A stretch of DNA of 64,000 bases from Gemmatimonadales bacterium (GTDB lineage: Bacteria; Gemmatimonadota; Gemmatimonadetes; Gemmatimonadales; GWC2-71-9): the NCBI GenBank assembly GCA_038321865.1, contig JBBQFH010000009.1, positions 32,001 to 96,000 of the forward strand, read 5' to 3'. The stretch's first letter is position 1; every line of letters starts with the position of its first letter. A program made the translations under genes and the position numbers. Below, in pieces: positions 1 through 64,000 of the stretch. Below the pieces are notes generated by a model. It was not told where the DNA came from and made no database searches. It was given only the letters and a program-made list of their open reading frames with translations.

Positions 1-211
1 GTGCCGCCTCGACGGCGGCGGCATCGGTGCACTGCGCCCGCACACCGTCCAGCTCCGCCAGGCACTGCCGGAGGTGGGCGAGACCGTGGTAGGCGCGTGC
101 CGGGTCGGCCCAGGCCGCGATGAGCTCGGCGTACGCGCTGTCGCTCCCGCGGCTGGCCCCAAGGGCGCGCCAGACCGCGCGCCACCGGGTGCGGCCCGCT
201 CCGGCGCTCAG
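1..211 (-). CDS. Partial predicted metal-dependent HD-superfamily phosphohydrolase (COG4339-like), 3' end outside window
   Basis: Manual translation LSAGAGRTRWRAVWRALG...AWADPARAYHGLAHLRQCLAELD...AVEAA matches the family N-terminal R-x-YH-x-L-x-H motif; start codon uncertain (CTG overlapping upstream TGA). Confidence 0.65.
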   Translation of the reverse strand, partial: MSAGAGRTRWRAVWRALGASRGSDSAYAELIAAWADPARAYHGLAHLRQCLAELDGVRAQCTDAAAVEAA

Positions 212-2802
212 AAGCCGAAACCGGCCAGAAAGTACACCCCGGTGCGCTCCTCGCCGTCGGCGATCGTCACGCTCAGCGTGCTCACCGGCCCCTCGACATT
301 GAACCACGCGCCCCCTCCGAAGGCCCGGTGCAGCTTGCTCGACGACTCGCCCGTCGCCCATACCCGCCCGAAGTCCGCGATCCCGTGAATGCCGAAGTTG
401 CCCGGAACCAGCAGCCGGAGCTGGCCGAGGGTGAGTCGGAGCTCGGCGCCGCCCCAGGCGGCCGCGCTGCCGGCGAACCGTTGCTGATCGAAGCCGCGGA
501 GGTTCGCAAACCCGCCGAGAAACGCCGATTCGAAATAGGGCGCATCGCCCCAGACCTTCTTGCCTCCCACGCGGAGTGCGAGCACCGGTTTCATCGGCGC
601 ATTCACCCCGAAGTACGTGGCCACCTCGGCGTGCGCTTCGCCGAAGGTCGTGGCCACGTCCCAGAACGCGGGGAAGAGCGAGCCTCCGGCAGATGCCCTG
701 ACCCCGCTCCGGGGGGCGCCGGTGTTGTCGCGCGTGTCGTAGGTGGCGTAGGCGCGAACACCCAGCTGGCCGTAATCGCCGGTGCCGCTCAGTCGGCCAC
801 TGGACGAAATGCTGCCGGGACTCGAGGTGGTGCTGGTGAACTGGAGCGCGGGCCCGAGACGGATCTCGCCGCGGCCGATGGGAAAGGCCAGCGTCGGCTC
901 CAGGCGGTACTGGGTGTTCTCCACCCGAAAGTAGTCGCCGTTTCCGACGCGAGCCGTTTCGTTGCCCTGCCCGTAGTAGCGGATCACGTCGAGGCCGGAG
1001 ATCTGCGCCAGGGCCACCAGGTGCGAAGCCCGGTTCTCGCGGTGAAGGTCCAGCGTCGCGGCGACCCGGGTATCGTTGGGACCGGTGCCGCGCTCGACCC
1101 ACAACGTGGTCTGATACCAGTACGGCCGCATGCGGAAGCCGTACTGGTTGACGCCGACGCTGACTCCGTAGACCAGCCCCAGGTCACTCAGGTAGCGGAA
1201 CCGCAGATCGGGCACCATCTTCGCGCCGAAATCGGGTGGGGGAATCACCGTATCCCCCCGCACAATCAGCTGCGGGCGCCGGCTGAACAGGGTGTCGGGT
1301 CCGTAGGTCAGCTCGTGCGGTCCCGCGCCCTTGTCGTAGAACCTCGTCGCGCCGCGATCGTACTCCACGGCGGAGGAATCGATCAGGGTGTTGTCGCCCT
1401 TGCCGCCGATCACCCGGACCTTCATCCCGCGCACCGCCCGCCCGCGCACCAGCGCGCTGTCATCGCCGCCGTGCAGATAGACGCGCACTTCCTGGGTTTC
1501 CCCGTTGAGGAAACGGCGGTCGAAATACGGCTGCCGGCTCCCGATCGGGCCGCCGTGATCAGGGCGGCCGTCGAGGAGGCGGACCCGCACACCGGCGCTG
1601 TCACGCTCGATCACGGCGATGTCGCGGCTGTCGGTGGCGTGGATGTCCGGCACCTTGGACAGCAGCGAATAGAGCCGGCGGGCTTCGGCGGGCAGGCCGT
1701 CGCGGCGCTGCTTCAGCACGGCCGCGATCCGCTCGCCGGTGAGCTTCCGGTACTCGGGCGGCATGCTGCGCACGCCGGAATCGATCACGGCGTCGGTGAT
1801 GCGCGTGCGGACGAAGTTGGCGATGGAGTCCCATGTCGGGCCATCGAGGCCGTTGAGCAGACCGCGATCGAGCTCACGGCCGTTGAGCGTCAGTCCCTGC
1901 AGGTTCGGATAGGTCGCGTTGAACCCGATCAGCTTCGGCGCGCCGAGCCGTGCGAGACTGGGAAAGAGCCCATCGAACCAGATATACGCCTGGTCGCGAT
2001 CGCGTGGGATCGGCACCCAGATGTGGCCGTCCCCGCGATCGAACCGTGCCCATTTCCACTGGTCCTTGTGCCGGTCCCAGTCGTTGATGAGCAAATCGAA
2101 GAGGCGAGCCGTCAGGAATGCCCGCGTGTCCACGCGATCGTCCGGACTGTCCGAGAGCTTCTTCAGCAGGTCGAGGCTGTTCCCGATCTTCATCGACCCG
2201 GCAAAGCCGGGCTTCCCATCCGGGCCGTCATTGGGAAACTCCTCGATCAGCCCGAGCGCTCCGCCGAAATCCTTCCGGAACTCGCCGAGCGCGGGATCGT
2301 CGGGCATCACGGCGTATTGGGGCGTGGCGTGCAGCACACCGAGCGCGTCGAGCATCGGGGGCACCGTGAGGGCACCGCCGGGATTCGAATGGCTCAACTG
2401 GTCGTTGACCAGGTCGGCGACGAAACCTTTCCGCAGCGTCTCGGGCAGAATGACGCGCGCATCCTTCTTGAGGGTGCGGAATACCCACTCCCGGCCGTTG
2501 GCGCTCTCGAAGCGGAGCGACTTGGTCTGCTCGCCGCCGCCCCGCTTGGTCGGCTTCAGGCCGCCGTCGAACGCCTGCAGCTCGAGGACCGCGGCGCGGA
2601 TCGGCATCTGCCAGACGCGCCGGTATTCCCGGCCGAAGAGAAGCTGATGGAAGGTGCCGGCCGCCAGCGAACTGTCGGCAACCGCCGTGACGCTGTCATG
2701 TCCCACCCGCGGAGCGGCCGGACGTGCCTGACCGCAGAGCCCGGCGGCGGTTCCGAGCATCAGGGCGGCGAAATGGGCGGAGACGGCGGACCACAGGCGC
2801 AT
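208..2802 (-). CDS. Omp85/BamA-TamA-family outer membrane protein with N-terminal atypical kinase-like domain
   Basis: Signal peptide; C-terminal amphipathic beta strands, LRGF..RF lid-loop motif, terminal Phe (GFGF); N-terminal GGGEQT loop and DWDRHKDQW...PRDRDQ motif. Confidence 0.8.
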   Translation of the reverse strand: MRLWSAVSAHFAALMLGTAAGLCGQARPAAPRVGHDSVTAVADSSLAAGTFHQLLFGREYRRVWQMPIRAAVLELQAFDGGLKPTKRGGGEQTKSLRFESANGREWVFRTLKKDARVILPETLRKGFVADLVNDQLSHSNPGGALTVPPMLDALGVLHATPQYAVMPDDPALGEFRKDFGGALGLIEEFPNDGPDGKPGFAGSMKIGNSLDLLKKLSDSPDDRVDTRAFLTARLFDLLINDWDRHKDQWKWARFDRGDGHIWVPIPRDRDQAYIWFDGLFPSLARLGAPKLIGFNATYPNLQGLTLNGRELDRGLLNGLDGPTWDSIANFVRTRITDAVIDSGVRSMPPEYRKLTGERIAAVLKQRRDGLPAEARRLYSLLSKVPDIHATDSRDIAVIERDSAGVRVRLLDGRPDHGGPIGSRQPYFDRRFLNGETQEVRVYLHGGDDSALVRGRAVRGMKVRVIGGKGDNTLIDSSAVEYDRGATRFYDKGAGPHELTYGPDTLFSRRPQLIVRGDTVIPPPDFGAKMVPDLRFRYLSDLGLVYGVSVGVNQYGFRMRPYWYQTTLWVERGTGPNDTRVAATLDLHRENRASHLVALAQISGLDVIRYYGQGNETARVGNGDYFRVENTQYRLEPTLAFPIGRGEIRLGPALQFTSTTSSPGSISSSGRLSGTGDYGQLGVRAYATYDTRDNTGAPRSGVRASAGGSLFPAFWDVATTFGEAHAEVATYFGVNAPMKPVLALRVGGKKVWGDAPYFESAFLGGFANLRGFDQQRFAGSAAAWGGAELRLTLGQLRLLVPGNFGIHGIADFGRVWATGESSSKLHRAFGGGAWFNVEGPVSTLSVTIADGEERTGVYFLAGFGF

Positions 2803-2810
2803 GCGTCCCT

Positions 2811-3971
2811 CTATTTCAGGTAGGCGGCGTAGGTTTCGGTGATGACGCCCTTGGCGTCCACCGTTTCCACGCCGAGTCGAACCTGCTTGTCCTTCAGCAC
2901 GTCCAGCCGCATGAAGCCGGGGAGCGCCGCCGCATATTGGGTCCGCGGGGTGTAGTGCACGCCATCCTCGTGGTTGATCGTGCCGGCGCCGCTGACCAGC
3001 AGGTGCCTCGCCGTCTTGCCCTCGAGGACCTGCAGGCCGTGGTCATGTCCCGAGACGTAGACCAGCGGCTTTCGCACCGCGAAGACCAGCTCCATGGCCC
3101 GCCGCATCCGCTCGTTTTTCGGACCGGCGATATCCTGGTCGGAGGCACCCTGTTGGCGATTGAGGGCGTAGTAGGACCCGATGATCGGGAGCGGGATCCA
3201 CAGCCACGGCCTGAGCGCCCGTAACGGGAACAGATGCGCCTGCCACGGCATGTACCCGCCATGGGGTCCGCCGGACGCGAGCGGGTGGTGGCCCGCGACG
3301 ACGACGGTCCGGTCGTCGGCGGTGAGCAGTTGGCGGTTGAGCGAGTTGACCACCGACGCCGGCGTATAGTTCGGACACGTCGACGTGGAGTCACGCGGCC
3401 GGGTGTAATCGTGCAGCCACCACTGCGTGTCGAGCATGACGAGCCGGAGGTGCGGACTCGGATCCACATATTCGGGGCCTGGACAGCCGCCATGGGGTAC
3501 CATTCGGGCGTAGGGCGCGCCCTTGGCCGCGATGTAGTCGGCCTGGCGCTTGATCGCGTCCCAGCCGCTCTGCCCCATGTATGACCAGTCGTGATTTCCC
3601 GGGATGAAGTAGGTCTCCGTGCGCGTCTGAACGGCGACCGCGATCTGGGCGTCGATCCGCCGCTCGGCGTCGCCGCGGCCGACGCCGCCGGTGTCGGGCA
3701 TGCCGCGGAGGTAGATGTTGTCGCCCAGGAACACGATGATCCGCTTCCCGGGTGTGGCCTCGACCTGCTTGACCAGCGCAACGAAGACCGGCTCATCCTT
3801 GGTCGGCGCACCGGCATCGCCGATGAGAAAGAGGGTGCTCTCGACCAGACCGGGCGCCGCCGAGACGATGGGTGGGGTGATGTCGCCGGTGGCCGTGACC
3901 GGTGGTCCGTACCGGGCACAGGCGACGGCGACAGGGATGGCGGCCGCGACGAGAAGGATACGACGTCTCAT
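2811..3971 (-). CDS. Calcineurin-like metallophosphoesterase, probable lipoprotein
   Basis: GDAG, GDNIY, GNHDW, GHHP, SGHDH motifs; start MRRRILLVAAAIPVAVAC (lipobox) at ATGA overlap with upstream gene. Confidence 0.88.
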   Translation of the reverse strand: MRRRILLVAAAIPVAVACARYGPPVTATGDITPPIVSAAPGLVESTLFLIGDAGAPTKDEPVFVALVKQVEATPGKRIIVFLGDNIYLRGMPDTGGVGRGDAERRIDAQIAVAVQTRTETYFIPGNHDWSYMGQSGWDAIKRQADYIAAKGAPYARMVPHGGCPGPEYVDPSPHLRLVMLDTQWWLHDYTRPRDSTSTCPNYTPASVVNSLNRQLLTADDRTVVVAGHHPLASGGPHGGYMPWQAHLFPLRALRPWLWIPLPIIGSYYALNRQQGASDQDIAGPKNERMRRAMELVFAVRKPLVYVSGHDHGLQVLEGKTARHLLVSGAGTINHEDGVHYTPRTQYAAALPGFMRLDVLKDKQVRLGVETVDAKGVITETYAAYLK

Positions 3972-4873
3972 GGGAATGGGCGGGAATAGACGGTGATGAG
4001 GGGACGGTCCCCCCCGGCCTCGTCCGCCACGATCAGGCGGCCGTCGGGGGTGATCGCTGCACCTTCTGGCTGACGGTGGCTGCCGGGGATGTTGCCGACC
4101 CGAAGCAGCGCGCCCTCCGGCGAGAGCTCGACCAGCCCCGACTGGAGCGACGACATCACCAGAAAATGGCCGGTCCGCTGGTCGCGGGTGATCTCGGACG
4201 CCTCGAACCGCTTCCAGTGCCCGCCGGCGGCGCGGAGCTGCTCGATCGGGATGACCAGCGGTGTCGGCGAGGGCGGCGGGGAGCCCGGCAGGCCCCATCG
4301 GTAAATCACCAGCGCGTCCTGCGGCGCCCCCGCATACACGTGCTTGCAGGCCAGCAGCATCGCGTGCGTGGCCGGATCGAATACCATGCCCTCGAACTCG
4401 CACGCCTTGCGCAGCTTCGTGTCGTACTCGTTGTAGGGCACCGCCTTGCCCGCGCCCCCTTCGCTGCCCTCGTAAATCCGCCCCTTGCTGTCGAGCAGGT
4501 AGACCTGGGCGCCCACCACGGCGATCGCCTCGAAGTCGGCGGTGAGGGCCTCTTCGCCGAGCATGAAGGTCTTCATGATCACGCCGCGCCGGTAGTCGAT
4601 TTCCCAGATCTCGCTCGTCTCGTCGCCGTGCGCGAGCAGCCGGCCGTCCACGGTCAGCGCGAGCCCGGAGATTTCCTTGAACCTGGGCGGCAGGATCCAG
4701 CGGGCGATCGGCTCCGCGGCGGGCTTCCCCTGCGCCACGGCCGCGTCCGCGGCGGCCGCGCGGGCGTTCACCGCGCGAAGCCGTTGCTCCAGCTGCGCGC
4801 GCTGTTCCTGCGGACCGGGCACCGGTGAACAACCGAGCAGGAGCAGGGTGGCCGCGGCTCTCCACCCGATCAT
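3968..4873 (-). CDS. SdiA-regulated/YjiK-like beta-propeller lipoprotein
   Basis: Lipobox LLGC; repeated EISGL, DFEAIA, EFEGM, QPEGAA blade motifs. Confidence 0.7.
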   Translation of the reverse strand: MIGWRAAATLLLLGCSPVPGPQEQRAQLEQRLRAVNARAAAADAAVAQGKPAAEPIARWILPPRFKEISGLALTVDGRLLAHGDETSEIWEIDYRRGVIMKTFMLGEEALTADFEAIAVVGAQVYLLDSKGRIYEGSEGGAGKAVPYNEYDTKLRKACEFEGMVFDPATHAMLLACKHVYAGAPQDALVIYRWGLPGSPPPSPTPLVIPIEQLRAAGGHWKRFEASEITRDQRTGHFLVMSSLQSGLVELSPEGALLRVGNIPGSHRQPEGAAITPDGRLIVADEAGGDRPLITVYSRPFP

Positions 4874-5976
4874 GCGGGCGGCTTTTCCTTGTCCAGCTCC
4901 TGGCTCACCTCGAACTCGGCGCCCAGGATGGAATCTTTCCCGCTGGACATCACCGCATGGAGCACATCATCCTGTGACGGGTTTTTCCGGAGGCGGACAA
5001 GGTAGTACAGCATGGCCGGCTTGCCTTCGGCCTCGACCACGTCGTCCAGCCGGAAGCGCTTGGTCGCCTGTTGCAGGATTGGCGTGACGCATTTCTTGGC
5101 CGCTTCGACGTCCTCCGTGCTGAGCGAAAGCACCGCGTTGTAGCGTGGCTTCTTGTTCTTCTTGCCGGGCTCGCCGGCGAGCATGTTGCGGACCCGGGCG
5201 AAGCGGTCCGCCAGCTGATCGGCCTTTTCGGGCGTGAGCGTCAGCAACAGCTCCCGGTCGGGGACCGGCGGTGTTCCATCCTTATTGTCGACCAGCGCAC
5301 CGAGCGGCTCGGACCACTGTACCTTCTGGGCGAGATCCAGCGGGCTCCGGCCGAAGTCGGTGCGCCAGACCAGGAGGATGGTGACGTTGAACACGAACGA
5401 CAGGATCGCCGCCACGGTCAGCGCCTGCACGCCCGCGGCGAGGCCGACGCCGATCGCGAGAAAGACGAATACGGTGTCCCGGTTATCCTTCAGGTTGGCC
5501 CGGAACCGGACGCCCGCCACGATGCCTGCGAGACTGAAGGCGAGGGCCAGGCTGTTGCGGACGATCAGCACCACGCCGGTAACGACGATCGGAAGGATCA
5601 GCATCGTGTGCACGATCGACTGCGCGTAGCCGGTGGTGCGCCGCGTCGCCATGTAGACCCACGAGACCGGCAACATCAGCACCAGGGATCCCAGCATGAC
5701 GGCAAAGGCGGTCAGCACCATGTAGAGCCGCGGGTTCAGCCCGCTCGAGTCCACCAGGCCAACGGCGGCAGCCCCCTTCTGCATGCCGTCGGTCAGTACC
5801 TGCGAGCCTACCGTGTCACCGATTCGCTCGCCCGAAAAGAGCAAATTGGCGGCGGGGAATACGTACAGAAGCGCAATGGTGATGCCGACGATGAAGACGT
5901 AGTAGACCAGGAGGCGCACCACCGGAGACTCCGAGCCGCCGGTGGCCACGTTCATCAGCTTGGAAAAAAACGCCAT
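4870..5976 (-). CDS. DUF4956-like multi-pass membrane protein
   Basis: SLALAFSLAGIVAGVRFR...DTVFVFLAIGVGLAAG signature; several TM segments; soluble C-terminal domain. Confidence 0.75.
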   Translation of the reverse strand: MAFFSKLMNVATGGSESPVVRLLVYYVFIVGITIALLYVFPAANLLFSGERIGDTVGSQVLTDGMQKGAAAVGLVDSSGLNPRLYMVLTAFAVMLGSLVLMLPVSWVYMATRRTTGYAQSIVHTMLILPIVVTGVVLIVRNSLALAFSLAGIVAGVRFRANLKDNRDTVFVFLAIGVGLAAGVQALTVAAILSFVFNVTILLVWRTDFGRSPLDLAQKVQWSEPLGALVDNKDGTPPVPDRELLLTLTPEKADQLADRFARVRNMLAGEPGKKNKKPRYNAVLSLSTEDVEAAKKCVTPILQQATKRFRLDDVVEAEGKPAMLYYLVRLRKNPSQDDVLHAVMSSGKDSILGAEFEVSQELDKEKPPA

Positions 5977-6118
5977 CGCGGGGCCTCACTTGGTGCCGGG
6001 TATCGCACGGGGTGGCAAGGAGTTGCCGACCGCGGTCGGCGACGTCGGCTGGCAATATGCGGTGGGGCGCCCGCGAAGTCTGTGACCCGCGCACGTGATG
6101 CGCATCACTCGTCGCGGG

Positions 6119-7372
6119 TCAGAAGGGCGGCAATGCCTGGTGCACCGGATCGTCCAGCAGGATCGCCGGGACCATCTCCCCGACGCCGGCGTCGAACTGG
6201 CCCTCAGCCAGGATCAGCAAGGCGTTGGCCCGCACCATGGAGGTGAGGATGCCGGAGCCCTGAGGTCCGGTGAGCCGCGCCGTGAGCTCGTCGCCGTCCG
6301 CGACGACGACCGCACGGAGGAAGTGCTGCAGCCTTGGCTTCACCGCGACCGCTTCGGCGATGCGAACCATCACCGCACGGCGAAACGGGAGCGGCTGCCC
6401 GCACATCGCGCGGATGGCGGGCCGCACGAACAGCTCGAACGTCACCATGGTGCTGACCGGATTGCCGGGCAGTCCGAGCCAGGGGACATCACCCAGGAGC
6501 CCGAAGCCGACCGGCGCACCCGGCCGCATGCGGAGCTTCCAGAAGCGATGGACGACGCCGAGCTCGTCGAGCGCGGAGCGGACATAGTCGTGCTCGCCCA
6601 CGCTGATCCCCGCCGTGGACACGATCAGGTCGGCATCCCGGGCCCGCTGGAAATGCGCGCGCATGCTCTCCGGCGTGTCCCGGGCGATGCCGAGATTCCT
6701 CGGCTCCCCGCCCGCCTGCCGCACGAGGGCCAGGAGCGTGTGGGTGTTGCTGCTGGCGATCCTGCGGCCCGAGAGGATTTCGTCGGGCTGATCGATGTCC
6801 ACGATCTCGTCGCCGCTGCCCAGGATCGCGACGCGCGGCCGGCGATACACCAGCGGATGGGCTTCCGCGAGCGACGCGAGGACGCCGAGATGGGCCGCCC
6901 CCAGCGGGGTCCCGGCCGTCAGCACGGTGGTGCCGCGCCGCACATCCTCGCCGGCGTGGCGCAGGTTGGCGCCGGCGTCGCGGCCGTTGCGGATCTCGAC
7001 GAGATCCGCTCCGCCATCGGTATCCTCCTGGCGTACGACGCTGTCCGTTCCGGCCGGCAGTGGCGCGCCGGTGAAGATGCGCGCGCACTCTCCGGGTCCG
7101 ATTTCGCGGACTGGTACGTGGCCGGCGGGAATGTGCTCCACCACCCTCAGCCGGACCGGCGAGCTCCCGGAGGCAGAGCGGACATCCAGGGCGCGGGTCG
7201 CGTACCCGTCCATGGCGGAGTTGGTGCGTCCGGGGATGTCGAGGGAGCTCACCACGTCCTGCGCCAGCACGCTGTCGAGCGCATCGTCGAGCGGAACGCG
7301 GAGGGCAGGCTGGCGCCGGACGTCGCTGAGAATGCTGAGCGCCGCGTCCCGGGCGCTCAGCGGCATGGTCAC
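6119..7372 (-). CDS. moeA: Molybdopterin molybdenumtransferase
   Basis: NSAMDGYA, RIFTGAPLP, SGDE, GLPGNPVS motifs; GTG start overlaps mobB stop. Confidence 0.95.
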   Translation of the reverse strand: MTMPLSARDAALSILSDVRRQPALRVPLDDALDSVLAQDVVSSLDIPGRTNSAMDGYATRALDVRSASGSSPVRLRVVEHIPAGHVPVREIGPGECARIFTGAPLPAGTDSVVRQEDTDGGADLVEIRNGRDAGANLRHAGEDVRRGTTVLTAGTPLGAAHLGVLASLAEAHPLVYRRPRVAILGSGDEIVDIDQPDEILSGRRIASSNTHTLLALVRQAGGEPRNLGIARDTPESMRAHFQRARDADLIVSTAGISVGEHDYVRSALDELGVVHRFWKLRMRPGAPVGFGLLGDVPWLGLPGNPVSTMVTFELFVRPAIRAMCGQPLPFRRAVMVRIAEAVAVKPRLQHFLRAVVVADGDELTARLTGPQGSGILTSMVRANALLILAEGQFDAGVGEMVPAILLDDPVHQALPPF

Positions 7373-7902
7373 GACGGCAGCACCAGCGCTCCATCCCACG
7401 CGATGTTTGCGAGCAGCTGCAGCCACATGGTGTCGGTAAAGTGAAGGACCCGGCAGGACGCGCGGAAGCCGGGGTCGTCGGTGACGATGGCCAGCCAGTG
7501 CGCCGAATCGGGAGACGATTCGTCGTAGATCGGGGTCTGGGCGACACCCCGCCGGAAGACCTCGACCTTGGGGAGCGGAGCCCGGCTGAACCCCTCGGCG
7601 AGCACGATATCGGCGCCGTCGAGATAGCGCCTGGCCAGCCCGACCGGATCGTAGTCATCGGGTGTGCGCTCGAACAGCACCCGCATGTCGGGTCCCGCGA
7701 TCAGCGTCCGCTCGGCGCGGCCCTCGTGGAAGTGCCGCCAGGTGTCGCTCCCCACGCGGTCCACGTCCGCCGGGTGGTGTCCGTGCTTCAGGGTCATGAC
7801 CCGCCGGCGCCGGCGAGTGAACTCGGCGGCCAGCGCCGCGGTCAGCGTGGTCTTTCCGGTGTTCTTGCGTCCGACGATCGAGACGATTCGCGACTCCGCC
7901 AC
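7369..7902 (-). CDS. mobB: Molybdopterin-guanine dinucleotide biosynthesis protein B
   Basis: IVGRKNTGKTT P-loop, LKHGHH, GSDTWRH, LAEGF. Confidence 0.92.
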   Translation of the reverse strand: MAESRIVSIVGRKNTGKTTLTAALAAEFTRRRRRVMTLKHGHHPADVDRVGSDTWRHFHEGRAERTLIAGPDMRVLFERTPDDYDPVGLARRYLDGADIVLAEGFSRAPLPKVEVFRRGVAQTPIYDESSPDSAHWLAIVTDDPGFRASCRVLHFTDTMWLQLLANIAWDGALVLPS

Positions 7903-8471
7903 ATCCCCTCCGCCGCGGCGAGCTCCTCCGCCGTGTTCACGTTGAAGAACAGCTCGGCCGGATCGCCGAGCAGCCGGATCGTACCGAGAGGGAGTATGTG
8001 CACGCGGACCTGCTGGTGGAAGCCGATGGCCCGAAGATCACCGGCATCGAGGCTCCGCTCCATGGCCTCGCGGCAGGCCGGCCCGTAGGCGGCACAGAGG
8101 GGCTCGACCCCCCGGCGCCCGTCGCTTTCGGGGATGCAGACGTCGGCGTCGCCGAGGCCGTCCGCCAGCGCCAGGACCAGCGGGGCGGTGACGAAGGGCA
8201 TGTCCCACGCGACGCAGACGACCGGCGCCGGAGACAGCGCGACGGCGGTGTAGAGGCCGCCGAGCGAGCCCAGGTCGGGACGCAGATCGGAGACGGTGCG
8301 GAGGCCGGGATACCAGGCGGCCGCCGCGGGGTGGTTCGCCACCAGCAGGGGAGGCGTGCCGAGGGCGTCGGTCAGGGTCCGGACCAGCCGATCGAGGATG
8401 CGCTCGCCGCCGATCGACTCGAGACCCTTGGGACGGCCGCCGAACCGGGTGGCGCCGCCACCGGCCAGCAC
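7842..8471 (-). CDS. mobA: Molybdenum cofactor guanylyltransferase (start uncertain)
   Basis: LAGGGATRFGG..K, GSLGGL, WDMPF, EPLCAAY, FFNVNT. Confidence 0.92.
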   Translation of the reverse strand: MLAGGGATRFGGRPKGLESIGGERILDRLVRTLTDALGTPPLLVANHPAAAAWYPGLRTVSDLRPDLGSLGGLYTAVALSPAPVVCVAWDMPFVTAPLVLALADGLGDADVCIPESDGRRGVEPLCAAYGPACREAMERSLDAGDLRAIGFHQQVRVHILPLGTIRLLGDPAELFFNVNTAEELAAAEGMWRSRESSRSSDARTPERPR

Positions 8472-8490
8472 GGCGCCGCGTACCGCGTGC

Positions 8491-9291
8491 CTAATAGCGA
8501 CGGCCCCGGCGCCGCTCGAGCACCACGTCGAAGCCGACGTTGAAGCTGAAGAGGTGCTTCATTCTGGTCGCGGTGGGCGGCGGCACGCCATCGGTTGCCG
8601 TCCCCGCCGTGACGGTCCGGACCGCCGCGACGTTGTCCCGCAGCTCCCAGCGCACCTGATATCCCCGCCCGATCGCGGACGTGAAGCCGACGGCGAGCAC
8701 CGCAGTGGGGGTGACACGGGAGTCGTGATCATCGGGATACACAATCGCGTCCGCCAGCTGTCCGGGCTCGTCCTGGCTGGGAAATTGGCCGATCATCCGG
8801 ATCGAGCTCTGGGTGCTGAACAGGAGGCCGGCGCCGACCCGGCCATACGGCGAGACGGCGCCGCGGCTGTTGACGCGGTAGATGAGACCGCCATTGAGGG
8901 CCACTGCGGTGGACGCCTTTTCCGAATTGTCGATCGAGGCGCAGGTGGCGCTGTTGCGGGCCGAGCCCGAGCCGTAGACCAGGCTGCAGCTGTCCTCGAA
9001 GCCGAGGCCGAGCAGATACGCCTCGCCGATGTAGCCGAGATGATCGCCCGGATAGTAGAGTCCCGAAAAGCCGAAGGTGACGTTGGACTTGATCCGCCGG
9101 CCGAGGGCGAAGGTGTCGGCCGGATTCGGCAGATCGAACACCGGCTGCTTGCTGACGTTCCAGAGGTTCTTGGGCTGCGCGTAGCCCAGCATCACGGTAA
9201 AGGCGATGCGTGCCTGATCGTGCGTCGCCTGGGCGGCGAGGGGAGCGGTCGCCACCGCCAACGCGATCACGACCGTGCCGATTCTCCGCAT
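8491..9291 (-). CDS. Secreted probable outer membrane beta-barrel protein
   Basis: Signal peptide MRRIGTVVIALAVATAPLAAQA; alternating aromatic/Gly strands; TGATG overlap with upstream gene. Confidence 0.6.
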   Translation of the reverse strand: MRRIGTVVIALAVATAPLAAQATHDQARIAFTVMLGYAQPKNLWNVSKQPVFDLPNPADTFALGRRIKSNVTFGFSGLYYPGDHLGYIGEAYLLGLGFEDSCSLVYGSGSARNSATCASIDNSEKASTAVALNGGLIYRVNSRGAVSPYGRVGAGLLFSTQSSIRMIGQFPSQDEPGQLADAIVYPDDHDSRVTPTAVLAVGFTSAIGRGYQVRWELRDNVAAVRTVTAGTATDGVPPPTATRMKHLFSFNVGFDVVLERRRGRRY

Positions 9292-9704
9292 CAAACCCCC
9301 ATGCTGTGATGAACCACCGCGAGGCACCGATCCTGGACGACCGGGATGCCGGCGGCCTCCAGGCGGTTGGCCGAGACATCATCCCGAATCCCTTCCTGAA
9401 GCCAGACGAGTCTGGGTCGAAGGGCCACACACTCGTCCACGATGCCGGCGATCGCGTCCGCACGGCGGAATACGTCGACGATGTCGATCGGTCCCGCGGC
9501 GCCGGCGGCGGTCAGGCTCGTCCGCACCGGCTCCCCCAGCACGCTGACCGCCGTCGGGTGCACGGGGACGATCACATATCCGGCGCGCTGCAGGTAGGCC
9601 GCGACGCCGAACGCGGGGCGATGCGGCTTGTTGCCAAGCCCGACCACGGCGATGCGGCGGGCGTCCCGGAGGATCTGCCTGACCTGCTCGTCAGTCGGCG
9701 GCAC
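9291..9704 (-). CDS. CoA-binding protein (YccU-like)
   Basis: IAVVGL...RPA, IVPVHP, DIVDVFR, VWLQEG, VQDRC. Confidence 0.9.
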   Translation of the reverse strand: MPPTDEQVRQILRDARRIAVVGLGNKPHRPAFGVAAYLQRAGYVIVPVHPTAVSVLGEPVRTSLTAAGAAGPIDIVDVFRRADAIAGIVDECVALRPRLVWLQEGIRDDVSANRLEAAGIPVVQDRCLAVVHHSMGV

Positions 9705-10482
9705 TGGCGGCGCCTGGCGGGTGCAGGTGCGGTTGTCCGCTCACCGCCCGACCCACGAGCAGCATGCCGCTCCGCCGGGCGATCTCCACCGCGAGGGTCG
9801 ACGGCACTGACGGCGTCGCCACCCAGATGACTCCCGCCCGCGCCGCCTTGAAGGCCAGCTCTGCCGAGATGCGGCCGGTGACGAGAAGGCCCAGCCCTGC
9901 CGGCTGCACCGCGGAAAGCAGCGCCAACCCGATCGCCTTGTCCACCGCGTTGTGCCGCCCGATATCCTCGGCGTGGGACACGAGCTGATCGCCATCGGCG
10001 AGCGCCGCGGCATGGATGCCTCCGGTGTCCCGGTATCGTGCGCCGCGAGCGAAGAGCGCCTTGAAGAGAGGACGAAGGGTATCCAGCCGCGGCGCGGCGC
10101 CACGCGCGCTGCCCGCGGTGAGCGAGGATGGGTCGGCAAGGAAGGTGGACACGGCGCCGCAGCCCGAGGCGAGCACCGGCCGCCGGCGCTCTGCCTGCAC
10201 CGCCGCGACTCGTTCAGGAGGTACGTCGGCCCAGAAGCCGAGGTCGGTCGCACAGGGACGGAGCTTCACCTGGTCGGCCCGATCGATGTATCCCTCGCCG
10301 TGCAGCCACCCCACGGCGAGCTCCTCCAGCAGGTCCGGCGTGCACATCCAGGTGACGACCGGCTGCCCGTTGACCTCCAGCCAGACCGGAACCTCCTCGA
10401 CGGCCGCGCCGTCGACCATCGCCCCGCCGCGCTTGGCCGGGTGAGCGAGGATGGGCTCGTCGGGTGCTCCGGGCAACGTCAC
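9691..10482 (-). CDS. fdhD: Formate dehydrogenase accessory sulfurtransferase (start uncertain)
   Basis: MCTP..LEELAVG, SGCG, TGGIHAAA, EDIGRHNAVDKAIG, GRISAE. Confidence 0.9.
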   Translation of the reverse strand: MTLPGAPDEPILAHPAKRGGAMVDGAAVEEVPVWLEVNGQPVVTWMCTPDLLEELAVGWLHGEGYIDRADQVKLRPCATDLGFWADVPPERVAAVQAERRRPVLASGCGAVSTFLADPSSLTAGSARGAAPRLDTLRPLFKALFARGARYRDTGGIHAAALADGDQLVSHAEDIGRHNAVDKAIGLALLSAVQPAGLGLLVTGRISAELAFKAARAGVIWVATPSVPSTLAVEIARRSGMLLVGRAVSGQPHLHPPGAASAAD

Positions 10483-10496
10483 GAGGTCAGAGGAGG

Positions 10497-11213
10497 TCAG
10501 AGGGAGAAGGTGTAGCCGAGTCCCACCTGCACCCAGGGCGTCAGGGTCCACTGGTTGAGGCGCCCGTCGAGGATCACCGCATGCGGATCCGCCGTGGTGC
10601 CCGGGTCCAGCACCGGCTCCTGGGTGAACGACACCGGATAGCTGAGCTTCCAGAACGCGCCGCGAATGTCGGCGCGCAGATGCAGCCGCTCGGTGAGGAA
10701 GTAGCGCGTGCCGATCTGCGGGGCGAAGTAGAACTTGTTGCCGAAGTGGTACCCGCTGGTATCGGCCGGAGTCTGCTGGCCGAAGGCCACGCCGAGCGAG
10801 ACGCCGGTGTATGGCGCGAGCCGGTGCCAGCTCTTGCCGCCGGTCAGGTTGAGCTGCAGCGAGACGTCCACGAAGCGCACGCGCTGCGGCACGGGCCCGC
10901 TCTTCCGGCGCACGACTTCGACGAAGGGATCCACGATGTAGCGCTTGAGGTCGCCCTGGGCGAGCGTAAGCCCGAAGCTCACGCTTCCGGCGGTGCGCAC
11001 ATCGTAGCGGACGCCGTACACATTGCCGTCCTGGGGCCCGATGCCGTAGGTACCCCCGCCGCCGCCGATCCGGCCGAAGAGCGGGGTGATGCTGTGCCCC
11101 TTCCGGATGTCGCGGTACGGACTCTCGCGGGGTGCGTAGCCGACCTGCGCCCCGGCGACGGGCGCGAATACGAGCGAGAGGAGGAGCAGGGCAGCGGTAG
11201 AGCGCATTGGCAT
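10497..11213 (-). CDS. Probable OmpA/OmpW-like outer membrane beta-barrel protein
   Basis: Signal peptide ...APVAGA; APYTGVSLG, APQIGTRYF, terminal GLGYTF strand; TGATG overlap with gpmI. Confidence 0.65.
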   Translation of the reverse strand: MPMRSTAALLLLSLVFAPVAGAQVGYAPRESPYRDIRKGHSITPLFGRIGGGGGTYGIGPQDGNVYGVRYDVRTAGSVSFGLTLAQGDLKRYIVDPFVEVVRRKSGPVPQRVRFVDVSLQLNLTGGKSWHRLAPYTGVSLGVAFGQQTPADTSGYHFGNKFYFAPQIGTRYFLTERLHLRADIRGAFWKLSYPVSFTQEPVLDPGTTADPHAVILDGRLNQWTLTPWVQVGLGYTFSL

Positions 11214-12766
11214 CAGCTTTCGCGAAGGTCGCGGCCGGTCATTTCGGATGGCGGATCGATGCCCAGCAGACGGAGTACCGTTGGGCCGACGTCCCGCAGC
11301 GAGCCGCCCGTGCGAAGCGAAGCGGCGTCGGTACGCACGGCGACGAGCGGCACGGGGTTGGTGGTGTGGGCGGTGTGCACGCCGCCCGTGACGGGATCGA
11401 TCATCAGCTCGCAGTTCCCATGGTCGGCCGTCACCAGCAGGCGGGCCCCGGTCGCGTCCGCCCGCTCGAGGATCCGCCCGAGGCATTGATCCACCGTTTC
11501 GACCGCCAGAATCACCGCCGACAGCACACCGGTATGCCCGACCATATCCGCGTTGGCGAAGTTGCACAGCATGAAGTCGTGCTCCCGCGCATCGAGCGCG
11601 GCACAGAGCGTGTCGGTGATGCCGGCCGCGCTCATTTCCGGCGCCAGATCGTAGGTCGCCACCTTCTGCGACGCGACCAGCCGGCGGTCCTCGCCCCGAT
11701 ACGGCGGCTCATGGCCTCCGTTGAAGAAATAGGTGACGTGCGGATACTTCTCCGTCTCCGCGGTCCGCAGCTGCGTCCGCCCCGCGTCAGCCAGCACCTC
11801 GGCGACGATCCGGGCCATGCTGAAGGGCGGAAACGCCTGCGGCAGCGTGAACGTCTGATCGTACTGGGTCATGGTCACGCCCGCGAGGGCCGGGCGGTCC
11901 GACACGTCGAAGCCGCTGAAGCCGGGCACGAACAGCGCGCGCACGATCTGGCGCATCCGGTCGCTGCGGTAATTGAAGCAGAGCACCGCGTCGCCGCCGC
12001 GCAGAGGGGCGAACGGCGCGCCGTCCCGCGTGATCACCAGGGGATGGATGAATTCGTCGGTCTCTCCCCGGGCGTAGCAGTCGCGCACCGCCTGAACCGG
12101 GTCTGCCACCGCCTGCCCTGCGCCCCGCACCAGGGCGTCGTAGGCGAGCCGGGTGCGTTCCCACCGCTGGTCACGGTCCATCCCGTAGTAGCGCCCGGTG
12201 AGGGACGCGATCCCCGCGCGCGCGCCCGCGATCGTCCGGAGATCCGCTTCGAGCTGGCGGACCACCTCGGCGCCCAGCGTCGGCGCGGCATCACGCCCGT
12301 CGAGGAAACCCTGAACCGCGATGCGGCGTACCCCGAGCCGGACCCCCAGATCGATACAGGCACGGAGGTGGCTGTCGATCGCGTGCACTCCGCCGGGACC
12401 GAGCAGGCCCAGCAGGTGGAGCGTGCCGCCGGTGGTACGCAGGTGGCGGCCAATGGCGTGAAACGGTTCCAGGTCGTAGAAGCTTCCGGTGCGGATGCTC
12501 TCGGAGATGCGGACGAGATCCTGGGGCACGACCCGGCCGGCGCCGAGGTTCAGATGGCCGACCTCGCTGTTGCCCATTTGCCCTTCGGGCAGGCCGACGG
12601 CAAGGCCGCTCGCGTCGAGGAGGGTGTGCGGGTAGGTGGACCACAGCCGATGCCATGCCGGTGTCCGCGCCAGCTCGATCGCATTCCCCTCGCGCTCGGC
12701 ACGGTATCCCCACCCATCGAGCACGATGAGCACGACCGGCGCGCCGCGCGCGCTTCCGTTTGACAT
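11213..12766 (-). CDS. gpmI: 2,3-bisphosphoglycerate-independent phosphoglycerate mutase
   Basis: LDGWG, GNSEVGH, GRYYGMDRD, AETEKYPHVT, DMVGHTG, TADHGN. Confidence 0.97.
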   Translation of the reverse strand: MSNGSARGAPVVLIVLDGWGYRAEREGNAIELARTPAWHRLWSTYPHTLLDASGLAVGLPEGQMGNSEVGHLNLGAGRVVPQDLVRISESIRTGSFYDLEPFHAIGRHLRTTGGTLHLLGLLGPGGVHAIDSHLRACIDLGVRLGVRRIAVQGFLDGRDAAPTLGAEVVRQLEADLRTIAGARAGIASLTGRYYGMDRDQRWERTRLAYDALVRGAGQAVADPVQAVRDCYARGETDEFIHPLVITRDGAPFAPLRGGDAVLCFNYRSDRMRQIVRALFVPGFSGFDVSDRPALAGVTMTQYDQTFTLPQAFPPFSMARIVAEVLADAGRTQLRTAETEKYPHVTYFFNGGHEPPYRGEDRRLVASQKVATYDLAPEMSAAGITDTLCAALDAREHDFMLCNFANADMVGHTGVLSAVILAVETVDQCLGRILERADATGARLLVTADHGNCELMIDPVTGGVHTAHTTNPVPLVAVRTDAASLRTGGSLRDVGPTVLRLLGIDPPSEMTGRDLRES

Positions 12767-12788
12767 GACTCTCCGCGTGTTCTACAAT
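12760..12788 (+). promoter_or_regulatory. sigma70-type promoter TTGACA-N17-TACAAT for the SH3-domain gene
   Basis: Consensus -35 (overlapping the gpmI start codon on the other strand), 17-nt spacer, 8 nt before GTG 12797. Confidence 0.75.
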
Positions 12789-12796
12789 CCGCTATC

Positions 12797-13876
12797 GTGA
12801 TTTCAGCGCCGGAATCTAGTCCCGCCTTCCGCCGGCTACCAGCCTGCGCAGTCGTTCTCTGCCTCGTATTTGCCCCGTCCGCACACGGGCAGGTGCGACA
12901 GGTGTCCGCGACATCCGTACACAAGATTCCGGGCGGCGTCGTGCTCGCGCGGACGACGTCCCCGGCAGCGCTCGCCGTTGCGCGCGTCGACGGCGGCTGG
13001 GCACAGGTCACGCTGCAGGGGTGGATGAGCGCGCGCTCGCTGCGGGCCGATCACCGCGACGGCCTGGACCTCGCCGTCATCGCGCCCGACGGCGAGAATC
13101 TGCGGGCGGAACCGGACGGGCCGATCATCGCGCGCGTGCGCTACGGCGCGTTGCTGGAACGCCTCGACACGCGCGGGGTCTGGGTCCAGGTGCGCCGCGT
13201 CGGGTGGGTCCCGCGCTCGGCGCTGGCGCCCGCAGCCGTGGCGGCGCTGCGCCCGCCTCGCGCCAGTACATCGGCGGCACCCATGGCCTACCAGGCGATG
13301 TCCACGTCGAAGCGCGACACCTCCGCCGCGCAGGCGGCGGCACAGAGTCCCTCCGGTCTGGACCGCGTCGAGCTGTCCCAGGCGGCAGCGCTCTTTCTGG
13401 TGCCCGAGGGCGGGCAGCTCGGCTCGCTGCAGCCCGGCACGTCCGCGCGCGTCCTCAGCCGCTCGGGCGATTGGGTGCGGATCCAGACGGAAGGCTGGGT
13501 CCGCGATGCCGAGCTCCGGCCCGCGACGGGATCGTCCCTCGCCGGCGTGAGCGCAGCCGAAGTGCGAGCCAGCCCCGATCGCTACGTCGGCCAGACGCTC
13601 GACTGGCGTCTCCAGATCGTGTCGATCCAGACAGCCGACGAGCTGCGACCGGAAATCCCGCTCGGCCAGCCCTATCTGCTCACGCGCGGACCGATGCCGG
13701 AGCCGGGATTCGTCTACGTGATCATTCCGCGCGACCAGGTCGAGCGGTTTCGCGCACTCGGTCCGCTCACCGAGCTGATGCTCCGGGTGCGCATTCGCGC
13801 GGCCCGGACGCGGTACCTCGCGACGCCGGTCGCGGAGCTCGTGGGCGTCACCGACTCGGTGGCCGCCCGGCGCTGA
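12797..13876 (+). CDS. Secreted protein with three bacterial SH3-like repeats
   Basis: Signal-like N-terminus; repeats WAQVTLQGW, WVQVRRVGWV, WVRIQTEGWV. Confidence 0.65.
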   Translation: MISAPESSPAFRRLPACAVVLCLVFAPSAHGQVRQVSATSVHKIPGGVVLARTTSPAALAVARVDGGWAQVTLQGWMSARSLRADHRDGLDLAVIAPDGENLRAEPDGPIIARVRYGALLERLDTRGVWVQVRRVGWVPRSALAPAAVAALRPPRASTSAAPMAYQAMSTSKRDTSAAQAAAQSPSGLDRVELSQAAALFLVPEGGQLGSLQPGTSARVLSRSGDWVRIQTEGWVRDAELRPATGSSLAGVSAAEVRASPDRYVGQTLDWRLQIVSIQTADELRPEIPLGQPYLLTRGPMPEPGFVYVIIPRDQVERFRALGPLTELMLRVRIRAARTRYLATPVAELVGVTDSVAARR

Positions 13877-13901
13877 ACCGGCGGACGACCCTGGCGCCTC
13901 C

Positions 13902-15128
13902 ATGATGCCCCTCATCCCCGCGGTTCCGGCAGACGCCGTCCCCGCCATCCTCCTCTCGCTCGCGGTCATCCTCGTCGGCGCCAAGCTGCTGGGGGAGCTG
14001 GCCGAGCGACTCGGCCAGCCCGCGGTGCTCGGTGAGCTCCTGGCCGGTGTACTGCTGGGTCCTTCGCTGCTTGGCCTGCTGGAGCCCGGGGCACCGTGGC
14101 TGCACCTGTTCGGCGAGATCGGCGTCGTGATCCTGCTGTTTCAGATTGGGCTGGAAACCGATCTCAAGCGGCTGCTGGGCGTCGGTGGGAGCGCGCTGAC
14201 CGTCGCGATCGTCGGGGTGGTCCTCCCGTTCGGACTGGGATATGGGGTGTGCCGCCTCATGGGGCTTCCCGAGCTCGAGTCGGTGGTCGCCGGTGCGGCG
14301 CTCACGGCGACGTCCGTCGGCATCACGGCGAGGGTGCTCTCCGATCTGGGGCGGCTGCAGGACGTCGAGAGCCAGGTCGTGCTCGGGGCCGCGGTGATCG
14401 ATGATGTGATTGGACTGGTGATCCTCGCTGTCGTGGGCCGAGCCGTGGGCGGGGCGCCGATCACGGCCGGCAGCGTCGCGCTGACGACCGGCGCCGCGTT
14501 CGGTTTCGTCGTCGGCGCGGTGCTGCTGGGGCGCCTGGTCGTTCCGCCGGTGTTCGCGCTCCTCGCGCGGATCGGGCGGCCGGAGTCACTGGCGACCATG
14601 GGATTGGCCGTGGGATTCCTCGTCGCGGTGCTGGCAGACGTGGCCGGTTCCGCGCTGATCGTCGGCGCCTTTGCCGCCGGTCTCGCCTTCCAGCCGAGCG
14701 CGCTCCGGCCGGAGATCGAGCGGGGCGTCACCCGGCTGGGGCATTTCTTCGTGCCGATCTTCTTCGTCGCCGTCGGGGCGGCGGTGGATGTGCGCCGGCT
14801 GGGTGATGGGCGAGTGCTGCTGATCGCCGGGCTGCTGATCGTCGTCGCGGTTGCCGGCAAGGTCGTCGCCGGGTTCGCCCCGGTCTGGTTCCGCGGCCGA
14901 AAGCTGGTCGTAGGCGTGGGCATGATTCCCCGGGGCGAGGTGGGGCTGATCTTCGCCCAGACGGGTCTGACCGCCGGCGTGCTCGATGCGGGGCTGTATG
15001 CGTCCGTTACGGCCATGGTGACCGTGACGACCTTTCTGGCCCCGCCGCTCCTCAGGCTGCTGCTCGGTCGGGCGCGGCCCGGGTCCCGGGATGCCGGCGG
15101 GATGGCCGAGCTGGTGACCGAGGCGTAG
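13902..15128 (+). CDS. Cation:proton antiporter (CPA2 family)
   Basis: GQPAVLGELLAG, ATSVGIT, AAVIDD, GMIPRGEV. Confidence 0.92.
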   Translation: MMPLIPAVPADAVPAILLSLAVILVGAKLLGELAERLGQPAVLGELLAGVLLGPSLLGLLEPGAPWLHLFGEIGVVILLFQIGLETDLKRLLGVGGSALTVAIVGVVLPFGLGYGVCRLMGLPELESVVAGAALTATSVGITARVLSDLGRLQDVESQVVLGAAVIDDVIGLVILAVVGRAVGGAPITAGSVALTTGAAFGFVVGAVLLGRLVVPPVFALLARIGRPESLATMGLAVGFLVAVLADVAGSALIVGAFAAGLAFQPSALRPEIERGVTRLGHFFVPIFFVAVGAAVDVRRLGDGRVLLIAGLLIVVAVAGKVVAGFAPVWFRGRKLVVGVGMIPRGEVGLIFAQTGLTAGVLDAGLYASVTAMVTVTTFLAPPLLRLLLGRARPGSRDAGGMAELVTEA

Positions 15129-15199
15129 GCAGTAGCGCCGCCAGCGACACGGCGCCAAGATTAGGCAGGCGCCACGCCGATGGCCTTCTGGGAGCGACC

Positions 15200-15553
15200 A
15201 TGAACGACCTGCTGAAGCAGCGAATCCTCCGGAGTCTCGACGCGCTGCCCGACGAGCGCGCCTACCAGATTCTCGATTACGTCGAGTTCCTGGAGAGCAA
15301 GTACGCTGAGCGGGCGCGTCCGACCGGTATCCTCGCCAAGCTGACCGAGACGGTGGAGGACACGATGCGGGCGGGCAAGCTCCCGATCAAGGCGATCAGC
15401 GGGACCATGGGGCTGCTCGACAGCGCCACGAAGGTGATGAAGGGTGTCGCCGCGGCGGGGCAGGCGGTCGTGGATGAGGCGGTCAAGGCGGCCGACGGCG
15501 GTGGGCAGCGCGCGCTGCCGCCGGACAAGCCGCAGTCGAGCACGGGGAGCTGA
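15200..15553 (+). CDS. Small DUF2281-like protein
   Basis: LP..RAYQILDYVEFL.SKY motif; GGAG RBS upstream. Confidence 0.6.
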   Translation: MNDLLKQRILRSLDALPDERAYQILDYVEFLESKYAERARPTGILAKLTETVEDTMRAGKLPIKAISGTMGLLDSATKVMKGVAAAGQAVVDEAVKAADGGGQRALPPDKPQSSTGS

Positions 15554-15595
15554 CGCTCCCCGTTTCCGCAGGTCCTCACTCCAACCGGACACTTC

Positions 15596-17089
15596 ATGGC
15601 AACCACCGTCGAGGCTCCGCCGCCGGCACCGGCGACTGAGCAGCAGTTCATCCGCGGGATCGGCCCCCTGCAGGCGATCTCGCTGGTGGTCGGCACCATG
15701 ATCGGCTCCGGCATCTTCATCGTCTCGTCGGGCATCAGCCGCGAGGTGGCGGCCTGGGGGCCGGGGGGGTTGATGCTGGTCTGGCTGCTCACCGGGGCGA
15801 TGACGCTCGCCGGCGCGCTGGCCTACGCCGAGCTCGCGGCGATGATGCCGAAGGCGGGCGGGCAGTACGTATTCCTGCGCGAGGGGCTGTCACCGGCGGT
15901 CGGATTTCTCTTCGGGTGGACGCTCTTCACCGTGATCCAGACCGGGACCATTGCGGCGGTCGCCGTCGCAATGGCCAAGTACCTCGCCGTGTTCTTCCCC
16001 ACCGTGTCGGACACGATCTTCCTTTCCCTCGGGAGCATCCGGCTTCCGGGGTCCGCCGCCGCCATCCCCCTGGGGGTCTCGGCCCAGCGGCTCATCGCCA
16101 TCACGAGCATCGTCTTCCTCACGTGGATCAACGCACGCGGCGTGTCGCTCGGCGCGCGCCTGCAGACCTTCCTGACCGTGATCAAGGCGCTGGCCCTCGC
16201 GCTGCTGGTGCTGCTGGGGATCGCCATCTTCCGCCGGCCCGCCGTGGTGGCGGCCAACTTCAACGCGCAGGTGTTCTGGGGAACCGGGAGCTGGGGCCTG
16301 GCCATGCTCCCCATCATCGGGGCCGCGATGGTCGGCTCGCTCTTCTCCTCCGACGCGTGGAACAACGTGACTTTTGCGGCCGCGGAGGTGCGCGAGCCGG
16401 CGAAGAACCTGCCACGCGCCCTTGCGCTCGGGACCGGGCTGGTGACGCTGCTGTACATCCTGGCCAACGTGTCCTACCTGAGCGTGCTGCCCTTCGGCGG
16501 AGACCCGAACGGCGCGACGGCGCTGGCCCGCGGCATCCAGCACGCCACCCAGGACCGGGTGGCCTCGGCCGCCGTGGACGTCATGCTCGGCAACGCCGGC
16601 GCGGCGGTGATGGCGGCGCTGATCGTCATCTCGACCTTCGGCTGCAACGCCGGGCTGGTGCTGGCAGGCCCCCGGGTCTACTTCGCCATGGCAGAGGACC
16701 GCCTGTTCTTTCGCCGGGCGGGCGAGCTGCATCCGCGCCACCGGACGCCGATCTTCGGGCTCGCCGTGCAGGCGTTCTGGGCCTCGGTCCTCTGCCTGAG
16801 CGGCACCTACAACCAGCTGCTCGATTACGTGATCTTCGCGTCGGTCCTGTTCTATTTTCTCACGACGCTGGCCCTGTTCCGCCTTCGCCGCGTTCGCCCC
16901 GATCTCCCGCGCCCGGTCAAGGCGTTCGGGTATCCGGTGGTGCCGGCGCTCTACCTGGTCGCCGCTGCGGCGCTCATGGTGGTGCTGCTGATCGAGAAAC
17001 CGCTCTTCACCTGGCCGGGGCTGATCATCGTGGCGCTGGGGATTCCGGTGTATCTGGTCTGGCGGCGTTCCGCCTTGATTTCCCGGTAA
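15596..17089 (+). CDS. APC-family amino acid permease (LAT/SteT-like)
   Basis: [24 protein letters not shown], many TM segments. Confidence 0.92.
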
Positions 17090-17103
17090 ATCGGCCCTAC
17101 TCT
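17075..17103 (+). promoter_or_regulatory. sigma70-type promoter TTGATT-N17-TACTCT upstream of guaB
   Basis: 17-nt spacer; -10 ends 5 nt before ATG 17109. Confidence 0.55.
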
Positions 17104-17108
17104 ACGAG

Positions 17109-18665
17109 ATGGAACCCTCGACACTCAACGGCCCTTCCGCACCCCACCCGGGGCCCGCGGAGGGCCGTCGCGCATCGGTCCCCGAACTGCGAGCCGACCC
17201 GCCTGCCGTCAGCCGGATCCGCGCGCAGGTCGGCCTGACCTTCGATGACGTGTTGCTTGTTCCCCGACACTCGAGTGTGCACCCGCGCGATGTGTCCACC
17301 CGAACCCGCCTCACCCGCACAATCTCGCTCAACATCCCCCTCATCTCCGCCGCGATGGACACCGTGACCGAGGCCGAGATGGCCATCGCGATGGCGCGCG
17401 CCGGCGGGATTGGCGTGATCCACAAGAACATGTCGATCGACCGGCAGGCGGCCGAGGTGGACCGGGTGAAGCGGAGCGAGAGCGGCATGATCCTCAACCC
17501 GATCACGCTCGGGCCCGAGCGGCCGCTGCGCGAGGTGGTCGGGTTGATGCGCCGCTTCAAGATTTCCGGCGTGCCGATCGTGGATGGGCAGGGCCGGCTC
17601 GTGGGGATCGTGACCAACCGCGACCTGCAGTTCGAGCGGAATCTCGACCAGCCGATCGCCGAGGCGATGACACGGGACAACCTGGTGACCGCGCCGGTCG
17701 GTACCGACCTCGACGAAGCCGAGCGGATGCTCGCGCGACACCGGATCGAGAAGCTTCCCGTGGTGGATGATCAGGGCGTGCTGAAGGGGCTGATCACCGT
17801 CAAGGACATCTTCAAGCGCCGCGAACATCCCAACGCCAACAAGGACCTCCACGGCCGCCTGCGGGTCGCGGCGGCCGTCGGCGGCACGCCGAACGACCGC
17901 ACGCGTGCGCGCGCGCTGGTGAATGCCGGCGCCGATGTCATCGTCATCGACTCCGCCCACGGGCACAGCGAGGGTGTGCTGGCGACCCTGGACGCGCTCC
18001 GCCAAGAGTTTCCGGACGCCCAGATCATCGCGGGAAACATCGCCACCGAGAGTGGCGCGCGCGAGCTGGTCCGGCGAGGCGTCGATGCCGTGAAGGTCGG
18101 CATCGGGCCAGGGAGCATCTGCACCACCCGGGTCGTGACCGGGGTCGGGGTTCCCCAGGTCACCGCGATCATGGACGCGGTCAGGGGAGCCGGCGACATT
18201 CCGATCATCGCGGACGGCGGCATCAAGTATTCCGGCGACATGGTCAAGGCGCTGGCCTCGGGGGCGTCATCCGCCATGATGGGGTCGATGCTGGCCGGCA
18301 CCGAGGAGAGCCCCGGCGAGAGCGTGCTGGCCGAGGGGCGGCGCTTCAAGATGATCCGTGGCATGGGCAGCCTGTCCGCGATGCAGGACGGATCGGCCGA
18401 CCGCTACTTTCAGGAAGGTGAAATGGCGCCGTCCAAGTGGGTGCCCGAGGGCATCGAAGGCCGGGTGCCCTACAAGGGCGCGGTCGCCGACGTGATCTAC
18501 CAGATGGTCGGCGGGCTCCGCAGCGGCATGGGCTACTGCGGGGTTGCCGACATCGCCGCGCTCCAGCGCGATGTCGAGATGATTCAGGTGACGTCGGCCG
18601 GCCTGCGCGAGTCGCATCCCCACGACGTGACCATCACGCGCGAGGCGCCGAATTACAGTGCGTGA
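17109..18665 (+). CDS. guaB: IMP dehydrogenase with CBS domains
   Basis: [38 protein letters not shown]. Confidence 0.98.
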
Positions 18666-18729
18666 CGAGACCGCCGTTTCGTCACTCTGACAGCTGCAGG
18701 CTGATCCAATTCCCCAACCGAGGCATCTG

Positions 18730-20298
18730 ATGAGCGCACCCCACGTGAAGGGCGGCACACCGCCGCGTCCCCTGACCTCCGGGGGAGGCACGGGCCTGTG
18801 GGCCACGAAGTCGATCACGGCGCTCCGCGCCGAGGCCGAGGCGACCGGCGAGCGATCGCTGAAGCGCACGCTCGGCGCCCTGAACCTGACCATGCTCGGC
18901 ATCGGTGCGATCATCGGGGCGGGCATCTTCGTGCTCACGGGGCTGGCGGCGGCGCTGCACGCCGGGCCTGCGGTGCCGATCTCCTTCGTGCTCGCGGCGG
19001 TCGCCTGCGGCCTGGCCGGCCTTTGCTACGCGGAGATGGCCAGCGCAGTGCCGGTGGCGGGGAGCGCCTACACCTACTCGTACGCGACGATGGGCGAGTT
19101 CATTGCGTGGATCATCGGCTGGGACCTGGTCCTCGAGTACGCGATGGGAGCGGCCACGGTCGGCGTGGGCTGGTCGGGGTATTTCGTCAGCATGCTCGAC
19201 TTCTTCGGCGTGCACCTGCCCGTCGCGCTCACCTCGGCACCGCTCCGGCTCTGCAGCGCCGAGGATGTGACCAAGGCGGTCTCCTTCTGCGCGCACGCCG
19301 GATGGAACTCCACCGGGGCGCTGTTCAACCTGCCCGCCGTCGCCATCGTGCTCATCGCGACCACGATTCTGGTCATCGGCATCGAGGAGTCGGCCAAGGT
19401 CAACAACGTCATCGTCGTGCTGAAGATCGCCGTGGTGCTGATGTTCATCGCGTTCGGCGCGAAATACGTCAACACCGGCAACTGGCATCCGTTCATCCCG
19501 GCCAATACCGGTGTCTTCGGAGAATTCGGCTGGAGCGGCGTCTTTCGCGGCGCCGGCCTGATCTTCTTCGCCTACATCGGCTTCGACGCCGTCAGCACCG
19601 CGGCGCAGGAGGCGAAGAACCCGCAGAAGGACATGCCGGTCGGCATTCTCGGCTCGCTCGGGATCTGCACGGTCCTCTACATCCTCGTCGCCCTGGTGCT
19701 CACGGGACTGGTCAAGTATGACCAGCTCAACGTCGCGCATCCGGTGGCCTACGCCGTGGAGCAGATCGCCGGACTGAACTGGCTCCGGCCGTTCATCACG
19801 ATCGGCGCGGTGCTCGGGCTGGGTTCCGTGGTGCTCGTCATGCTCCTGGGCCAGTCACGGGTGTTCTACTCGATGTCCCGGGACGGCCTGATGGGGCCCT
19901 GGGCCGGCAAGGTGCACCCGCGCTTCCGGACGCCGTACCTGTCCACCATCTACGTGGGCATCATCGTCTCGGTCATCGCCGGCACCTTCCCGATTCAGAT
20001 CCTTGGTGAGCTGGTGAACATCGGGACGCTGCTGGCGTTCGTGCTGGTGTGCGCCGGCGTGTGGATTCTCCGGAGCAAGCGGCCCGATCTCGAGCGGCCG
20101 TTCCGCACGCCGCTGGTTCCGCTGGTGCCGATCCTTGGCATCCTCTCCTGCATGGGCCTGATGGCCACCCTGCCCGGAGATACCTGGCTCCGGCTGCTGG
20201 TCTGGCTGCTGATCGGGTTCGTGATCTACTTCGGCTACGGCAGGAAACACAGCCACCTGCAGCAGGAGATCGCGGCGCGCCAGTCCCCCAACCCCTAG
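18730..20298 (+). CDS. APC-family cationic-amino-acid-type permease
   Basis: GIGAIIGAGIF, AGSAYTY, FFAYIGFDAVST. Confidence 0.93.
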   Translation: MSAPHVKGGTPPRPLTSGGGTGLWATKSITALRAEAEATGERSLKRTLGALNLTMLGIGAIIGAGIFVLTGLAAALHAGPAVPISFVLAAVACGLAGLCYAEMASAVPVAGSAYTYSYATMGEFIAWIIGWDLVLEYAMGAATVGVGWSGYFVSMLDFFGVHLPVALTSAPLRLCSAEDVTKAVSFCAHAGWNSTGALFNLPAVAIVLIATTILVIGIEESAKVNNVIVVLKIAVVLMFIAFGAKYVNTGNWHPFIPANTGVFGEFGWSGVFRGAGLIFFAYIGFDAVSTAAQEAKNPQKDMPVGILGSLGICTVLYILVALVLTGLVKYDQLNVAHPVAYAVEQIAGLNWLRPFITIGAVLGLGSVVLVMLLGQSRVFYSMSRDGLMGPWAGKVHPRFRTPYLSTIYVGIIVSVIAGTFPIQILGELVNIGTLLAFVLVCAGVWILRSKRPDLERPFRTPLVPLVPILGILSCMGLMATLPGDTWLRLLVWLLIGFVIYFGYGRKHSHLQQEIAARQSPNP

Positions 20299-20321
20299 GC
20301 GAACCGCTCGAGACGCACGAG

Positions 20322-20353
20322 GGAGCGCCGCCGCAAGGCGGCGCTCCTGTTTC
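20322..20353 (+). terminator. Intrinsic terminator-like hairpin
   Basis: Perfect 11-bp stem GGAGCGCCGCC-GCAA-GGCGGCGCTCC followed by TGTTTC, 23 nt after the permease stop. Confidence 0.75.
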
Positions 20354-20383
20354 ATCCCGCACCGTGAGCGCCGGGCGTCGCAA

Positions 20384-20412
20384 TTGACACCCCATGCCGA
20401 ATCTCCTACCCT
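20384..20412 (+). promoter_or_regulatory. sigma70-type promoter TTGACA-N17-TACCCT for the third permease
   Basis: Consensus -35, 17-nt spacer, located just after the terminator. Confidence 0.65.
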
Positions 20413-20468
20413 GTCCCGCTGTTCCGCTCGATACATTCGCCGGCCTCCATCCAGCGCACGAGGATTGC

Positions 20469-21908
20469 ATGGATCTGTTCCGACGCAAGAGCGTCACCGC
20501 GCTCCAGTCCGAAGCCGAGAGCGACCACAGCCTGAAGCGGTCGCTGGGACCGCTGGCGCTGACGATGCTTGGCATCGGCGCCATCATCGGGACGGGCATC
20601 TTCGTGCTCACCGGCACCGTCGCCGCGCAGAACGCCGGGCCCGCGGTCGTCCTGTCCTTCGTGCTCGCGGGATTCGCCTCGATCTTCGCGGCGCTCTGCT
20701 ATTCCGAGTTCGCGGCGCTGGTGCCGATGGCCGGCAGCGCGTACACCTACGGCTACGCGACACTGGGCGAGTTCGTGGCCTGGATCATCGGCTGGGATCT
20801 GGTGCTGGAATATGCCCTGAGCGCCACGACCGTGGCCATCGGCTGGTCGGGGTACGTCGTATCGTTTCTCAAGGACATCGGCATCGTCATCCCGGCGCAC
20901 TTTGCCGCGGCGCGCGGCACCATGGTGACGCTCGCCGATGGATCACAGACCATGGCGCTGTTCAACGTCCCTGCGGTGCTCATCGTCGCGCTGGTGACCG
21001 GGCTGCTCGTCGTTGGAATCAAGGAGTCGGCCAACGTGAACAGCGTCATCGTGATCATCAAGGTGGCGGTGGTGATCCTGTTCATCGCGCTCGCGGCGCA
21101 GGCCATCAATCCGGCCAACTGGCACCCGTTCATTCCGCCCAACACCGGTGCTCGCGAGCATTTCGGCTACACCGGCATCGTCGCCGGGGCGGGCGTCGTC
21201 TTCTTCGCCTACATCGGGTTCGACGCGGTGAGCACCGCCGCGCAGGAGGCCAAGAACCCCCAGCGCGACATGCCGATCGGGATCATCACGTCGCTGGTCG
21301 TCTGCACGGTGCTCTACATCATCGTCGCGGGCATTGCGACGGGCGTCCTGCCGTACGCCCAGCTCGACGTGCCGGATCCGATCGCCAAGGTCGCGGACGC
21401 GGCGGGGCTCAAGTGGATCTCGTCGGTGATCAAGCTCGGCGCCATCGCCGGCCTGTCGTCCGTCATCCTGGTCCAGCTGATGGGCCAGTCCCGGGTGTTC
21501 TACAGCATGAGCAAGGACGGCCTGCTGCCGCCGTTCGTGAACCGGGTGCACCCGCGGTTCCGGACGCCGTACATCACGTCCATCGTGACCGGCATCGCCG
21601 TCTCGATTCCGGCCGGCTTCCTGACCGTCCGCGAGGCCGGCAGCCTGGTCTCCATCGGCACACTGCTCGCGTTCGCCATCGTGTCGATCGGCGTGCTCGT
21701 GCTGCGGGTCCGTGAGCCGGATCTGCACCGTCCCTTCCGCGCACCTGCCATCTGGCTGGTCGCCCCGCTCGGCGCCGGGTCGGCCTTCTACCTGATGTAC
21801 TATCTCCCGCTCCGAACCTGGGAGCGGCTCATCATCTGGCTGCTCATCGGCTTCGTCGTCTACTTCGCCTACGGTTACCGGCACTCCCGGCTCAATCGCG
21901 CGGCGTAG
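20469..21908 (+). CDS. APC-family permease, tandem paralog of 18730-20298
   Basis: Start MDLFRRKS with GAGG upstream; same motifs as the upstream paralog. Confidence 0.92.
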   Translation: MDLFRRKSVTALQSEAESDHSLKRSLGPLALTMLGIGAIIGTGIFVLTGTVAAQNAGPAVVLSFVLAGFASIFAALCYSEFAALVPMAGSAYTYGYATLGEFVAWIIGWDLVLEYALSATTVAIGWSGYVVSFLKDIGIVIPAHFAAARGTMVTLADGSQTMALFNVPAVLIVALVTGLLVVGIKESANVNSVIVIIKVAVVILFIALAAQAINPANWHPFIPPNTGAREHFGYTGIVAGAGVVFFAYIGFDAVSTAAQEAKNPQRDMPIGIITSLVVCTVLYIIVAGIATGVLPYAQLDVPDPIAKVADAAGLKWISSVIKLGAIAGLSSVILVQLMGQSRVFYSMSKDGLLPPFVNRVHPRFRTPYITSIVTGIAVSIPAGFLTVREAGSLVSIGTLLAFAIVSIGVLVLRVREPDLHRPFRAPAIWLVAPLGAGSAFYLMYYLPLRTWERLIIWLLIGFVVYFAYGYRHSRLNRAA

Positions 21909-21934
21909 CAGCGGGGTTCCATTATCTTTCGCGC

Positions 21935-22960
21935 ATGTCACTGGACCTCTCCGCCGCCAAGATCGCCGCAGCCACCTCGCTGGCCGCGATCTTCCAGTCG
22001 GGACAGCGGGTCTGCCTCACGACCCACGTCAACCCCGACGGCGACGGCCTGGGCAGCGAGATCGGCCTGCTCCAGCTGCTGCGCGCCCGCGGGGTGGACG
22101 CGGTCATTACCAATCCGACCGCGACGCCGAGCCGCTTCGAGTTCCTCTTCGAGGGGATCCCGGGCTGTGACCGCAGCGGGCATGCGATCAAGGAGCTGCG
22201 GCGGGCGGATGTCATCGTGGTGCTGGACATCTCCGATATCGGCCGGCTCGGCATGCTGAGCGACACCGTCCGCGACACCCGTGTTCCGCTCGCCTGCATC
22301 GATCATCACGTGAGCGACAGCGTGCTTCCGCCCGGCCCCCGCTACATGGACCAGTCGGCTGCCGCCACGGGCGAGCTGGTCTACGAGATCGCCGTGGCGA
22401 ATGCCTGGCCGGTCACGCGCGACGTGGCGCAGGCACTGTACGTCGCCGTCCTCACGGATACCGGCGGGTTCCGGTTCAGCAACACCCGCCCCCGCACCCT
22501 CCGCGTCGCTGCCGACCTGCTCGAGACCGGGGTGGATCCCGAGCAGATCTACCTGGACGTCTACGCCCGGGCGCCTGAAGGGCGTCCGCGGCTTTTTGCC
22601 GAGGCGCTGCAGACTCTCGTGGTCGAGCCACAGCATGGGCTGGCGTGGGTCACCGTCCCGCCGGGCGCCATCGAGCGGCTCGGCGTGTCGTCCGATGACC
22701 TCGACGGCGTCGTCGAGTTCCCGCGGTCGATCGAAGGGGTGCGGATGGCGCTGCTGTTTCGCGAGGCATCGCAGGGGCGGATCAAGGTGTCGCTGCGCTC
22801 GGTCGGCAATGTGGACGTCGCCGGCTTTGCCAAGCGGTTCGGGGGCGGCGGCCACCGGAAGGCGGCGGGCCTGTCGGTGGTGGGCAGCATGGTGGACGTG
22901 CAGGGCAGGGTGCTCGAGGCCGCCCGGGAATACCTGAGCGACACCAACGGGCACCCGTGA
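21935..22960 (+). CDS. nrnA: DHH/DHHA1 oligoribonuclease/pAp phosphatase
   Basis: HVNPDGDG, IDHH, TDTGGF, GGGGH. Confidence 0.9.
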   Translation: MSLDLSAAKIAAATSLAAIFQSGQRVCLTTHVNPDGDGLGSEIGLLQLLRARGVDAVITNPTATPSRFEFLFEGIPGCDRSGHAIKELRRADVIVVLDISDIGRLGMLSDTVRDTRVPLACIDHHVSDSVLPPGPRYMDQSAAATGELVYEIAVANAWPVTRDVAQALYVAVLTDTGGFRFSNTRPRTLRVAADLLETGVDPEQIYLDVYARAPEGRPRLFAEALQTLVVEPQHGLAWVTVPPGAIERLGVSSDDLDGVVEFPRSIEGVRMALLFREASQGRIKVSLRSVGNVDVAGFAKRFGGGGHRKAAGLSVVGSMVDVQGRVLEAAREYLSDTNGHP

Positions 22961-22987
22961 GTGGACTCCCCGCCTTATATTCGCGGC

Positions 22988-23218
22988 ATGGACATCTTCG
23001 CACGCATCGAGCGCTCGCTGGACACCCTTCGTCCGTATATCGCCTCCCACAAGGGACACGTCGAGGTCGTTGACTTCGACGAGAGCGACGGCATGCTGCT
23101 GCTTCGCCTCGGCGGGACCTGCCACGGCTGCGCCGCGTCGACCATCACGCTGAAACAGGGAATCGAGACGCGGCTGCGGGAGATGGTGCCCGAGGTCAAG
23201 CACGTCGAGGCCGTGTGA
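22988..23218 (+). CDS. Stand-alone NifU C-terminal (Nfu) domain Fe-S carrier
   Basis: LRPY...H.G.VE, LGGTCHGC, TLKQGIE. Confidence 0.88.
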   Translation: MDIFARIERSLDTLRPYIASHKGHVEVVDFDESDGMLLLRLGGTCHGCAASTITLKQGIETRLREMVPEVKHVEAV

Positions 23219-24315
23219 TGGCTGAGACCCTCGAAGCCCGCGTCATCAGCGCGCTCGCCGGCATCCGCAATCCCCGGCTGGAAAACGACCTGATCTCATC
23301 CGGCATGGTCCGTGAGCTCGAGGTCCGCCCCGACGGTCGGGTCAGCTTCACCTTCCTGCTCGCCTCCGATGACCCCGCGACGCTGGTTCGCGCCGCCCGG
23401 AGCGCCGTCCGCGCGGTGGACGGCGTCGGCGAGGTGAAGATCAACGTCTCCAATCCCGGCGGCCCCGCGACACCGACGCATGGTCCGCCCACGTCCGAGG
23501 GAATGACGCCCGCGCCCTCGCCGATGGAGCAGCCCCACCTCGGCCGTATTCTGGCCGTGTCATCGGGGAAGGGCGGCGTTGGCAAGTCCACCGTTGCGGC
23601 CAATCTGGCGGTGGCGCTGGCGGAGGCGGGCTATCGGGTCGGCGTGATGGACGCGGATGTCTACGGCCCCAACATGCCGCGCATGTTCGGCATTTTCGAG
23701 AAGCCGCCGGTGGCCGGCGGGAAGATGCAGCCGCTCGAAGCCTTCGGCGTGAAGCTGATGTCCCTCGGCTTCCTCATCGATCGTGACGCGCCTGCCATCT
23801 GGCGCGGCCCGATCATCATGAAGATCATCCAGCAGTTCCTGCGGGACGTGAACTGGGGCGAGCTCGACTACTTCATCGTGGACATGCCCCCCGGCACCGG
23901 CGATGCCCAGCTCTCGCTGGTGCAGTCAGTCCACGTGGCGGCGGCACTCATCGTCACGACGCCGCAGGAAGTGGCGGTGGGTGACGCGCTCCGTGGCGCG
24001 CGCATGTTCGAGCGTGTCGGCGTGCCCGTCATCGGCATTGTCGAGAACATGAGCGGATTCACCGATCCGGAGAGCGGGCGCCACTGGGAGCTCTTCTCGT
24101 CCGGTGGCGGGCTCCGCCTGGCCGAAGAGCTCGGCGTGCCGCTGCTGGGGAAGGTGCCGCTCCAGCCCGGTCTCGCCGAGCTCGCCGACGGTGGAAAGCC
24201 CGTCGTGCTGGGCGCACCGTCGAGCCCGGCGGCCGCGGTGCTGCGCGAGATCGCCGACCGGGTTCGCGAACATATGGGCGGCCGGTCAATCGCCCTGCCG
24301 ATACTCCGGAGCTGA
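23218..24315 (+). CDS. mrp: Mrp/ApbC Fe-S cluster carrier ATPase
   Basis: SGKGGVGKST, DADVYGP, DMPPGTGD, VENMS; N-terminal DUF59-like domain. Confidence 0.93.
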   Translation: MAETLEARVISALAGIRNPRLENDLISSGMVRELEVRPDGRVSFTFLLASDDPATLVRAARSAVRAVDGVGEVKINVSNPGGPATPTHGPPTSEGMTPAPSPMEQPHLGRILAVSSGKGGVGKSTVAANLAVALAEAGYRVGVMDADVYGPNMPRMFGIFEKPPVAGGKMQPLEAFGVKLMSLGFLIDRDAPAIWRGPIIMKIIQQFLRDVNWGELDYFIVDMPPGTGDAQLSLVQSVHVAAALIVTTPQEVAVGDALRGARMFERVGVPVIGIVENMSGFTDPESGRHWELFSSGGGLRLAEELGVPLLGKVPLQPGLAELADGGKPVVLGAPSSPAAAVLREIADRVREHMGGRSIALPILRS

Positions 24316-24340
24316 CCGTCCGCCCGCGCACGGCGCGCTC

Positions 24341-25099
24341 ATGAGCGCGCTGATCACGCTGCTCACCGATTTTTCCAACGCCGATTCCTACGTCGCGGAG
24401 ATGAAGGGCGTGCTGCTGAGTGCGCTCCCCGCGGCGACACTGGTGGATGTGACGCATCTGATTCCGCCGGGCGATGTGCGGAGCGCCGCTCACGTACTTG
24501 CCCGGGTCTGGCGCCGTTTCCCGGCGGGCACCGTGCATCTCGCCATCGTGGACCCGGGCGTCGGCACCGCACGGGCGGCGCTGGCGGTGTCCACCCGCGG
24601 CCACTACTTCGTCGGCCCCGACAACGGCGTGCTCACGCCCATCCTAAAGGACGAGGTCGACATCGTGGCGCTGCCGACGCCGGCCGACGCCGCGCCGACG
24701 TTCCACGGCCGGGACCTGTTCGCGCCCGCCGCGGCCGCGATCGCGTCGGGTCGGCCCATGCGCTCGCTGGGTCCCCGCTTCACCGGCTTGCCCGTTCGCC
24801 TCACGTACACGGAGCCACATTACGAGGGTAAGAGCGTCGTCGGTGAGGTCGTATACGTCGACCGGTTCGGGACGCTGGTGACCAACCTGACGCCGGAGCT
24901 GGTGCCGCCGTATGCGCGGCTCGAGATCGAGGGCGTCGACGCCGGACCGCTCCGCCGCACGTTCGGGGACGTGCCGACGGGCGGCCTGGTGGCCTATCTC
25001 GGTTCCAACGGCGACGTGGAGGTGGCGGTGCGCGACGGCTCCGCGGCGCGGCGGCTGGGAATCGGCGTCGGCGGAAGGGTGCGCGCCCGGCTGGGCTGA
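24341..25099 (+). CDS. SAM hydroxide adenosyltransferase (DUF62 family)
   Basis: ITLLTDF, VDPGVG..R, GPDNG, TFHGRDLF, YVDRFG. Confidence 0.9.
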   Translation: MSALITLLTDFSNADSYVAEMKGVLLSALPAATLVDVTHLIPPGDVRSAAHVLARVWRRFPAGTVHLAIVDPGVGTARAALAVSTRGHYFVGPDNGVLTPILKDEVDIVALPTPADAAPTFHGRDLFAPAAAAIASGRPMRSLGPRFTGLPVRLTYTEPHYEGKSVVGEVVYVDRFGTLVTNLTPELVPPYARLEIEGVDAGPLRRTFGDVPTGGLVAYLGSNGDVEVAVRDGSAARRLGIGVGGRVRARLG

Positions 25100-25124
25100 G
25101 GGTTCACTCGACTCGGAGGCGGCG

Positions 25125-25967
25125 ATGCGTCCCCTGCTCGTGGCGCACCTGGTCGGCGCGGGGTGGGGCAGGCTGGCGCCGCTGGTGCCGACGGACGGCG
25201 CGGTCTACGCGATCCTGTTCATCGCGATCACGCTGCTCTTCCTCAAGCGGTGCGGCGATGTCGGACTGCAGGCGGAGGAGTCCCTCGGTGGGGCGGTCAG
25301 CGGCGCAGGCGGCGCAATCGCCGGCAGCCGGCTGTTCTTCCTGATCACCACCGGCGCGCTGGTCCGCACCTCTCCGGCGCAGTGGGTCAATCTCGGCGGC
25401 GGCACGGCGTCGTGGGGCGCATACCTCGGTGGCATTGCGGGTCTCGCGACGTTCTGCCGGTTCTCGTCGGCGTCGTTCTGGGTCATGGCCGACGTCGGAG
25501 CCTCCTGCGCCGGGCTGAGCGAGGTCATCGGACGCTGGGCATGCCTCCTTGCCGGCGATGATTTCGGCCGGGTCAGCACGCTGCCGTGGGCCATCCACTT
25601 CCCGCCCGGCAGCTTCGCGTACCGCGCGCATGCGGCGCGAGGGCTGCTGGAGGCCGGCGCCACGCAGTCGCTCGCCGTGCATCCGCTGCAGATCTATCTC
25701 ATGCTGAATGCCGCCGTCGTGTTCGCGCTGACGACGCTCGCGTGGCGCCGCTGGCGGAACGCACCCGGCCGCACGCTCGCCACCTTTCTGCTGCTGCACG
25801 GCGCGACGCGATTCTGCTGGGAATTTCTCCGTGATCCTGATGCCGGCGGCGCGCGCGGCCTGCTGTCAGTGTCGCAGTGGACCTGTCTGGGAATGGTGGC
25901 GGCGGGAGTCCTGCTGGCGATACGCCTGCGCGGAATGCGGAGCGAAGTGCCGGCCGCCGCATCGTGA
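25125..25967 (+). CDS. Divergent prolipoprotein diacylglyceryl transferase (Lgt) family protein
   Basis: GRWACLLAGDDFGR..LPWAI.FP, VHPLQIY, RFCWEFLR; GGAGG RBS 5 nt before ATG. Confidence 0.8.
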   Translation: MRPLLVAHLVGAGWGRLAPLVPTDGAVYAILFIAITLLFLKRCGDVGLQAEESLGGAVSGAGGAIAGSRLFFLITTGALVRTSPAQWVNLGGGTASWGAYLGGIAGLATFCRFSSASFWVMADVGASCAGLSEVIGRWACLLAGDDFGRVSTLPWAIHFPPGSFAYRAHAARGLLEAGATQSLAVHPLQIYLMLNAAVVFALTTLAWRRWRNAPGRTLATFLLLHGATRFCWEFLRDPDAGGARGLLSVSQWTCLGMVAAGVLLAIRLRGMRSEVPAAAS

Positions 25968-25987
25968 TGCGGCGGCCTCCCCGCCAA

Positions 25988-26101
25988 TCAGTTCGGTGCC
26001 GAGTACGATTTGCAGGCGGCGAGGGTCACCAGGCCACTGAAGACCATCAGCACCAGCACCAGCAGGCGCGCGCGCAGGCTCTGCGGAACGAAGGAACGCA
26101 T
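25988..26101 (-). CDS. 37-aa micro-prolipoprotein MRSFVPQSLRARLLVLVLMVFSGLVTLAACKSYSAPN
   Basis: AGGAGG 5 nt before ATG; basic n-region, hydrophobic h-region, LAAC lipobox; below the ORF-track length cut-off. Confidence 0.75.
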   Translation of the reverse strand: MRSFVPQSLRARLLVLVLMVFSGLVTLAACKSYSAPN

Positions 26102-26185
26102 CCTGTCCTCCTGAGTGAATCGGCGTCGCCCGGTACCGGGATGGCACCGGATCGGCCGGAAAACCTACGGGTGAGACCTGCCGCC

Positions 26186-26214
26186 AACATGCAGCCCGGC
26201 CTGCGGCGGGGCAA
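26186..26214 (-). promoter_or_regulatory. Candidate sigma70-type promoter TTGCCC-N17-CATGTT for the micro-lipoprotein
   Basis: Correct spacing in the intergenic region; weak -10. Confidence 0.35.
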
Positions 26215-26224
26215 GGCCGCCCGG

Positions 26225-26836
26225 TCAGGGAGGCGCGGCGGCGAAACCGCCGCGGAGCCGCAGCAGCGCTCGGCGGAAGAACCCGAACAGCTTCCAGATG
26301 ATGAACGTCGCCAGCACGACCAGCACGATCACGATCGCGCCGGTTAGCACCGGATGCGTCGAAGCCAGCCAGCTCAGGCCGATAACGATCGCATCCTCGC
26401 CGAGGCTCAACGCCCAGTTGCTGAACGGCTCGGGACTGGTGTTCGCCGCCGCACGCATGGACGCCTTCGCGCCGTGGGACGAGAGTGCCACGCCCCCCGC
26501 CAGCAACGCCGCCGCCAGCTTCCATGTCTCGGGCACCGCACCGAACGCGCTGTAGCCGATGAGTGCGGCCGCGGGCGGCCGGATGAAGGTGTGCACGGCG
26601 TCCCAGGCGCTGTCCACGACCGGAATCTTGTCGGCGACGAATTCAATCACGAACATCACCGCCGCGATGCCGATGATGAGCGGATTGGCCAGAATCTGGA
26701 GTGACGCGGGCAGCTGGACGACCCCGAAGCGCTGGAACAGCCCGGCGGCGGCCACCGTGGCGTAGAGATTCAAACCCGAGGCGAACGACGTACCGAGGGT
26801 GAAGCCGAGCGTCTGGAGCGGGCTCAGTTCACCCAC
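26225..26836 (-). CDS. DUF4126 family membrane protein
   Basis: ASGLNLYA, EFVADKIP.VDS.WD.VHTFIRP, SPEPFSN..LSLGED. Confidence 0.88.
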   Translation of the reverse strand: MGELSPLQTLGFTLGTSFASGLNLYATVAAAGLFQRFGVVQLPASLQILANPLIIGIAAVMFVIEFVADKIPVVDSAWDAVHTFIRPPAAALIGYSAFGAVPETWKLAAALLAGGVALSSHGAKASMRAAANTSPEPFSNWALSLGEDAIVIGLSWLASTHPVLTGAIVIVLVVLATFIIWKLFGFFRRALLRLRGGFAAAPP

Positions 26837-27660
26837 TCGACGTCGACGCCGCCGAAGGCGGTCGCGAGGGCGAGATCGATGTGACGGGATGCGCGGGCAT
26901 AACCCGGAGAAAGATACACCTTCCCCTGCCGTGTCCAGCCTCCGCTGGAAAAACTGGACAGGAATCGGTCTACCGTCAGGCGGACGCCGAGGCCGCGCGG
27001 AATACGGAGGGTGAGCGCGCCGATCGCCAGGTGAACATCCAGCCTCGCGTCTGCCGGCCACGCTCCGGTCAGGTCGAGCAGCGTCGTACCCACGCCGCCG
27101 TCGAACCGCACCAGCTGACATCGGGCATTGCCGAGCGCGAGCAGCGAAATGTCCGCCGCCCCCGCGCTCAGGTCGGCGCGCTCGCAGCGGGACGAGTTGG
27201 GTCGGGAAAAACGGACGGTCGTCCGGCTCGCGCCGGTGGAAAGGCGCAGCCGGGTGAGCTGGAGCCCGCCGAGCTCGATATCGCCGTCGCCCGCTCCCAG
27301 CTCCAGCGCGAGGCTGAGCGCCACCCGGGACGAGAGCGCGAGAAATCCGCTCTGCTCGACTCGGCGGCGCGAGGACACGCGGAACCCGGTCCCGACGCTC
27401 TCAAGTCCGAGCCGCGCGACACCTGCCGCGGCGTCGAACGCGCTCACTGGAGCGAAGCGGTCGGAATCGTAGGTCACATGCATCCGATACAGGTCGCCGG
27501 CGGCCGACGGCACGATACGGAGACTGCCCGCCTCGTAGGCCACCCGCGCCTCCAGCCGGCTTTCACCGTGGAGTTGCCGTGACGTGGTAAAGTCCCGTGT
27601 CGTCTGCGCCGCCGCGGTCACCGGCGCGAAAAGCGCGAACGCGAGCGCCAGACGGCTCAC
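26824..27660 (-). CDS. Secreted LiaF/LiaG-like (toast-rack, DUF2154/DUF4097-like) beta-solenoid protein
   Basis: Signal peptide; repeated GAG/GAS/GAA/GVG beta motifs; GTGA overlap start. Confidence 0.65.
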   Translation of the reverse strand: MSRLALAFALFAPVTAAAQTTRDFTTSRQLHGESRLEARVAYEAGSLRIVPSAAGDLYRMHVTYDSDRFAPVSAFDAAAGVARLGLESVGTGFRVSSRRRVEQSGFLALSSRVALSLALELGAGDGDIELGGLQLTRLRLSTGASRTTVRFSRPNSSRCERADLSAGAADISLLALGNARCQLVRFDGGVGTTLLDLTGAWPADARLDVHLAIGALTLRIPRGLGVRLTVDRFLSSFSSGGWTRQGKVYLSPGYARASRHIDLALATAFGGVDVEWVN

Positions 27661-28940
27661 GGCCCGCCGATCGGGCTGCGGGCCCCGCCCGGGCGTCGCA
27701 CCGCCGGCACACCGAATTGCGGCGTGGCCCACAGGTATTCGTCGGTGAGGGCCTCCGGCGGGATGATCCGTCCAGCGAAGTTTTCCCGGAGGCCCGCCCG
27801 GCTCAGCAGTGCCGCGCCGAATCCCGCGGTGCCGAGGAGCCAGGTGACGAGGATGGCGGCGCCGCGGATCAGGTCCCCGGCGACGGGCACCCACCCGAAC
27901 AGCGCCCACGCCGCCCAGAGCGCGAGCGTGGCGACCAGACCGGTCGTCAGGAAGCGATAGCTGCTGGGCGCGCCCATCGTCACGCCCCGCGCCATGCGAC
28001 GGCGGACGTAGGTCTCACCCATCGCGTGCGCCACCGCGAGATAGCCGCCCACGATGGCGATCACGGCAAGCAGGACGTAGGCGACGACGGCAAAAGGCAG
28101 CAGCAGAATCCCCGCCACGCTCAGGACCAGCCCGACCACCACCATGCCGAACGTCGGCAGCAGCAGCACCTGCCCGAGCAGTCCCGTCACGAAGGCGCGC
28201 CCGAAGGAGTGCGAGACCGTGTCCGACACGATCTCGAGATTGTGATGCCCGAACGTCGCGAGCCCCAGCCCGAGGAACGCCAGCGTCATGGCCACGCCGG
28301 CGAGACCGGCCAGCCGCCGAACGGTCAGCGCCAAAGCCGACACCGGCGCGCCGGCCGCTGCCGCGGGCACCGCCGCGCTCAGCGTCCGGATCTCACCGTC
28401 CACCACGCCCCCGTCAACCACCCGGGCGACACCGTGCACGACCAGCACGTCGCCGGCGATGACCGCGCCGGGGTGCACGGTCACATTGCCGTCGAGCGCC
28501 ACCAGATTGCCCTGCACGCGCCCGTAGATGTCGGCATCGCCGCGCACCACGAGCAGATGCCCCCGGACCGTCTGGTCGGAGCCCACGCTGTAGTTGCCAA
28601 GGCGCGCCTGTCCGTTGGGGACCGTGACGCGGATCTGGGATTCGGCCAGACGATTCAGCGGGGCGAAACGGGACTCGATCGCGGCGGGCCGGCTGAGATC
28701 GCTCAAATCGATGGTGAGGTCGGAGGGACCGGCCGGCGGCATCGGCTGTGGATGCGCCGCGGGGGCCTGGCCCGGGCGCGGTCCGTCCTGCGCCTCGTGA
28801 TCACCTCGCAGCTGCTGGATGATTCCCCAGATGTCCCGCGCCGCGGTCAGCGCCGCCGTGCCGCGGTCGGCGGCGGCAGCGGGGCGGGAGATCGCGAGCA
28901 GCAGCGCGAGTGTCGCGAACGCCCGGTTACGCGCGCGCAT
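27657..28940 (-). CDS. Membrane protein with bactofilin-like beta-helix and C-terminal TM bundle
   Basis: Signal peptide; G.V.G.LV repeats (VRGHLLVVRGDADIYGRVQGNLVALDG); several TM helices. Confidence 0.7.
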   Translation of the reverse strand: MRARNRAFATLALLLAISRPAAAADRGTAALTAARDIWGIIQQLRGDHEAQDGPRPGQAPAAHPQPMPPAGPSDLTIDLSDLSRPAAIESRFAPLNRLAESQIRVTVPNGQARLGNYSVGSDQTVRGHLLVVRGDADIYGRVQGNLVALDGNVTVHPGAVIAGDVLVVHGVARVVDGGVVDGEIRTLSAAVPAAAAGAPVSALALTVRRLAGLAGVAMTLAFLGLGLATFGHHNLEIVSDTVSHSFGRAFVTGLLGQVLLLPTFGMVVVGLVLSVAGILLLPFAVVAYVLLAVIAIVGGYLAVAHAMGETYVRRRMARGVTMGAPSSYRFLTTGLVATLALWAAWALFGWVPVAGDLIRGAAILVTWLLGTAGFGAALLSRAGLRENFAGRIIPPEALTDEYLWATPQFGVPAVRRPGGARSPIGGP

Positions 28941-29535
28941 GGGAGACCGGCCCGCTCGGCACCGCCATCAGCTTCCGCAGGGCGAAGAGCCCGCTCACGT
29001 AGGCCAGCGACAACAGCGCCGAGATCGCCGCGAGCCGAGCTGGTGAGCCGAGGGCTTCCCGCAGGCCGGCATACCACGGCTGCTGAATGATGCCGGAGAC
29101 CAGCGCCCGCATGCCGCCCCAGGCCCACGCGGCCGCCGTGCCCGAGATCCAGGTCCCGGCGGCCGCGATCGCCTGTGGATGCGACAGGCTCCACCCGACG
29201 CTCGCTGCCATCGAGCCCAGCACGACCACCGCGATCATGGCGGCGGCGGCGATCGCCTTCCGCGTGCCGAAGAGCCGCCGGCGCGCGCTCTGCATGGACC
29301 GGAGGGCGAACGGATCCGGGACGGCGACCGACGCCATGACGCGGTCGGCAAATCCGGCGGACGGGCTGAACGCGGTGAGCGCGGCAAGATGGCGGGCGAG
29401 GATTCGTTCGGTCCGGGCGGTATCACGACACTCGTCGCAGGCATCGAGGTGCGCCTGCTCCGATTGGCCGAGGTGTCCGGCCAGCCAGGCATCGAGGTCG
29501 TCGAGCGACAGATGCGCGTCGGGGCGTCGGTTCAT
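28927..29535 (-). CDS. Zinc-binding (ZAS) anti-sigma factor, RsiW-like
   Basis: H...HLDACDEC motif followed by TM helices; directly downstream of ECF sigma. Confidence 0.85.
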   Translation of the reverse strand: MNRRPDAHLSLDDLDAWLAGHLGQSEQAHLDACDECRDTARTERILARHLAALTAFSPSAGFADRVMASVAVPDPFALRSMQSARRRLFGTRKAIAAAAMIAVVVLGSMAASVGWSLSHPQAIAAAGTWISGTAAAWAWGGMRALVSGIIQQPWYAGLREALGSPARLAAISALLSLAYVSGLFALRKLMAVPSGPVSHARA

Positions 29536-29548
29536 GAGTGAGCCCTCC

Positions 29549-29575
29549 TACGGGGCCGTTCCAGCGAAGGTTTCA
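29549..29575 (-). promoter_or_regulatory. SigW-type ECF promoter TGAAAC-N17-CGTA upstream of the anti-sigma gene
   Basis: Exact motif; its TGA is the sigma gene stop codon. Confidence 0.7.
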
Positions 29576-30178
29576 CTGCTTCAGGTGCGCCAGACTGAGT
29601 CGCAATTCGTTCCGTGCGCGGTGGATGTAGGTCTTCACGGTGCCGAGGGGAAGTCCGAGGATCTCGGCGATTTCCTCATACGCCCGGCCTTCGACATGAC
29701 GCAGGAGAATGCAGGACCGGTATTCCGGGCGCAGCCGCGCGATCGCGACCTCGATCTCCCCGCCCAGCTCGCGCGCCTCGACCTCCTCGAGCGCCGTCTC
29801 CTGGCGGTCGCCGATCTGCAGCGCGGTCGCCTCGATCGCTTCGGGAGTCTCGGCGTGAGGGGATCCGTCGAGCGAGAGCGTGTCCAGCTCGCGCCGCCGG
29901 AGATGATCGATCGCCGCGTTGTTGGCGATCTTGAAGATCCAGGAAGAAAACTTGAACTCGGGGCGGTACGACTCGATCGCGTTGAGCGCCTTGACGAACG
30001 TCTCCTGCGCCAGGTCTTCGGCCAGCTCACGGTCGCGCACCATCCGGTAGACCAGTGAGAAGATCGGACGCTCGTAGCGGCGCACCAGTTCGCGGTAGGC
30101 CGTCTCCTGCCCGTGGCGTGCCAGCGCCACGACCTCCTGGTCGGTGGCGCCCGCCAGATCGACGCGGCCGCTAGGCAT
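29573..30178 (-). CDS. ECF sigma factor, SigW/RpoE-like
   Basis: AEDLAQETFVKA, KFSSWIFKIANN..IDHLRR, YEEIA..LGLPLGTVKTYIHRAR. Confidence 0.95.
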   Translation of the reverse strand: MPSGRVDLAGATDQEVVALARHGQETAYRELVRRYERPIFSLVYRMVRDRELAEDLAQETFVKALNAIESYRPEFKFSSWIFKIANNAAIDHLRRRELDTLSLDGSPHAETPEAIEATALQIGDRQETALEEVEARELGGEIEVAIARLRPEYRSCILLRHVEGRAYEEIAEILGLPLGTVKTYIHRARNELRLSLAHLKQ

Positions 30179-30231
30179 GGGGCCCCGGCACGCTTGCGGG
30201 GCCGGTTCGGGCAGGACTACATTCCGCGCCT

Positions 30232-30960
30232 ATGTTCGCCTCAAATCGTGAGTTACCGGTTTCCGGCGGGCCGGAGAAGCGGGCGTATGTGCGGGGGATG
30301 TTTACCGCCATCGCTCCGACCTACGACCGCCTGAACCGTATCATGAGCCTGCGCCTCGACCTGCGGTGGCGGCGTGTGGCGGTGGAGCGCCTCGGCTGGG
30401 AGCGAGTTCCCGACGGAACCTTCCTCGATCTCTGCGCCGGGACGCTCGACTTCGCGGCAACGCTGGCGAGCCGGCCGGGCTTTCGCGGGCGCATCGTCGG
30501 CGCCGATTTCGTGCAGCGCATGCTGCAGTTCGGACGGCACAAGTCCACCCGCGTGACGCCGGTGACGGCCGATGCGCTTGACCTGCCGTTTCCGGACGCC
30601 ACCTTCGATGGCGTCATGATGGGCTGGGGTGCCCGCAATCTTGCCGACCTCGATGCGGGCCTCTCGGAGGCCGCCCGCGTGCTCGCGCCCGGCGCGCGGC
30701 TCGTGATGCTCGAGATGAGCACCCCGCCGTCGCAGCCGATGCGGGGTCTCTATCTCGCGTACTTCGAGCGCCTGCTTCCACTGGTCGGCCGGATGATCTC
30801 GAAACATAGGAGCGCCTACAACTGGTTGCCAGAGTCGGCACGGGTCTTCCCCGAGCCGGCGGCGCTGGCCGTCCGGCTCGAGCGGGCCGGGTTTCGCGAC
30901 GTCTCCTTCACCAGTTTCATGGGCGGGGTCACCGCCCTGCACGTCGCTACCCGGACCTGA
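30232..30960 (+). CDS. menG: Demethylmenaquinone methyltransferase (UbiE/MenG)
   Basis: MF..IAP.YD.LN, DLCAGT, DALDLPF, AYNWLPES. Confidence 0.9.
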   Translation: MFASNRELPVSGGPEKRAYVRGMFTAIAPTYDRLNRIMSLRLDLRWRRVAVERLGWERVPDGTFLDLCAGTLDFAATLASRPGFRGRIVGADFVQRMLQFGRHKSTRVTPVTADALDLPFPDATFDGVMMGWGARNLADLDAGLSEAARVLAPGARLVMLEMSTPPSQPMRGLYLAYFERLLPLVGRMISKHRSAYNWLPESARVFPEPAALAVRLERAGFRDVSFTSFMGGVTALHVATRT

Positions 30961-30982
30961 CGCGCCCACCTGAGGAGTCGGC

Positions 30983-32464
30983 ATGGCGATCGACAATCTG
31001 CGCGAGTTCATCAGGGCCATCGACGGCATCGGGGAGCTCGCGCGCGTCACACACCCGGTGCGCGCGCGGCTCGAGGTCGCCGAGATCGCCGATCGCGCCA
31101 TGAAGAGCAAGGCGGGCGGACCTGCGCTGCTGTTCGAGCACGTGCTCCTCGACGACGGCTCGCGGAGCCCGCACCCCGTTGCCATCAACCTCTTCGGCTC
31201 GATGCGCCGCATGTGCCTGGCGCTCGGCGTCGAGAACCTCGACGAGATCGGCGGCCGCATCTCCGAGCTGCTGGAGATGAAGGTGCCGGAAGGGCTGTTC
31301 GGCAAGCTGGCCATGCTGCCCAGGCTCGCGGAAGTCGCGAAGTTCCCGCCCCGCATCAGGAGCGGGCGGCCACCCTGTCAGGAAGTCGTGCTGCGGGGGA
31401 CCGAAATCGATCTGGGCCGAATTCCGTTTCTGACCACCTGGCCCGGCGATGGCGGCCCCTACATCACACTGCCGATGGTGATCACGACCGATCCCGCGCG
31501 CGGCACCCGAAACGTCGGCATGTATCGCGTCCAGGTGCTCGGCCGCGACACGCTGGCCATGCACTGGCAACGGCACAAGGTCGGCGCAGCCCACTGGCGC
31601 GAGATGGCGACGCGCGGCGAGCGCATGCCCGTGGTGATCGCCCTCGGAGGCGATCCGGCCAGCGTCTACTCCGGCTCGGCCCCGCTCCCGCCGACCATCG
31701 ACGAGTTCATTTTCGCCGGCTTCATCCGGCGCTCGCCGGTGGACCTGGCACGCGCCGTCACCTGCGACCTCGACGTGCCGGCCGAGTCCGAGATCGTGAT
31801 CGAAGGATACATCGACCCCGCCGAAGCGCTGGTGCTGGAGGGACCATTTGGTGACCACACGGGGTTCTATTCGCTGGCCGATCTGTATCCCCGCGTCCAC
31901 GTCACCGCGGTCACGATGCGGCGCGACCCGGTCTACGCCGCGACTCTCGTGGGCCGGCCGCCGATGGAGGATTACTACCTCGGCCACGCCACCGAACGAA
32001 TCTTTCTTCCGCTGCTCCGGCTGACGGTGCCGGAGATCGTAGACTACCACATGCCCGCGCCCGGCATCTTTCACAACCTCGTGTTCGTGGCGATCGACAA
32101 ACAGTATCCAGGCCAGGCCTACAAGGTGATGAACGCGATGTGGGGCCAGGGGCTGATGTCGCTCGCCAAGGTGCTGGTGATCGTGGACAAGGATGTAAAC
32201 GTCCGGGATCCCGACGAGGCGTGGTGGGCCGCGCTCAACAACATCGATCCGGAGCGCGACGTGCGCTTCTCCATGGGGCCGGTGGACGTGCTCGATCACG
32301 CCAGCCGCGCGTTCACCTACGGGAGCAAGATGGGCATCGACGGCACGCGGAAGTGGAAGGAAGAGGGCTTCGATCGTGAATGGCCCGGCGTGATCGTGAT
32401 GGACCCCGCCACGAAGCAGCGCGTGGACGAGATGTGGCCGAAGCTCGGGATCACGCTCTCGTGA
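30983..32464 (+). CDS. ubiD: UbiD-family decarboxylase (menaquinone/futalosine pathway type)
   Basis: DGGPYIT, NVGMYR, EGPFGDHTGFY, GRPPMED, DHAS...GSKMGID. Confidence 0.9.
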   Translation: MAIDNLREFIRAIDGIGELARVTHPVRARLEVAEIADRAMKSKAGGPALLFEHVLLDDGSRSPHPVAINLFGSMRRMCLALGVENLDEIGGRISELLEMKVPEGLFGKLAMLPRLAEVAKFPPRIRSGRPPCQEVVLRGTEIDLGRIPFLTTWPGDGGPYITLPMVITTDPARGTRNVGMYRVQVLGRDTLAMHWQRHKVGAAHWREMATRGERMPVVIALGGDPASVYSGSAPLPPTIDEFIFAGFIRRSPVDLARAVTCDLDVPAESEIVIEGYIDPAEALVLEGPFGDHTGFYSLADLYPRVHVTAVTMRRDPVYAATLVGRPPMEDYYLGHATERIFLPLLRLTVPEIVDYHMPAPGIFHNLVFVAIDKQYPGQAYKVMNAMWGQGLMSLAKVLVIVDKDVNVRDPDEAWWAALNNIDPERDVRFSMGPVDVLDHASRAFTYGSKMGIDGTRKWKEEGFDREWPGVIVMDPATKQRVDEMWPKLGITLS

Positions 32465-32477
32465 TCGGCCGCAGCGC

Positions 32478-33374
32478 GTGACGGCCCTCCGCGAGGGTCA
32501 GACGTTCGCCGGCGAGTCGCTGCTTGTCCGCTATGTCAATTTCGTCAGGCTGCCGCACACCCTGTTCGCGCTGCCGTTCGCGCTACTCGGCGTCATCGCC
32601 GCCTCGCGGCATGCTGTGGTCGGCGCTCGCGTCATCGCGCTCGTCGCCGTGGCCTTCTCGGCGGCCCGCTGGGTCGCGATGGGGTTCAACCGCATTGCCG
32701 ATCGCCGGTTCGATGCGGAAAATCCGCGGACCCGGGGGCGAGAGTTGCCCCGCGGCGCGCTGACGCTCACGCAGGCCTGGGGCTCGGTCCTCATCGCGGG
32801 CGTCATCTTCGTCCTTGCGGCCGCCCTGCTCAATCCGCTCTGCCTGCTGCTCAGCCCGCTGGCGCTCGTGTGGGTCACGACCTACAGTCTCTCCAAGCGC
32901 TTCACCTGGTGGCCGCACCTGTGGCTGGGCGCCAGTCTCGCCATGGCGCCGGTCGGTGGATACCTCGCGGTGGCGGGACGCTGGAGCGATCCGGCGTGGG
33001 TCCTCCTCGCGGCCGCGCTCGCGGTCGCGACCTGGGTCGCGGGGTTCGACATGTTCTACGCCCTGCCCGACGAGGCGTTCGATCGTGCGCGCGGCCTCCG
33101 CAGTGCCGTCGTCCGGCTCGGCCAGCGCCGGGCCATTCTCGCGGCGAAGCTCCTCCACGGGGTCACCATTCCCGCACTGGCGCTCTTTGGTCATGGCGCG
33201 GGCTTCGGCGGCTGGTACTACGCCGGCCTGCTCGTCGCCGGCGCGATCCTGCTCTACGAGCACCGCCTCGTCCGCCCGGGCGAGCTCTCCCGGCTCGATG
33301 CCGCCTTCTTCACGATGAACGGCGTGATGTCGGTGACGGTCTTCGCGTTCGCGCTCACGGATCGGCTGCTGTGA
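32478..33374 (+). CDS. ubiA: UbiA-family polyprenyltransferase (MqnP-like)
   Basis: HTLFALPF, FNRIADRRFDAENPRT..RELP, AFFTMNG. Confidence 0.88.
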   Translation: MTALREGQTFAGESLLVRYVNFVRLPHTLFALPFALLGVIAASRHAVVGARVIALVAVAFSAARWVAMGFNRIADRRFDAENPRTRGRELPRGALTLTQAWGSVLIAGVIFVLAAALLNPLCLLLSPLALVWVTTYSLSKRFTWWPHLWLGASLAMAPVGGYLAVAGRWSDPAWVLLAAALAVATWVAGFDMFYALPDEAFDRARGLRSAVVRLGQRRAILAAKLLHGVTIPALALFGHGAGFGGWYYAGLLVAGAILLYEHRLVRPGELSRLDAAFFTMNGVMSVTVFAFALTDRLL

Positions 33375-33955
33375 CTCGCTACCCCATCGTCCTCGCCATC
33401 ACCGGCGCATCCGGCGCGCCCTACGCGGTTCGCCTGCTCGAGGTGCTGAGCCGGGCCGGCACACCCACCTGGCTGATCGTCACGGGACACGGGATGCGCC
33501 TGCTGGAGGCGGAGTGCGGCATTGCGAGCATCGAGGCCCTGCGCGCGGCAACCGGCGGCGACTGGGCTGGGGTGACCCACTTTCCCGACGGCGATCGCGG
33601 CGCCCTCCCGGCGTCGGGCTCCCAGCGCACGCATGCCATGGTGATCTGCCCCTGCTCGATGGGCACCGTCGCCGCCGTGGCCGGCGGGACCAGCCGCTCC
33701 CTCGTGGAGCGCGCCGCCGACGTCACGCTGAAGGAGCGCCGCAAGCTGATTCTCGTGCCCCGGGAGACGCCGCTCTCACTCGTCCATTTGCGGAACCTCG
33801 CGGCAGTCACCGAGGCGGGCGCGATCGTGATGCCGGCCGCACCCGGCTTCTATCACCGGCCGACCCGCGTCGCCGAGCTGGTCGACTTCATGGTCCAGCG
33901 GGTGATCGATCACCTCGATCTCGACATCGAGATCGCTCCCCGCTGGGACGGTTGA
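33371..33955 (+). CDS. ubiX: Flavin prenyltransferase
   Basis: ITGASG, ASGS, PCSMGT, RAADVTLKE, VPRETP, PGFY. Confidence 0.93.
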   Translation: MTRYPIVLAITGASGAPYAVRLLEVLSRAGTPTWLIVTGHGMRLLEAECGIASIEALRAATGGDWAGVTHFPDGDRGALPASGSQRTHAMVICPCSMGTVAAVAGGTSRSLVERAADVTLKERRKLILVPRETPLSLVHLRNLAAVTEAGAIVMPAAPGFYHRPTRVAELVDFMVQRVIDHLDLDIEIAPRWDG

Positions 33956-33957
33956 GC

Positions 33958-34452
33958 GTGCGGCTCGGCGTCATTTCCGATACCCATGGCCTCCTCAGGC
34001 CCGAGGTGTTCGAGGCCTTCGCGGAGGTGGATCACATCCTTCACGCGGGAGACGTGGGCTCGCCGGCCCTGCTGGCGGAGCTCGAGGCGATCGCCCCGGT
34101 CACGGCGGTATACGGCAACACCGACGGGTTCGATCTCCGCGCCCAGCTGCCCGCCGTTGCCAGGCTCCGGCTCGACGGCTTCGATATCGTTGTGACGCAT
34201 GGGGATCAGGTGGGGTCACCGACGCCCGAGAAGCTCAATGCCGCGTTTCCGGACGCCGAAATCATCATCTACGGCCACACCCACCGCCCCTTGCTGACGA
34301 CGGTGGATGTGATCGTGACGGTCATGAATCCGGGAGGTGCGGGCCCCACCCGCTTCAATCTCCCCCCCTCGGTGGGCATCATGGAGCTAGAGGCCGGAAT
34401 CCCTCCCCGCGCGCGCCTGGTACCGCTGCTCGATTTCGAGCCCGAGGAGTAG
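33958..34452 (+). CDS. YfcE-like metallophosphoesterase
   Basis: ISDTHG, HAGD, GNTD, THG, GHTH, NPG. Confidence 0.9.
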   Translation: MRLGVISDTHGLLRPEVFEAFAEVDHILHAGDVGSPALLAELEAIAPVTAVYGNTDGFDLRAQLPAVARLRLDGFDIVVTHGDQVGSPTPEKLNAAFPDAEIIIYGHTHRPLLTTVDVIVTVMNPGGAGPTRFNLPPSVGIMELEAGIPPRARLVPLLDFEPEE

Positions 34453-34457
34453 CGCCG

Positions 34458-34934
34458 TCAGGGTTTCGTCGGCATGGCCGGGACGGCGGCTGTGGCCGAG
34501 ACCGGCGGATCCTCGGGCGGGGTCTGGCTGAGTGGCCCCATTCCCACGCCGATGATCTGTCCCCTGGGGTTCATCACCCACCGAAGCACCAGCGGCTCCG
34601 AAAGGTTCTCGAACTCTCCCTGATGCCAGAACTGCGGATTGCCTCGCCGCCGCGTCATCCGCTCTTCCGTCACCTTCTTCTCGGCACCGGCGCGCGCCGC
34701 TACCTGGTCCCGGGTCTCCAGTATCCCCTCGGCGCCCTTCAGCGCCAACTGCGTTTCCGGCGCCATGTGCGAGAGCAGGCTGTCGGTCTGTCCGGTGAAG
34801 AACCACTCCGTGAAGTGCTTGCCAAGCTTGAGATAGTCGGCGTCGGTGAGGGCGGGCGGTACGGCCTGGGCGCCGGCGGTTCGAGCGAACAACAGCGCGC
34901 AGGTGGCGCCGGAAACGAAGATGGATGGACGCAA
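34458..34934 (-). CDS. Secreted hypothetical protein
   Basis: TTG start with GGAGG RBS; signal peptide ending AGAQA. Confidence 0.7.
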   Translation of the reverse strand: MRPSIFVSGATCALLFARTAGAQAVPPALTDADYLKLGKHFTEWFFTGQTDSLLSHMAPETQLALKGAEGILETRDQVAARAGAEKKVTEERMTRRRGNPQFWHQGEFENLSEPLVLRWVMNPRGQIIGVGMGPLSQTPPEDPPVSATAAVPAMPTKP

Positions 34935-34963
34935 CAGGACCTCCGGACAGGGTATGGCGGCCG

Positions 34964-34990
34964 TACGGAGAGGTGACTGACTTTGTTTCA
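34964..34990 (-). promoter_or_regulatory. SigW-type ECF promoter TGAAAC-N17-CGTA
   Basis: Exact motif in the intergenic region, 29 nt upstream of the 34934 start. Confidence 0.72.
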
Positions 34991-35007
34991 GGACGAAACG
35001 AAGGGGC

Positions 35008-35403
35008 CTAGCGCTCGTAACCGGTCAAGCCGTAGAGGAGCAGGGCCAGGACGATCGCGGTGATGATGACATAGGTGCGATCGCGCTGGCGGGCGAACGC
35101 CAGCAGCGAGAAGGCGACTCGCGCGATCGGGGTGGCGATCAGGGCCAGCAGCCCCAGCTGAATGATTCCGCGGCCATCCCCGGTGCGAGCCGAACCGATC
35201 ACTCCCCCGACACTTTTCAGCTCGGCCGGCTGGCCCCGGAACAGGTGATAATCGGCGTGAGTGCCGCCGTAGCGGGCCAGGTACAGCACGCCGCCGACCA
35301 GCGCGATCGCCGCGGCTGCCAGCACCCCGTAGCGCAGCAAATTGCCGACGAGCATTTCGACGTGTTCGTCGGTCCAGCGGCTCTGCGGGTCCGGTCCGCT
35401 CAT
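35008..35403 (-). CDS. DUF1634 family membrane protein
   Basis: LLRYGV, GLLALIATPIARV, RDR.Y; follows TSUP gene with ATGA overlap. Confidence 0.85.
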   Translation of the reverse strand: MSGPDPQSRWTDEHVEMLVGNLLRYGVLAAAAIALVGGVLYLARYGGTHADYHLFRGQPAELKSVGGVIGSARTGDGRGIIQLGLLALIATPIARVAFSLLAFARQRDRTYVIITAIVLALLLYGLTGYER

Positions 35404-36236
35404 AGCGACCCCGTGATTCCCTTGTAGAGCATCTCGATCGCCATGACCACCACCACCACGTTGAAGATCCGGCGGAGCACGCTGGTGTGCGCACCCGCGA
35501 GAATCCGGGCGCCAAGCATCGCGCCCGCCAGCACCCCGAGCATGACCGGCATCGCCAGTCCGGGATCGATGTATCCCCGGCTCAGGTAGATACCCGCGCT
35601 GGCGGCCGCGGTGACGCCGATCATGAAGTTGCTCGTCGTCGTCGAAACCTTGAACGGCAGATGCATCGCCTGGTCCATCGCCAGCACCTTCACGACACCG
35701 GAGCCGATGCCGAGCAGCCCGGACAGGATGCCGGCTACGAACATGAGGCTGAATCCCGTCGGGACGCCCTGGACGGAATAGGCTTGCCGGCCCTCGGGAG
35801 TGGGATAGGTGCCGTTGAGCCGGAGCCGCGCCGCCCAGCGGTCGGGCGGGCCGGTGGTCACATGCTCCACCCGCGGCCGCGTGGAGCGGTAGGCCGAATA
35901 GAGCAGGACCAGGCCGAAGACGATCGCGATGGCACTCGGCGCCACGAGCGCCGCTACGAACGCCCCCACCAGCGCGCCGACGGTGGTCGCGATTTCCAGT
36001 ACCATTCCGATGCGGATGTTGGTGTACCCCTCGCGCACGAATGCCGCCGCCGCGCCGGATGACGTTGCGATCACTGAGACGAGCGAGGCGCCGATGGCGT
36101 AGCGAATGTCCACGCCGAAGACCAGCGTGAGCAGGGGCACGATCACCAGTCCGCCGCCGAGTCCGGTAAGGGCGCCGAGCACGCCGGCGGCAAAGGAGCC
36201 GAGCCCGATGAGCAGCGTAAGGATGAGGACTGACAC
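35400..36236 (-). CDS. TauE/SafE (TSUP) family transporter
   Basis: GALTGLGGG, SLVSVIATSSG, GLLGIGSG, TTTSNFMIGVT. Confidence 0.9.
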   Translation of the reverse strand: MSVLILTLLIGLGSFAAGVLGALTGLGGGLVIVPLLTLVFGVDIRYAIGASLVSVIATSSGAAAAFVREGYTNIRIGMVLEIATTVGALVGAFVAALVAPSAIAIVFGLVLLYSAYRSTRPRVEHVTTGPPDRWAARLRLNGTYPTPEGRQAYSVQGVPTGFSLMFVAGILSGLLGIGSGVVKVLAMDQAMHLPFKVSTTTSNFMIGVTAAASAGIYLSRGYIDPGLAMPVMLGVLAGAMLGARILAGAHTSVLRRIFNVVVVVMAIEMLYKGITGSL

Positions 36237-36273
36237 GCGCGGAAGGTATTCGCAGCCGGGGAGAGTGTCGAGC

Positions 36274-37383
36274 CTAGTGGATCCAGTGCGCGTACGTGGT
36301 TGTGCGGCGGAACGCATCCGGATGCTGCCGGAACCACGACATCACGAGCAGGATCTCGTCGATCGACTCCAGTGGAAGCGGGCCCGGCGGCGGCAGCGGC
36401 AGCGCGGCGATGTCGGCTACGACACCCCGGAACGCTTCGTGCTCGATCGGCGTGACGGGGTAGGGATATGAGGCGCGAACGAGTCCCTGCTGGAGGATGT
36501 AGGCTCGATCGTCGCCGAAGTCGCCGGGATCGCGGTAGACGAAGGTCAGCAGATCCACGGCGCTCCGGGCGCGGCTGGTCGCGGCGAGCAGCCATTCGAG
36601 CTGCTCGAATTTCTCTCGCCAGCGCGCCGCGAGCTCGAACTGCGCGTTTGCCGCGGCGTCGGTCATGGCGCGGACCACGCGGTCGAGCGGCTGGATGGTG
36701 CGCCCCTCCAGGAATGCCATCGCGGTTTCGACCCGCTGCGCGTACTCCCACTCCGCGATGAAGCCGGCACACGGTCCCGAGCAGAATCCGAACTCATGTC
36801 GGAGACAGGCGGCCTGTCGGGGCTGGCCGAAAAGATCTCCCTGCCCCGGAAACACGATCGGCATGGTCGGCGCGCAGTCGCGCAGCCCGAGCAGATCGTT
36901 GAGCGTTCGCACCGCCTCGAGCGTCCGGCCCAGCGAGGGAAACGGCCCATAGCAGCGGAAGTCCTCCCGTGCCACGGCGCTTCCGGCGGTGACCCGGGAG
37001 GCCGGTCCAGCCGAGACCTTAATCAGCACCGACCGGCGCGTGCGATTGAGCTTGTAGTTGAAGTGCGGGCGGAGCTTGCGGATGTGGCGCAGCTCGCCGA
37101 GATAGGCGGCGAATTCACTCGGCGCATACTCCCAGCGGATATCGTGCGCCGCATGCAGAATGCGGGCGGCCTTGTCTTCGGGGTATTTCGCCCGGAAGTA
37201 GCACAGCAGGCGAGTGCGCAGGCGCTTGGCCTTGCCGACGTAGAGCACCTGGCCGGTATTGTCCACCATCTGATAGACACCCGGGCGGTTCTCGGCCAGC
37301 GCGCGGACCCGGTCGCGCAACTGGACGAGGTCGGCCGCCGGGAGGGGCAGCATCCGCGCGCGCGGCCGTTTCAGCTTTGGCAT
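36274..37383 (-). CDS. UvrC/Cho-like GIY-YIG endonuclease with UVR domain, lacking UvrC C-terminal domains
   Basis: PGVY...LYVGKAK.LR.RL..YF, YGPF, four Cys (RDC, ACL, CSGPC), M..AA...QFELAARWR. Confidence 0.8.
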   Translation of the reverse strand: MPKLKRPRARMLPLPAADLVQLRDRVRALAENRPGVYQMVDNTGQVLYVGKAKRLRTRLLCYFRAKYPEDKAARILHAAHDIRWEYAPSEFAAYLGELRHIRKLRPHFNYKLNRTRRSVLIKVSAGPASRVTAGSAVAREDFRCYGPFPSLGRTLEAVRTLNDLLGLRDCAPTMPIVFPGQGDLFGQPRQAACLRHEFGFCSGPCAGFIAEWEYAQRVETAMAFLEGRTIQPLDRVVRAMTDAAANAQFELAARWREKFEQLEWLLAATSRARSAVDLLTFVYRDPGDFGDDRAYILQQGLVRASYPYPVTPIEHEAFRGVVADIAALPLPPPGPLPLESIDEILLVMSWFRQHPDAFRRTTTYAHWIH

Positions 37384-38195
37384 CGGTGGCAGAACACGGT
37401 GATCCGGGCGTCGATCGTGTGGGTACCGGTGAGGCGGGTGCCGCAGGTGACGCAGGGTTCGCCTTCGCGCCCGTACACCAGCAGCGAAAACTGGAACTCC
37501 CCGCGCTCCCCGGTGCCGGTCCGGTAGTCGCGGACGGTGGTGCCCTTCGATCGTATGGCGGTGTCGAGGATACGGCGTACCTCCCCGTGGAGCCGGTGGT
37601 ACTCGCCCGGGCTGACGCTGTCCGCCGACCGCGAGGGGTCGATTCCGGCGGCAAAGAGCGCCTCGTTCGCATAGATGTTGCCCACTCCGACGACATACCG
37701 CTGATCCATCAGTACCTTCTTGATCGCTTGCCGCGACCGGCCCAGCGATGTGGCGAAGGCGTCGGCCGTGAAGCCCGGATCGAGCGGCTCGGGGCCGAGG
37801 GCGGTGTCGTACGCCCGCCAGGCCTTGTCATCGAGCAGCAGAATCGTGCCGAGCCGGCGAACGTCGCGGTACACCAGCTCGCGTCCGTCGTCGAGCGGCG
37901 CCCGGAGCACCGCGTACTTCGACTCGCCCGCCGTCAGGGGCCGGTCATGCACGATGAGCGAGCCGGTCATGCCGGGCTGGATCACCAGCCGGCCGGCGCT
38001 GGTTTCGATGACGGCATGTTTCGCGCGCCGGCTGACGGTGCGGATCGCCGCACCGGTCAGGCGCCGGAGCAGGGTGCGCGCGGTGATACCGCGGAGTACG
38101 TCGTCGTGAGACAGGGTGGGGCGTCCGATTCGGCGGCCGCTGAGCGCGGGCCGGATGTCGCGGACGATCGTTTCGACTTCGGGCAGCTCGGGCAT
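37371..38195 (-). CDS. mutM: Formamidopyrimidine-DNA glycosylase
   Basis: MPELPEVE, GMTG, GVGNIYANE, C-terminal zinc finger. Confidence 0.96.
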   Translation of the reverse strand: MPELPEVETIVRDIRPALSGRRIGRPTLSHDDVLRGITARTLLRRLTGAAIRTVSRRAKHAVIETSAGRLVIQPGMTGSLIVHDRPLTAGESKYAVLRAPLDDGRELVYRDVRRLGTILLLDDKAWRAYDTALGPEPLDPGFTADAFATSLGRSRQAIKKVLMDQRYVVGVGNIYANEALFAAGIDPSRSADSVSPGEYHRLHGEVRRILDTAIRSKGTTVRDYRTGTGERGEFQFSLLVYGREGEPCVTCGTRLTGTHTIDARITVFCHRCQS

Positions 38196-38252
38196 GTCGT
38201 ACCCGAATCCTAACCGAAAGGGTGGACCGGGTCGATAGGAGCGCGGCTCAGG

Positions 38253-39524
38253 TCATCGGCCGGCTTCGCGCCACCCGATGTCACGCCGGAAGGTTTTCCC
38301 GTCGAAACCGATCACCTCCGCGGTCGCGGTACTCCGGGCCCGCGCCCCGGCGAAATCCGGCGCCACCGCAGTGACGTTGAGGACCCGGCCGCCGCTCACC
38401 CGGAGCGTGCCGTCGGCATCGAGCGTCGTCCCCGCGTGGAATACCATGACATCCTCGGGCAGCGTCTCGGGCAGCATGATCGCGGCTCCGCGTTCCGGCG
38501 CGTCCGGATACCCGCGTGCGGCCAGGACCGTCGTGACGGCAAATCGTCCGGCGGGCGCCGTCAGTGGTGACGGGCGCTCACCGTTGGCGACGCGCTCGAG
38601 CGCGTCGGTGAGACCGGCCGACACTAGCGGCAGCACGACCTGTGTCTCGGGATCCCCCAGGCGGCAGTTGAACTCGATCACGCTCAGCTCGCCCGCGGCG
38701 TTCACCATCAGGCCGGCGTACAACACGCCGGTGAACCGGGCGTCGCGCCGGCGCATCTCCTCGAGCGTCGGACCCAGGATCGTCTCTTCTACCCGCTGGA
38801 GCAGGGCGGGAGTCGCCAGCGAGACCGGACCGTACGCGCCCATGCCGCCGGTATTCGGGCCGGTATCCCCTGCGCCGAGCCGCTTGTGATCCTGCGAGGC
38901 CGGCAGCAGCTCGACGTCCTGCCCGTCCGTGATCGCCAGCACCGACAGCTCCTCACCCGGGAGGAAAGCCTCGATCACCACTTCGCTGCCGGCCGTACCG
39001 AACTGCCCCTCCGTCAACATCGCGCGGACGACGCGCGCTGCGTCGCGCCTATTCTCGCAGACGACGGCGCCCTTGCCGGCCGCGAGGCCCGACGCCTTCA
39101 CGACGAGGGGCTCATCCTGGCGGTCCACGAAGGCCAGCGCCGCCGCCAGCTCCGTGAACGCGCCGCTCGCCGCCGTCGGTACCCCCGCCGCCCGCATCAC
39201 ATCCTTCGAGAACGCCTTGGACGATTCGATCCGCGCGGCGGCCGCCGACGGGCCGAACACCGCGCGCCCTTCGGCGCGAAGCCGGTCCGCGAGGCCGAGG
39301 GCGAGCGGAACTTCGGGGCCGATCACCGTCAGCGAGATGCCCAGCATGTCCGCCACGTCGGCCAGGCGGTCGAGATCGTCGGCGGCAATCGGCAGATTGG
39401 TGGCCAGGGCGGCAGTCCCGGGATTGCCGGGCGCGCAGTAGAGGTCGGCGTCCGGATTGTCGCGGCGGAGGGCCCAGCAGAGCGCATGCTCCCGCCCGCC
39501 TCCGCCGACGACGAGAATTCTCAC
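38253..39524 (-). CDS. purD: Phosphoribosylamine-glycine ligase
   Basis: GGGGREHA, GPEVPL, GLAAGKG, QDHKR, GPNTGGMG, EFNCRLGDPE. Confidence 0.97.
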   Translation of the reverse strand: MRILVVGGGGREHALCWALRRDNPDADLYCAPGNPGTAALATNLPIAADDLDRLADVADMLGISLTVIGPEVPLALGLADRLRAEGRAVFGPSAAAARIESSKAFSKDVMRAAGVPTAASGAFTELAAALAFVDRQDEPLVVKASGLAAGKGAVVCENRRDAARVVRAMLTEGQFGTAGSEVVIEAFLPGEELSVLAITDGQDVELLPASQDHKRLGAGDTGPNTGGMGAYGPVSLATPALLQRVEETILGPTLEEMRRRDARFTGVLYAGLMVNAAGELSVIEFNCRLGDPETQVVLPLVSAGLTDALERVANGERPSPLTAPAGRFAVTTVLAARGYPDAPERGAAIMLPETLPEDVMVFHAGTTLDADGTLRVSGGRVLNVTAVAPDFAGARARSTATAEVIGFDGKTFRRDIGWREAGR

Positions 39525-40537
39525 TTCTTCGTGGCGCTCCGGAAGGCGTCGGCCGCGGCGCCGGCGGCACGACGCGCGGCACCCGCCACGTCGCGCGCGA
39601 GGTCACGCGCCTCGTCCTTGTAATACGATCCGGCCGCCGACATATCGTCGCGAAGCGGGCGTGCCCGGGCCTCGTCCCCGCGGCGCGTGTATTCACCGCG
39701 CATGATGCGATCGTATTCGCCGCTGGTGACCCACCGCTGGAGCTCGGCGGCGCGCACCGTGTGCATCGGGTGGGTCAGCGCCAGCGTGTTGAGAATCTTG
39801 TACACGACGTCCAGGCCCTCCTTGCTCTCGGCGTACTCGTGGGCCTGGGCCATGAAGGCGTCAACGTTCATGCTGCCGTCGAACATGCTGCCGCGCCCGC
39901 CGCCCGCCATCTTCATGTCGAGCCGCTGCGCCACGACGATGTCCTGATGCCCCAGGAGTCCGGCGCGATCGGACGATAGCTCGCTCTTCCGCGACCACTC
40001 GAGAAAGGCCAGCCGGACCGGCAGGAGCACGATGCCCGCGAGCAGCGGCAGGGCGCCAAGGCTGATGAGCGCCAGCACCGCGGCGATCGTGGTGTAGAGG
40101 GAGTGGCCGCTCATGACGTGGCCCAGCTCGTGGGCCAGCAGCACGCGCAGCTCGTCGTCGTCGAGCAGCTCCAGCGCGGCCGAGTGCAGGACGACGAACG
40201 GATCGTCTACTCCGTAGGCCCCGGCGTTGAAGATCGGCGTCTGGGTGATGTAGAGCTCGGGGATGCGCTCCCAGTCGAAGGTGGTGCAGACCTCGACGTG
40301 CAACGTCCAGATCTTGGGAAACTGGGTGGGTCCCACCCGAACGGCGTTGCCCTGAAAGAGCAGGCGGATGCCGCGTTCACCGCCGAGCACCGCGATCACC
40401 TTCCGGACGACCTCGTCAAATCCCGGCACCGAGCGGAGCGCCTGGAGGGCCGCCCGGTCGGCGGGGTGCTCCCAGCTTACCGCCGCGATATCGGGGAATG
40501 TGCGGCGCGGGCGCGTCGCGGGAATCGAGTTGCTCAT
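39521..40537 (-). CDS. M48 family Zn-dependent peptidase
   Basis: WEHPAD, HELGH, ELSSDRAG, THP...R. Confidence 0.9.
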   Translation of the reverse strand: MSNSIPATRPRRTFPDIAAVSWEHPADRAALQALRSVPGFDEVVRKVIAVLGGERGIRLLFQGNAVRVGPTQFPKIWTLHVEVCTTFDWERIPELYITQTPIFNAGAYGVDDPFVVLHSAALELLDDDELRVLLAHELGHVMSGHSLYTTIAAVLALISLGALPLLAGIVLLPVRLAFLEWSRKSELSSDRAGLLGHQDIVVAQRLDMKMAGGGRGSMFDGSMNVDAFMAQAHEYAESKEGLDVVYKILNTLALTHPMHTVRAAELQRWVTSGEYDRIMRGEYTRRGDEARARPLRDDMSAAGSYYKDEARDLARDVAGAARRAAGAAADAFRSATKK

Positions 40538-40568
40538 GGCGGACTCAGTGGTTGAGGACGGACCACCC

Positions 40569-40594
40569 TACGCGCCGGGCGGACCGATGTTTCA
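40569..40594 (-). promoter_or_regulatory. SigW-type ECF promoter TGAAAC-N16-CGTA
   Basis: Exact motif 31 nt upstream of the M48 peptidase start. Confidence 0.72.
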
Positions 40595-40606
40595 GGATGG
40601 CACGAG

Positions 40607-41779
40607 CTATCCGGCGGCGTGGAAGGCCTGCTCGAGATCGGCGATCAGGTCGACCGGGTCCTCGATCCCGCAGCTGAGCCGGACGAGACTGTCGGTCAAT
40701 CCCATCGCCTGGCGCATGGCCGGCGGAATCGAGGCATGGGTCATGGACGCCGGATGACCGATCAGACTCTCGACGCCGCCGAGCGACTCGGCCAGGGCGA
40801 ACACCCGGGTGCCTTCCGCCACCTTCCGGGCCCGTGTCACGTCCCCCAGCTCGATCGAGATCATCCCGCCGAAGCCACGCATCTGCCGGGCGGCGAGTTC
40901 GTGTTGCGGGTGGGACGCCAGGCCCGGGTAATACACCCGCTCGACCACCTTCTGCTCGGTCAGCCACTTGGCGACGAGACGGCCGTTCGCATCGTGCTGC
41001 CGCATGCGCAGCGGCAGGGTCTTGGTTCCGCGGAGGGCCAGCCAGCAGTCCATGGGGCCCGGTACCGCCCCGGCGGCGTTCTGAATGAATCCCAGCCGCT
41101 CAGCCAGGTCGTCGCGGCTGGTCACCAGCATGCCGCCCACCATGTCACTGTGGCCGTTCAGGTACTTCGTGGTCGAATGCAGGACCAGGTCGGCCCCGAA
41201 CCCGAGCGGCTGCTGGAAGCACGGTGTCGCGAACGTGTTATCCACCACGTACAGGTAGCCGTGGGCCTGGGTCAGGTCGCCGACCGCCGTCAGGTCCACC
41301 AGATTCATCATCGGGTTGGTGGGCGTCTCGCAGAAGATCATGCGGGTTGCCGGAGTGATCGCCCGCTCGACGTTCCCCACGTCACGCATGTCCACGAAGC
41401 TGAACGTGACTCCGTACTGGCTGTAGATCCGCTCCATCAGCCGGTGCGAACCGCCGTAGATGTTCTCGCCCGAAATCACGTGATCGCCGGTGCGCAGCAG
41501 CTTGAGCGTGGCATCCAGGGCGGCAAGTCCCGACCCGAACGCGAAGCCGTACGCCGCGCCCTCCAGGCTTGCCACGTTCCGCTCCAGCGCCTCCCGCGTC
41601 GGGTTCTGCGTCCGGGCGTACTCATATCCCTTGTGCCGCCCCAGCCCTTCCTGCACGTAGGTGGAAGTCTGGTAGATCGGGGTCATGACCGCACCGGATA
41701 CCGGATCCGGCCGCTGGCCTGCGTGCACGGCGCGGGTGGCGAATCCGTAGGTGTCGTCGTCCGGGAGAATCTTCGTCAT
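40607..41779 (-). CDS. Cystathionine gamma-synthase/gamma-lyase family PLP enzyme
   Basis: YARTQNPT, ETPTNP, VDNTF, HSTTKYLNGHSD, AESLGGVES. Confidence 0.93.
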   Translation of the reverse strand: MTKILPDDDTYGFATRAVHAGQRPDPVSGAVMTPIYQTSTYVQEGLGRHKGYEYARTQNPTREALERNVASLEGAAYGFAFGSGLAALDATLKLLRTGDHVISGENIYGGSHRLMERIYSQYGVTFSFVDMRDVGNVERAITPATRMIFCETPTNPMMNLVDLTAVGDLTQAHGYLYVVDNTFATPCFQQPLGFGADLVLHSTTKYLNGHSDMVGGMLVTSRDDLAERLGFIQNAAGAVPGPMDCWLALRGTKTLPLRMRQHDANGRLVAKWLTEQKVVERVYYPGLASHPQHELAARQMRGFGGMISIELGDVTRARKVAEGTRVFALAESLGGVESLIGHPASMTHASIPPAMRQAMGLTDSLVRLSCGIEDPVDLIADLEQAFHAAG

Positions 41780-41876
41780 GTGCCCGAGTGGTAAGAGGTT
41801 GCAGAAGCGTAAGGTCGGCCGTGGGCCGCGGCAAGCGGCGGTTGATCATTGTGACCTCGCCGGGTAGCTTCGCAGG

Positions 41877-42926
41877 GTGACTTCTGCAGCTACGCTTCCG
41901 GTGGCGACCGCGCGGTGCCTGGTAGTGGATGACGACTCCAAGGTGCGGTCTGCCCTCGCGCGCGCCATCGAGGTTCACGGCCTGGCCTGCAGCCAGGCGG
42001 CCGGGGGGGCCGAGGCGCTCGAGTTGCTCCGGACCGAAGGCGAGTTTCCGATTTGTATTTCCGACATCCAGATGCCGGGGATGGATGGCGTCGATTTTCT
42101 GCGCGAGGCCGTGGCCCGGTATCCCGACATGGCCGTCATCATGCTCACCGGCGTCGCCGAGGTGACCACCGCCATCGAGTGTCTCCGAATCGGAGCCTTC
42201 GATTACATCTCGAAGCCCGCGCTCATCGGTGAGGTCCACGCACGCATCAGCAAGGCGCTGGAGAAGCGTGACCTGGTGTTGCAGAACCGGCTCTATCAGC
42301 AGACACTGGAAAGCCGGGTGAAGGAGCTCGACCGCCGCAACAAGCAGTCGCTCATCAACGGCGTCGAAATGCTGGTGTTCGCCCTGGAAGCGAAGGACGC
42401 ATACACCAGCGGTCACTCGCTCCGGGTCAAGGAGTTCGCGGTACGGACCGCCGTGCAGCTGGGCTACACCGGCGAGCGGCTTGCCCAGATCGACCTCGGC
42501 AGCAAGCTGCACGATATCGGCAAGATCGGCACCCGCGAGGCGGTTCTCAACAAGCCGGACACGCTCGATCACGACGAGTTCGAGCACATCAAGCTTCACA
42601 CGGTGCTGGGTGAGCGGATCCTGCTGCCTTTCCTGAGCGAATCTCCCACCGTCCTCCACATCGTCCGCTCCCACCACGAGCGAATCGATGGAAGCGGCTT
42701 TCCCGATGGTCTGGCGGGTGACGCCATCCCCATGGAGGCGCGGATTGTGGCGGTCGCCGACGCCTACGATGCGATGACGACCAACCGGGCGTACCGCCCG
42801 TCGCGCGCCGCCTCCGCCGCGATGGAAGAGCTCTACGCCTGCGCCGGCACGCACTTCGACGCTGACGTGGTACAGGCGTTCGCGCGTGCCCATGCCGATC
42901 ACGGCGTCCTGCCCGTGACCGTCTGA
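41877..42926 (+). CDS. Response regulator with HD-GYP (c-di-GMP phosphodiesterase-type) domain
   Basis: REC (VDDD, SDIQMP, KP); KDAYTSGHS, HDIGKIG, HHERIDGSGFP. Confidence 0.92.
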   Translation: MTSAATLPVATARCLVVDDDSKVRSALARAIEVHGLACSQAAGGAEALELLRTEGEFPICISDIQMPGMDGVDFLREAVARYPDMAVIMLTGVAEVTTAIECLRIGAFDYISKPALIGEVHARISKALEKRDLVLQNRLYQQTLESRVKELDRRNKQSLINGVEMLVFALEAKDAYTSGHSLRVKEFAVRTAVQLGYTGERLAQIDLGSKLHDIGKIGTREAVLNKPDTLDHDEFEHIKLHTVLGERILLPFLSESPTVLHIVRSHHERIDGSGFPDGLAGDAIPMEARIVAVADAYDAMTTNRAYRPSRAASAAMEELYACAGTHFDADVVQAFARAHADHGVLPVTV

Positions 42927-42951
42927 GCCCTCCTGCCTTCCGACTGGAATC

Positions 42952-44316
42952 ATGTCCGACACGTTGATGATCAGTGTATCCGGGATGCGGGGCCACGTCG
43001 GCAGCGACCTCACTCCCGAACTCGTGGCGCGTCACGCGGCGGCCCTCGGCGCGTGGGCGCGGGCCAACGGGAGGCCTCTGGTCGTGCTTGGCCGTGACGC
43101 GCGCACCAGCGGCCCCATGTTCGCCCACGCCGCCACCGCAGGCTTGATGTCGGTCGGTGCGGACGTGATCGAGCTCGGCGTCGTGCCGACGCCCACCGTG
43201 CAGCTGGCCGTGGAGCATCACCACGCGGGCGCGGGACTCATTCTGACGGCGAGCCACAACCCGATCGAGTGGAATGCGCTGAAATTCGTCGGCCCGGACG
43301 GCATCTTTCTCGATGCTAAGGCGGGCGCGGCGGTCCGCCGAATGGCGGAGGACGGTCCGCCGCGCGCGGGATGGGATGGCATCGGGCAGGTTCGGGAGGA
43401 TCCGGATGCGATCGCGCGTCACCTCGATCTGGTGCTGGCGCTGCCGGTGATCGATGTCGAGGCGATCCGTCGGCGGGCCTTTCATGTCGCGCTCGACTGC
43501 GTGCGCGGGGCCGGCGGTGGTACCATTCCCCAGCTGCTCGAGCGGCTTGGCTGCCGCATGACCGGCATCAATCTGGAAACCGACGGCCGCTTTCCTCGCG
43601 CGCCCGAGCCGATCCCGGAGAATCTCCACGCGCTGGGGCGGCTGGTGCGCGAGTCCGGGGCAGATATCGGACTGGCGGTGGATCCGGACGTGGACCGACT
43701 GGCAGTCGTCGACGAGACGGGTAGGGCAATCGGCGAAGACTACACCCTCGCGTTCGCGGTCCGGGCGGTGTTGGACGGGCGCACCGGGCCGGGCGGCGCA
43801 CCCGCAGTCGTGGTGAACCTCTCGACCAGCCTGGTCGTCGAGGACGCGGCGCGGGATGGAGGGGCCCGGTTCATTCGAGCCGCGGTCGGCGAGGCCAACG
43901 TGGCCCGCGCCATACGGGACGAGGGTGCGATCATCGGCGGCGAAGGCAACGGCGGCGTGATGTACCCGGCACTTCACATTGGCCGCGATGCCCCGCTGGG
44001 GGTGGCCCTGATATTGCACCAGCTCGCGCGTTCGGGCCGGACGGTATCGGAACTTGTGACCGCCGCGCCGCGCTACGTTATCGTCAAGGCGAAGGCGCCC
44101 CGCGGTCCGGCGCTGGATCCGCTGTATGACGGGCTCCGGGCTCGGTTTCCCGAGGCCGCCGCGGACGACCGGGACGGGCTCCGGCTGGCGTGGAACGACC
44201 GATGGCTGCACGTGCGGCCGTCCGGCACCGAACCGATCGTTCGTTTCATCGCGGAGGCGCCCACGGCGCCGGACGCGGACGCACTGATCCAGGCAGGGCG
44301 TGAACTTCTGAGCTGA
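42952..44316 (+). CDS. glmM: Phosphoglucosamine mutase
   Basis: TASHNP, DPDVDR, GEGNGG, RPSGTEP; adjacent to glmS. Confidence 0.85.
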   Translation: MSDTLMISVSGMRGHVGSDLTPELVARHAAALGAWARANGRPLVVLGRDARTSGPMFAHAATAGLMSVGADVIELGVVPTPTVQLAVEHHHAGAGLILTASHNPIEWNALKFVGPDGIFLDAKAGAAVRRMAEDGPPRAGWDGIGQVREDPDAIARHLDLVLALPVIDVEAIRRRAFHVALDCVRGAGGGTIPQLLERLGCRMTGINLETDGRFPRAPEPIPENLHALGRLVRESGADIGLAVDPDVDRLAVVDETGRAIGEDYTLAFAVRAVLDGRTGPGGAPAVVVNLSTSLVVEDAARDGGARFIRAAVGEANVARAIRDEGAIIGGEGNGGVMYPALHIGRDAPLGVALILHQLARSGRTVSELVTAAPRYVIVKAKAPRGPALDPLYDGLRARFPEAAADDRDGLRLAWNDRWLHVRPSGTEPIVRFIAEAPTAPDADALIQAGRELLS

Positions 44317-44330
44317 GGGCACCGCGATCG

Positions 44331-46157
44331 ATGTGTGGCATCGTCGGATACATTGGGCCGCGTCAGGCGGCGGGTCTGCTGATCGAGGGGCTTCGACGCC
44401 TCGAGTATCGCGGATACGACTCATCGGGCATCGCGGTAGTGAACGGCAAGGGCCTCAAGATCATGAAGGCGGCCGGCAAGCTCTCGGCCCTGGAGCAGCA
44501 GCTCGACGGAAAGATGCCGTCCGGCACCCTCGGCATCGGCCACACGCGCTGGGCCACGCACGGCGCGCCCACCACGCCCAACGCCCACCCGCACACCGAC
44601 CAGTCCGGACGCATCGCCGTCATCCACAATGGCATCATCGAGAACGCAGGTTCCATCCGGAAGGCGCTGGGGCAGCGCGGGCATACCTTCAAATCCGAAA
44701 CCGACACCGAGGTGCTCGCGCACCTGATCGGTGAGCTGTATCAGGGCAACCTCGAGGAGGCGGTCGCGGCCGCCCTCCGGGACGTCGACGGGGCCTACGG
44801 ACTGGCCATCATCTGCCAGGACGAGCCGGGCGTTCTGGTGGCGGCGCGCAAGGGCTCCCCGCTGCTCGTCGGGGTCGGTGAGAACGAGTGGTTCGTGGCG
44901 TCTGACGCCTCGCCGCTGCTGCAGTACACGCGCTCGGTGGTGTATCTGGACGACGGCGAGATGGCCGTGCTTTCGCGCGACGGGTACCGGATCCGCAACC
45001 TCGAGACGAACCGGATCGACAAGCCGGTCAACCAGATCGAGTGGGATCTGACCACGATCGAGCGCGGCGGATACGCTCACTTCATGCTCAAGGAGATCTG
45101 CGAACAGCCCGAAAGCGTGCGCAATACGCTCCGCGGCCACCTGCTCGAGGAGGAGGGCACGGCGCGTGTCACCGGCCTTAACCTCTCCGATGACGATCTC
45201 AAGAAGATCGAGCGCATCGTCATCACCGCGTGCGGCACGTCGTGGCACTCAGGGCTTATCGGCGAGTACATGCTGGAGGAGATGGCGCGGATTCCGGTCG
45301 AGGTCGAGTACGCCTCGGAGTTTCGCTATCGCAACCCGGTGATCGATGACCGGACCCTCGTCATCGCCATCTCGCAGTCCGGCGAGACCGCTGACACGCT
45401 TGCCGCGATCCGCGAGGCCAAGCTGCGCGGTGCCCGGACGATCGGCCTGGTGAACGTGGTGGGTTCCACTATCGCGCGCGAGGTGGATGGTGGCATCTAC
45501 CTGCATGCAGGTCCCGAGGTCGGCGTGGCCTCGACGAAGGCGTTCACCAGCCAGGTCGCGGCGCTGGCGCTCGTCACCCTCCGCATCGCGCGGCTTCGGA
45601 ATCTGAGCATCCTGCAGGGCCGCCAGTTCATCCAGGCCCTTCAGGCGCTGCCGGAACAGATCCAGAGCATTCTGGATCGTTCCGCAGACATGGAGAAGAT
45701 CGCCGAACGCTTCACCGATTCGACGAATGCGCTGTACCTGGGCCGCGGCGTGAACTTCCCCGTGGCGCTCGAAGGTGCGCTCAAGATGAAGGAGATTTCC
45801 TACATCCACGCCGAGGGGTACCCTGCCGCCGAGATGAAACACGGCCCGATCGCCCTCATCGATGAGAACATGCCGGTCGTGTTCATCGCCCCACGCGATG
45901 CGGTGCATTCGAAGATCGTGTCGAACATCGAAGAGGTGAAGGCACGTGGCGGGAAGGTGATCGCGCTGATGACGGAGGGAGACGGCGAAATCGGGCGCCT
46001 GGCGGATGCCAACTTCACGATTCCGCAGACGCTGGACCTGCTCACGCCGATCCTCACCATCATTCCGCTGCAGTTGTTCTCGTACTACGTGGCGGTCCGC
46101 CGCGGCTGCAACGTCGACCAGCCGCGGAACCTCGCCAAGTCGGTGACCGTCGAGTAG
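44331..46157 (+). CDS. glmS: Glutamine-fructose-6-phosphate transaminase
   Basis: MCGIVG, HTRWATHG, SQSGET, PRNLAKSVTVE. Confidence 0.98.
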   Translation: MCGIVGYIGPRQAAGLLIEGLRRLEYRGYDSSGIAVVNGKGLKIMKAAGKLSALEQQLDGKMPSGTLGIGHTRWATHGAPTTPNAHPHTDQSGRIAVIHNGIIENAGSIRKALGQRGHTFKSETDTEVLAHLIGELYQGNLEEAVAAALRDVDGAYGLAIICQDEPGVLVAARKGSPLLVGVGENEWFVASDASPLLQYTRSVVYLDDGEMAVLSRDGYRIRNLETNRIDKPVNQIEWDLTTIERGGYAHFMLKEICEQPESVRNTLRGHLLEEEGTARVTGLNLSDDDLKKIERIVITACGTSWHSGLIGEYMLEEMARIPVEVEYASEFRYRNPVIDDRTLVIAISQSGETADTLAAIREAKLRGARTIGLVNVVGSTIAREVDGGIYLHAGPEVGVASTKAFTSQVAALALVTLRIARLRNLSILQGRQFIQALQALPEQIQSILDRSADMEKIAERFTDSTNALYLGRGVNFPVALEGALKMKEISYIHAEGYPAAEMKHGPIALIDENMPVVFIAPRDAVHSKIVSNIEEVKARGGKVIALMTEGDGEIGRLADANFTIPQTLDLLTPILTIIPLQLFSYYVAVRRGCNVDQPRNLAKSVTVE

Positions 46158-46170
46158 TGCGAGTCTTCAG

Positions 46171-46743
46171 GTGACGATTCCGACTCCGCCGCCGCTTCGC
46201 GCCGTGACCTGCGCCTGCCTCACGTCGGCGGGGTGGCTGCGAGGAAGCTTCCATCTGCCGCTGCAGCAGAGCTTCGGCGACTATCTCCAGAACAGCGGCG
46301 CCTTTCTGCCGATGACGGGGGTAATGCTGCCGGGAGAGACGACCGAGCGGCCGTTCTTCGCCGTGCACCGCGATGACATCCGGCTCGCCGCCCCCGATCC
46401 CGCCGAGGCGAACATCGAGACGCTACCGGGCGGTACCTTCACCTCGCCGTGGAGCGTCTCCTGCCTGCTGTCCGAGGGCATGCTCGAGGGCCAGATCGAC
46501 TTCCTCACCAACCAGCGGCTGTCCGACTTCCTGCGCGCCTCGCGCGGCTACATCGTCGTGCGTGAGGCGCGCTGGGAGTCGATCGGCACCGTTGGGGTGG
46601 ACGCCGGCCTGCCCGGGGACGGGTGGGCCGTCGTGCTCGTGAGCATTCCGCGGCTCGTCGGCATCGCCGAGGCAACGACCCAGCGCGGCCACGGCCATCC
46701 CGGGCGCTACAACACCAGGGCCGAGGACTACGAGGTCGGCTAG
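46171..46743 (+). CDS. Hypothetical protein with internal two-fold repeat
   Basis: LRGSFHL...SFGDYL...FLPM versus LEGQIDF...RLSDFL...YIVV. Confidence 0.6.
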   Translation: MTIPTPPPLRAVTCACLTSAGWLRGSFHLPLQQSFGDYLQNSGAFLPMTGVMLPGETTERPFFAVHRDDIRLAAPDPAEANIETLPGGTFTSPWSVSCLLSEGMLEGQIDFLTNQRLSDFLRASRGYIVVREARWESIGTVGVDAGLPGDGWAVVLVSIPRLVGIAEATTQRGHGHPGRYNTRAEDYEVG

Positions 46744-46782
46744 ATCACCGCGCGGGGGGCCCGGACGACGGTAGACTGTGCC

Positions 46783-47820
46783 ATGCCCCCGTCCCCAACG
46801 TCCAAACGATTCTCCGTCCGGCCCCGGCACGCGCTCACCGCAGCCGCCATCTTCGCCGCCGGCGTCGTCACCGGTTTGGTGGTCGGCAGGCACGGCCAGC
46901 CGGCGGCAGTGTCCGCGGTGGACCCTGCACCGCCCGTCGACCGTGTGGGCGACTCCGGCGCTGTGCGGGCCAGCCTCCGCCGCGTGCACTACCGGGTATT
47001 TCATGATGTCGCGCTCGACATCGCCTTTCTGCGCGGCGCGCTGACGCCCACACGGGCGGGGCGCCCGGTGACCTTCGACGACCCCACCTCGTTCAACATC
47101 GCCATCGATACCGCCCGCATCGCACTCGACACCGCCGACCTCGGCGGGCTGCTGAATCAATTCGTGTTTCGCTACCAGGGCGCGGCGCTGCGCGACCTCC
47201 ATGCCGAAACCGACAGTGGCAGGCTCAGGCTCCACGGCAAGATCCACAAGCTCATCTCCCTCCCGTTCACGATCGTGGCCGCGGTGCGGGTGACGCCAGA
47301 GGGCATTATCCGCCTGCATCCCGAACAGGTGCGGGTGCTGGGCATCGGCGTGAAGGGCTTGCTCGGGGCGCTCGGCGTGGAGCTCGATGACCTGATCCGG
47401 AACAATCGGCTGCACGGAGTCAAGGTGGTGGAGAACGACCTCGAGCTCGATCCGACCGAACTGCTCCCGCCTCCCCGCATCCAGGGACGCCTTCGCGCGC
47501 TGTTGGTCGAGCCGGGCGCGGTGGTGCAGATCTTCGGACGCCGGCCGGGGGGGCCGCCGTTTGCCCCGAGTCCGACGCTGGGTACGGCCGCAATCGCATT
47601 CAGGGGCGGCGAGCTTCGGTTCGGCAAACTGACCATGGCCGATGCCGACATGCGCATCCTCCGGCCCGATTCAGCGGGACAGTTCGACTTCTACCTGGAT
47701 CGGTATCTGGCGCAGCTCACGGCGGGCTACCACGTCACCACACCGGCCAACGGCCTCGACGTCGTCATGCCCGACTACGCCGAGGCCGAGAGGGGCGTGA
47801 GAGTCCGGGCCCCGCACTGA
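46783..47820 (+). CDS. Membrane-anchored or secreted hypothetical beta-rich protein (possibly LmeA/DUF2993-like)
   Basis: N-terminal hydrophobic segment; long ORF fitting the gene order; family call tentative. Confidence 0.55.
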   Translation: MPPSPTSKRFSVRPRHALTAAAIFAAGVVTGLVVGRHGQPAAVSAVDPAPPVDRVGDSGAVRASLRRVHYRVFHDVALDIAFLRGALTPTRAGRPVTFDDPTSFNIAIDTARIALDTADLGGLLNQFVFRYQGAALRDLHAETDSGRLRLHGKIHKLISLPFTIVAAVRVTPEGIIRLHPEQVRVLGIGVKGLLGALGVELDDLIRNNRLHGVKVVENDLELDPTELLPPPRIQGRLRALLVEPGAVVQIFGRRPGGPPFAPSPTLGTAAIAFRGGELRFGKLTMADADMRILRPDSAGQFDFYLDRYLAQLTAGYHVTTPANGLDVVMPDYAEAERGVRVRAPH

Positions 47821-47851
47821 TGGGCGGTGCCTCCGGTCAGTCTGGCCGGCG

Positions 47852-48424
47852 TCAGGCCGCGACCTGCGCCGTGGTATCGATCCAGGTGGCGAACACCTCC
47901 ATGAACTTGCGGCAGAATTCGCGCGTGCCCTCGTTGGTCAGCCGGCCGGCCGGATCGAGCAATGCCGCGATGCCGCCGATGTAGGCCTCCGGCTGCTGGA
48001 GCGTGGGCATGTCCAGAAACACCAGCGACTGACGCAGGTGATGGTTCGCGCCAAAGCCCGACAGTGCGCCGGGTGAGTTGCTGACCACTGCGGCCGCCTT
48101 GCCCTGCCACACGCTTTGACCATGGGGACGCGAGCCGACGTCGATCGCGTTCTTCAATACGCCGGGCACCGAGCGGTTGTATTCCGGTGTCACGAAGAGC
48201 ACCGCATCCATCAGGCTCATCGTGTCCCGGAACGTCCGCCAGCTCGCCGGAATACGGTGTTCATCATCGAAGTCCTGATTGTAGTGTTCCAGCGTGCCGA
48301 TTTCGACGATTTGCAGTGCGAGGTGCTCGGGCGCCAGCTCGATCAGCGCATTGGCCAGCTTCCGGCTGTACGACTCCCGCCGGAGACTTCCCACCAGGAC
48401 GGCGACGTTGTGCGAATTGCGCAT
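47852..48424 (-). CDS. NAD(P)H-dependent FMN/quinone reductase (ChrR/YieF-like)
   Basis: VGSLR..S, TPEYNRSVPGVLKNAID..SRP. Confidence 0.92.
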   Translation of the reverse strand: MRNSHNVAVLVGSLRRESYSRKLANALIELAPEHLALQIVEIGTLEHYNQDFDDEHRIPASWRTFRDTMSLMDAVLFVTPEYNRSVPGVLKNAIDVGSRPHGQSVWQGKAAAVVSNSPGALSGFGANHHLRQSLVFLDMPTLQQPEAYIGGIAALLDPAGRLTNEGTREFCRKFMEVFATWIDTTAQVAA

Positions 48425-48507
48425 GGATCAGATCCTCAGTAATTGAATTCGATGTAGCATCGCGCCGGAACGGGCCGGGCACTGTGATTGGTGACCGGTC
48501 CGCGGCG

Positions 48508-49404
48508 TCACTCCGGATCCCCGGCGAGGATCCGGAGCTTGGTGCCCCAGGGATCCGTGGCGATCCACCCGTCGCCGGCCTGCTCCGGTTCCCACCCGCC
48601 GCTGCGGATGCTGCCTGCCGCCGCCAGCGCGTCCGCCGCTGACGGAACCTGCATCGTCCACTCCAGCAGGCGCGCGTCGGCAGCTTCTGGCCCGGTCGCC
48701 CCAGCTCCCGCCCAGGTGTTGAGGCCCAGATGGTGGTGATACCCGCCGGCGGCCAGGAAGAGCGCGCCCGGATAGCCGCTCACCATCACATCCAGGCCGA
48801 GCGCCCGATGATAGAAATCGGCGGCCTGATCCAGCGACCCGACGTGCAGATGGACGTGCCCGATCGTCGTTCCGGTGGGGAGGCCGATCCAGCGCTCACT
48901 CCCTGCGGCCTCGATGAGTCCGGCCGTGTCGAGCGGATCGCTGGCCATCACGAGCTCGCGATTCCGCACGCCCCAGCTTTCGCGCGCGCGGTCGGCGTAG
49001 ATCTCGATCCCGAGCCCATCGGGGTCCTCCAGATACAGCGCTTCGCTGACGAGATGATCCGCGGAGCCGGTCCGGACGCCGAGCGCGCGAAGATGCCGCA
49101 GCAGCCGGCCCAGCGCGGCGCGATCCGGCAGCAAGATCGCGAAATGGTACAGCCCCAGCCGGCCCTTGGGCGGCGCTCGGCGAGCGCCGGGCAGTTCACT
49201 GAGCTGGAGGAGAGCAGGACCATCGGCGGCAGCAAGCGTGGCGGTGCCGGCGTGCTCCCGTATCAGCCGGAAGCCGATGATCGTGGTGTAGAACGCCACC
49301 GACCGCGCCAGGTCACCGACCTGGAGCCGAACCAGCCCAAGCCGGGTATCGGCCGGAAGCCGATACCCCGACGGCGCGACGCCGTACTCGTCGAGCGGTC
49401 GCAT
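48508..49404 (-). CDS. VOC-family catechol 2,3-dioxygenase (CatE-like)
   Basis: GLYHFAILLP, DHLVSEALYL.DPDG.GIEIY.D, GHVHLHV, GGYHHHLGLN.W. Confidence 0.9.
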   Translation of the reverse strand: MRPLDEYGVAPSGYRLPADTRLGLVRLQVGDLARSVAFYTTIIGFRLIREHAGTATLAAADGPALLQLSELPGARRAPPKGRLGLYHFAILLPDRAALGRLLRHLRALGVRTGSADHLVSEALYLEDPDGLGIEIYADRARESWGVRNRELVMASDPLDTAGLIEAAGSERWIGLPTGTTIGHVHLHVGSLDQAADFYHRALGLDVMVSGYPGALFLAAGGYHHHLGLNTWAGAGATGPEAADARLLEWTMQVPSAADALAAAGSIRSGGWEPEQAGDGWIATDPWGTKLRILAGDPE

Positions 49405-49406
49405 CG

Positions 49407-49868
49407 TCAGCTGGCCCGGCGCGTCGCGTGCCGGGCACCCAGGGCGGCATCCACGCTCGCACCGGTGGCACCGTTGCCTGCGATGAAGGCGAAGATGAGC
49501 GCGTAGAGGAGCGCGAGCTCCCCGCCGTTCTGAATCGGCGCGCCACCCTTGGGCAGGTGCACCATCGCAAACGCGACCAGCATCTCTCCCATCAGGAGAA
49601 ACGCGACTGGACGTGTCAGCAGGCCGATGACGAGGAAAAAGCCGCCCACCAGCTCCAGCACACCCGCGGCGCCGAACTGGGACATCAGCGGCACGGCGGC
49701 TCCCGGGGCGCCCATGCCGCCGAACATGCCGAAGAGCTTCTGCAGGCCATGCTGCATGAAGAGCGCGCCGACGCCGACGCGGAGCAGGACCTGGGCACTG
49801 GCGGCCAGCTGAAGCCGCGTGCGTGCGGCGATCGGCCGGTAGGTGGTGGGTGCGGAAATGGTCGTCAT
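49407..49868 (-). CDS. DoxX family membrane protein (CatD-like)
   Basis: LRV..G.LF..HG.QKL, GLLTRP, GEL. Confidence 0.9.
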   Translation of the reverse strand: MTTISAPTTYRPIAARTRLQLAASAQVLLRVGVGALFMQHGLQKLFGMFGGMGAPGAAVPLMSQFGAAGVLELVGGFFLVIGLLTRPVAFLLMGEMLVAFAMVHLPKGGAPIQNGGELALLYALIFAFIAGNGATGASVDAALGARHATRRAS

Positions 49869-49900
49869 GGTGATCTCGCTTACTCGAAGGGTACTTAACC

Positions 49901-49927
49901 GTGTTACGACATTATATGTGATGACAC
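49901..49927 (-). promoter_or_regulatory. doxX promoter: TATAAT flanked by two RTGT-N4-ACAY palindromes
   Basis: GTGTTACGACAT (49901-49912) and ATGTGATGACAC (49916-49927) around ATTATA (49911-49916). Confidence 0.7.
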
Positions 49928-49948
49928 TTATTAGGGCTGGACCAACCG

Positions 49949-50413
49949 TCAGCCCGGCGTGCGAACCCGCTCCAGCAGCGCCACGAGCGTCCGAAGATCC
50001 GGCTCGCTCATGTGGCCCAGCAGGCGCCGGTGCAACTCCGCGACCGGCTCATCCAGTTCGGCCAGGAGCTGGAGCCCGCCCGGCGTGATCCGCGTCGTGA
50101 CGAATCGCCGATCGCTGTCCCCGCGCTCCCGCTCGAGGAGGCCCATCTTCTCCAGCCGATCGAGCAGGCGAGTGGCATCGGGGACCTTCGCCACGAGCCG
50201 ATCCCGCACCGCGTTTCGGCAGAGACCGTGGCTGCCGGCGCCCCGGAGGACGCGAAGCACGTTGTACTGGGTGCCGGTGATGCCTCGCGACTTCATGGCC
50301 TCGCCGAAGGCGTGTCCCACTACCGCCGCCGTGCGGATGATGTTCAGATGCGCCTCTTCCTGGACGCTGCCGAACGGCTTGCTCTGCCTGATCTCCTCCT
50401 GCAGCGTGGTCAT
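49949..50413 (-). CDS. MarR family transcriptional regulator
   Basis: TQYNVLRVLRG, PDATRLLDRLE..GL..R, DRR.V...IT..G; start MTTLQEEI. Confidence 0.92.
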   Translation of the reverse strand: MTTLQEEIRQSKPFGSVQEEAHLNIIRTAAVVGHAFGEAMKSRGITGTQYNVLRVLRGAGSHGLCRNAVRDRLVAKVPDATRLLDRLEKMGLLERERGDSDRRFVTTRITPGGLQLLAELDEPVAELHRRLLGHMSEPDLRTLVALLERVRTPG

Positions 50414-50419
50414 GGCATC

Positions 50420-50448
50420 AATGTAGGTGTTATCACACTTACTGTCAA
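50420..50448 (-). promoter_or_regulatory. marR promoter TTGACA-N17-TACATT with operator palindrome in the spacer
   Basis: GTGTTATCACAC at 50427-50438; -10 lies 6 nt from the ATG. Confidence 0.78.
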
Positions 50449-50460
50449 GGGGCAGAGCTG

Positions 50461-51354
50461 CTAGCCGGGAAAGACCCAGGTCTGGCCGATCTCCCGCACC
50501 ACCACCCGCCAGGCCTCGCGGCCGGCCGCGTCGAGGAGGCGGGCGAGAGGCTCTTCGGCGGGCTCGCGGCTGAGCCGGAACGTGGAGTGGTGGATCGGAA
50601 GCAGATACGACGCACCGAGCGCCTTGAACATGCGCCAGGCCTCTTCCGGTGAGGCGTGGTTGGCGATCCACGGGTCGTAGGCACCGATCGGCAGAATGGC
50701 GAGGTCGATCGCACGCCGCTGGCCGATCGGAGTGAGCAGGTCGGTATAGGCGGTGTCGCCGGCGAAGAGGACCGTCCGGCCGCCGCGCTCGAGGAGATAG
50801 CCTCCGTAGCCGCGATGGGTGTCGGTCAGCACCCGCGCTCCCCAGTGCCGTGCGGGCACCGCCTCCACGCGGACACCGGATACGCTGGCGGCGGCGCCCC
50901 AGGCCAGCTCGGTGACCGGGCGGAACCGTCGGACCAGATCGCGATTGCCCGCCTGGACCACGACGGGCGTATCGCGCGGAAGCGCACCGAGAGTTCCGAG
51001 GTCGGTGTGGTCCATATGGCTGTGCGACAGCACGATCAGGTCCAGTGGCGGCAGCTCACGAGCGGCAAGCGCGGGCTCCACCAGGCGACGCGGACCGAGC
51101 TTGGCGCGGCCGCGGCCGACACCGATGCGTGGCTCGAGGGCGGGATCGGTAATCAGCGCGGCGCCGTGGATATTCAGCAGCACGGTCGCGTGGCCGAGCC
51201 ACGAGGCGGTGAGCTCGCCCGGACTCCAGGCGGCGGGATCGGGGCGATGGGGGGCGGGCATCATGGGCGTCGCGCTCTCTCGCCGCCGCTCGGCGATGGC
51301 GCCGCGAATGAAGCGGCGGGCGAAACCGAGATGCTGGTTGAACGGAAGTGGCAT
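50461..51354 (-). CDS. MBL-fold metallo-hydrolase (NAPE-PLD/RomA-like)
   Basis: WLGHAT, SHSHMDH, RHWG.R, AGDT, LPIGAY, PIHH.TF. Confidence 0.9.
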
Positions 51355-51388
51355 GCGGGAAATCTATCCCGGTGATTACCTTTTTCGG

Positions 51389-51835
51389 ATGCGCATCGTT
51401 CTCCAGCGCGTCTCGCGAGCCTCGGTCACGATCGGAGGGCAGGTCACGGGGCGCATCGAGCGCGGCTTCTGTCTGTTGCTCGGCACCACCCACAGCGATA
51501 CCGGGGCCGAAGCGGACTGGCTGGCCGAGAAGGTGGCGGGGCTTCGCCTGTTCAGCGACGCCGAAGGCCGGATGAACCTCGCGTTGTCGGAGGTCGCCGG
51601 CGCCGTACTGGTCATCTCGCAGTTCACGCTGTACGGTGATGCGGCAAAGGGCCGTCGCCCGTCGTTCGCCGCCGCCGCGCGGCCGGAGCAGGCGGCCGCG
51701 CGCTACGACGGTTTCGTCGCCGCGCTGCGTGCGCGCGGTGTCCGGGTGGAGACGGGCGAGTTCGGCGCCGACATGCAGGTGGACATTCAGAACGATGGTC
51801 CGGTAACACTCGTCCTTGACCGCGATGCCCAATGA
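51389..51835 (+). CDS. dtd: D-aminoacyl-tRNA deacylase
   Basis: [27 protein letters not shown]. Confidence 0.96.
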
Positions 51836-52428
51836 CCGAGCCGATCACCCTTGCCTCAGCCTCTCCCCGCCGCCGCCAGCTGCTGGAAATGCTCGGTATT
51901 CCGCTGATCGTGGCACCATCGCACATCCCCGAGGTGCGGCGGGCCGGGGAGGCTCCGGCGGACTACGTCCAGCGACTCGCCCGCCAGAAGGCGCAGAGCG
52001 TGACTGGCCGCTTCGTGCTCGGGGCCGACACCACGGTGGTGCTCAGGGACGAAGTGCTGGAAAAGCCGCTCGATGCGGCAGATGCGCTGCGGATGCTCAT
52101 GAAGCTCCAGGGCCGGACGCACCAGGTCATCACGGCAGTGGCCGTGGTGACCGGTGATGTCGTCCGCCAGGCGACCGACATCACGAGCGTGAACTTTCGC
52201 GCGGCGGACGAAGCGATGCTGCGGGCCTACGTCGCGACCGGCGAGCCGATGGACAAGGCCGGTGCGTATGGCATTCAGGGGTATGGCGCGGCTCTGGTGG
52301 AACGGATCGAGGGGGACTTCTTCAGCGTGATGGGCCTTCCGGTGCGTCTGGTGCTCCGGCTGCTGGCCGAGGCGGGGTGGGAATACCGGTTCGACGTGCC
52401 GGCGAAGGGCGCGAAGGCGAAGAAGTAG
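51832..52428 (+). CDS. maf: Maf nucleotide pyrophosphatase
   Basis: [28 protein letters not shown]. Confidence 0.95.
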
Positions 52429-52431
52429 ACC

Positions 52432-54060
52432 TTACGCCTGCGGCTCGGCCCGCACGCGATAGACCGGCACCGCATGCAGCTTGCCCTTCAGTGCCATCTC
52501 CGGCAGCCATTCGAACTCACGGGCTTCACTCACCAGGGCCCGGAACGACTCCGTGACCAGGATGTCTCCCGCGTTGGCGCGGGAGCAGAGGCGCGCCGCG
52601 ATGTTTACCGAGTCGCCGATCACGGTATACTCGAGCCGCCGGTGACTTCCGATGTTGCCCGCGAACACCTCGCCGTAGTTAATGCCGATACCCACATCGA
52701 TGGTCGGACGCCCCTCGGCGGCCCAGCGTTCATTGAGCCGTGCCAGCGCCGCCTGCATGGCGACCGCCGCGCGGAGCGCCCGGTCCGGATCGTCGCCGTG
52801 GGCGATCGGCGCACCCCACAGCGCCATCATCGCGTCGCCGATGAATTTATCGAGCGTGCCGCCGTGCTCGAAGATCACCTCCAACATCTCGGTGAAGTAG
52901 TCGCTCAGGAGGCGGGCGATCTCGTCCGGACTCATGGACTCCGACATGGTCGTGAAGCCGCGGATGTCGCTGAAGAGAATGGTGATCGGCCGCTTCTCCC
53001 CTCCCAGCCGGACGGCCCCCTGCTGGCGGGCGATCTCGAGCGCGACGTTCGGCGCGAAGTACCGCTCGAAATTCGAGCGGACCATGGCCTCCCGCTGGAT
53101 CTGCTCGGCGTAGCGGCTGTTCTTGATGCCGAGCGCGGCCAGCCCGCTGAACGCGACCAGAAACTGCAGGTCCTCATCGGTGAACGAGTTCACCGCCGTC
53201 AGGTTGTCCACGTACAGGATGCCCAGCACCTGGTCGGACGAGGCCATGAGCGGCGAGCACATCGCGCTCCGCACGCTTTGCATCATGATCGAGCGTCCCT
53301 GGAAGCGGGCGTCGGTGGCGGCGTTGTGAGAGAGCACGGCGACGCGCTCGTCCACGACCTTGCGGGCGATCGAGCGCGGCACGCGCTGAAACTCGGCGTC
53401 GCCCAGGCGGCTGCGTGAGATCGTCGGAAGCAGCTCGCCGGTGTCGCTCAGGAGCAGGATCGAGACGCGGTCGACGTTCATCACCTCGAACGTCATATCG
53501 GCGACCGTGCCGAGCAGACGATCCAGGTCGAGCTCGCCGGACAGCTTCTGCGAGATGTCGAGCAGGAGGGACAGCTTCTTGGTGGTGCGCTCCTCCTCGG
53601 TGCGAGCGGCAAGCCGGAGCTGCCCGATCTCCGACATCGGGCCGTCGCCGGTAATGATACCCGGTGGAATACCGCCGCTCACCTGCATCTGGCGGACGAT
53701 CTTGCCACCCGGCGCATGGGTCCCCGTCAAGAGCGCCGCGTCCGATGCCGGCGTCGGCGCGGACTGAAGAGGCGGCGTCTCCTCGACGCGAAACTGCACC
53801 TTGCCGAAGGTGACGAATTCGCCCGTCGAAACCGTGCCTTCCTTCACCCGCGCGCCATTGATGCAGGTGCCGTTGGAGCTGCCCAGGTCCCTGAGCTGCA
53901 CGCCCGCCGGGCCGGCGGTCAGCTCAGCGTGGCGGCGCGAGATCGTCGGGTCATAGACCGCGATGTCGCTCGTGATGCCGCGACCCACGACGACGCACCG
54001 GCCTTCCGGAAGTTCGAAGACCTGGCTGCCGACGACGCTGACGAGGCGATATGATGGCAT
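52432..54060 (-). CDS. FHA-GAF-class III adenylate cyclase
   Basis: GR...ISRRHA...DLGSSNGT (FHA); GAF with LYVDN; FSDIRGFT, DKFIGD, TVIGDSVNIAARL. Confidence 0.92.
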   Translation of the reverse strand: MPSYRLVSVVGSQVFELPEGRCVVVGRGITSDIAVYDPTISRRHAELTAGPAGVQLRDLGSSNGTCINGARVKEGTVSTGEFVTFGKVQFRVEETPPLQSAPTPASDAALLTGTHAPGGKIVRQMQVSGGIPPGIITGDGPMSEIGQLRLAARTEEERTTKKLSLLLDISQKLSGELDLDRLLGTVADMTFEVMNVDRVSILLLSDTGELLPTISRSRLGDAEFQRVPRSIARKVVDERVAVLSHNAATDARFQGRSIMMQSVRSAMCSPLMASSDQVLGILYVDNLTAVNSFTDEDLQFLVAFSGLAALGIKNSRYAEQIQREAMVRSNFERYFAPNVALEIARQQGAVRLGGEKRPITILFSDIRGFTTMSESMSPDEIARLLSDYFTEMLEVIFEHGGTLDKFIGDAMMALWGAPIAHGDDPDRALRAAVAMQAALARLNERWAAEGRPTIDVGIGINYGEVFAGNIGSHRRLEYTVIGDSVNIAARLCSRANAGDILVTESFRALVSEAREFEWLPEMALKGKLHAVPVYRVRAEPQA

Positions 54061-54069
54061 GAGCGAAGC

Positions 54070-55551
54070 CTAGCGAGTCCCGGCGGCGCGGGCGAGGGCG
54101 GCGAGCACGGCGCCGGCCTTGGCCTCGGTCTCCATCCATTCGCGATGGGGATCGGAATCGGCCACGATGCCGGCGCCGGCCTGCACCCAGGCGCGGCCGC
54201 CGCGCATGACGCAGGTGCGGATGGCGATCGCCGTATCCAGCGACGTCGCGCCCCAGCCGATGTAGCCGACCGCCCCGGCGTATGGGCCGCGCCGCGTAGG
54301 CTCGAGCGCGTCGATGATCTGCATGGCGCGCACCTTCGGCGCGCCCGAGACTGTGCCGGCCGGAAAACACGCGGCGAGCGCCGCCAGCGCATCGAACTCC
54401 GGCCGGAGCGTGCCTCGCACCTCGCTCACCAGGTGCATCACGTGCGAATACCGTTCGACCGTCATGTACGCCGTCACCTCGACCGAGCCGTATTCCGCCA
54501 CCTTGCCGACGTCGTTCCGGCCGAGATCCACCAGCATTACGTGTTCGGCCCGCTCCTTGTCATCGGCCAGCAGCTCGTCGGCCAGCGCCGCGTCCTGCTC
54601 GGCGGTACGTCCCCTGGGCCGAGTCCCCGCGATCGGCCGCACCATCACTTCGCGGCCATGCACCCGTACGAGCGCTTCGGGTGAGCTGCCGATGATGTGA
54701 AGGTCATCGCAGTGAAGAAAATAGAGATACGGCGCGGGGTTGAGCGCGCGCAGATGCCGGTAGGTCAGCAGCGGCTCAGGCGCCTCCAAGTCGAGGCGGC
54801 GCGAGAGCACGGTCTGGAAGGTGTCCCCGGCGACGATATGCTCCTGGATGACCCTCACATCGGCTTCGAACTGCGCATCGGCGTACGGGGAGGTCACCGG
54901 CAGCGCGGGGGCGTCGCCGGCATCGAGCGGGGCCAGCGTTCCCGGTGTCCGGAGCCGATCGAGCCAGTCGGTGATTCGCGCCGCAGCCACGTCGTACCGG
55001 GCTCGAAGCTCACGGTCATCCAGCTCCGCCGTGACCGCGATGCTCGCCACGACGGTGGCGCGGCCGTACACATTGTCGAGGACAACCACCGTATCCGCGA
55101 TCATGAGCACGGCGTCGGGCAGCTCGCGGTCGTCGGGCGGCGCGTCGGGCAGCCGCTCGAGCGTGCGCACGACGTCGTACCCGATGAAGCCGACGGCGCC
55201 GCCGGTGAACGGCGGCAGACCCTGGACCGGCGCGGCCGGACGACCCCGGAGGATGCCGCCGATGTGTTCCAGCGGCGCCGCGTCGGTCTCCGGTTCCCAC
55301 CCGCCGGCGCTGGTCCAGCGGGCACAGCGCCGGCCGAAATAGCGAAACACCTCGGATGGCTCGGTCCCGATGAAACTGTAGCGGGCCCAGCGCTCCCCAC
55401 CCTGGAGCGACTCGAGCAGGAAGCCGTACGGGCCGCGATGCAGCTTGGCGAAGGCGCTCACGGGCGTGTCCCCGTCGAGCACCACTTCACGGGTTACCGG
55501 CACCATGCCGCCGCCGCGCGCGAGCTCGCGGAAGGCGTCGAACGAAGTCAC
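54070..55551 (-). CDS. trpE: Anthranilate synthase component I
   Basis: LLES, NPAPY, SSPE, PIAGTR, EHVMLVDLGRND, GTVSGAPK. Confidence 0.88.
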   Translation of the reverse strand: MTSFDAFRELARGGGMVPVTREVVLDGDTPVSAFAKLHRGPYGFLLESLQGGERWARYSFIGTEPSEVFRYFGRRCARWTSAGGWEPETDAAPLEHIGGILRGRPAAPVQGLPPFTGGAVGFIGYDVVRTLERLPDAPPDDRELPDAVLMIADTVVVLDNVYGRATVVASIAVTAELDDRELRARYDVAAARITDWLDRLRTPGTLAPLDAGDAPALPVTSPYADAQFEADVRVIQEHIVAGDTFQTVLSRRLDLEAPEPLLTYRHLRALNPAPYLYFLHCDDLHIIGSSPEALVRVHGREVMVRPIAGTRPRGRTAEQDAALADELLADDKERAEHVMLVDLGRNDVGKVAEYGSVEVTAYMTVERYSHVMHLVSEVRGTLRPEFDALAALAACFPAGTVSGAPKVRAMQIIDALEPTRRGPYAGAVGYIGWGATSLDTAIAIRTCVMRGGRAWVQAGAGIVADSDPHREWMETEAKAGAVLAALARAAGTR

Positions 55552-56108
55552 CTCGGCGCGGCGACCAGATAGGTGCCGGGCTGAGCCGCCAGTGCCTGGA
55601 GATTGTCCGACGCCGGGTGGGTGGAAGCCAGGAGCGTGATCTGGCCGTTGGCCGAGGAGCGGCCGATGGCGAGGGCACGCTCGAACAGCAGGTGATTGGC
55701 GTACTTGGGCGCCGCGTCGGCGGGCACGACAAGGTGGACGGCGTACTTGAAGGTGATCTGCCCACCTGCCGCGAACGGCGAATCGGTCTCGATGATCAGG
55801 CCGAGCCCGGCAGGGGCCGGCCGCAGCGTGACGTGCACGGCGGTGCCGGCCGGCGCCTGGAAGGCCCCGGCCCCGAAGTACACGTCTGCCAGGATCATGT
55901 TGTCGGGATCCGGCGTGCGCAGCAGCACGTGGCGCGGGGTGCCGGACACGAGCGCCGCGGCGGTGTCGGCCGGCGGTGGCCCCGACCGGCCCGCGAGGTA
56001 GACGTCGGTCATCGCCACGGTCCGCTCGGCGGTCGGCTTCGGTGCACTCTCCTGCGCCGGCGTCGTGCCGCGGCCGCATGCGGCCGCGGCTCCGAGCCAC
56101 AGTGTCAT
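55548..56108 (-). CDS. Hypothetical lipoprotein (start uncertain)
   Basis: LGAAAAC lipobox-like segment; GTGA overlap with trpE. Confidence 0.55.
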   Translation of the reverse strand: MTLWLGAAAACGRGTTPAQESAPKPTAERTVAMTDVYLAGRSGPPPADTAAALVSGTPRHVLLRTPDPDNMILADVYFGAGAFQAPAGTAVHVTLRPAPAGLGLIIETDSPFAAGGQITFKYAVHLVVPADAAPKYANHLLFERALAIGRSSANGQITLLASTHPASDNLQALAAQPGTYLVAAPR

Positions 56109-56146
56109 GCTTGCCCGGGCCGTCCGACCCTCGAATATTCCCACGG

Positions 56147-58198
56147 ATGCTCCCTCCCCGACTGTGGCCGCTGGTGTGTACCGCACTCGCTGTCGTCGCG
56201 CTTCCGCTTCGCGCGCAGCAGTGGAATTCGCCCGAGGCGCTCGACCTGGTGCGCCGCGGCACGGGCCGGCGCGCGCTGGCCCAGGCAGACTCGTCCCTCC
56301 GAAGCTACCGGACGCGCGCGCACGGCTTCGTGCTTTTTCTTGCCCAGGTCGGGCAGGAAGGCCTCAATGAGGCGCCGCACCTGGTCAAGGGCGACGAACT
56401 CGACGTCGAAGTGTATTGGAAGGCCCCGAACCGGAGCAAGCAGGTCATCCTCGGCTGGCGGGACGGAAGCTTCCTGCCGAACGAGACGGTCTACCACCGG
56501 GACCACCTCGGCATCGTCACCAACAACTTCGGCGACGTGATCCGGATCGGGGAGGGGGACGAGGTCCGGGACGCGGTGCACCCGCTATCGGCCGCCGGCC
56601 TCGGCCTCTACGATTTTGCCATCCAGGACTCCCTTAGCATCCAGAGCGGCACCCATCGCGTCACGGTGCGCGCCGTCGCCGTACGGCCCAAGGTATTCAG
56701 CCGGCCGCTCGTCGTCGGCACGCTGTATCTCGATGCGACGACCGCCGAGCTGGTCCGCTTCCGTTTCAGTTTCACCCCGGCGGCCTACATCGATCGCGAT
56801 CTCGAGGACATCAGCATCACGCTGGAGAACGCGCTCTACGATCAGCGCTACTGGCTGCCGTACCGGCAGGAAGTGGAAATTCGCCGCCGGGTGAGCTGGC
56901 TCGACTTGCCGGCGCGCGGCATCATCCGTGGCCGCTGGGAAATCGGCGAGTACGAGCTGAACGCGGACTTTCCCGATTCCGTCCTGGCCGGCCCCCCCAT
57001 CGCCGGGCTTCGCCGGGCGAACGATGCGGATTCGACCTGGAAGGGCGCGCTGCTCGATGCGGTGGACTCGGTCGCCGATCCGATCAACCGGCAGGACATG
57101 GCCGCTCTCAGGCTCGAAGTCGAGCGCATCGCCGGCGCCCATCTGCTCAACGGCCTCCCGTCCCGCCGTCTCGCCACCAACTCGCTCAGCGACCTGGTGC
57201 ACGTGAATCGGGTGGAGGGGCTCGCGTTCGGCGCAAGCGCGACGCTCGGCATCAGCCGGAGCCGGGTACAGCTGCGCCCCACGCTTGGCATCGCCACCTC
57301 GGGCGGGAGAGTCACCGGCGGATTCGAGATCCGGGTCGGGAGCGGGGCCACGCAGCTCGTCCTGGCCGCCGATCGACGCGTCCGCGACGTGAGCGACCTG
57401 AGCGTAGTGTCGCCGGTGATCAACTCGATCAGCGCCCAGGAATTCGGCAAGGACTACGGTGACTACGTGCTGCTCGATGCCGTCTCGGGCGGCGTCCGGC
57501 GCCGGCTGAACACGCGGACGGCGCTCAGCGCGAGTGTGGCGTGGGAGCGTCCACGGTCGCTGCCGATCGTCGCCACGCCTGCGACCGGGACCTACCGAGC
57601 GAATCCCGCGTTTGGCGCCGAGCGCTACCGGATCGCGCGGCTGCGGCTCGAGCGTGCCGGCCCCGGACTCGGCGCCCGAACCGGGCTCGGCGGGATGATC
57701 TCCGCCGAAGGGGGCACGGGGCCGACGCGCTATCTGCGGTTCGCCGCCGAGGCGCGGGCCACGGTCGGGCTCGGGCGCAGCCAGCTGGCTGCCCACTTCT
57801 ACGGGGGCGTCGGCGGGGATGGAGTTCCGGCCTACCGCAGCTTCGTCCTCGGCGGCCGGGGCACGCTGCTCGGCGAGCCGTACCGCGCCTATGGCGGACG
57901 GCGCATGGCGCTGGCGCAGCTGGAATGGCGGTTCGACGCACCGGCCCCGGCGGTCGCGCTCGGCTCGTACGCATCCACCGGCCATACCATGACGCTCGCG
58001 CCGTTCATCGCGGCCGGCTGGGCCGACCGCACCCCGGCCGGGTTACCCTGGACGGCCACGGGGGGGATCCGGCCGGTCGCCGGGCTCGCGGCCGAACTAT
58101 TCATGCGGTTGATCCGGATCGAGGCGGGAGTGGGGCTTCGGAACGGCGATCTGGGGGTGACGGTGGATGTCCACCGGGATTGGTGGGGCATTCTCTGA
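56147..58198 (+). CDS. Secreted/outer membrane protein with C-terminal beta-barrel (DUF5686/Omp85-like)
   Basis: Signal peptide ...LPLRAQ; NRVEGL.FG motif; LGGRGTL.G loop; beta-strand-rich C-terminus. Confidence 0.6.
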   Translation: MLPPRLWPLVCTALAVVALPLRAQQWNSPEALDLVRRGTGRRALAQADSSLRSYRTRAHGFVLFLAQVGQEGLNEAPHLVKGDELDVEVYWKAPNRSKQVILGWRDGSFLPNETVYHRDHLGIVTNNFGDVIRIGEGDEVRDAVHPLSAAGLGLYDFAIQDSLSIQSGTHRVTVRAVAVRPKVFSRPLVVGTLYLDATTAELVRFRFSFTPAAYIDRDLEDISITLENALYDQRYWLPYRQEVEIRRRVSWLDLPARGIIRGRWEIGEYELNADFPDSVLAGPPIAGLRRANDADSTWKGALLDAVDSVADPINRQDMAALRLEVERIAGAHLLNGLPSRRLATNSLSDLVHVNRVEGLAFGASATLGISRSRVQLRPTLGIATSGGRVTGGFEIRVGSGATQLVLAADRRVRDVSDLSVVSPVINSISAQEFGKDYGDYVLLDAVSGGVRRRLNTRTALSASVAWERPRSLPIVATPATGTYRANPAFGAERYRIARLRLERAGPGLGARTGLGGMISAEGGTGPTRYLRFAAEARATVGLGRSQLAAHFYGGVGGDGVPAYRSFVLGGRGTLLGEPYRAYGGRRMALAQLEWRFDAPAPAVALGSYASTGHTMTLAPFIAAGWADRTPAGLPWTATGGIRPVAGLAAELFMRLIRIEAGVGLRNGDLGVTVDVHRDWWGIL

Positions 58199-58262
58199 CC
58201 GATTATCCTTAGCGCGACGCATATCCAGCAGCCGCAGCTTTCCCATCATCACGAGTCGCCGC

Positions 58263-60491
58263 ATGCGTTTTACCGACGAGTGGCTGATTCCCACCATCGA
58301 GCCGATGCTGCCACCCGGCACCGTCGCCGCGTTGCAGAAGGACGGCGGCGACAAGCCGGGCTCGGCCTGGGAGGCCCTGGTCGACCGGAAACTGCTGAAC
58401 GACACCCAGATTCTCGAAGCGATCGCGGCGCGCTTTCGCCTGAAAATTGCGACCGACACGGTGCCCGACATCGGCATCCGTGACAACGTGACCGAGCAGG
58501 TCGTGCGGCGGTTCAACGTGCTGCCGCTGCGCATGACCGATTCCTACCTCGAAGTCGCGACCGCCAACCCGTTCGACATCGATGCCGAGAAGGCGCTCGC
58601 GTTCGCCACCGGACGCGAAGTCCGCATGCTGCTGTTGTCGCCCTCCGCCATTCGTGCCGGATTGGAAATGCTCTTCCCCTCCGAGGATGCCGTGAGCAAG
58701 CTGCTCGGCGGGCTCGAGCAGGAGGCGAGCGTTCAGCAGGTGGAGGACGAGGACGAAGCGGCCGCGTCGGCGGAAGAGGCGAGCCACGCGCCCATCATCC
58801 GCCTGGTGGACATGATGCTCGCCGACGGCATTGCCAGCCGGGCCAGCGACCTCCACATCGAGCCGGTGGAAGGCGGGGTGGTCGTGCGCTACCGGATCGA
58901 CGGCGTGCTGCGTCAGGTGATGAAGATTCCGAAGAGCGCGGGCGTGCCGCTGATCTCCCGCATCAAGATCATGTCCGGGCTGGACATCGCGGATCGCCGC
59001 CGGCCGCAGGACGGCCGGGCGCGTGTGACCGTCAACGGCTCCCCGGTGGACCTTCGGGTCTCGACCCTTCCGGCCTCGGGCGGCGAGAAGGTCGTCATTC
59101 GCGTGCTCAACGCCAAGGCGACGGTGCTGACGCTCGAGTCGCTCGGCATGTCGCCGGACGAGCGCGAGATGATCCAGTCGCTGCTGAACAACAAGGAGGG
59201 GATCATCCTCGTCACCGGGCCCACCGGCTCCGGGAAGACGACGACGCTGTACTCCGCGCTGCGGATGGTGCAGAACGAGGGCGTCAACATCGTCACGGTC
59301 GAGGACCCGGTCGAGTACCGCCTGGGCGAGAACATCGTGCAGGTGCAGGTGCAGGAGAAGGCCGGTTTGACCTTCGCGGCCGCGCTGCGCTCGATCCTGC
59401 GGCAGGACCCGGATGTGGTGCTGGTCGGTGAGATCCGTGACACGGAGACGGCGCAGATCGCCGTCCAGGCCTCGCTCACCGGCCACCTCGTGCTCTCCAC
59501 GCTCCACACCAACGACGCGGCCAACGCGGTGACGCGGCTCGTGGACATGGGGACCGAGGCCTACAAGCTCGCGTCCGCGCTTCGCGGGGTCATTGCGCAG
59601 CGGCTGATGCGCCGCCTGTGCACCAACTGCTCGGAGCCGTCGACCGACGAGCCGACGCGGCGCCTTCGGCGCTTCATCCCGCCGGGCATCCAGCTGCGGC
59701 GCGCGGTCGGATGCGCGGAATGCGCGATGACCGGCTATCGCGGCCGCTTCAGCATTGTCCAGGTGCTCACGATGAACGCCGAGCTCGAGCGTCAGATCGG
59801 CGCCGGCGCCACAGCCGACAAGATCGCGGAGGCCGCGAAAGCGAATGGGATGCAGTCGCTGTGGCAGAGTGGGCTTCGCCACGTCCTCGCGGGCGAATCC
59901 ACGATCGAGGAGCTGCTGCGCGTCACCGACATGCCGGTGGAGGTTGTGGCCCCGCCACCCGCGTCGGATGCGGCGCCGTCTCCGACGCGCCCGCTCGATC
60001 CCCCCTCGCGCGGCTATGGCCGTCCCAACAGCATCGAGGCGGATCTTGGCATCGGCTTCGAACTGATCGACGAGCCGGGGACGGCGGATGGGGCGCCGGT
60101 CGAGCCGAAAGCCCATGGCGCCAAGGTCCTGCTCGTGGAAGACGAGGATCAGCTGCGCCGCGTGATGCGCGACCTTCTCGAGCGCGAGGGATACGTGGTC
60201 TCGGAAGCCCGCGATGGCATCCAGGCGCTCGACCAGGTGGACCGCCACGCGCCCGACGTCATCATGCTCGACCTCAATCTCCCCGGTCTCGACGGTTACG
60301 GTGTCCTGCAGCAGCTGCGTTCCCGGCCGGCCACGGCACGCATCCCGGTCATCGTGCTGACCGCCAAGGGGGACGAGGACAACGAGGTGCGGGTGTTCGA
60401 GCTGGGCGCCGACGACTTCCTGACCAAACCGTTCCGCGCTCGCGCCCTCTCGGCCAGGCTCCAGGCGGTCCTCACGCGCCGCCGCGGCTGA
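58263..60491 (+). CDS. GspE/PilB-family secretion ATPase fused to a C-terminal receiver domain
   Basis: ASDLHIEP, PQDGR, GPTGSGKTTT, EDPVEY, LRQDPD..LVGEIRD, TGHLVLSTLHTN, CxxC/CxxC; REC VEDE..LDL.LP..KPF. Confidence 0.92.
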   Translation: MRFTDEWLIPTIEPMLPPGTVAALQKDGGDKPGSAWEALVDRKLLNDTQILEAIAARFRLKIATDTVPDIGIRDNVTEQVVRRFNVLPLRMTDSYLEVATANPFDIDAEKALAFATGREVRMLLLSPSAIRAGLEMLFPSEDAVSKLLGGLEQEASVQQVEDEDEAAASAEEASHAPIIRLVDMMLADGIASRASDLHIEPVEGGVVVRYRIDGVLRQVMKIPKSAGVPLISRIKIMSGLDIADRRRPQDGRARVTVNGSPVDLRVSTLPASGGEKVVIRVLNAKATVLTLESLGMSPDEREMIQSLLNNKEGIILVTGPTGSGKTTTLYSALRMVQNEGVNIVTVEDPVEYRLGENIVQVQVQEKAGLTFAAALRSILRQDPDVVLVGEIRDTETAQIAVQASLTGHLVLSTLHTNDAANAVTRLVDMGTEAYKLASALRGVIAQRLMRRLCTNCSEPSTDEPTRRLRRFIPPGIQLRRAVGCAECAMTGYRGRFSIVQVLTMNAELERQIGAGATADKIAEAAKANGMQSLWQSGLRHVLAGESTIEELLRVTDMPVEVVAPPPASDAAPSPTRPLDPPSRGYGRPNSIEADLGIGFELIDEPGTADGAPVEPKAHGAKVLLVEDEDQLRRVMRDLLEREGYVVSEARDGIQALDQVDRHAPDVIMLDLNLPGLDGYGVLQQLRSRPATARIPVIVLTAKGDEDNEVRVFELGADDFLTKPFRARALSARLQAVLTRRRG

Positions 60492-60510
60492 GGCCGGCCG
60501 GCCGATCGCC

Positions 60511-60978
60511 ATGACGTCGGTTCGCGTCTCCCTGGTGGACCTCTACGTGCTGCGGGGCAGCGGGCCGGCGCTCGAGTGTCTGGTGCTACGGCGGGCGCCC
60601 GGTGGCCGCTGCCCCGGGTCCTGGGAGGCGGTCCACGGGCACATCGAGGACGGCGAGCGGCCGGACGAGGCCGCCGTCCGTGAAATGCACGAGGAGACCG
60701 GGCTCAGGCCGGACGCGCTGTACAATCTGAGCCGAGTCGAGTCGTTCTATCAGCATCGGCTGGACGAGGTCGCGCTGGTGCCGATCTTCGCGGCGCTGGT
60801 CGGGGGCGGCGCGGCGGTCAGGATCGGACCGGAACACGATGCCTTCGAGTGGCTGCCGATCGCCGCGGCGTGCGGCCGCCTCGCGTGGCCGCGGGAGCGG
60901 CGCGCACTCGACGATATCGAAGGATTGATCGGCAGCGGCAATGCAGGCCTTCTGGAGGACGTGCTTCGCGTATGCTAG
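60511..60978 (+). CDS. NUDIX hydrolase (NudB-like)
   Basis: GHIEDGE...AAVREMHEETG Nudix box; EH. Confidence 0.88.
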   Translation: MTSVRVSLVDLYVLRGSGPALECLVLRRAPGGRCPGSWEAVHGHIEDGERPDEAAVREMHEETGLRPDALYNLSRVESFYQHRLDEVALVPIFAALVGGGAAVRIGPEHDAFEWLPIAAACGRLAWPRERRALDDIEGLIGSGNAGLLEDVLRVC

Positions 60979-61015
60979 ACGGCCGCGGCATCGACTGCCT
61001 GAGCGAGATGCGTTC

Positions 61016-62443
61016 TTGAGGCTCCTTCCGGCGGCCGCGGCTGTCCTGGCGCTGGCTGGTGCAGGTCCCACCGCCCCTCCGTGCATCCATCTCACCCGGG
61101 CCGGCCTCCAGGTGCAGGGCGACGTACGGATCTGTCCCGGGCGCTACTGGCTCACCGATCGGTCCGAACGCGGCGTGATCATCGCGGCCACCTCGAACAC
61201 CCGCATCGACATGACCGGCGTCGTCCTCCAGAGTGGCGACAGCCTCCCCGCTGCCTTTACGGGCATCGGAATCGCGAGCGACGGGGTGAACGGCGTCACC
61301 GTCACGGGCGGCGTCATCCGCGGCTACCGCTACGGAATCCATCTGCAGGGCGGACGCGGGCACCGGGTGCGGGACGTGGACGTGTCGGGGTCGCGGGCCC
61401 AGCGCCTGCTCTCCACCCCGGAAGCGTACCGCGAGGGTGACTGGCTCGACATCTTCCGGCCGGACACCTTCGAGCAGTACGGCGCGGGCGTCTATCTCAA
61501 GAACACCGAGGACGCGTCCGTCACCGGTGTGACGGCGCGGGGGGCGCAGAACGGCATCGGGCTCTTCGCGGTCCGGCGCGCCTACATCGCCGACAACGAC
61601 GTGTCAGGCAACAGCGGCTGGGGGATCCATCTCTGGCGGTCGGCGCACAACACGATCACCCGCAACAAGGCCGACCACAACGTCCGCTGCGAAGGGACGA
61701 TCTACCGCCATGGCTGTGACTCGGCCGCGCTGCTGCTTCGCCAGGAAAGCGATTCCAACACCATCAGCGAAAACGACCTCTCCCATTCGGGCGACGGCTT
61801 CTTTCTCAGCGGCCACCGGCCGTTGCTGCACCCGTCGGTCGGGAACCTGGTGCTCCGGAACAATGCGACCGGGGCCTACCACAACGCCTTCGAGTCGACG
61901 TTCAGCTGGGGCAACCAGTTCCTCGACAATCAGGCCGACAGCTCAGGGTTCGGCTTCTGGCTTGGTTACTCGAGCGGGAACGTCGTCCGGGGCAATACCA
62001 TCCTCGGCACTCGCTCCGCCGGCATCGCGATCGAACACGGAAGTGACAACACGATCGCCGCCAACGTGATCATCGGCGGAAACACCGGCATCTGGCTCTT
62101 CGCGCCTGGGGACAGCGCCGAGCCGAGCCGCGGCTACCACGTGGACGACAACGTGCTCGCGGCGCTGGAGCGCGGCATCATTCTGGAGCGCACGACGCAG
62201 GCGCGGCTCCGCGGCAATCTGTTCGATGGCGTGGGCGACGGGCTGGTGGTGGACGGAGAAGGGCGGGGGGCGGAAGTGATCGGGAACATCTTCCTGCGCG
62301 CTTCCCGGTCCTTCGTTCAGGCCGCCGACCTGATGGCCGGCGGAAACTACTGGGGCGCGCCCGACATGGAGCGCACGCTGCCCAAGGTGAAGGGCCGGGT
62401 CACGATTCTCCCGTGGTGGCCGGCGAGCGCGGCCGGCTACTGA
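61016..62443 (+). CDS. Secreted right-handed parallel beta-helix (NosD/CASH-like) protein (start uncertain)
   Basis: Signal-like N-terminus; many GI.L...N.I..N repeats. Confidence 0.8.
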   Translation: MRLLPAAAAVLALAGAGPTAPPCIHLTRAGLQVQGDVRICPGRYWLTDRSERGVIIAATSNTRIDMTGVVLQSGDSLPAAFTGIGIASDGVNGVTVTGGVIRGYRYGIHLQGGRGHRVRDVDVSGSRAQRLLSTPEAYREGDWLDIFRPDTFEQYGAGVYLKNTEDASVTGVTARGAQNGIGLFAVRRAYIADNDVSGNSGWGIHLWRSAHNTITRNKADHNVRCEGTIYRHGCDSAALLLRQESDSNTISENDLSHSGDGFFLSGHRPLLHPSVGNLVLRNNATGAYHNAFESTFSWGNQFLDNQADSSGFGFWLGYSSGNVVRGNTILGTRSAGIAIEHGSDNTIAANVIIGGNTGIWLFAPGDSAEPSRGYHVDDNVLAALERGIILERTTQARLRGNLFDGVGDGLVVDGEGRGAEVIGNIFLRASRSFVQAADLMAGGNYWGAPDMERTLPKVKGRVTILPWWPASAAGY

Positions 62444-64000
62444 ACACGTCGTCGGCGACGCCGCGCAGCTCGCGCAGGTTGAACGGCTTGGCGAGGTAGC
62501 GCGGGACGCCGGAATCGGTGCGCCCGCTCCCTCCCGCGATCGCGAGCCGGGTTGCCCAGTCGGGGTGTTCCGCCAGGAGCGCTTCGGCGAACGAGGTGCC
62601 GCGTGCCGTTGCCCGGGCATCGGCGACGATCAGGTCATATTCGCACGTCCGCGCCCGCTCGAGCGCGGCCTCTCCGCTGCGGAGCGCATCCACCACATGG
62701 CCGTCCGCGGCAAACAGCGCGCTCACCACGCGGTGCACCGCAGTGTCGTCGTCCACCACCAGGATGCGGCGCTCGACGGCGGCGGGGCGCGGGTCAGCCG
62801 TGGCCGGCACCCAGGGTAACGCGATCGTGAACTGCGCGCCGCCGTCGGCCGCGGGTGAGTAGCTCAGCCGCCCACCGTGTGACTCGATCAGGCCGTAACT
62901 CAGCGAGAGGCCCAGGCCGGTGCCGAGTCCGGGTTCCTTGGTGGTGAAGAAGGGCGTGAACAGGTAGGTGACCAGGGTGTCGGGGACGCCGGGTCCGGAG
63001 TCGGTGACGCGCAGAATGGCCTGCTCGCCGGCGCGCGCCGACTCGATCCGGATGCGGCGCGGCTTCGGCTCGGGGAGTTGGGCCACGGCCTGCACTGCGT
63101 TGGTGATCAGGTTGAGGAGCACCTGCTGCAGCTCGTAGCGATCGCCGATCACGGAGAGGGGCTGACGCGACAGCGCCGTCTCCAGCTCGATCCCTCGCAA
63201 TTTGATCTCGTAGGCAATGAGCAGCGAGGTGCGGGCGACGACGTCGTTGAGGTCCACGACGGCCTTGTCGGGCGTTCCCTTCCGCGCGAACGTCAGCAGG
63301 TTCTGCACGATGCGTCCCGCCCGCTCGGCCTGATCGTGTATCACGCGCAGGTGCTCGCGGGGAAAGTCCGGCAGGGGCCCACGCTCCAGCAGCAGCTCGG
63401 TCAGGCCGGCGATCGAGGTGAGCGGGTTGTTCAGCTCGTGCGCCACGCCCGACACCAGCTGGCCGATCGTCGCCATCTTCTCGTTGTGGATCAGCTGGGC
63501 CTCCATCGCCTGCTGCTCGGTGACGTCCTCGACCAGCGCGACGACGGAGCCCCGGCCCGCCAGGTCGCCCAGGGGCGCGGCCGTCAGGCGGAAGGCCCGC
63601 TGCAGCGAATCCGATCGTGCGACGAGCGGGGCCGGCCGATCGCCCACCCGCGCGGCCTGGATCGCCGCCAGCACCACTTCGGTCGGCTCGAACAGCGTCC
63701 GCGCGAAGTGCCGGCCCACCAGCTCGGACTCGTTCATCCCCGCCATGCGCGCCAGCGACGAATTGGCGCGGAGAATCACGCCCGATGGGCCCACCACGGC
63801 GATCCCCTCGGTGAGCGCGTTGAACGCCGTTTCCCATTCCTCGGTACTGCGCTGCACCATCTCGAACAGGCGGCCGTTGGCGAGGACGACGGACGCGTTG
63901 GTGGCAACGGTGGACAGGAGCCACAGGTCCTCGGTGGTGAACGGCCCCCCCCGGCGCCCGGCGACGGCGAGCGCCCCGATGCGGTCGCCATGCGAACGAA
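62400..64000 (-). CDS. Partial hybrid sensor histidine kinase (GAF-PAS-HisKA-HATPase-REC)
   Basis: GVAHELNNPL, NLITNA, DSGPG, FFTTK..G.GTGLGL, REC VVDDD; frame open to window end. Confidence 0.9.
   Translation of the reverse strand, partial: RSHGDRIGALAVAGRRGGPFTTEDLWLLSTVATNASVVLANGRLFEMVQRSTEEWETAFNALTEGIAVVGPSGVILRANSSLARMAGMNESELVGRHFARTLFEPTEVVLAAIQAARVGDRPAPLVARSDSLQRAFRLTAAPLGDLAGRGSVVALVEDVTEQQAMEAQLIHNEKMATIGQLVSGVAHELNNPLTSIAGLTELLLERGPLPDFPREHLRVIHDQAERAGRIVQNLLTFARKGTPDKAVVDLNDVVARTSLLIAYEIKLRGIELETALSRQPLSVIGDRYELQQVLLNLITNAVQAVAQLPEPKPRRIRIESARAGEQAILRVTDSGPGVPDTLVTYLFTPFFTTKEPGLGTGLGLSLSYGLIESHGGRLSYSPAADGGAQFTIALPWVPATADPRPAAVERRILVVDDDTAVHRVVSALFAADGHVVDALRSGEAALERARTCEYDLIVADARATARGTSFAEALLAEHPDWATRLAIAGGSGRTDSGVPRYLAKPFNLRELRGVADDVFSSRPRSPATTGES

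Follow-up and report, generated by a model that had tools for sequence, protein, structure and literature searches.

Lgt, LspA and Lnt make up the bacterial lipoprotein maturation pathway. Second copies of lgt occur in Streptomyces coelicolor, in Mycobacterium smegmatis and on plasmids of the Bacillus cereus group. The plasmid copies are found with type IV secretion lipoproteins, so that an extra lgt beside particular lipoprotein genes is on record, and the substrate specificity of Lgt has been linked to its arm and head domains (PMC13251419). Among small lipoproteins, the entericidins EcnA and EcnB are chromosomally encoded and sometimes termed lipopeptides, and the Agrobacterium family member Atu8019 (53-aa precursor, 32 aa when mature) is surface-exposed and present in vesicles (PMC7296081). 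PflE of Campylobacter jejuni is a 57-aa precursor processed to 41 aa with a demonstrated, lipobox-dependent cellular role (bioRxiv 10.1101/2025.04.02.646747).

Here we analyse a 64,000-nucleotide stretch of DNA from a Gemmatimonadales bacterium (the window) in which an Lgt-family gene, LgtP, lies tail-to-tail with a 37-codon micro-ORF, the two stop codons being 20 nt apart (25968-25987), the spacing that an earlier note on this DNA had reported. Like the known second copies, LgtP belongs to PF01790 and retains the catalytic arginines, and the micro-ORF product has the n-region, h-region and lipobox with Cys that are standard for the pathway. Unlike in the known duplicates, no described lipoprotein that our literature search turned up comes close to the putative substrate in smallness, and the LgtP clade is confined to the Gemmatimonadota, with relatives in Calditrichota records, and recurs beside unrelated tiny lipoprotein genes. 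The same search found no paper on a second Lgt paired with tiny lipoprotein genes. The entericidins are likewise small and chromosomal, but they have no sequence relation to the micro-ORF product by Pfam and no linkage to a second Lgt, and the mature part here would be 8-14 aa as against the 32 aa of Atu8019. PflE is also tiny, but neither its sequence nor its context is related, it is five times longer once processed, and it has no dedicated Lgt.

Our preferred reading, to which we give a probability of roughly one half, is that the micro-ORF is a genuine micro-prolipoprotein gene inherited with a catalytically plausible second Lgt as a two-gene module. Such a module hints that enzyme and substrate are dedicated to each other. 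A functional pairing would offer a concrete, cloneable test case for Lgt substrate specificity and would mean that the lipoprotein pathway can yield peptide-sized lipid conjugates, the shortest gene-encoded lipoproteins on any record that we found; without such a function, the locus is still a clean case, from an uncultured phylum, of a conserved family of very small lipoproteins. The family also bears on small-protein annotation, since it is visible only because gene callers retained ORFs of 37-43 aa. The features of the locus are collected in Table 1.

Table 1. Features of the LgtP/micro-ORF locus and its flanks, in positions of the window.
Feature	Position	Strand	Remarks
Two-gene segment, LgtP + micro-ORF	25100..26224	.	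1.1 kb; kept or missing as a whole in congeners
Ribosome-binding site of LgtP	25116..25120	+	GGAGG, 5 nt before ATG
LgtP	25125..25967	+	280-aa Lgt-family second copy; stop included
Perfect 11-bp inverted repeat	25952..25977	.	GGCCGCCGCAT cgtg ATGCGGCGGCC; spans LgtP stop, 10 nt past micro-ORF stop
Micro-prolipoprotein gene (micro-ORF)	25988..26101	-	37 codons + stop (MRSF...CKSYSAPN); ATG at 26099-26101
Predicted mature part	25991..26014	-	CKSYSAPN, 8 residues; Cys30 codon at 26012-26014; putative lipidation and cleavage
Signal peptide, residues 1-29	26015..26101	-	n-region MRSFVPQSLRAR, hydrophobic core LLVLVLMVFSGLVTL, lipobox residues L-A-A
Spacer, DUF4126 stop to micro-ORF start	26102..26224	-	123 nt; no promoter or terminator and no RNA family recognised
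Ribosome-binding site of micro-ORF	26107..26112	-	AGGAGG, 5 nt 5' of ATG
ECF-operon context as a whole	26225..30178	-	kept in congeners with or without micro-ORF
DUF4126 gene	26225-27121	-	Pfam
LiaF-like gene	26824-27909	-	Pfam
Bactofilin-like membrane protein gene	27657-28940	-	Pfam
Anti-sigma candidate	28927-29535	-	context gene
ECF sigma gene	29573-30178	-	Pfam

The micro-ORF and its family

The micro-ORF is a genuine gene, neither a chance ORF nor a fragment. The minus-strand frame and its upstream AGGAGG are present in the sequence as first described, a congener has GGAGG at the equivalent site, and inspection upstream of the ATG revealed no in-frame alternative start. A rule-based scan of the 3.4-Mb genome returned 76 small lipoprotein-signal-like ORFs of all kinds, just 8 of which, the micro-ORF among them, combine an ATG with a Shine-Dalgarno-like site. 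GC3 is highest in the micro-ORF's own frame (0.84, against 0.62 and 0.49 in the others), and the congener's in-frame value of 0.93 is again the top of its frames. The description of the ORF as unannotated is unsupported, because the exact 37-aa sequence already sits in a public protein collection (sources NCBI and Logan).

The window peptide has four homologues (40, 43, 43 and 43 aa) with 43-65% identity to it; a 43-aa orthologue served as query in the direct search. Position 30 is Cys in all five members, which also keep the start codon, the ribosome-binding site and the frame. The earlier note had named a lack of conservation, or homologues that run on as longer lipoproteins, as grounds for abandoning the gene; conservation was borne out in these five sequences of 37-43 aa, and no longer homologue was found, the longer matches in the representative search being weak and signal-peptide-like. 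Pfam gave no match for the window peptide at E <= 0.01 or for the 43-aa orthologue at E <= 1, and the orthologue's matches in NCBIfam were sub-threshold and fell on signal regions belonging to other families of small lipoproteins.

That the micro-ORF is a chance or untranslated frame is very unlikely. Open frames abound in G+C-rich DNA, and over the first 30 codons the sequences of two species differ at 10, 9 and 13 sites by codon position, with no third-position excess, and in 14 non-synonymous versus 4 synonymous-only codons; selection on the exact residues is thus weak, as in signal peptides generally. (Comparing the window with 80 kb of congener DNA gave only one other lipoprotein orthologue pair, with 12/30 identical residues, too few to serve as a control for signal-peptide conservation.) A chance frame would nevertheless have to account for the retention, in all five sequences, of the start, the ribosome-binding site, the frame, the length class and the position of the Cys, as well as for the GC3 profile and the rarity of such ORFs genome-wide. 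That the insertion of LgtP truncated a longer lipoprotein gene and left the micro-ORF as its 5' remnant is extremely improbable: the micro-ORF does abut the 3' end of LgtP, and the congener shows a 31-nt overlap between them, but the stop falls 8-14 residues after the Cys in every member, a longer relative was not found, and congeners that lack LgtP carry nothing of the kind at this site.

Signal peptide and predicted mature peptide

The n-region MRSFVPQSLRAR includes R2 and has a net charge of +3 over the first 12 residues; a K or R within the first seven residues and a positive n-region recur in 5/5 family members. The window peptide has L-A-A-C, with Cys30, after an uncharged hydrophobic core and so conforms to the lipobox definition used here ([LVI][ASTVI][GAS]C after an uncharged hydrophobic core, with the Cys between positions 15 and 35). 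The lipobox is canonical in four of the five members, the relatives having LAAC, VSAC, VAAC and TTAC, the last of which is atypical at -3. All five match the lipoprotein-signal pattern in PROSITE style. On these sequence features, Cys30 would be lipidated and LspA would cleave before it.

Counted from the Cys, the tails are 8, 11, 14, 14 and 14 aa long and variable except for a loosely kept K-S-(D)-Y-x-(A)-P motif, and the invariant columns other than Cys30 (M1, P6, R10, R12, L13, L18, G23, V25, T26 and A29) all lie within the signal peptide. This distribution counts in favour of the membrane segment being the functional part, either as an uncleaved single-pass micro-protein or as a released signal peptide (for example, a regulator or partner of LgtP), with the tail incidental. 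We nonetheless regard that alternative as improbable, because the lipobox and Cys30 are kept in 5/5 members and a hydrophobic stretch of 17 residues is short for a stable helix.

LgtP, a second Lgt

LgtP orthologues begin at the same MRP... position. The Lgt-family neighbour had been taken for a paralog, with a check suggested for a canonical lgt elsewhere in the genome, and such a gene does exist on a separate contig: its protein scores 181 bits against PF01790, where LgtP scores 120.4 bits (cut-off 24.9). On the TIGR00544 equivalog, LgtP reaches 74.4 bits, under the cut-off of 118.9, and the genome's other Lgt 116.1. The E. coli Lgt structure 5AZB matches LgtP with an E-value of 1.5e-9. The residues essential in E. 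coli Lgt, R143, G154 and R239 (plus E243 and R246), correspond to R137, G148, R229, E233 and R236 of LgtP and are invariant in five clade members. E. coli H103 and N146 are not kept, being W and C in LgtP and Y and C in the genome's canonical copy, and LgtP also has E151D. The states N146C, E151D and H103W lie within the variation on record for Lgt (PMC13251419). The replacements of H103 and N146 are known from functional or distant Lgts (PMC13251419) and so do not exclude activity; LgtP is plausibly an active enzyme.

A metagenome scan with a single LgtP protein returned 44 loci, all at <=44% identity and nearly all at 26-35%, the range of canonical lgt, with no close relative of LgtP among them. 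Prediction of a complex between LgtP and the micro-protein, from alignments of 5 rows each, gave scores of 0.00 and 0.01, which in the absence of controls are evidence neither way.

Co-inheritance within the genus

LgtP and the micro-ORF are gained or lost together within the genus, as a 1.1-kb indel, and the association claimed between the ORF and its Lgt-family neighbour holds at this level. Six genomes were compared (G000, G036, G153, G103, G193 and G224). Two of them, G000 and G036, carry both genes tail-to-tail; in G153, LgtP is cut by a contig end; and G103, G193 and G224 have neither gene anywhere in the genome. G193 and G224 have a closed-up syntenic site, where the SAM_HAT gene is directly convergent with the DUF4126 gene. 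The GC content of the segment matches that of its flanks, and nothing in its base composition points to a foreign origin.

Tiny lipobox genes beside LgtP across the Gemmatimonadota

We applied one objective filter, a lipobox ORF within 300 nt, to 21 LgtP-clade loci and 26 canonical-lgt loci. Such an ORF lies beside LgtP at 11 of the 21 Gemmatimonadota loci; nine of these ORFs are shorter than 90 aa, and eight were judged credible. Two of the 26 canonical-lgt loci pass the filter, neither with a small ORF, so that credible tiny lipobox genes number 8/21 beside LgtP versus 0/26 beside canonical lgt. By sequence, the tiny neighbours split into three unrelated families, which fall at three places on the LgtP tree. 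One of these, a Cys-rich family of 50-53 aa, has strong matches in 5/401 genomes at 6 loci, all six on an LgtP-bearing contig; three genomes of genus g19 have LgtP without a strong match to it. Co-inheritance in one genus and synteny in another each represent a single evolutionary event; counted independently, there are about three associations rather than eight.

These counts bear on the possibility that the micro-lipoprotein is real and its place beside LgtP is hitch-hiking, the housekeeping Lgt lipidating it and LgtP being a general spare or condition-specific Lgt. Second copies of lgt are common, about 1,300 of 12,956 genomes having two (PMC13251419); ten of the 21 LgtP loci have no lipobox neighbour, so LgtP needs no tiny partner; LgtP follows the SAM_HAT operon on the strand opposite to the micro-ORF, which precludes co-transcription; and every association is a shared-synteny block. 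Against this stand the excess of tiny lipobox genes beside LgtP over those beside canonical lgt, the gain or loss of the two genes as one unit, the concentration of the family's conservation in the signal peptide, the part that would be recognised by an Lgt, and two unrelated tiny families found beside LgtP only, in a neighbourhood analysis that leaves aside the contexts of P0002, P0004 and P0005 of the micro-ORF family. We consider hitch-hiking a serious alternative, though a doubtful one. The preferred reading of an inherited two-gene module can be extended: the LgtP clade may consist of dedicated lipidating enzymes for micro-prolipoproteins too short for co-translational export, each reading its neighbour's unusually conserved signal peptide and, with LspA, giving an 8-14-residue diacylglyceryl lipopeptide of ribosomal origin. 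This extension is speculative and rather unlikely; were it true, a gene-encoded lipopeptide class would arise from the lipoprotein machinery rather than from non-ribosomal synthetases or acyl-transferring peptide tailoring enzymes.

Proposed maturation pathway

In the pathway that we propose, the arginine-rich N-terminus of the micro-prolipoprotein would stay cytoplasmic and its hydrophobic core would enter the inner membrane; with just 8 residues to translocate, the usual co-translational route may be unnecessary. An Lgt-type enzyme would put diacylglycerol on Cys30, and we favour the adjacent LgtP for this step because its clade repeatedly adjoins tiny lipoprotein genes. The single LspA encoded in the genome would cleave before Cys30, and the end product would be a membrane-anchored lipopeptide, in which the lipid-bearing Cys is followed by 7 residues here and by as many as 13 in relatives. 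The earlier note's suggestion that it is a signal, a membrane modulator or an antimicrobial is speculative. The genome, 89.85% complete, also encodes a LolA and gave no match to Lnt with TIGR00546.

The junction and the flanking operons

The small GGCGG/CCGCC hairpin that the earlier note placed between the two stops is present as a pair (25971-25975 and 25981-25985), but the junction is dominated by an 11-bp stem (Table 1). This stem folds with -31.1 and -31.4 kcal/mol on the two strands, at z-scores of only -1.76 and -1.99 in this G+C-rich DNA, and the congener with overlapping genes has no such inverted repeat. It lacks a T run but may serve as a terminator hairpin in both directions. Scans for promoters and terminators near the micro-ORF found nothing relevant, the 123-nt spacer folds no better than shuffled sequence, and Rfam gave no meaningful match over 24500-27500.

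On the plus-strand side, the stop of the SAM_HAT gene (25099) is separated from LgtP by 25 nt. On the other side, the micro-ORF does follow the DUF4126 gene on the same strand, as its description as the end of an ECF operon had it, but membership in that operon is contradicted by the congeners: two of them lack the ORF at the operon's end, and 4 kb of other genes intervene in a third. LgtP and the micro-ORF form an indel between two convergent operons, and hence the micro-ORF is not part of the ECF operon. The eight neighbour proteins scanned against Pfam matched SAM_HAT, DUF4126, LiaF-like, bactofilin-like or ECF sigma profiles, or none; no radical SAM gene was seen among them or in the related loci read. 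Genes further upstream are Mrp-, NifU- and NrnA-like by sequence reading rather than by Pfam.

Evidence that the micro-ORF is a gene

The micro-ORF, a 37-aa prolipoprotein gene lying stop-to-stop with a second Lgt-family gene (LgtP), is supported as a real gene by five lines of sequence evidence: frame signal, rarity, homologues, shared features and the lack of a longer form. The AGGAGG 5 nt before its ATG, reported in the earlier note, is confirmed, and no in-frame start lies further upstream. Within a window of ~0.70 G+C, GC3 is 0.84 in frame versus 0.62 and 0.49 out of frame, and the orthologue of a congener gives 0.93 versus 0.56 and 0.63. Across all 3.4 Mb of the genome, a rule-based scan returned 76 small lipoprotein-signal-like ORFs, only 8 of which, the micro-ORF among them, have an ATG and a ribosome-binding-like site. 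The congener G036 carries a 43-aa ORF at the matching place with GGAGG in front.

A three-row profile searched against 1.84 billion representatives (E <= 0.001) retrieved six proteins, four of 37-43 aa (the window's own peptide, P0002, P0004 and P0005) and two (507 and 247 aa) that are weak matches to signal-like stretches. With P0001 added the family has five members, all with Cys at position 30 and all passing a PROSITE-style lipoprotein pattern; their lipoboxes are LAAC, LAAC, VSAC, VAAC and TTAC, and the tails after the signal comprise 8, 11, 14, 14 and 14 residues. The proposal of a prolipoprotein is thus borne out by a conserved family, which no Pfam or NCBIfam model matched. The suggested check for homologues running on as longer lipoproteins also came out in its favor, none being scored among proteins of 77-2000 aa, which is weak evidence by the tool's caveat. 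A public protein collection already lists the identical 37-aa sequence (sources NCBI and Logan), and the label "unannotated" therefore fails.

Between two species the first 30 codons show 10, 9 and 13 differences by codon position, which speaks against strong constraint; 14 codons are non-synonymous and 4 synonymous-only. Signal peptides usually conserve residue class rather than the exact residue, and selection on the micro-ORF likewise keeps class and not identity. It is odd, against a benchmark of a single orthologue pair of ordinary lipoproteins, that the invariant columns (M1, P6, R10, R12, L13, L18, G23, V25, T26, A29 and C30) all belong to the signal peptide or are the Cys itself, the tail holding only a loose K-S-(D)-Y-x-(A)-P motif common to three lineages.

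LgtP and the lipoprotein pathway

LgtP (Pfam LGT, 120.4 bits) matches structure 5AZB of E. coli Lgt in alignment (E 1.5e-9). A second LGT match on another contig of the genome scores higher (181 bits) and LspA is single copy; LgtP is therefore the extra copy, as the earlier note had supposed in asking for a check on a separate canonical lgt. Both copies fall short of the 118.9-bit cut-off of the NCBI equivalog model, LgtP with 74 bits and the canonical one with 116. LgtP retains the residues equivalent to R143, G154, R239, E243 and R246 of E. coli Lgt; at the positions of H103, N146 and E151 it carries W, C and D, and the canonical copy Y, C and D. These replacements occur in Lgts according to a 2026 study, which also reports two lgt copies in about 1,300 of 12,956 genomes and plasmid copies sitting with type IV secretion lipoproteins (PMC13251419). 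LolA is present alongside the two Lgts and one LspA; Lnt (TIGR00546) was not found in this genome, which is 89.85% complete, so the missing match is not proof of absence.

Of 401 genomes sampled from the family, 21 carry an LgtP-clade gene (E <= 1e-30), and they fall in 8 of 78 genera. A scan of species-representative genomes supplied 31 related loci. In a tree of 30 rows, from which three that were short or frameshifted had been left out, 19 Gemmatimonadota rows form one clade (support 99/99) with two subclades. Some LgtP-clade genes contain in-frame TGA stops (see table) or, in assemblies at loci L091, L095 and L097, frame breaks; either errors of assembly or gene decay may account for them.

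Coordinates of the features discussed (window positions unless a locus, L, or genome, G, is named)
Feature	Location	Strand	Description
LgtP	25125-25967	+	280 aa
Micro-ORF	25988-26101	-	37 codons; ATG 26099-26101
Inverted repeat	25952-25977	both	perfect 11 bp, spans LgtP stop
LgtP/micro-ORF unit	25100-26224		1.1 kb
Adjacent genes	26225-30178	-	ECF sigma, candidate anti-sigma, weak-bactofilin membrane protein, LiaF-like, DUF4126
Congener segment	L034:8900-12400		tandem near-duplicate TolB-like beta-propeller lipoproteins (295 and 298 aa) in DUF4126's place; 473-aa lipoprotein-like ORF
Cys-rich lipobox ORF	L077:3969-4214	-	81 aa; convergent with LgtP-clade gene, 102 nt off
Cys-rich ORF	L082:2734-2886	-	
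Cys-rich ORF	L084:1933-2091	-	
Cys-rich ORF	L085:1932-2087	-	
Cys-rich ORF	L086:2643-2804	-	
Cys-rich ORF	L095:2560-2715	-	
Cys-rich ORF	L097:1329-1520	-	
Lipoprotein gene	L089:1907-2977	+	356 aa
LgtP	L089:3001-3852	+	24 nt after the 356-aa gene
LgtP-clade gene	G219:C17:303040-303882		1 in-frame TGA
LgtP-clade gene	G291:C1:1018604-1019383		4 in-frame TGA

Linkage within the genus

The comparison covered six genomes of the genus. The tail-to-tail pair of our own genome, with stops 20 nt apart, has its counterpart in G036, where the upstream order (NrnA-, NifU- and Mrp-like genes, so labeled by judgement from sequence, then SAM_HAT and LgtP) and the micro-ORF are kept, LgtP and the micro-ORF overlap by 31 nt, and in place of DUF4126 there are about 4 kb that encode two TolB-like lipoproteins and a further lipoprotein. 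In G153 LgtP is truncated by the contig end. SAM_HAT is directly convergent with DUF4126 in G193 and G224, neither of which has an LgtP-clade gene or micro-ORF anywhere in its genome, and in G103 a kinase gene occupies the site and neither gene was found in the genome (completeness of these three, 66-87%). LgtP and the micro-ORF thus form a unit that is present or absent whole, in keeping with the proposed linkage. The same congener loci reject the micro-ORF's placement in an ECF envelope-stress operon: it is not a fixed member of the adjacent ECF sigma operon. The five genes at that position are a conserved set in the genus; only the sigma domains and DUF4126 reach curated Pfam cut-offs. A scan of eight proteins encoded around the pair revealed no radical SAM enzyme.

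At the junction, the GGCGG/CCGCC hairpin of the earlier note exists as a small pair, and the stronger element is the 11-bp repeat (-31 kcal/mol on either strand, z only about -1.8 to -2.0).

Tiny lipobox neighbors of LgtP

A search for short lipobox ORFs beside this clade in relatives, as the earlier note had suggested, combined a lipoprotein-signal rule, a ribosome-binding-like site and highest in-frame GC3 with a distance of <= 300 nt and an overlap of <= 60 nt. Lipobox ORFs were found at 11 of 21 LgtP loci and were missing at 10; nine were small (<90 aa) and eight judged credible, that of L074 being apparently false. The comparison set, 26 canonical-lgt loci from this family (one, L022, from the unpublished G014), had lipobox ORFs at two loci (155-158 aa) and a small one at none. 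The credible cases comprise the 37-43-aa family (window and L072), convergent with LgtP; a 50-53-aa Cys-rich family (L082, L084, L085, L086 and L095), divergent from it, with a remnant in L091; and the 81-aa ORF of L077, unrelated in sequence to both. The associations are blocks of shared ancestry and so amount to about three independent ones; L084 and L085 come from a single bin as two small, almost identical contigs.

The Cys-rich family, whose mature part is exemplified by C-S-S-S-D-x-C-G-S-G-F-E-x-I-D-G-E-C-V-P, adjoins LgtP between an AcrB-type pump gene and a GlpQ-like gene. In a six-frame search of the 401 genomes, strong matches (at least 73 bits) fell at six loci in five genomes of one genus, all on a contig with LgtP (five at about 110-200 nt, the L097 copy at ~1.5 kb), and none in the 380 genomes that lack an LgtP-clade match. 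The 401 include the unpublished G068, G187, G198, G238 and G382, none of which yielded a strong match. Three genomes of genus g19 have LgtP and no strong Cys-rich match.

Two contigs of G018, L037 and L038 (4,120 and 4,123 bp, one bin), share a four-gene arrangement with small ORFs ~85% identical; co-binning of two strains seems likelier than a duplication. In L089, from another genus, a GDSL-type lipoprotein gene lies just ahead of the 356-aa lipoprotein gene.

Interpretation

The best-supported conclusions are that the micro-ORF is a real prolipoprotein, that it is genetically tied to LgtP, and that the LgtP clade is recurrently drawn to very small lipoprotein genes; the overall interpretation of the earlier note is partly supported, standing in its micro-prolipoprotein, paralog and linkage and falling in its operon membership. 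Lgt and LspA action would leave a peptide anchored by its lipid, 8 residues long here and at most 14 in relatives. LgtP may be the modifying enzyme, reading the conserved signal peptide, and precursors this short may insert without the usual route. We regard the pair as a variation on the known lipoprotein pathway. In the text available to it, a full-text literature search turned up neither an Lgt paralog that partners tiny lipoproteins nor any account of Lgt in Gemmatimonadota. Small lipoproteins with cellular roles are already known from two reports: Atu8019 of the entericidin family (53-aa precursor, 32 aa mature; PMC7296081) and PflE (57 aa, 41 aa processed; bioRxiv 10.1101/2025.04.02.646747). 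Compared with the sizes given there, the predicted mature part of the micro-ORF family is several times shorter.
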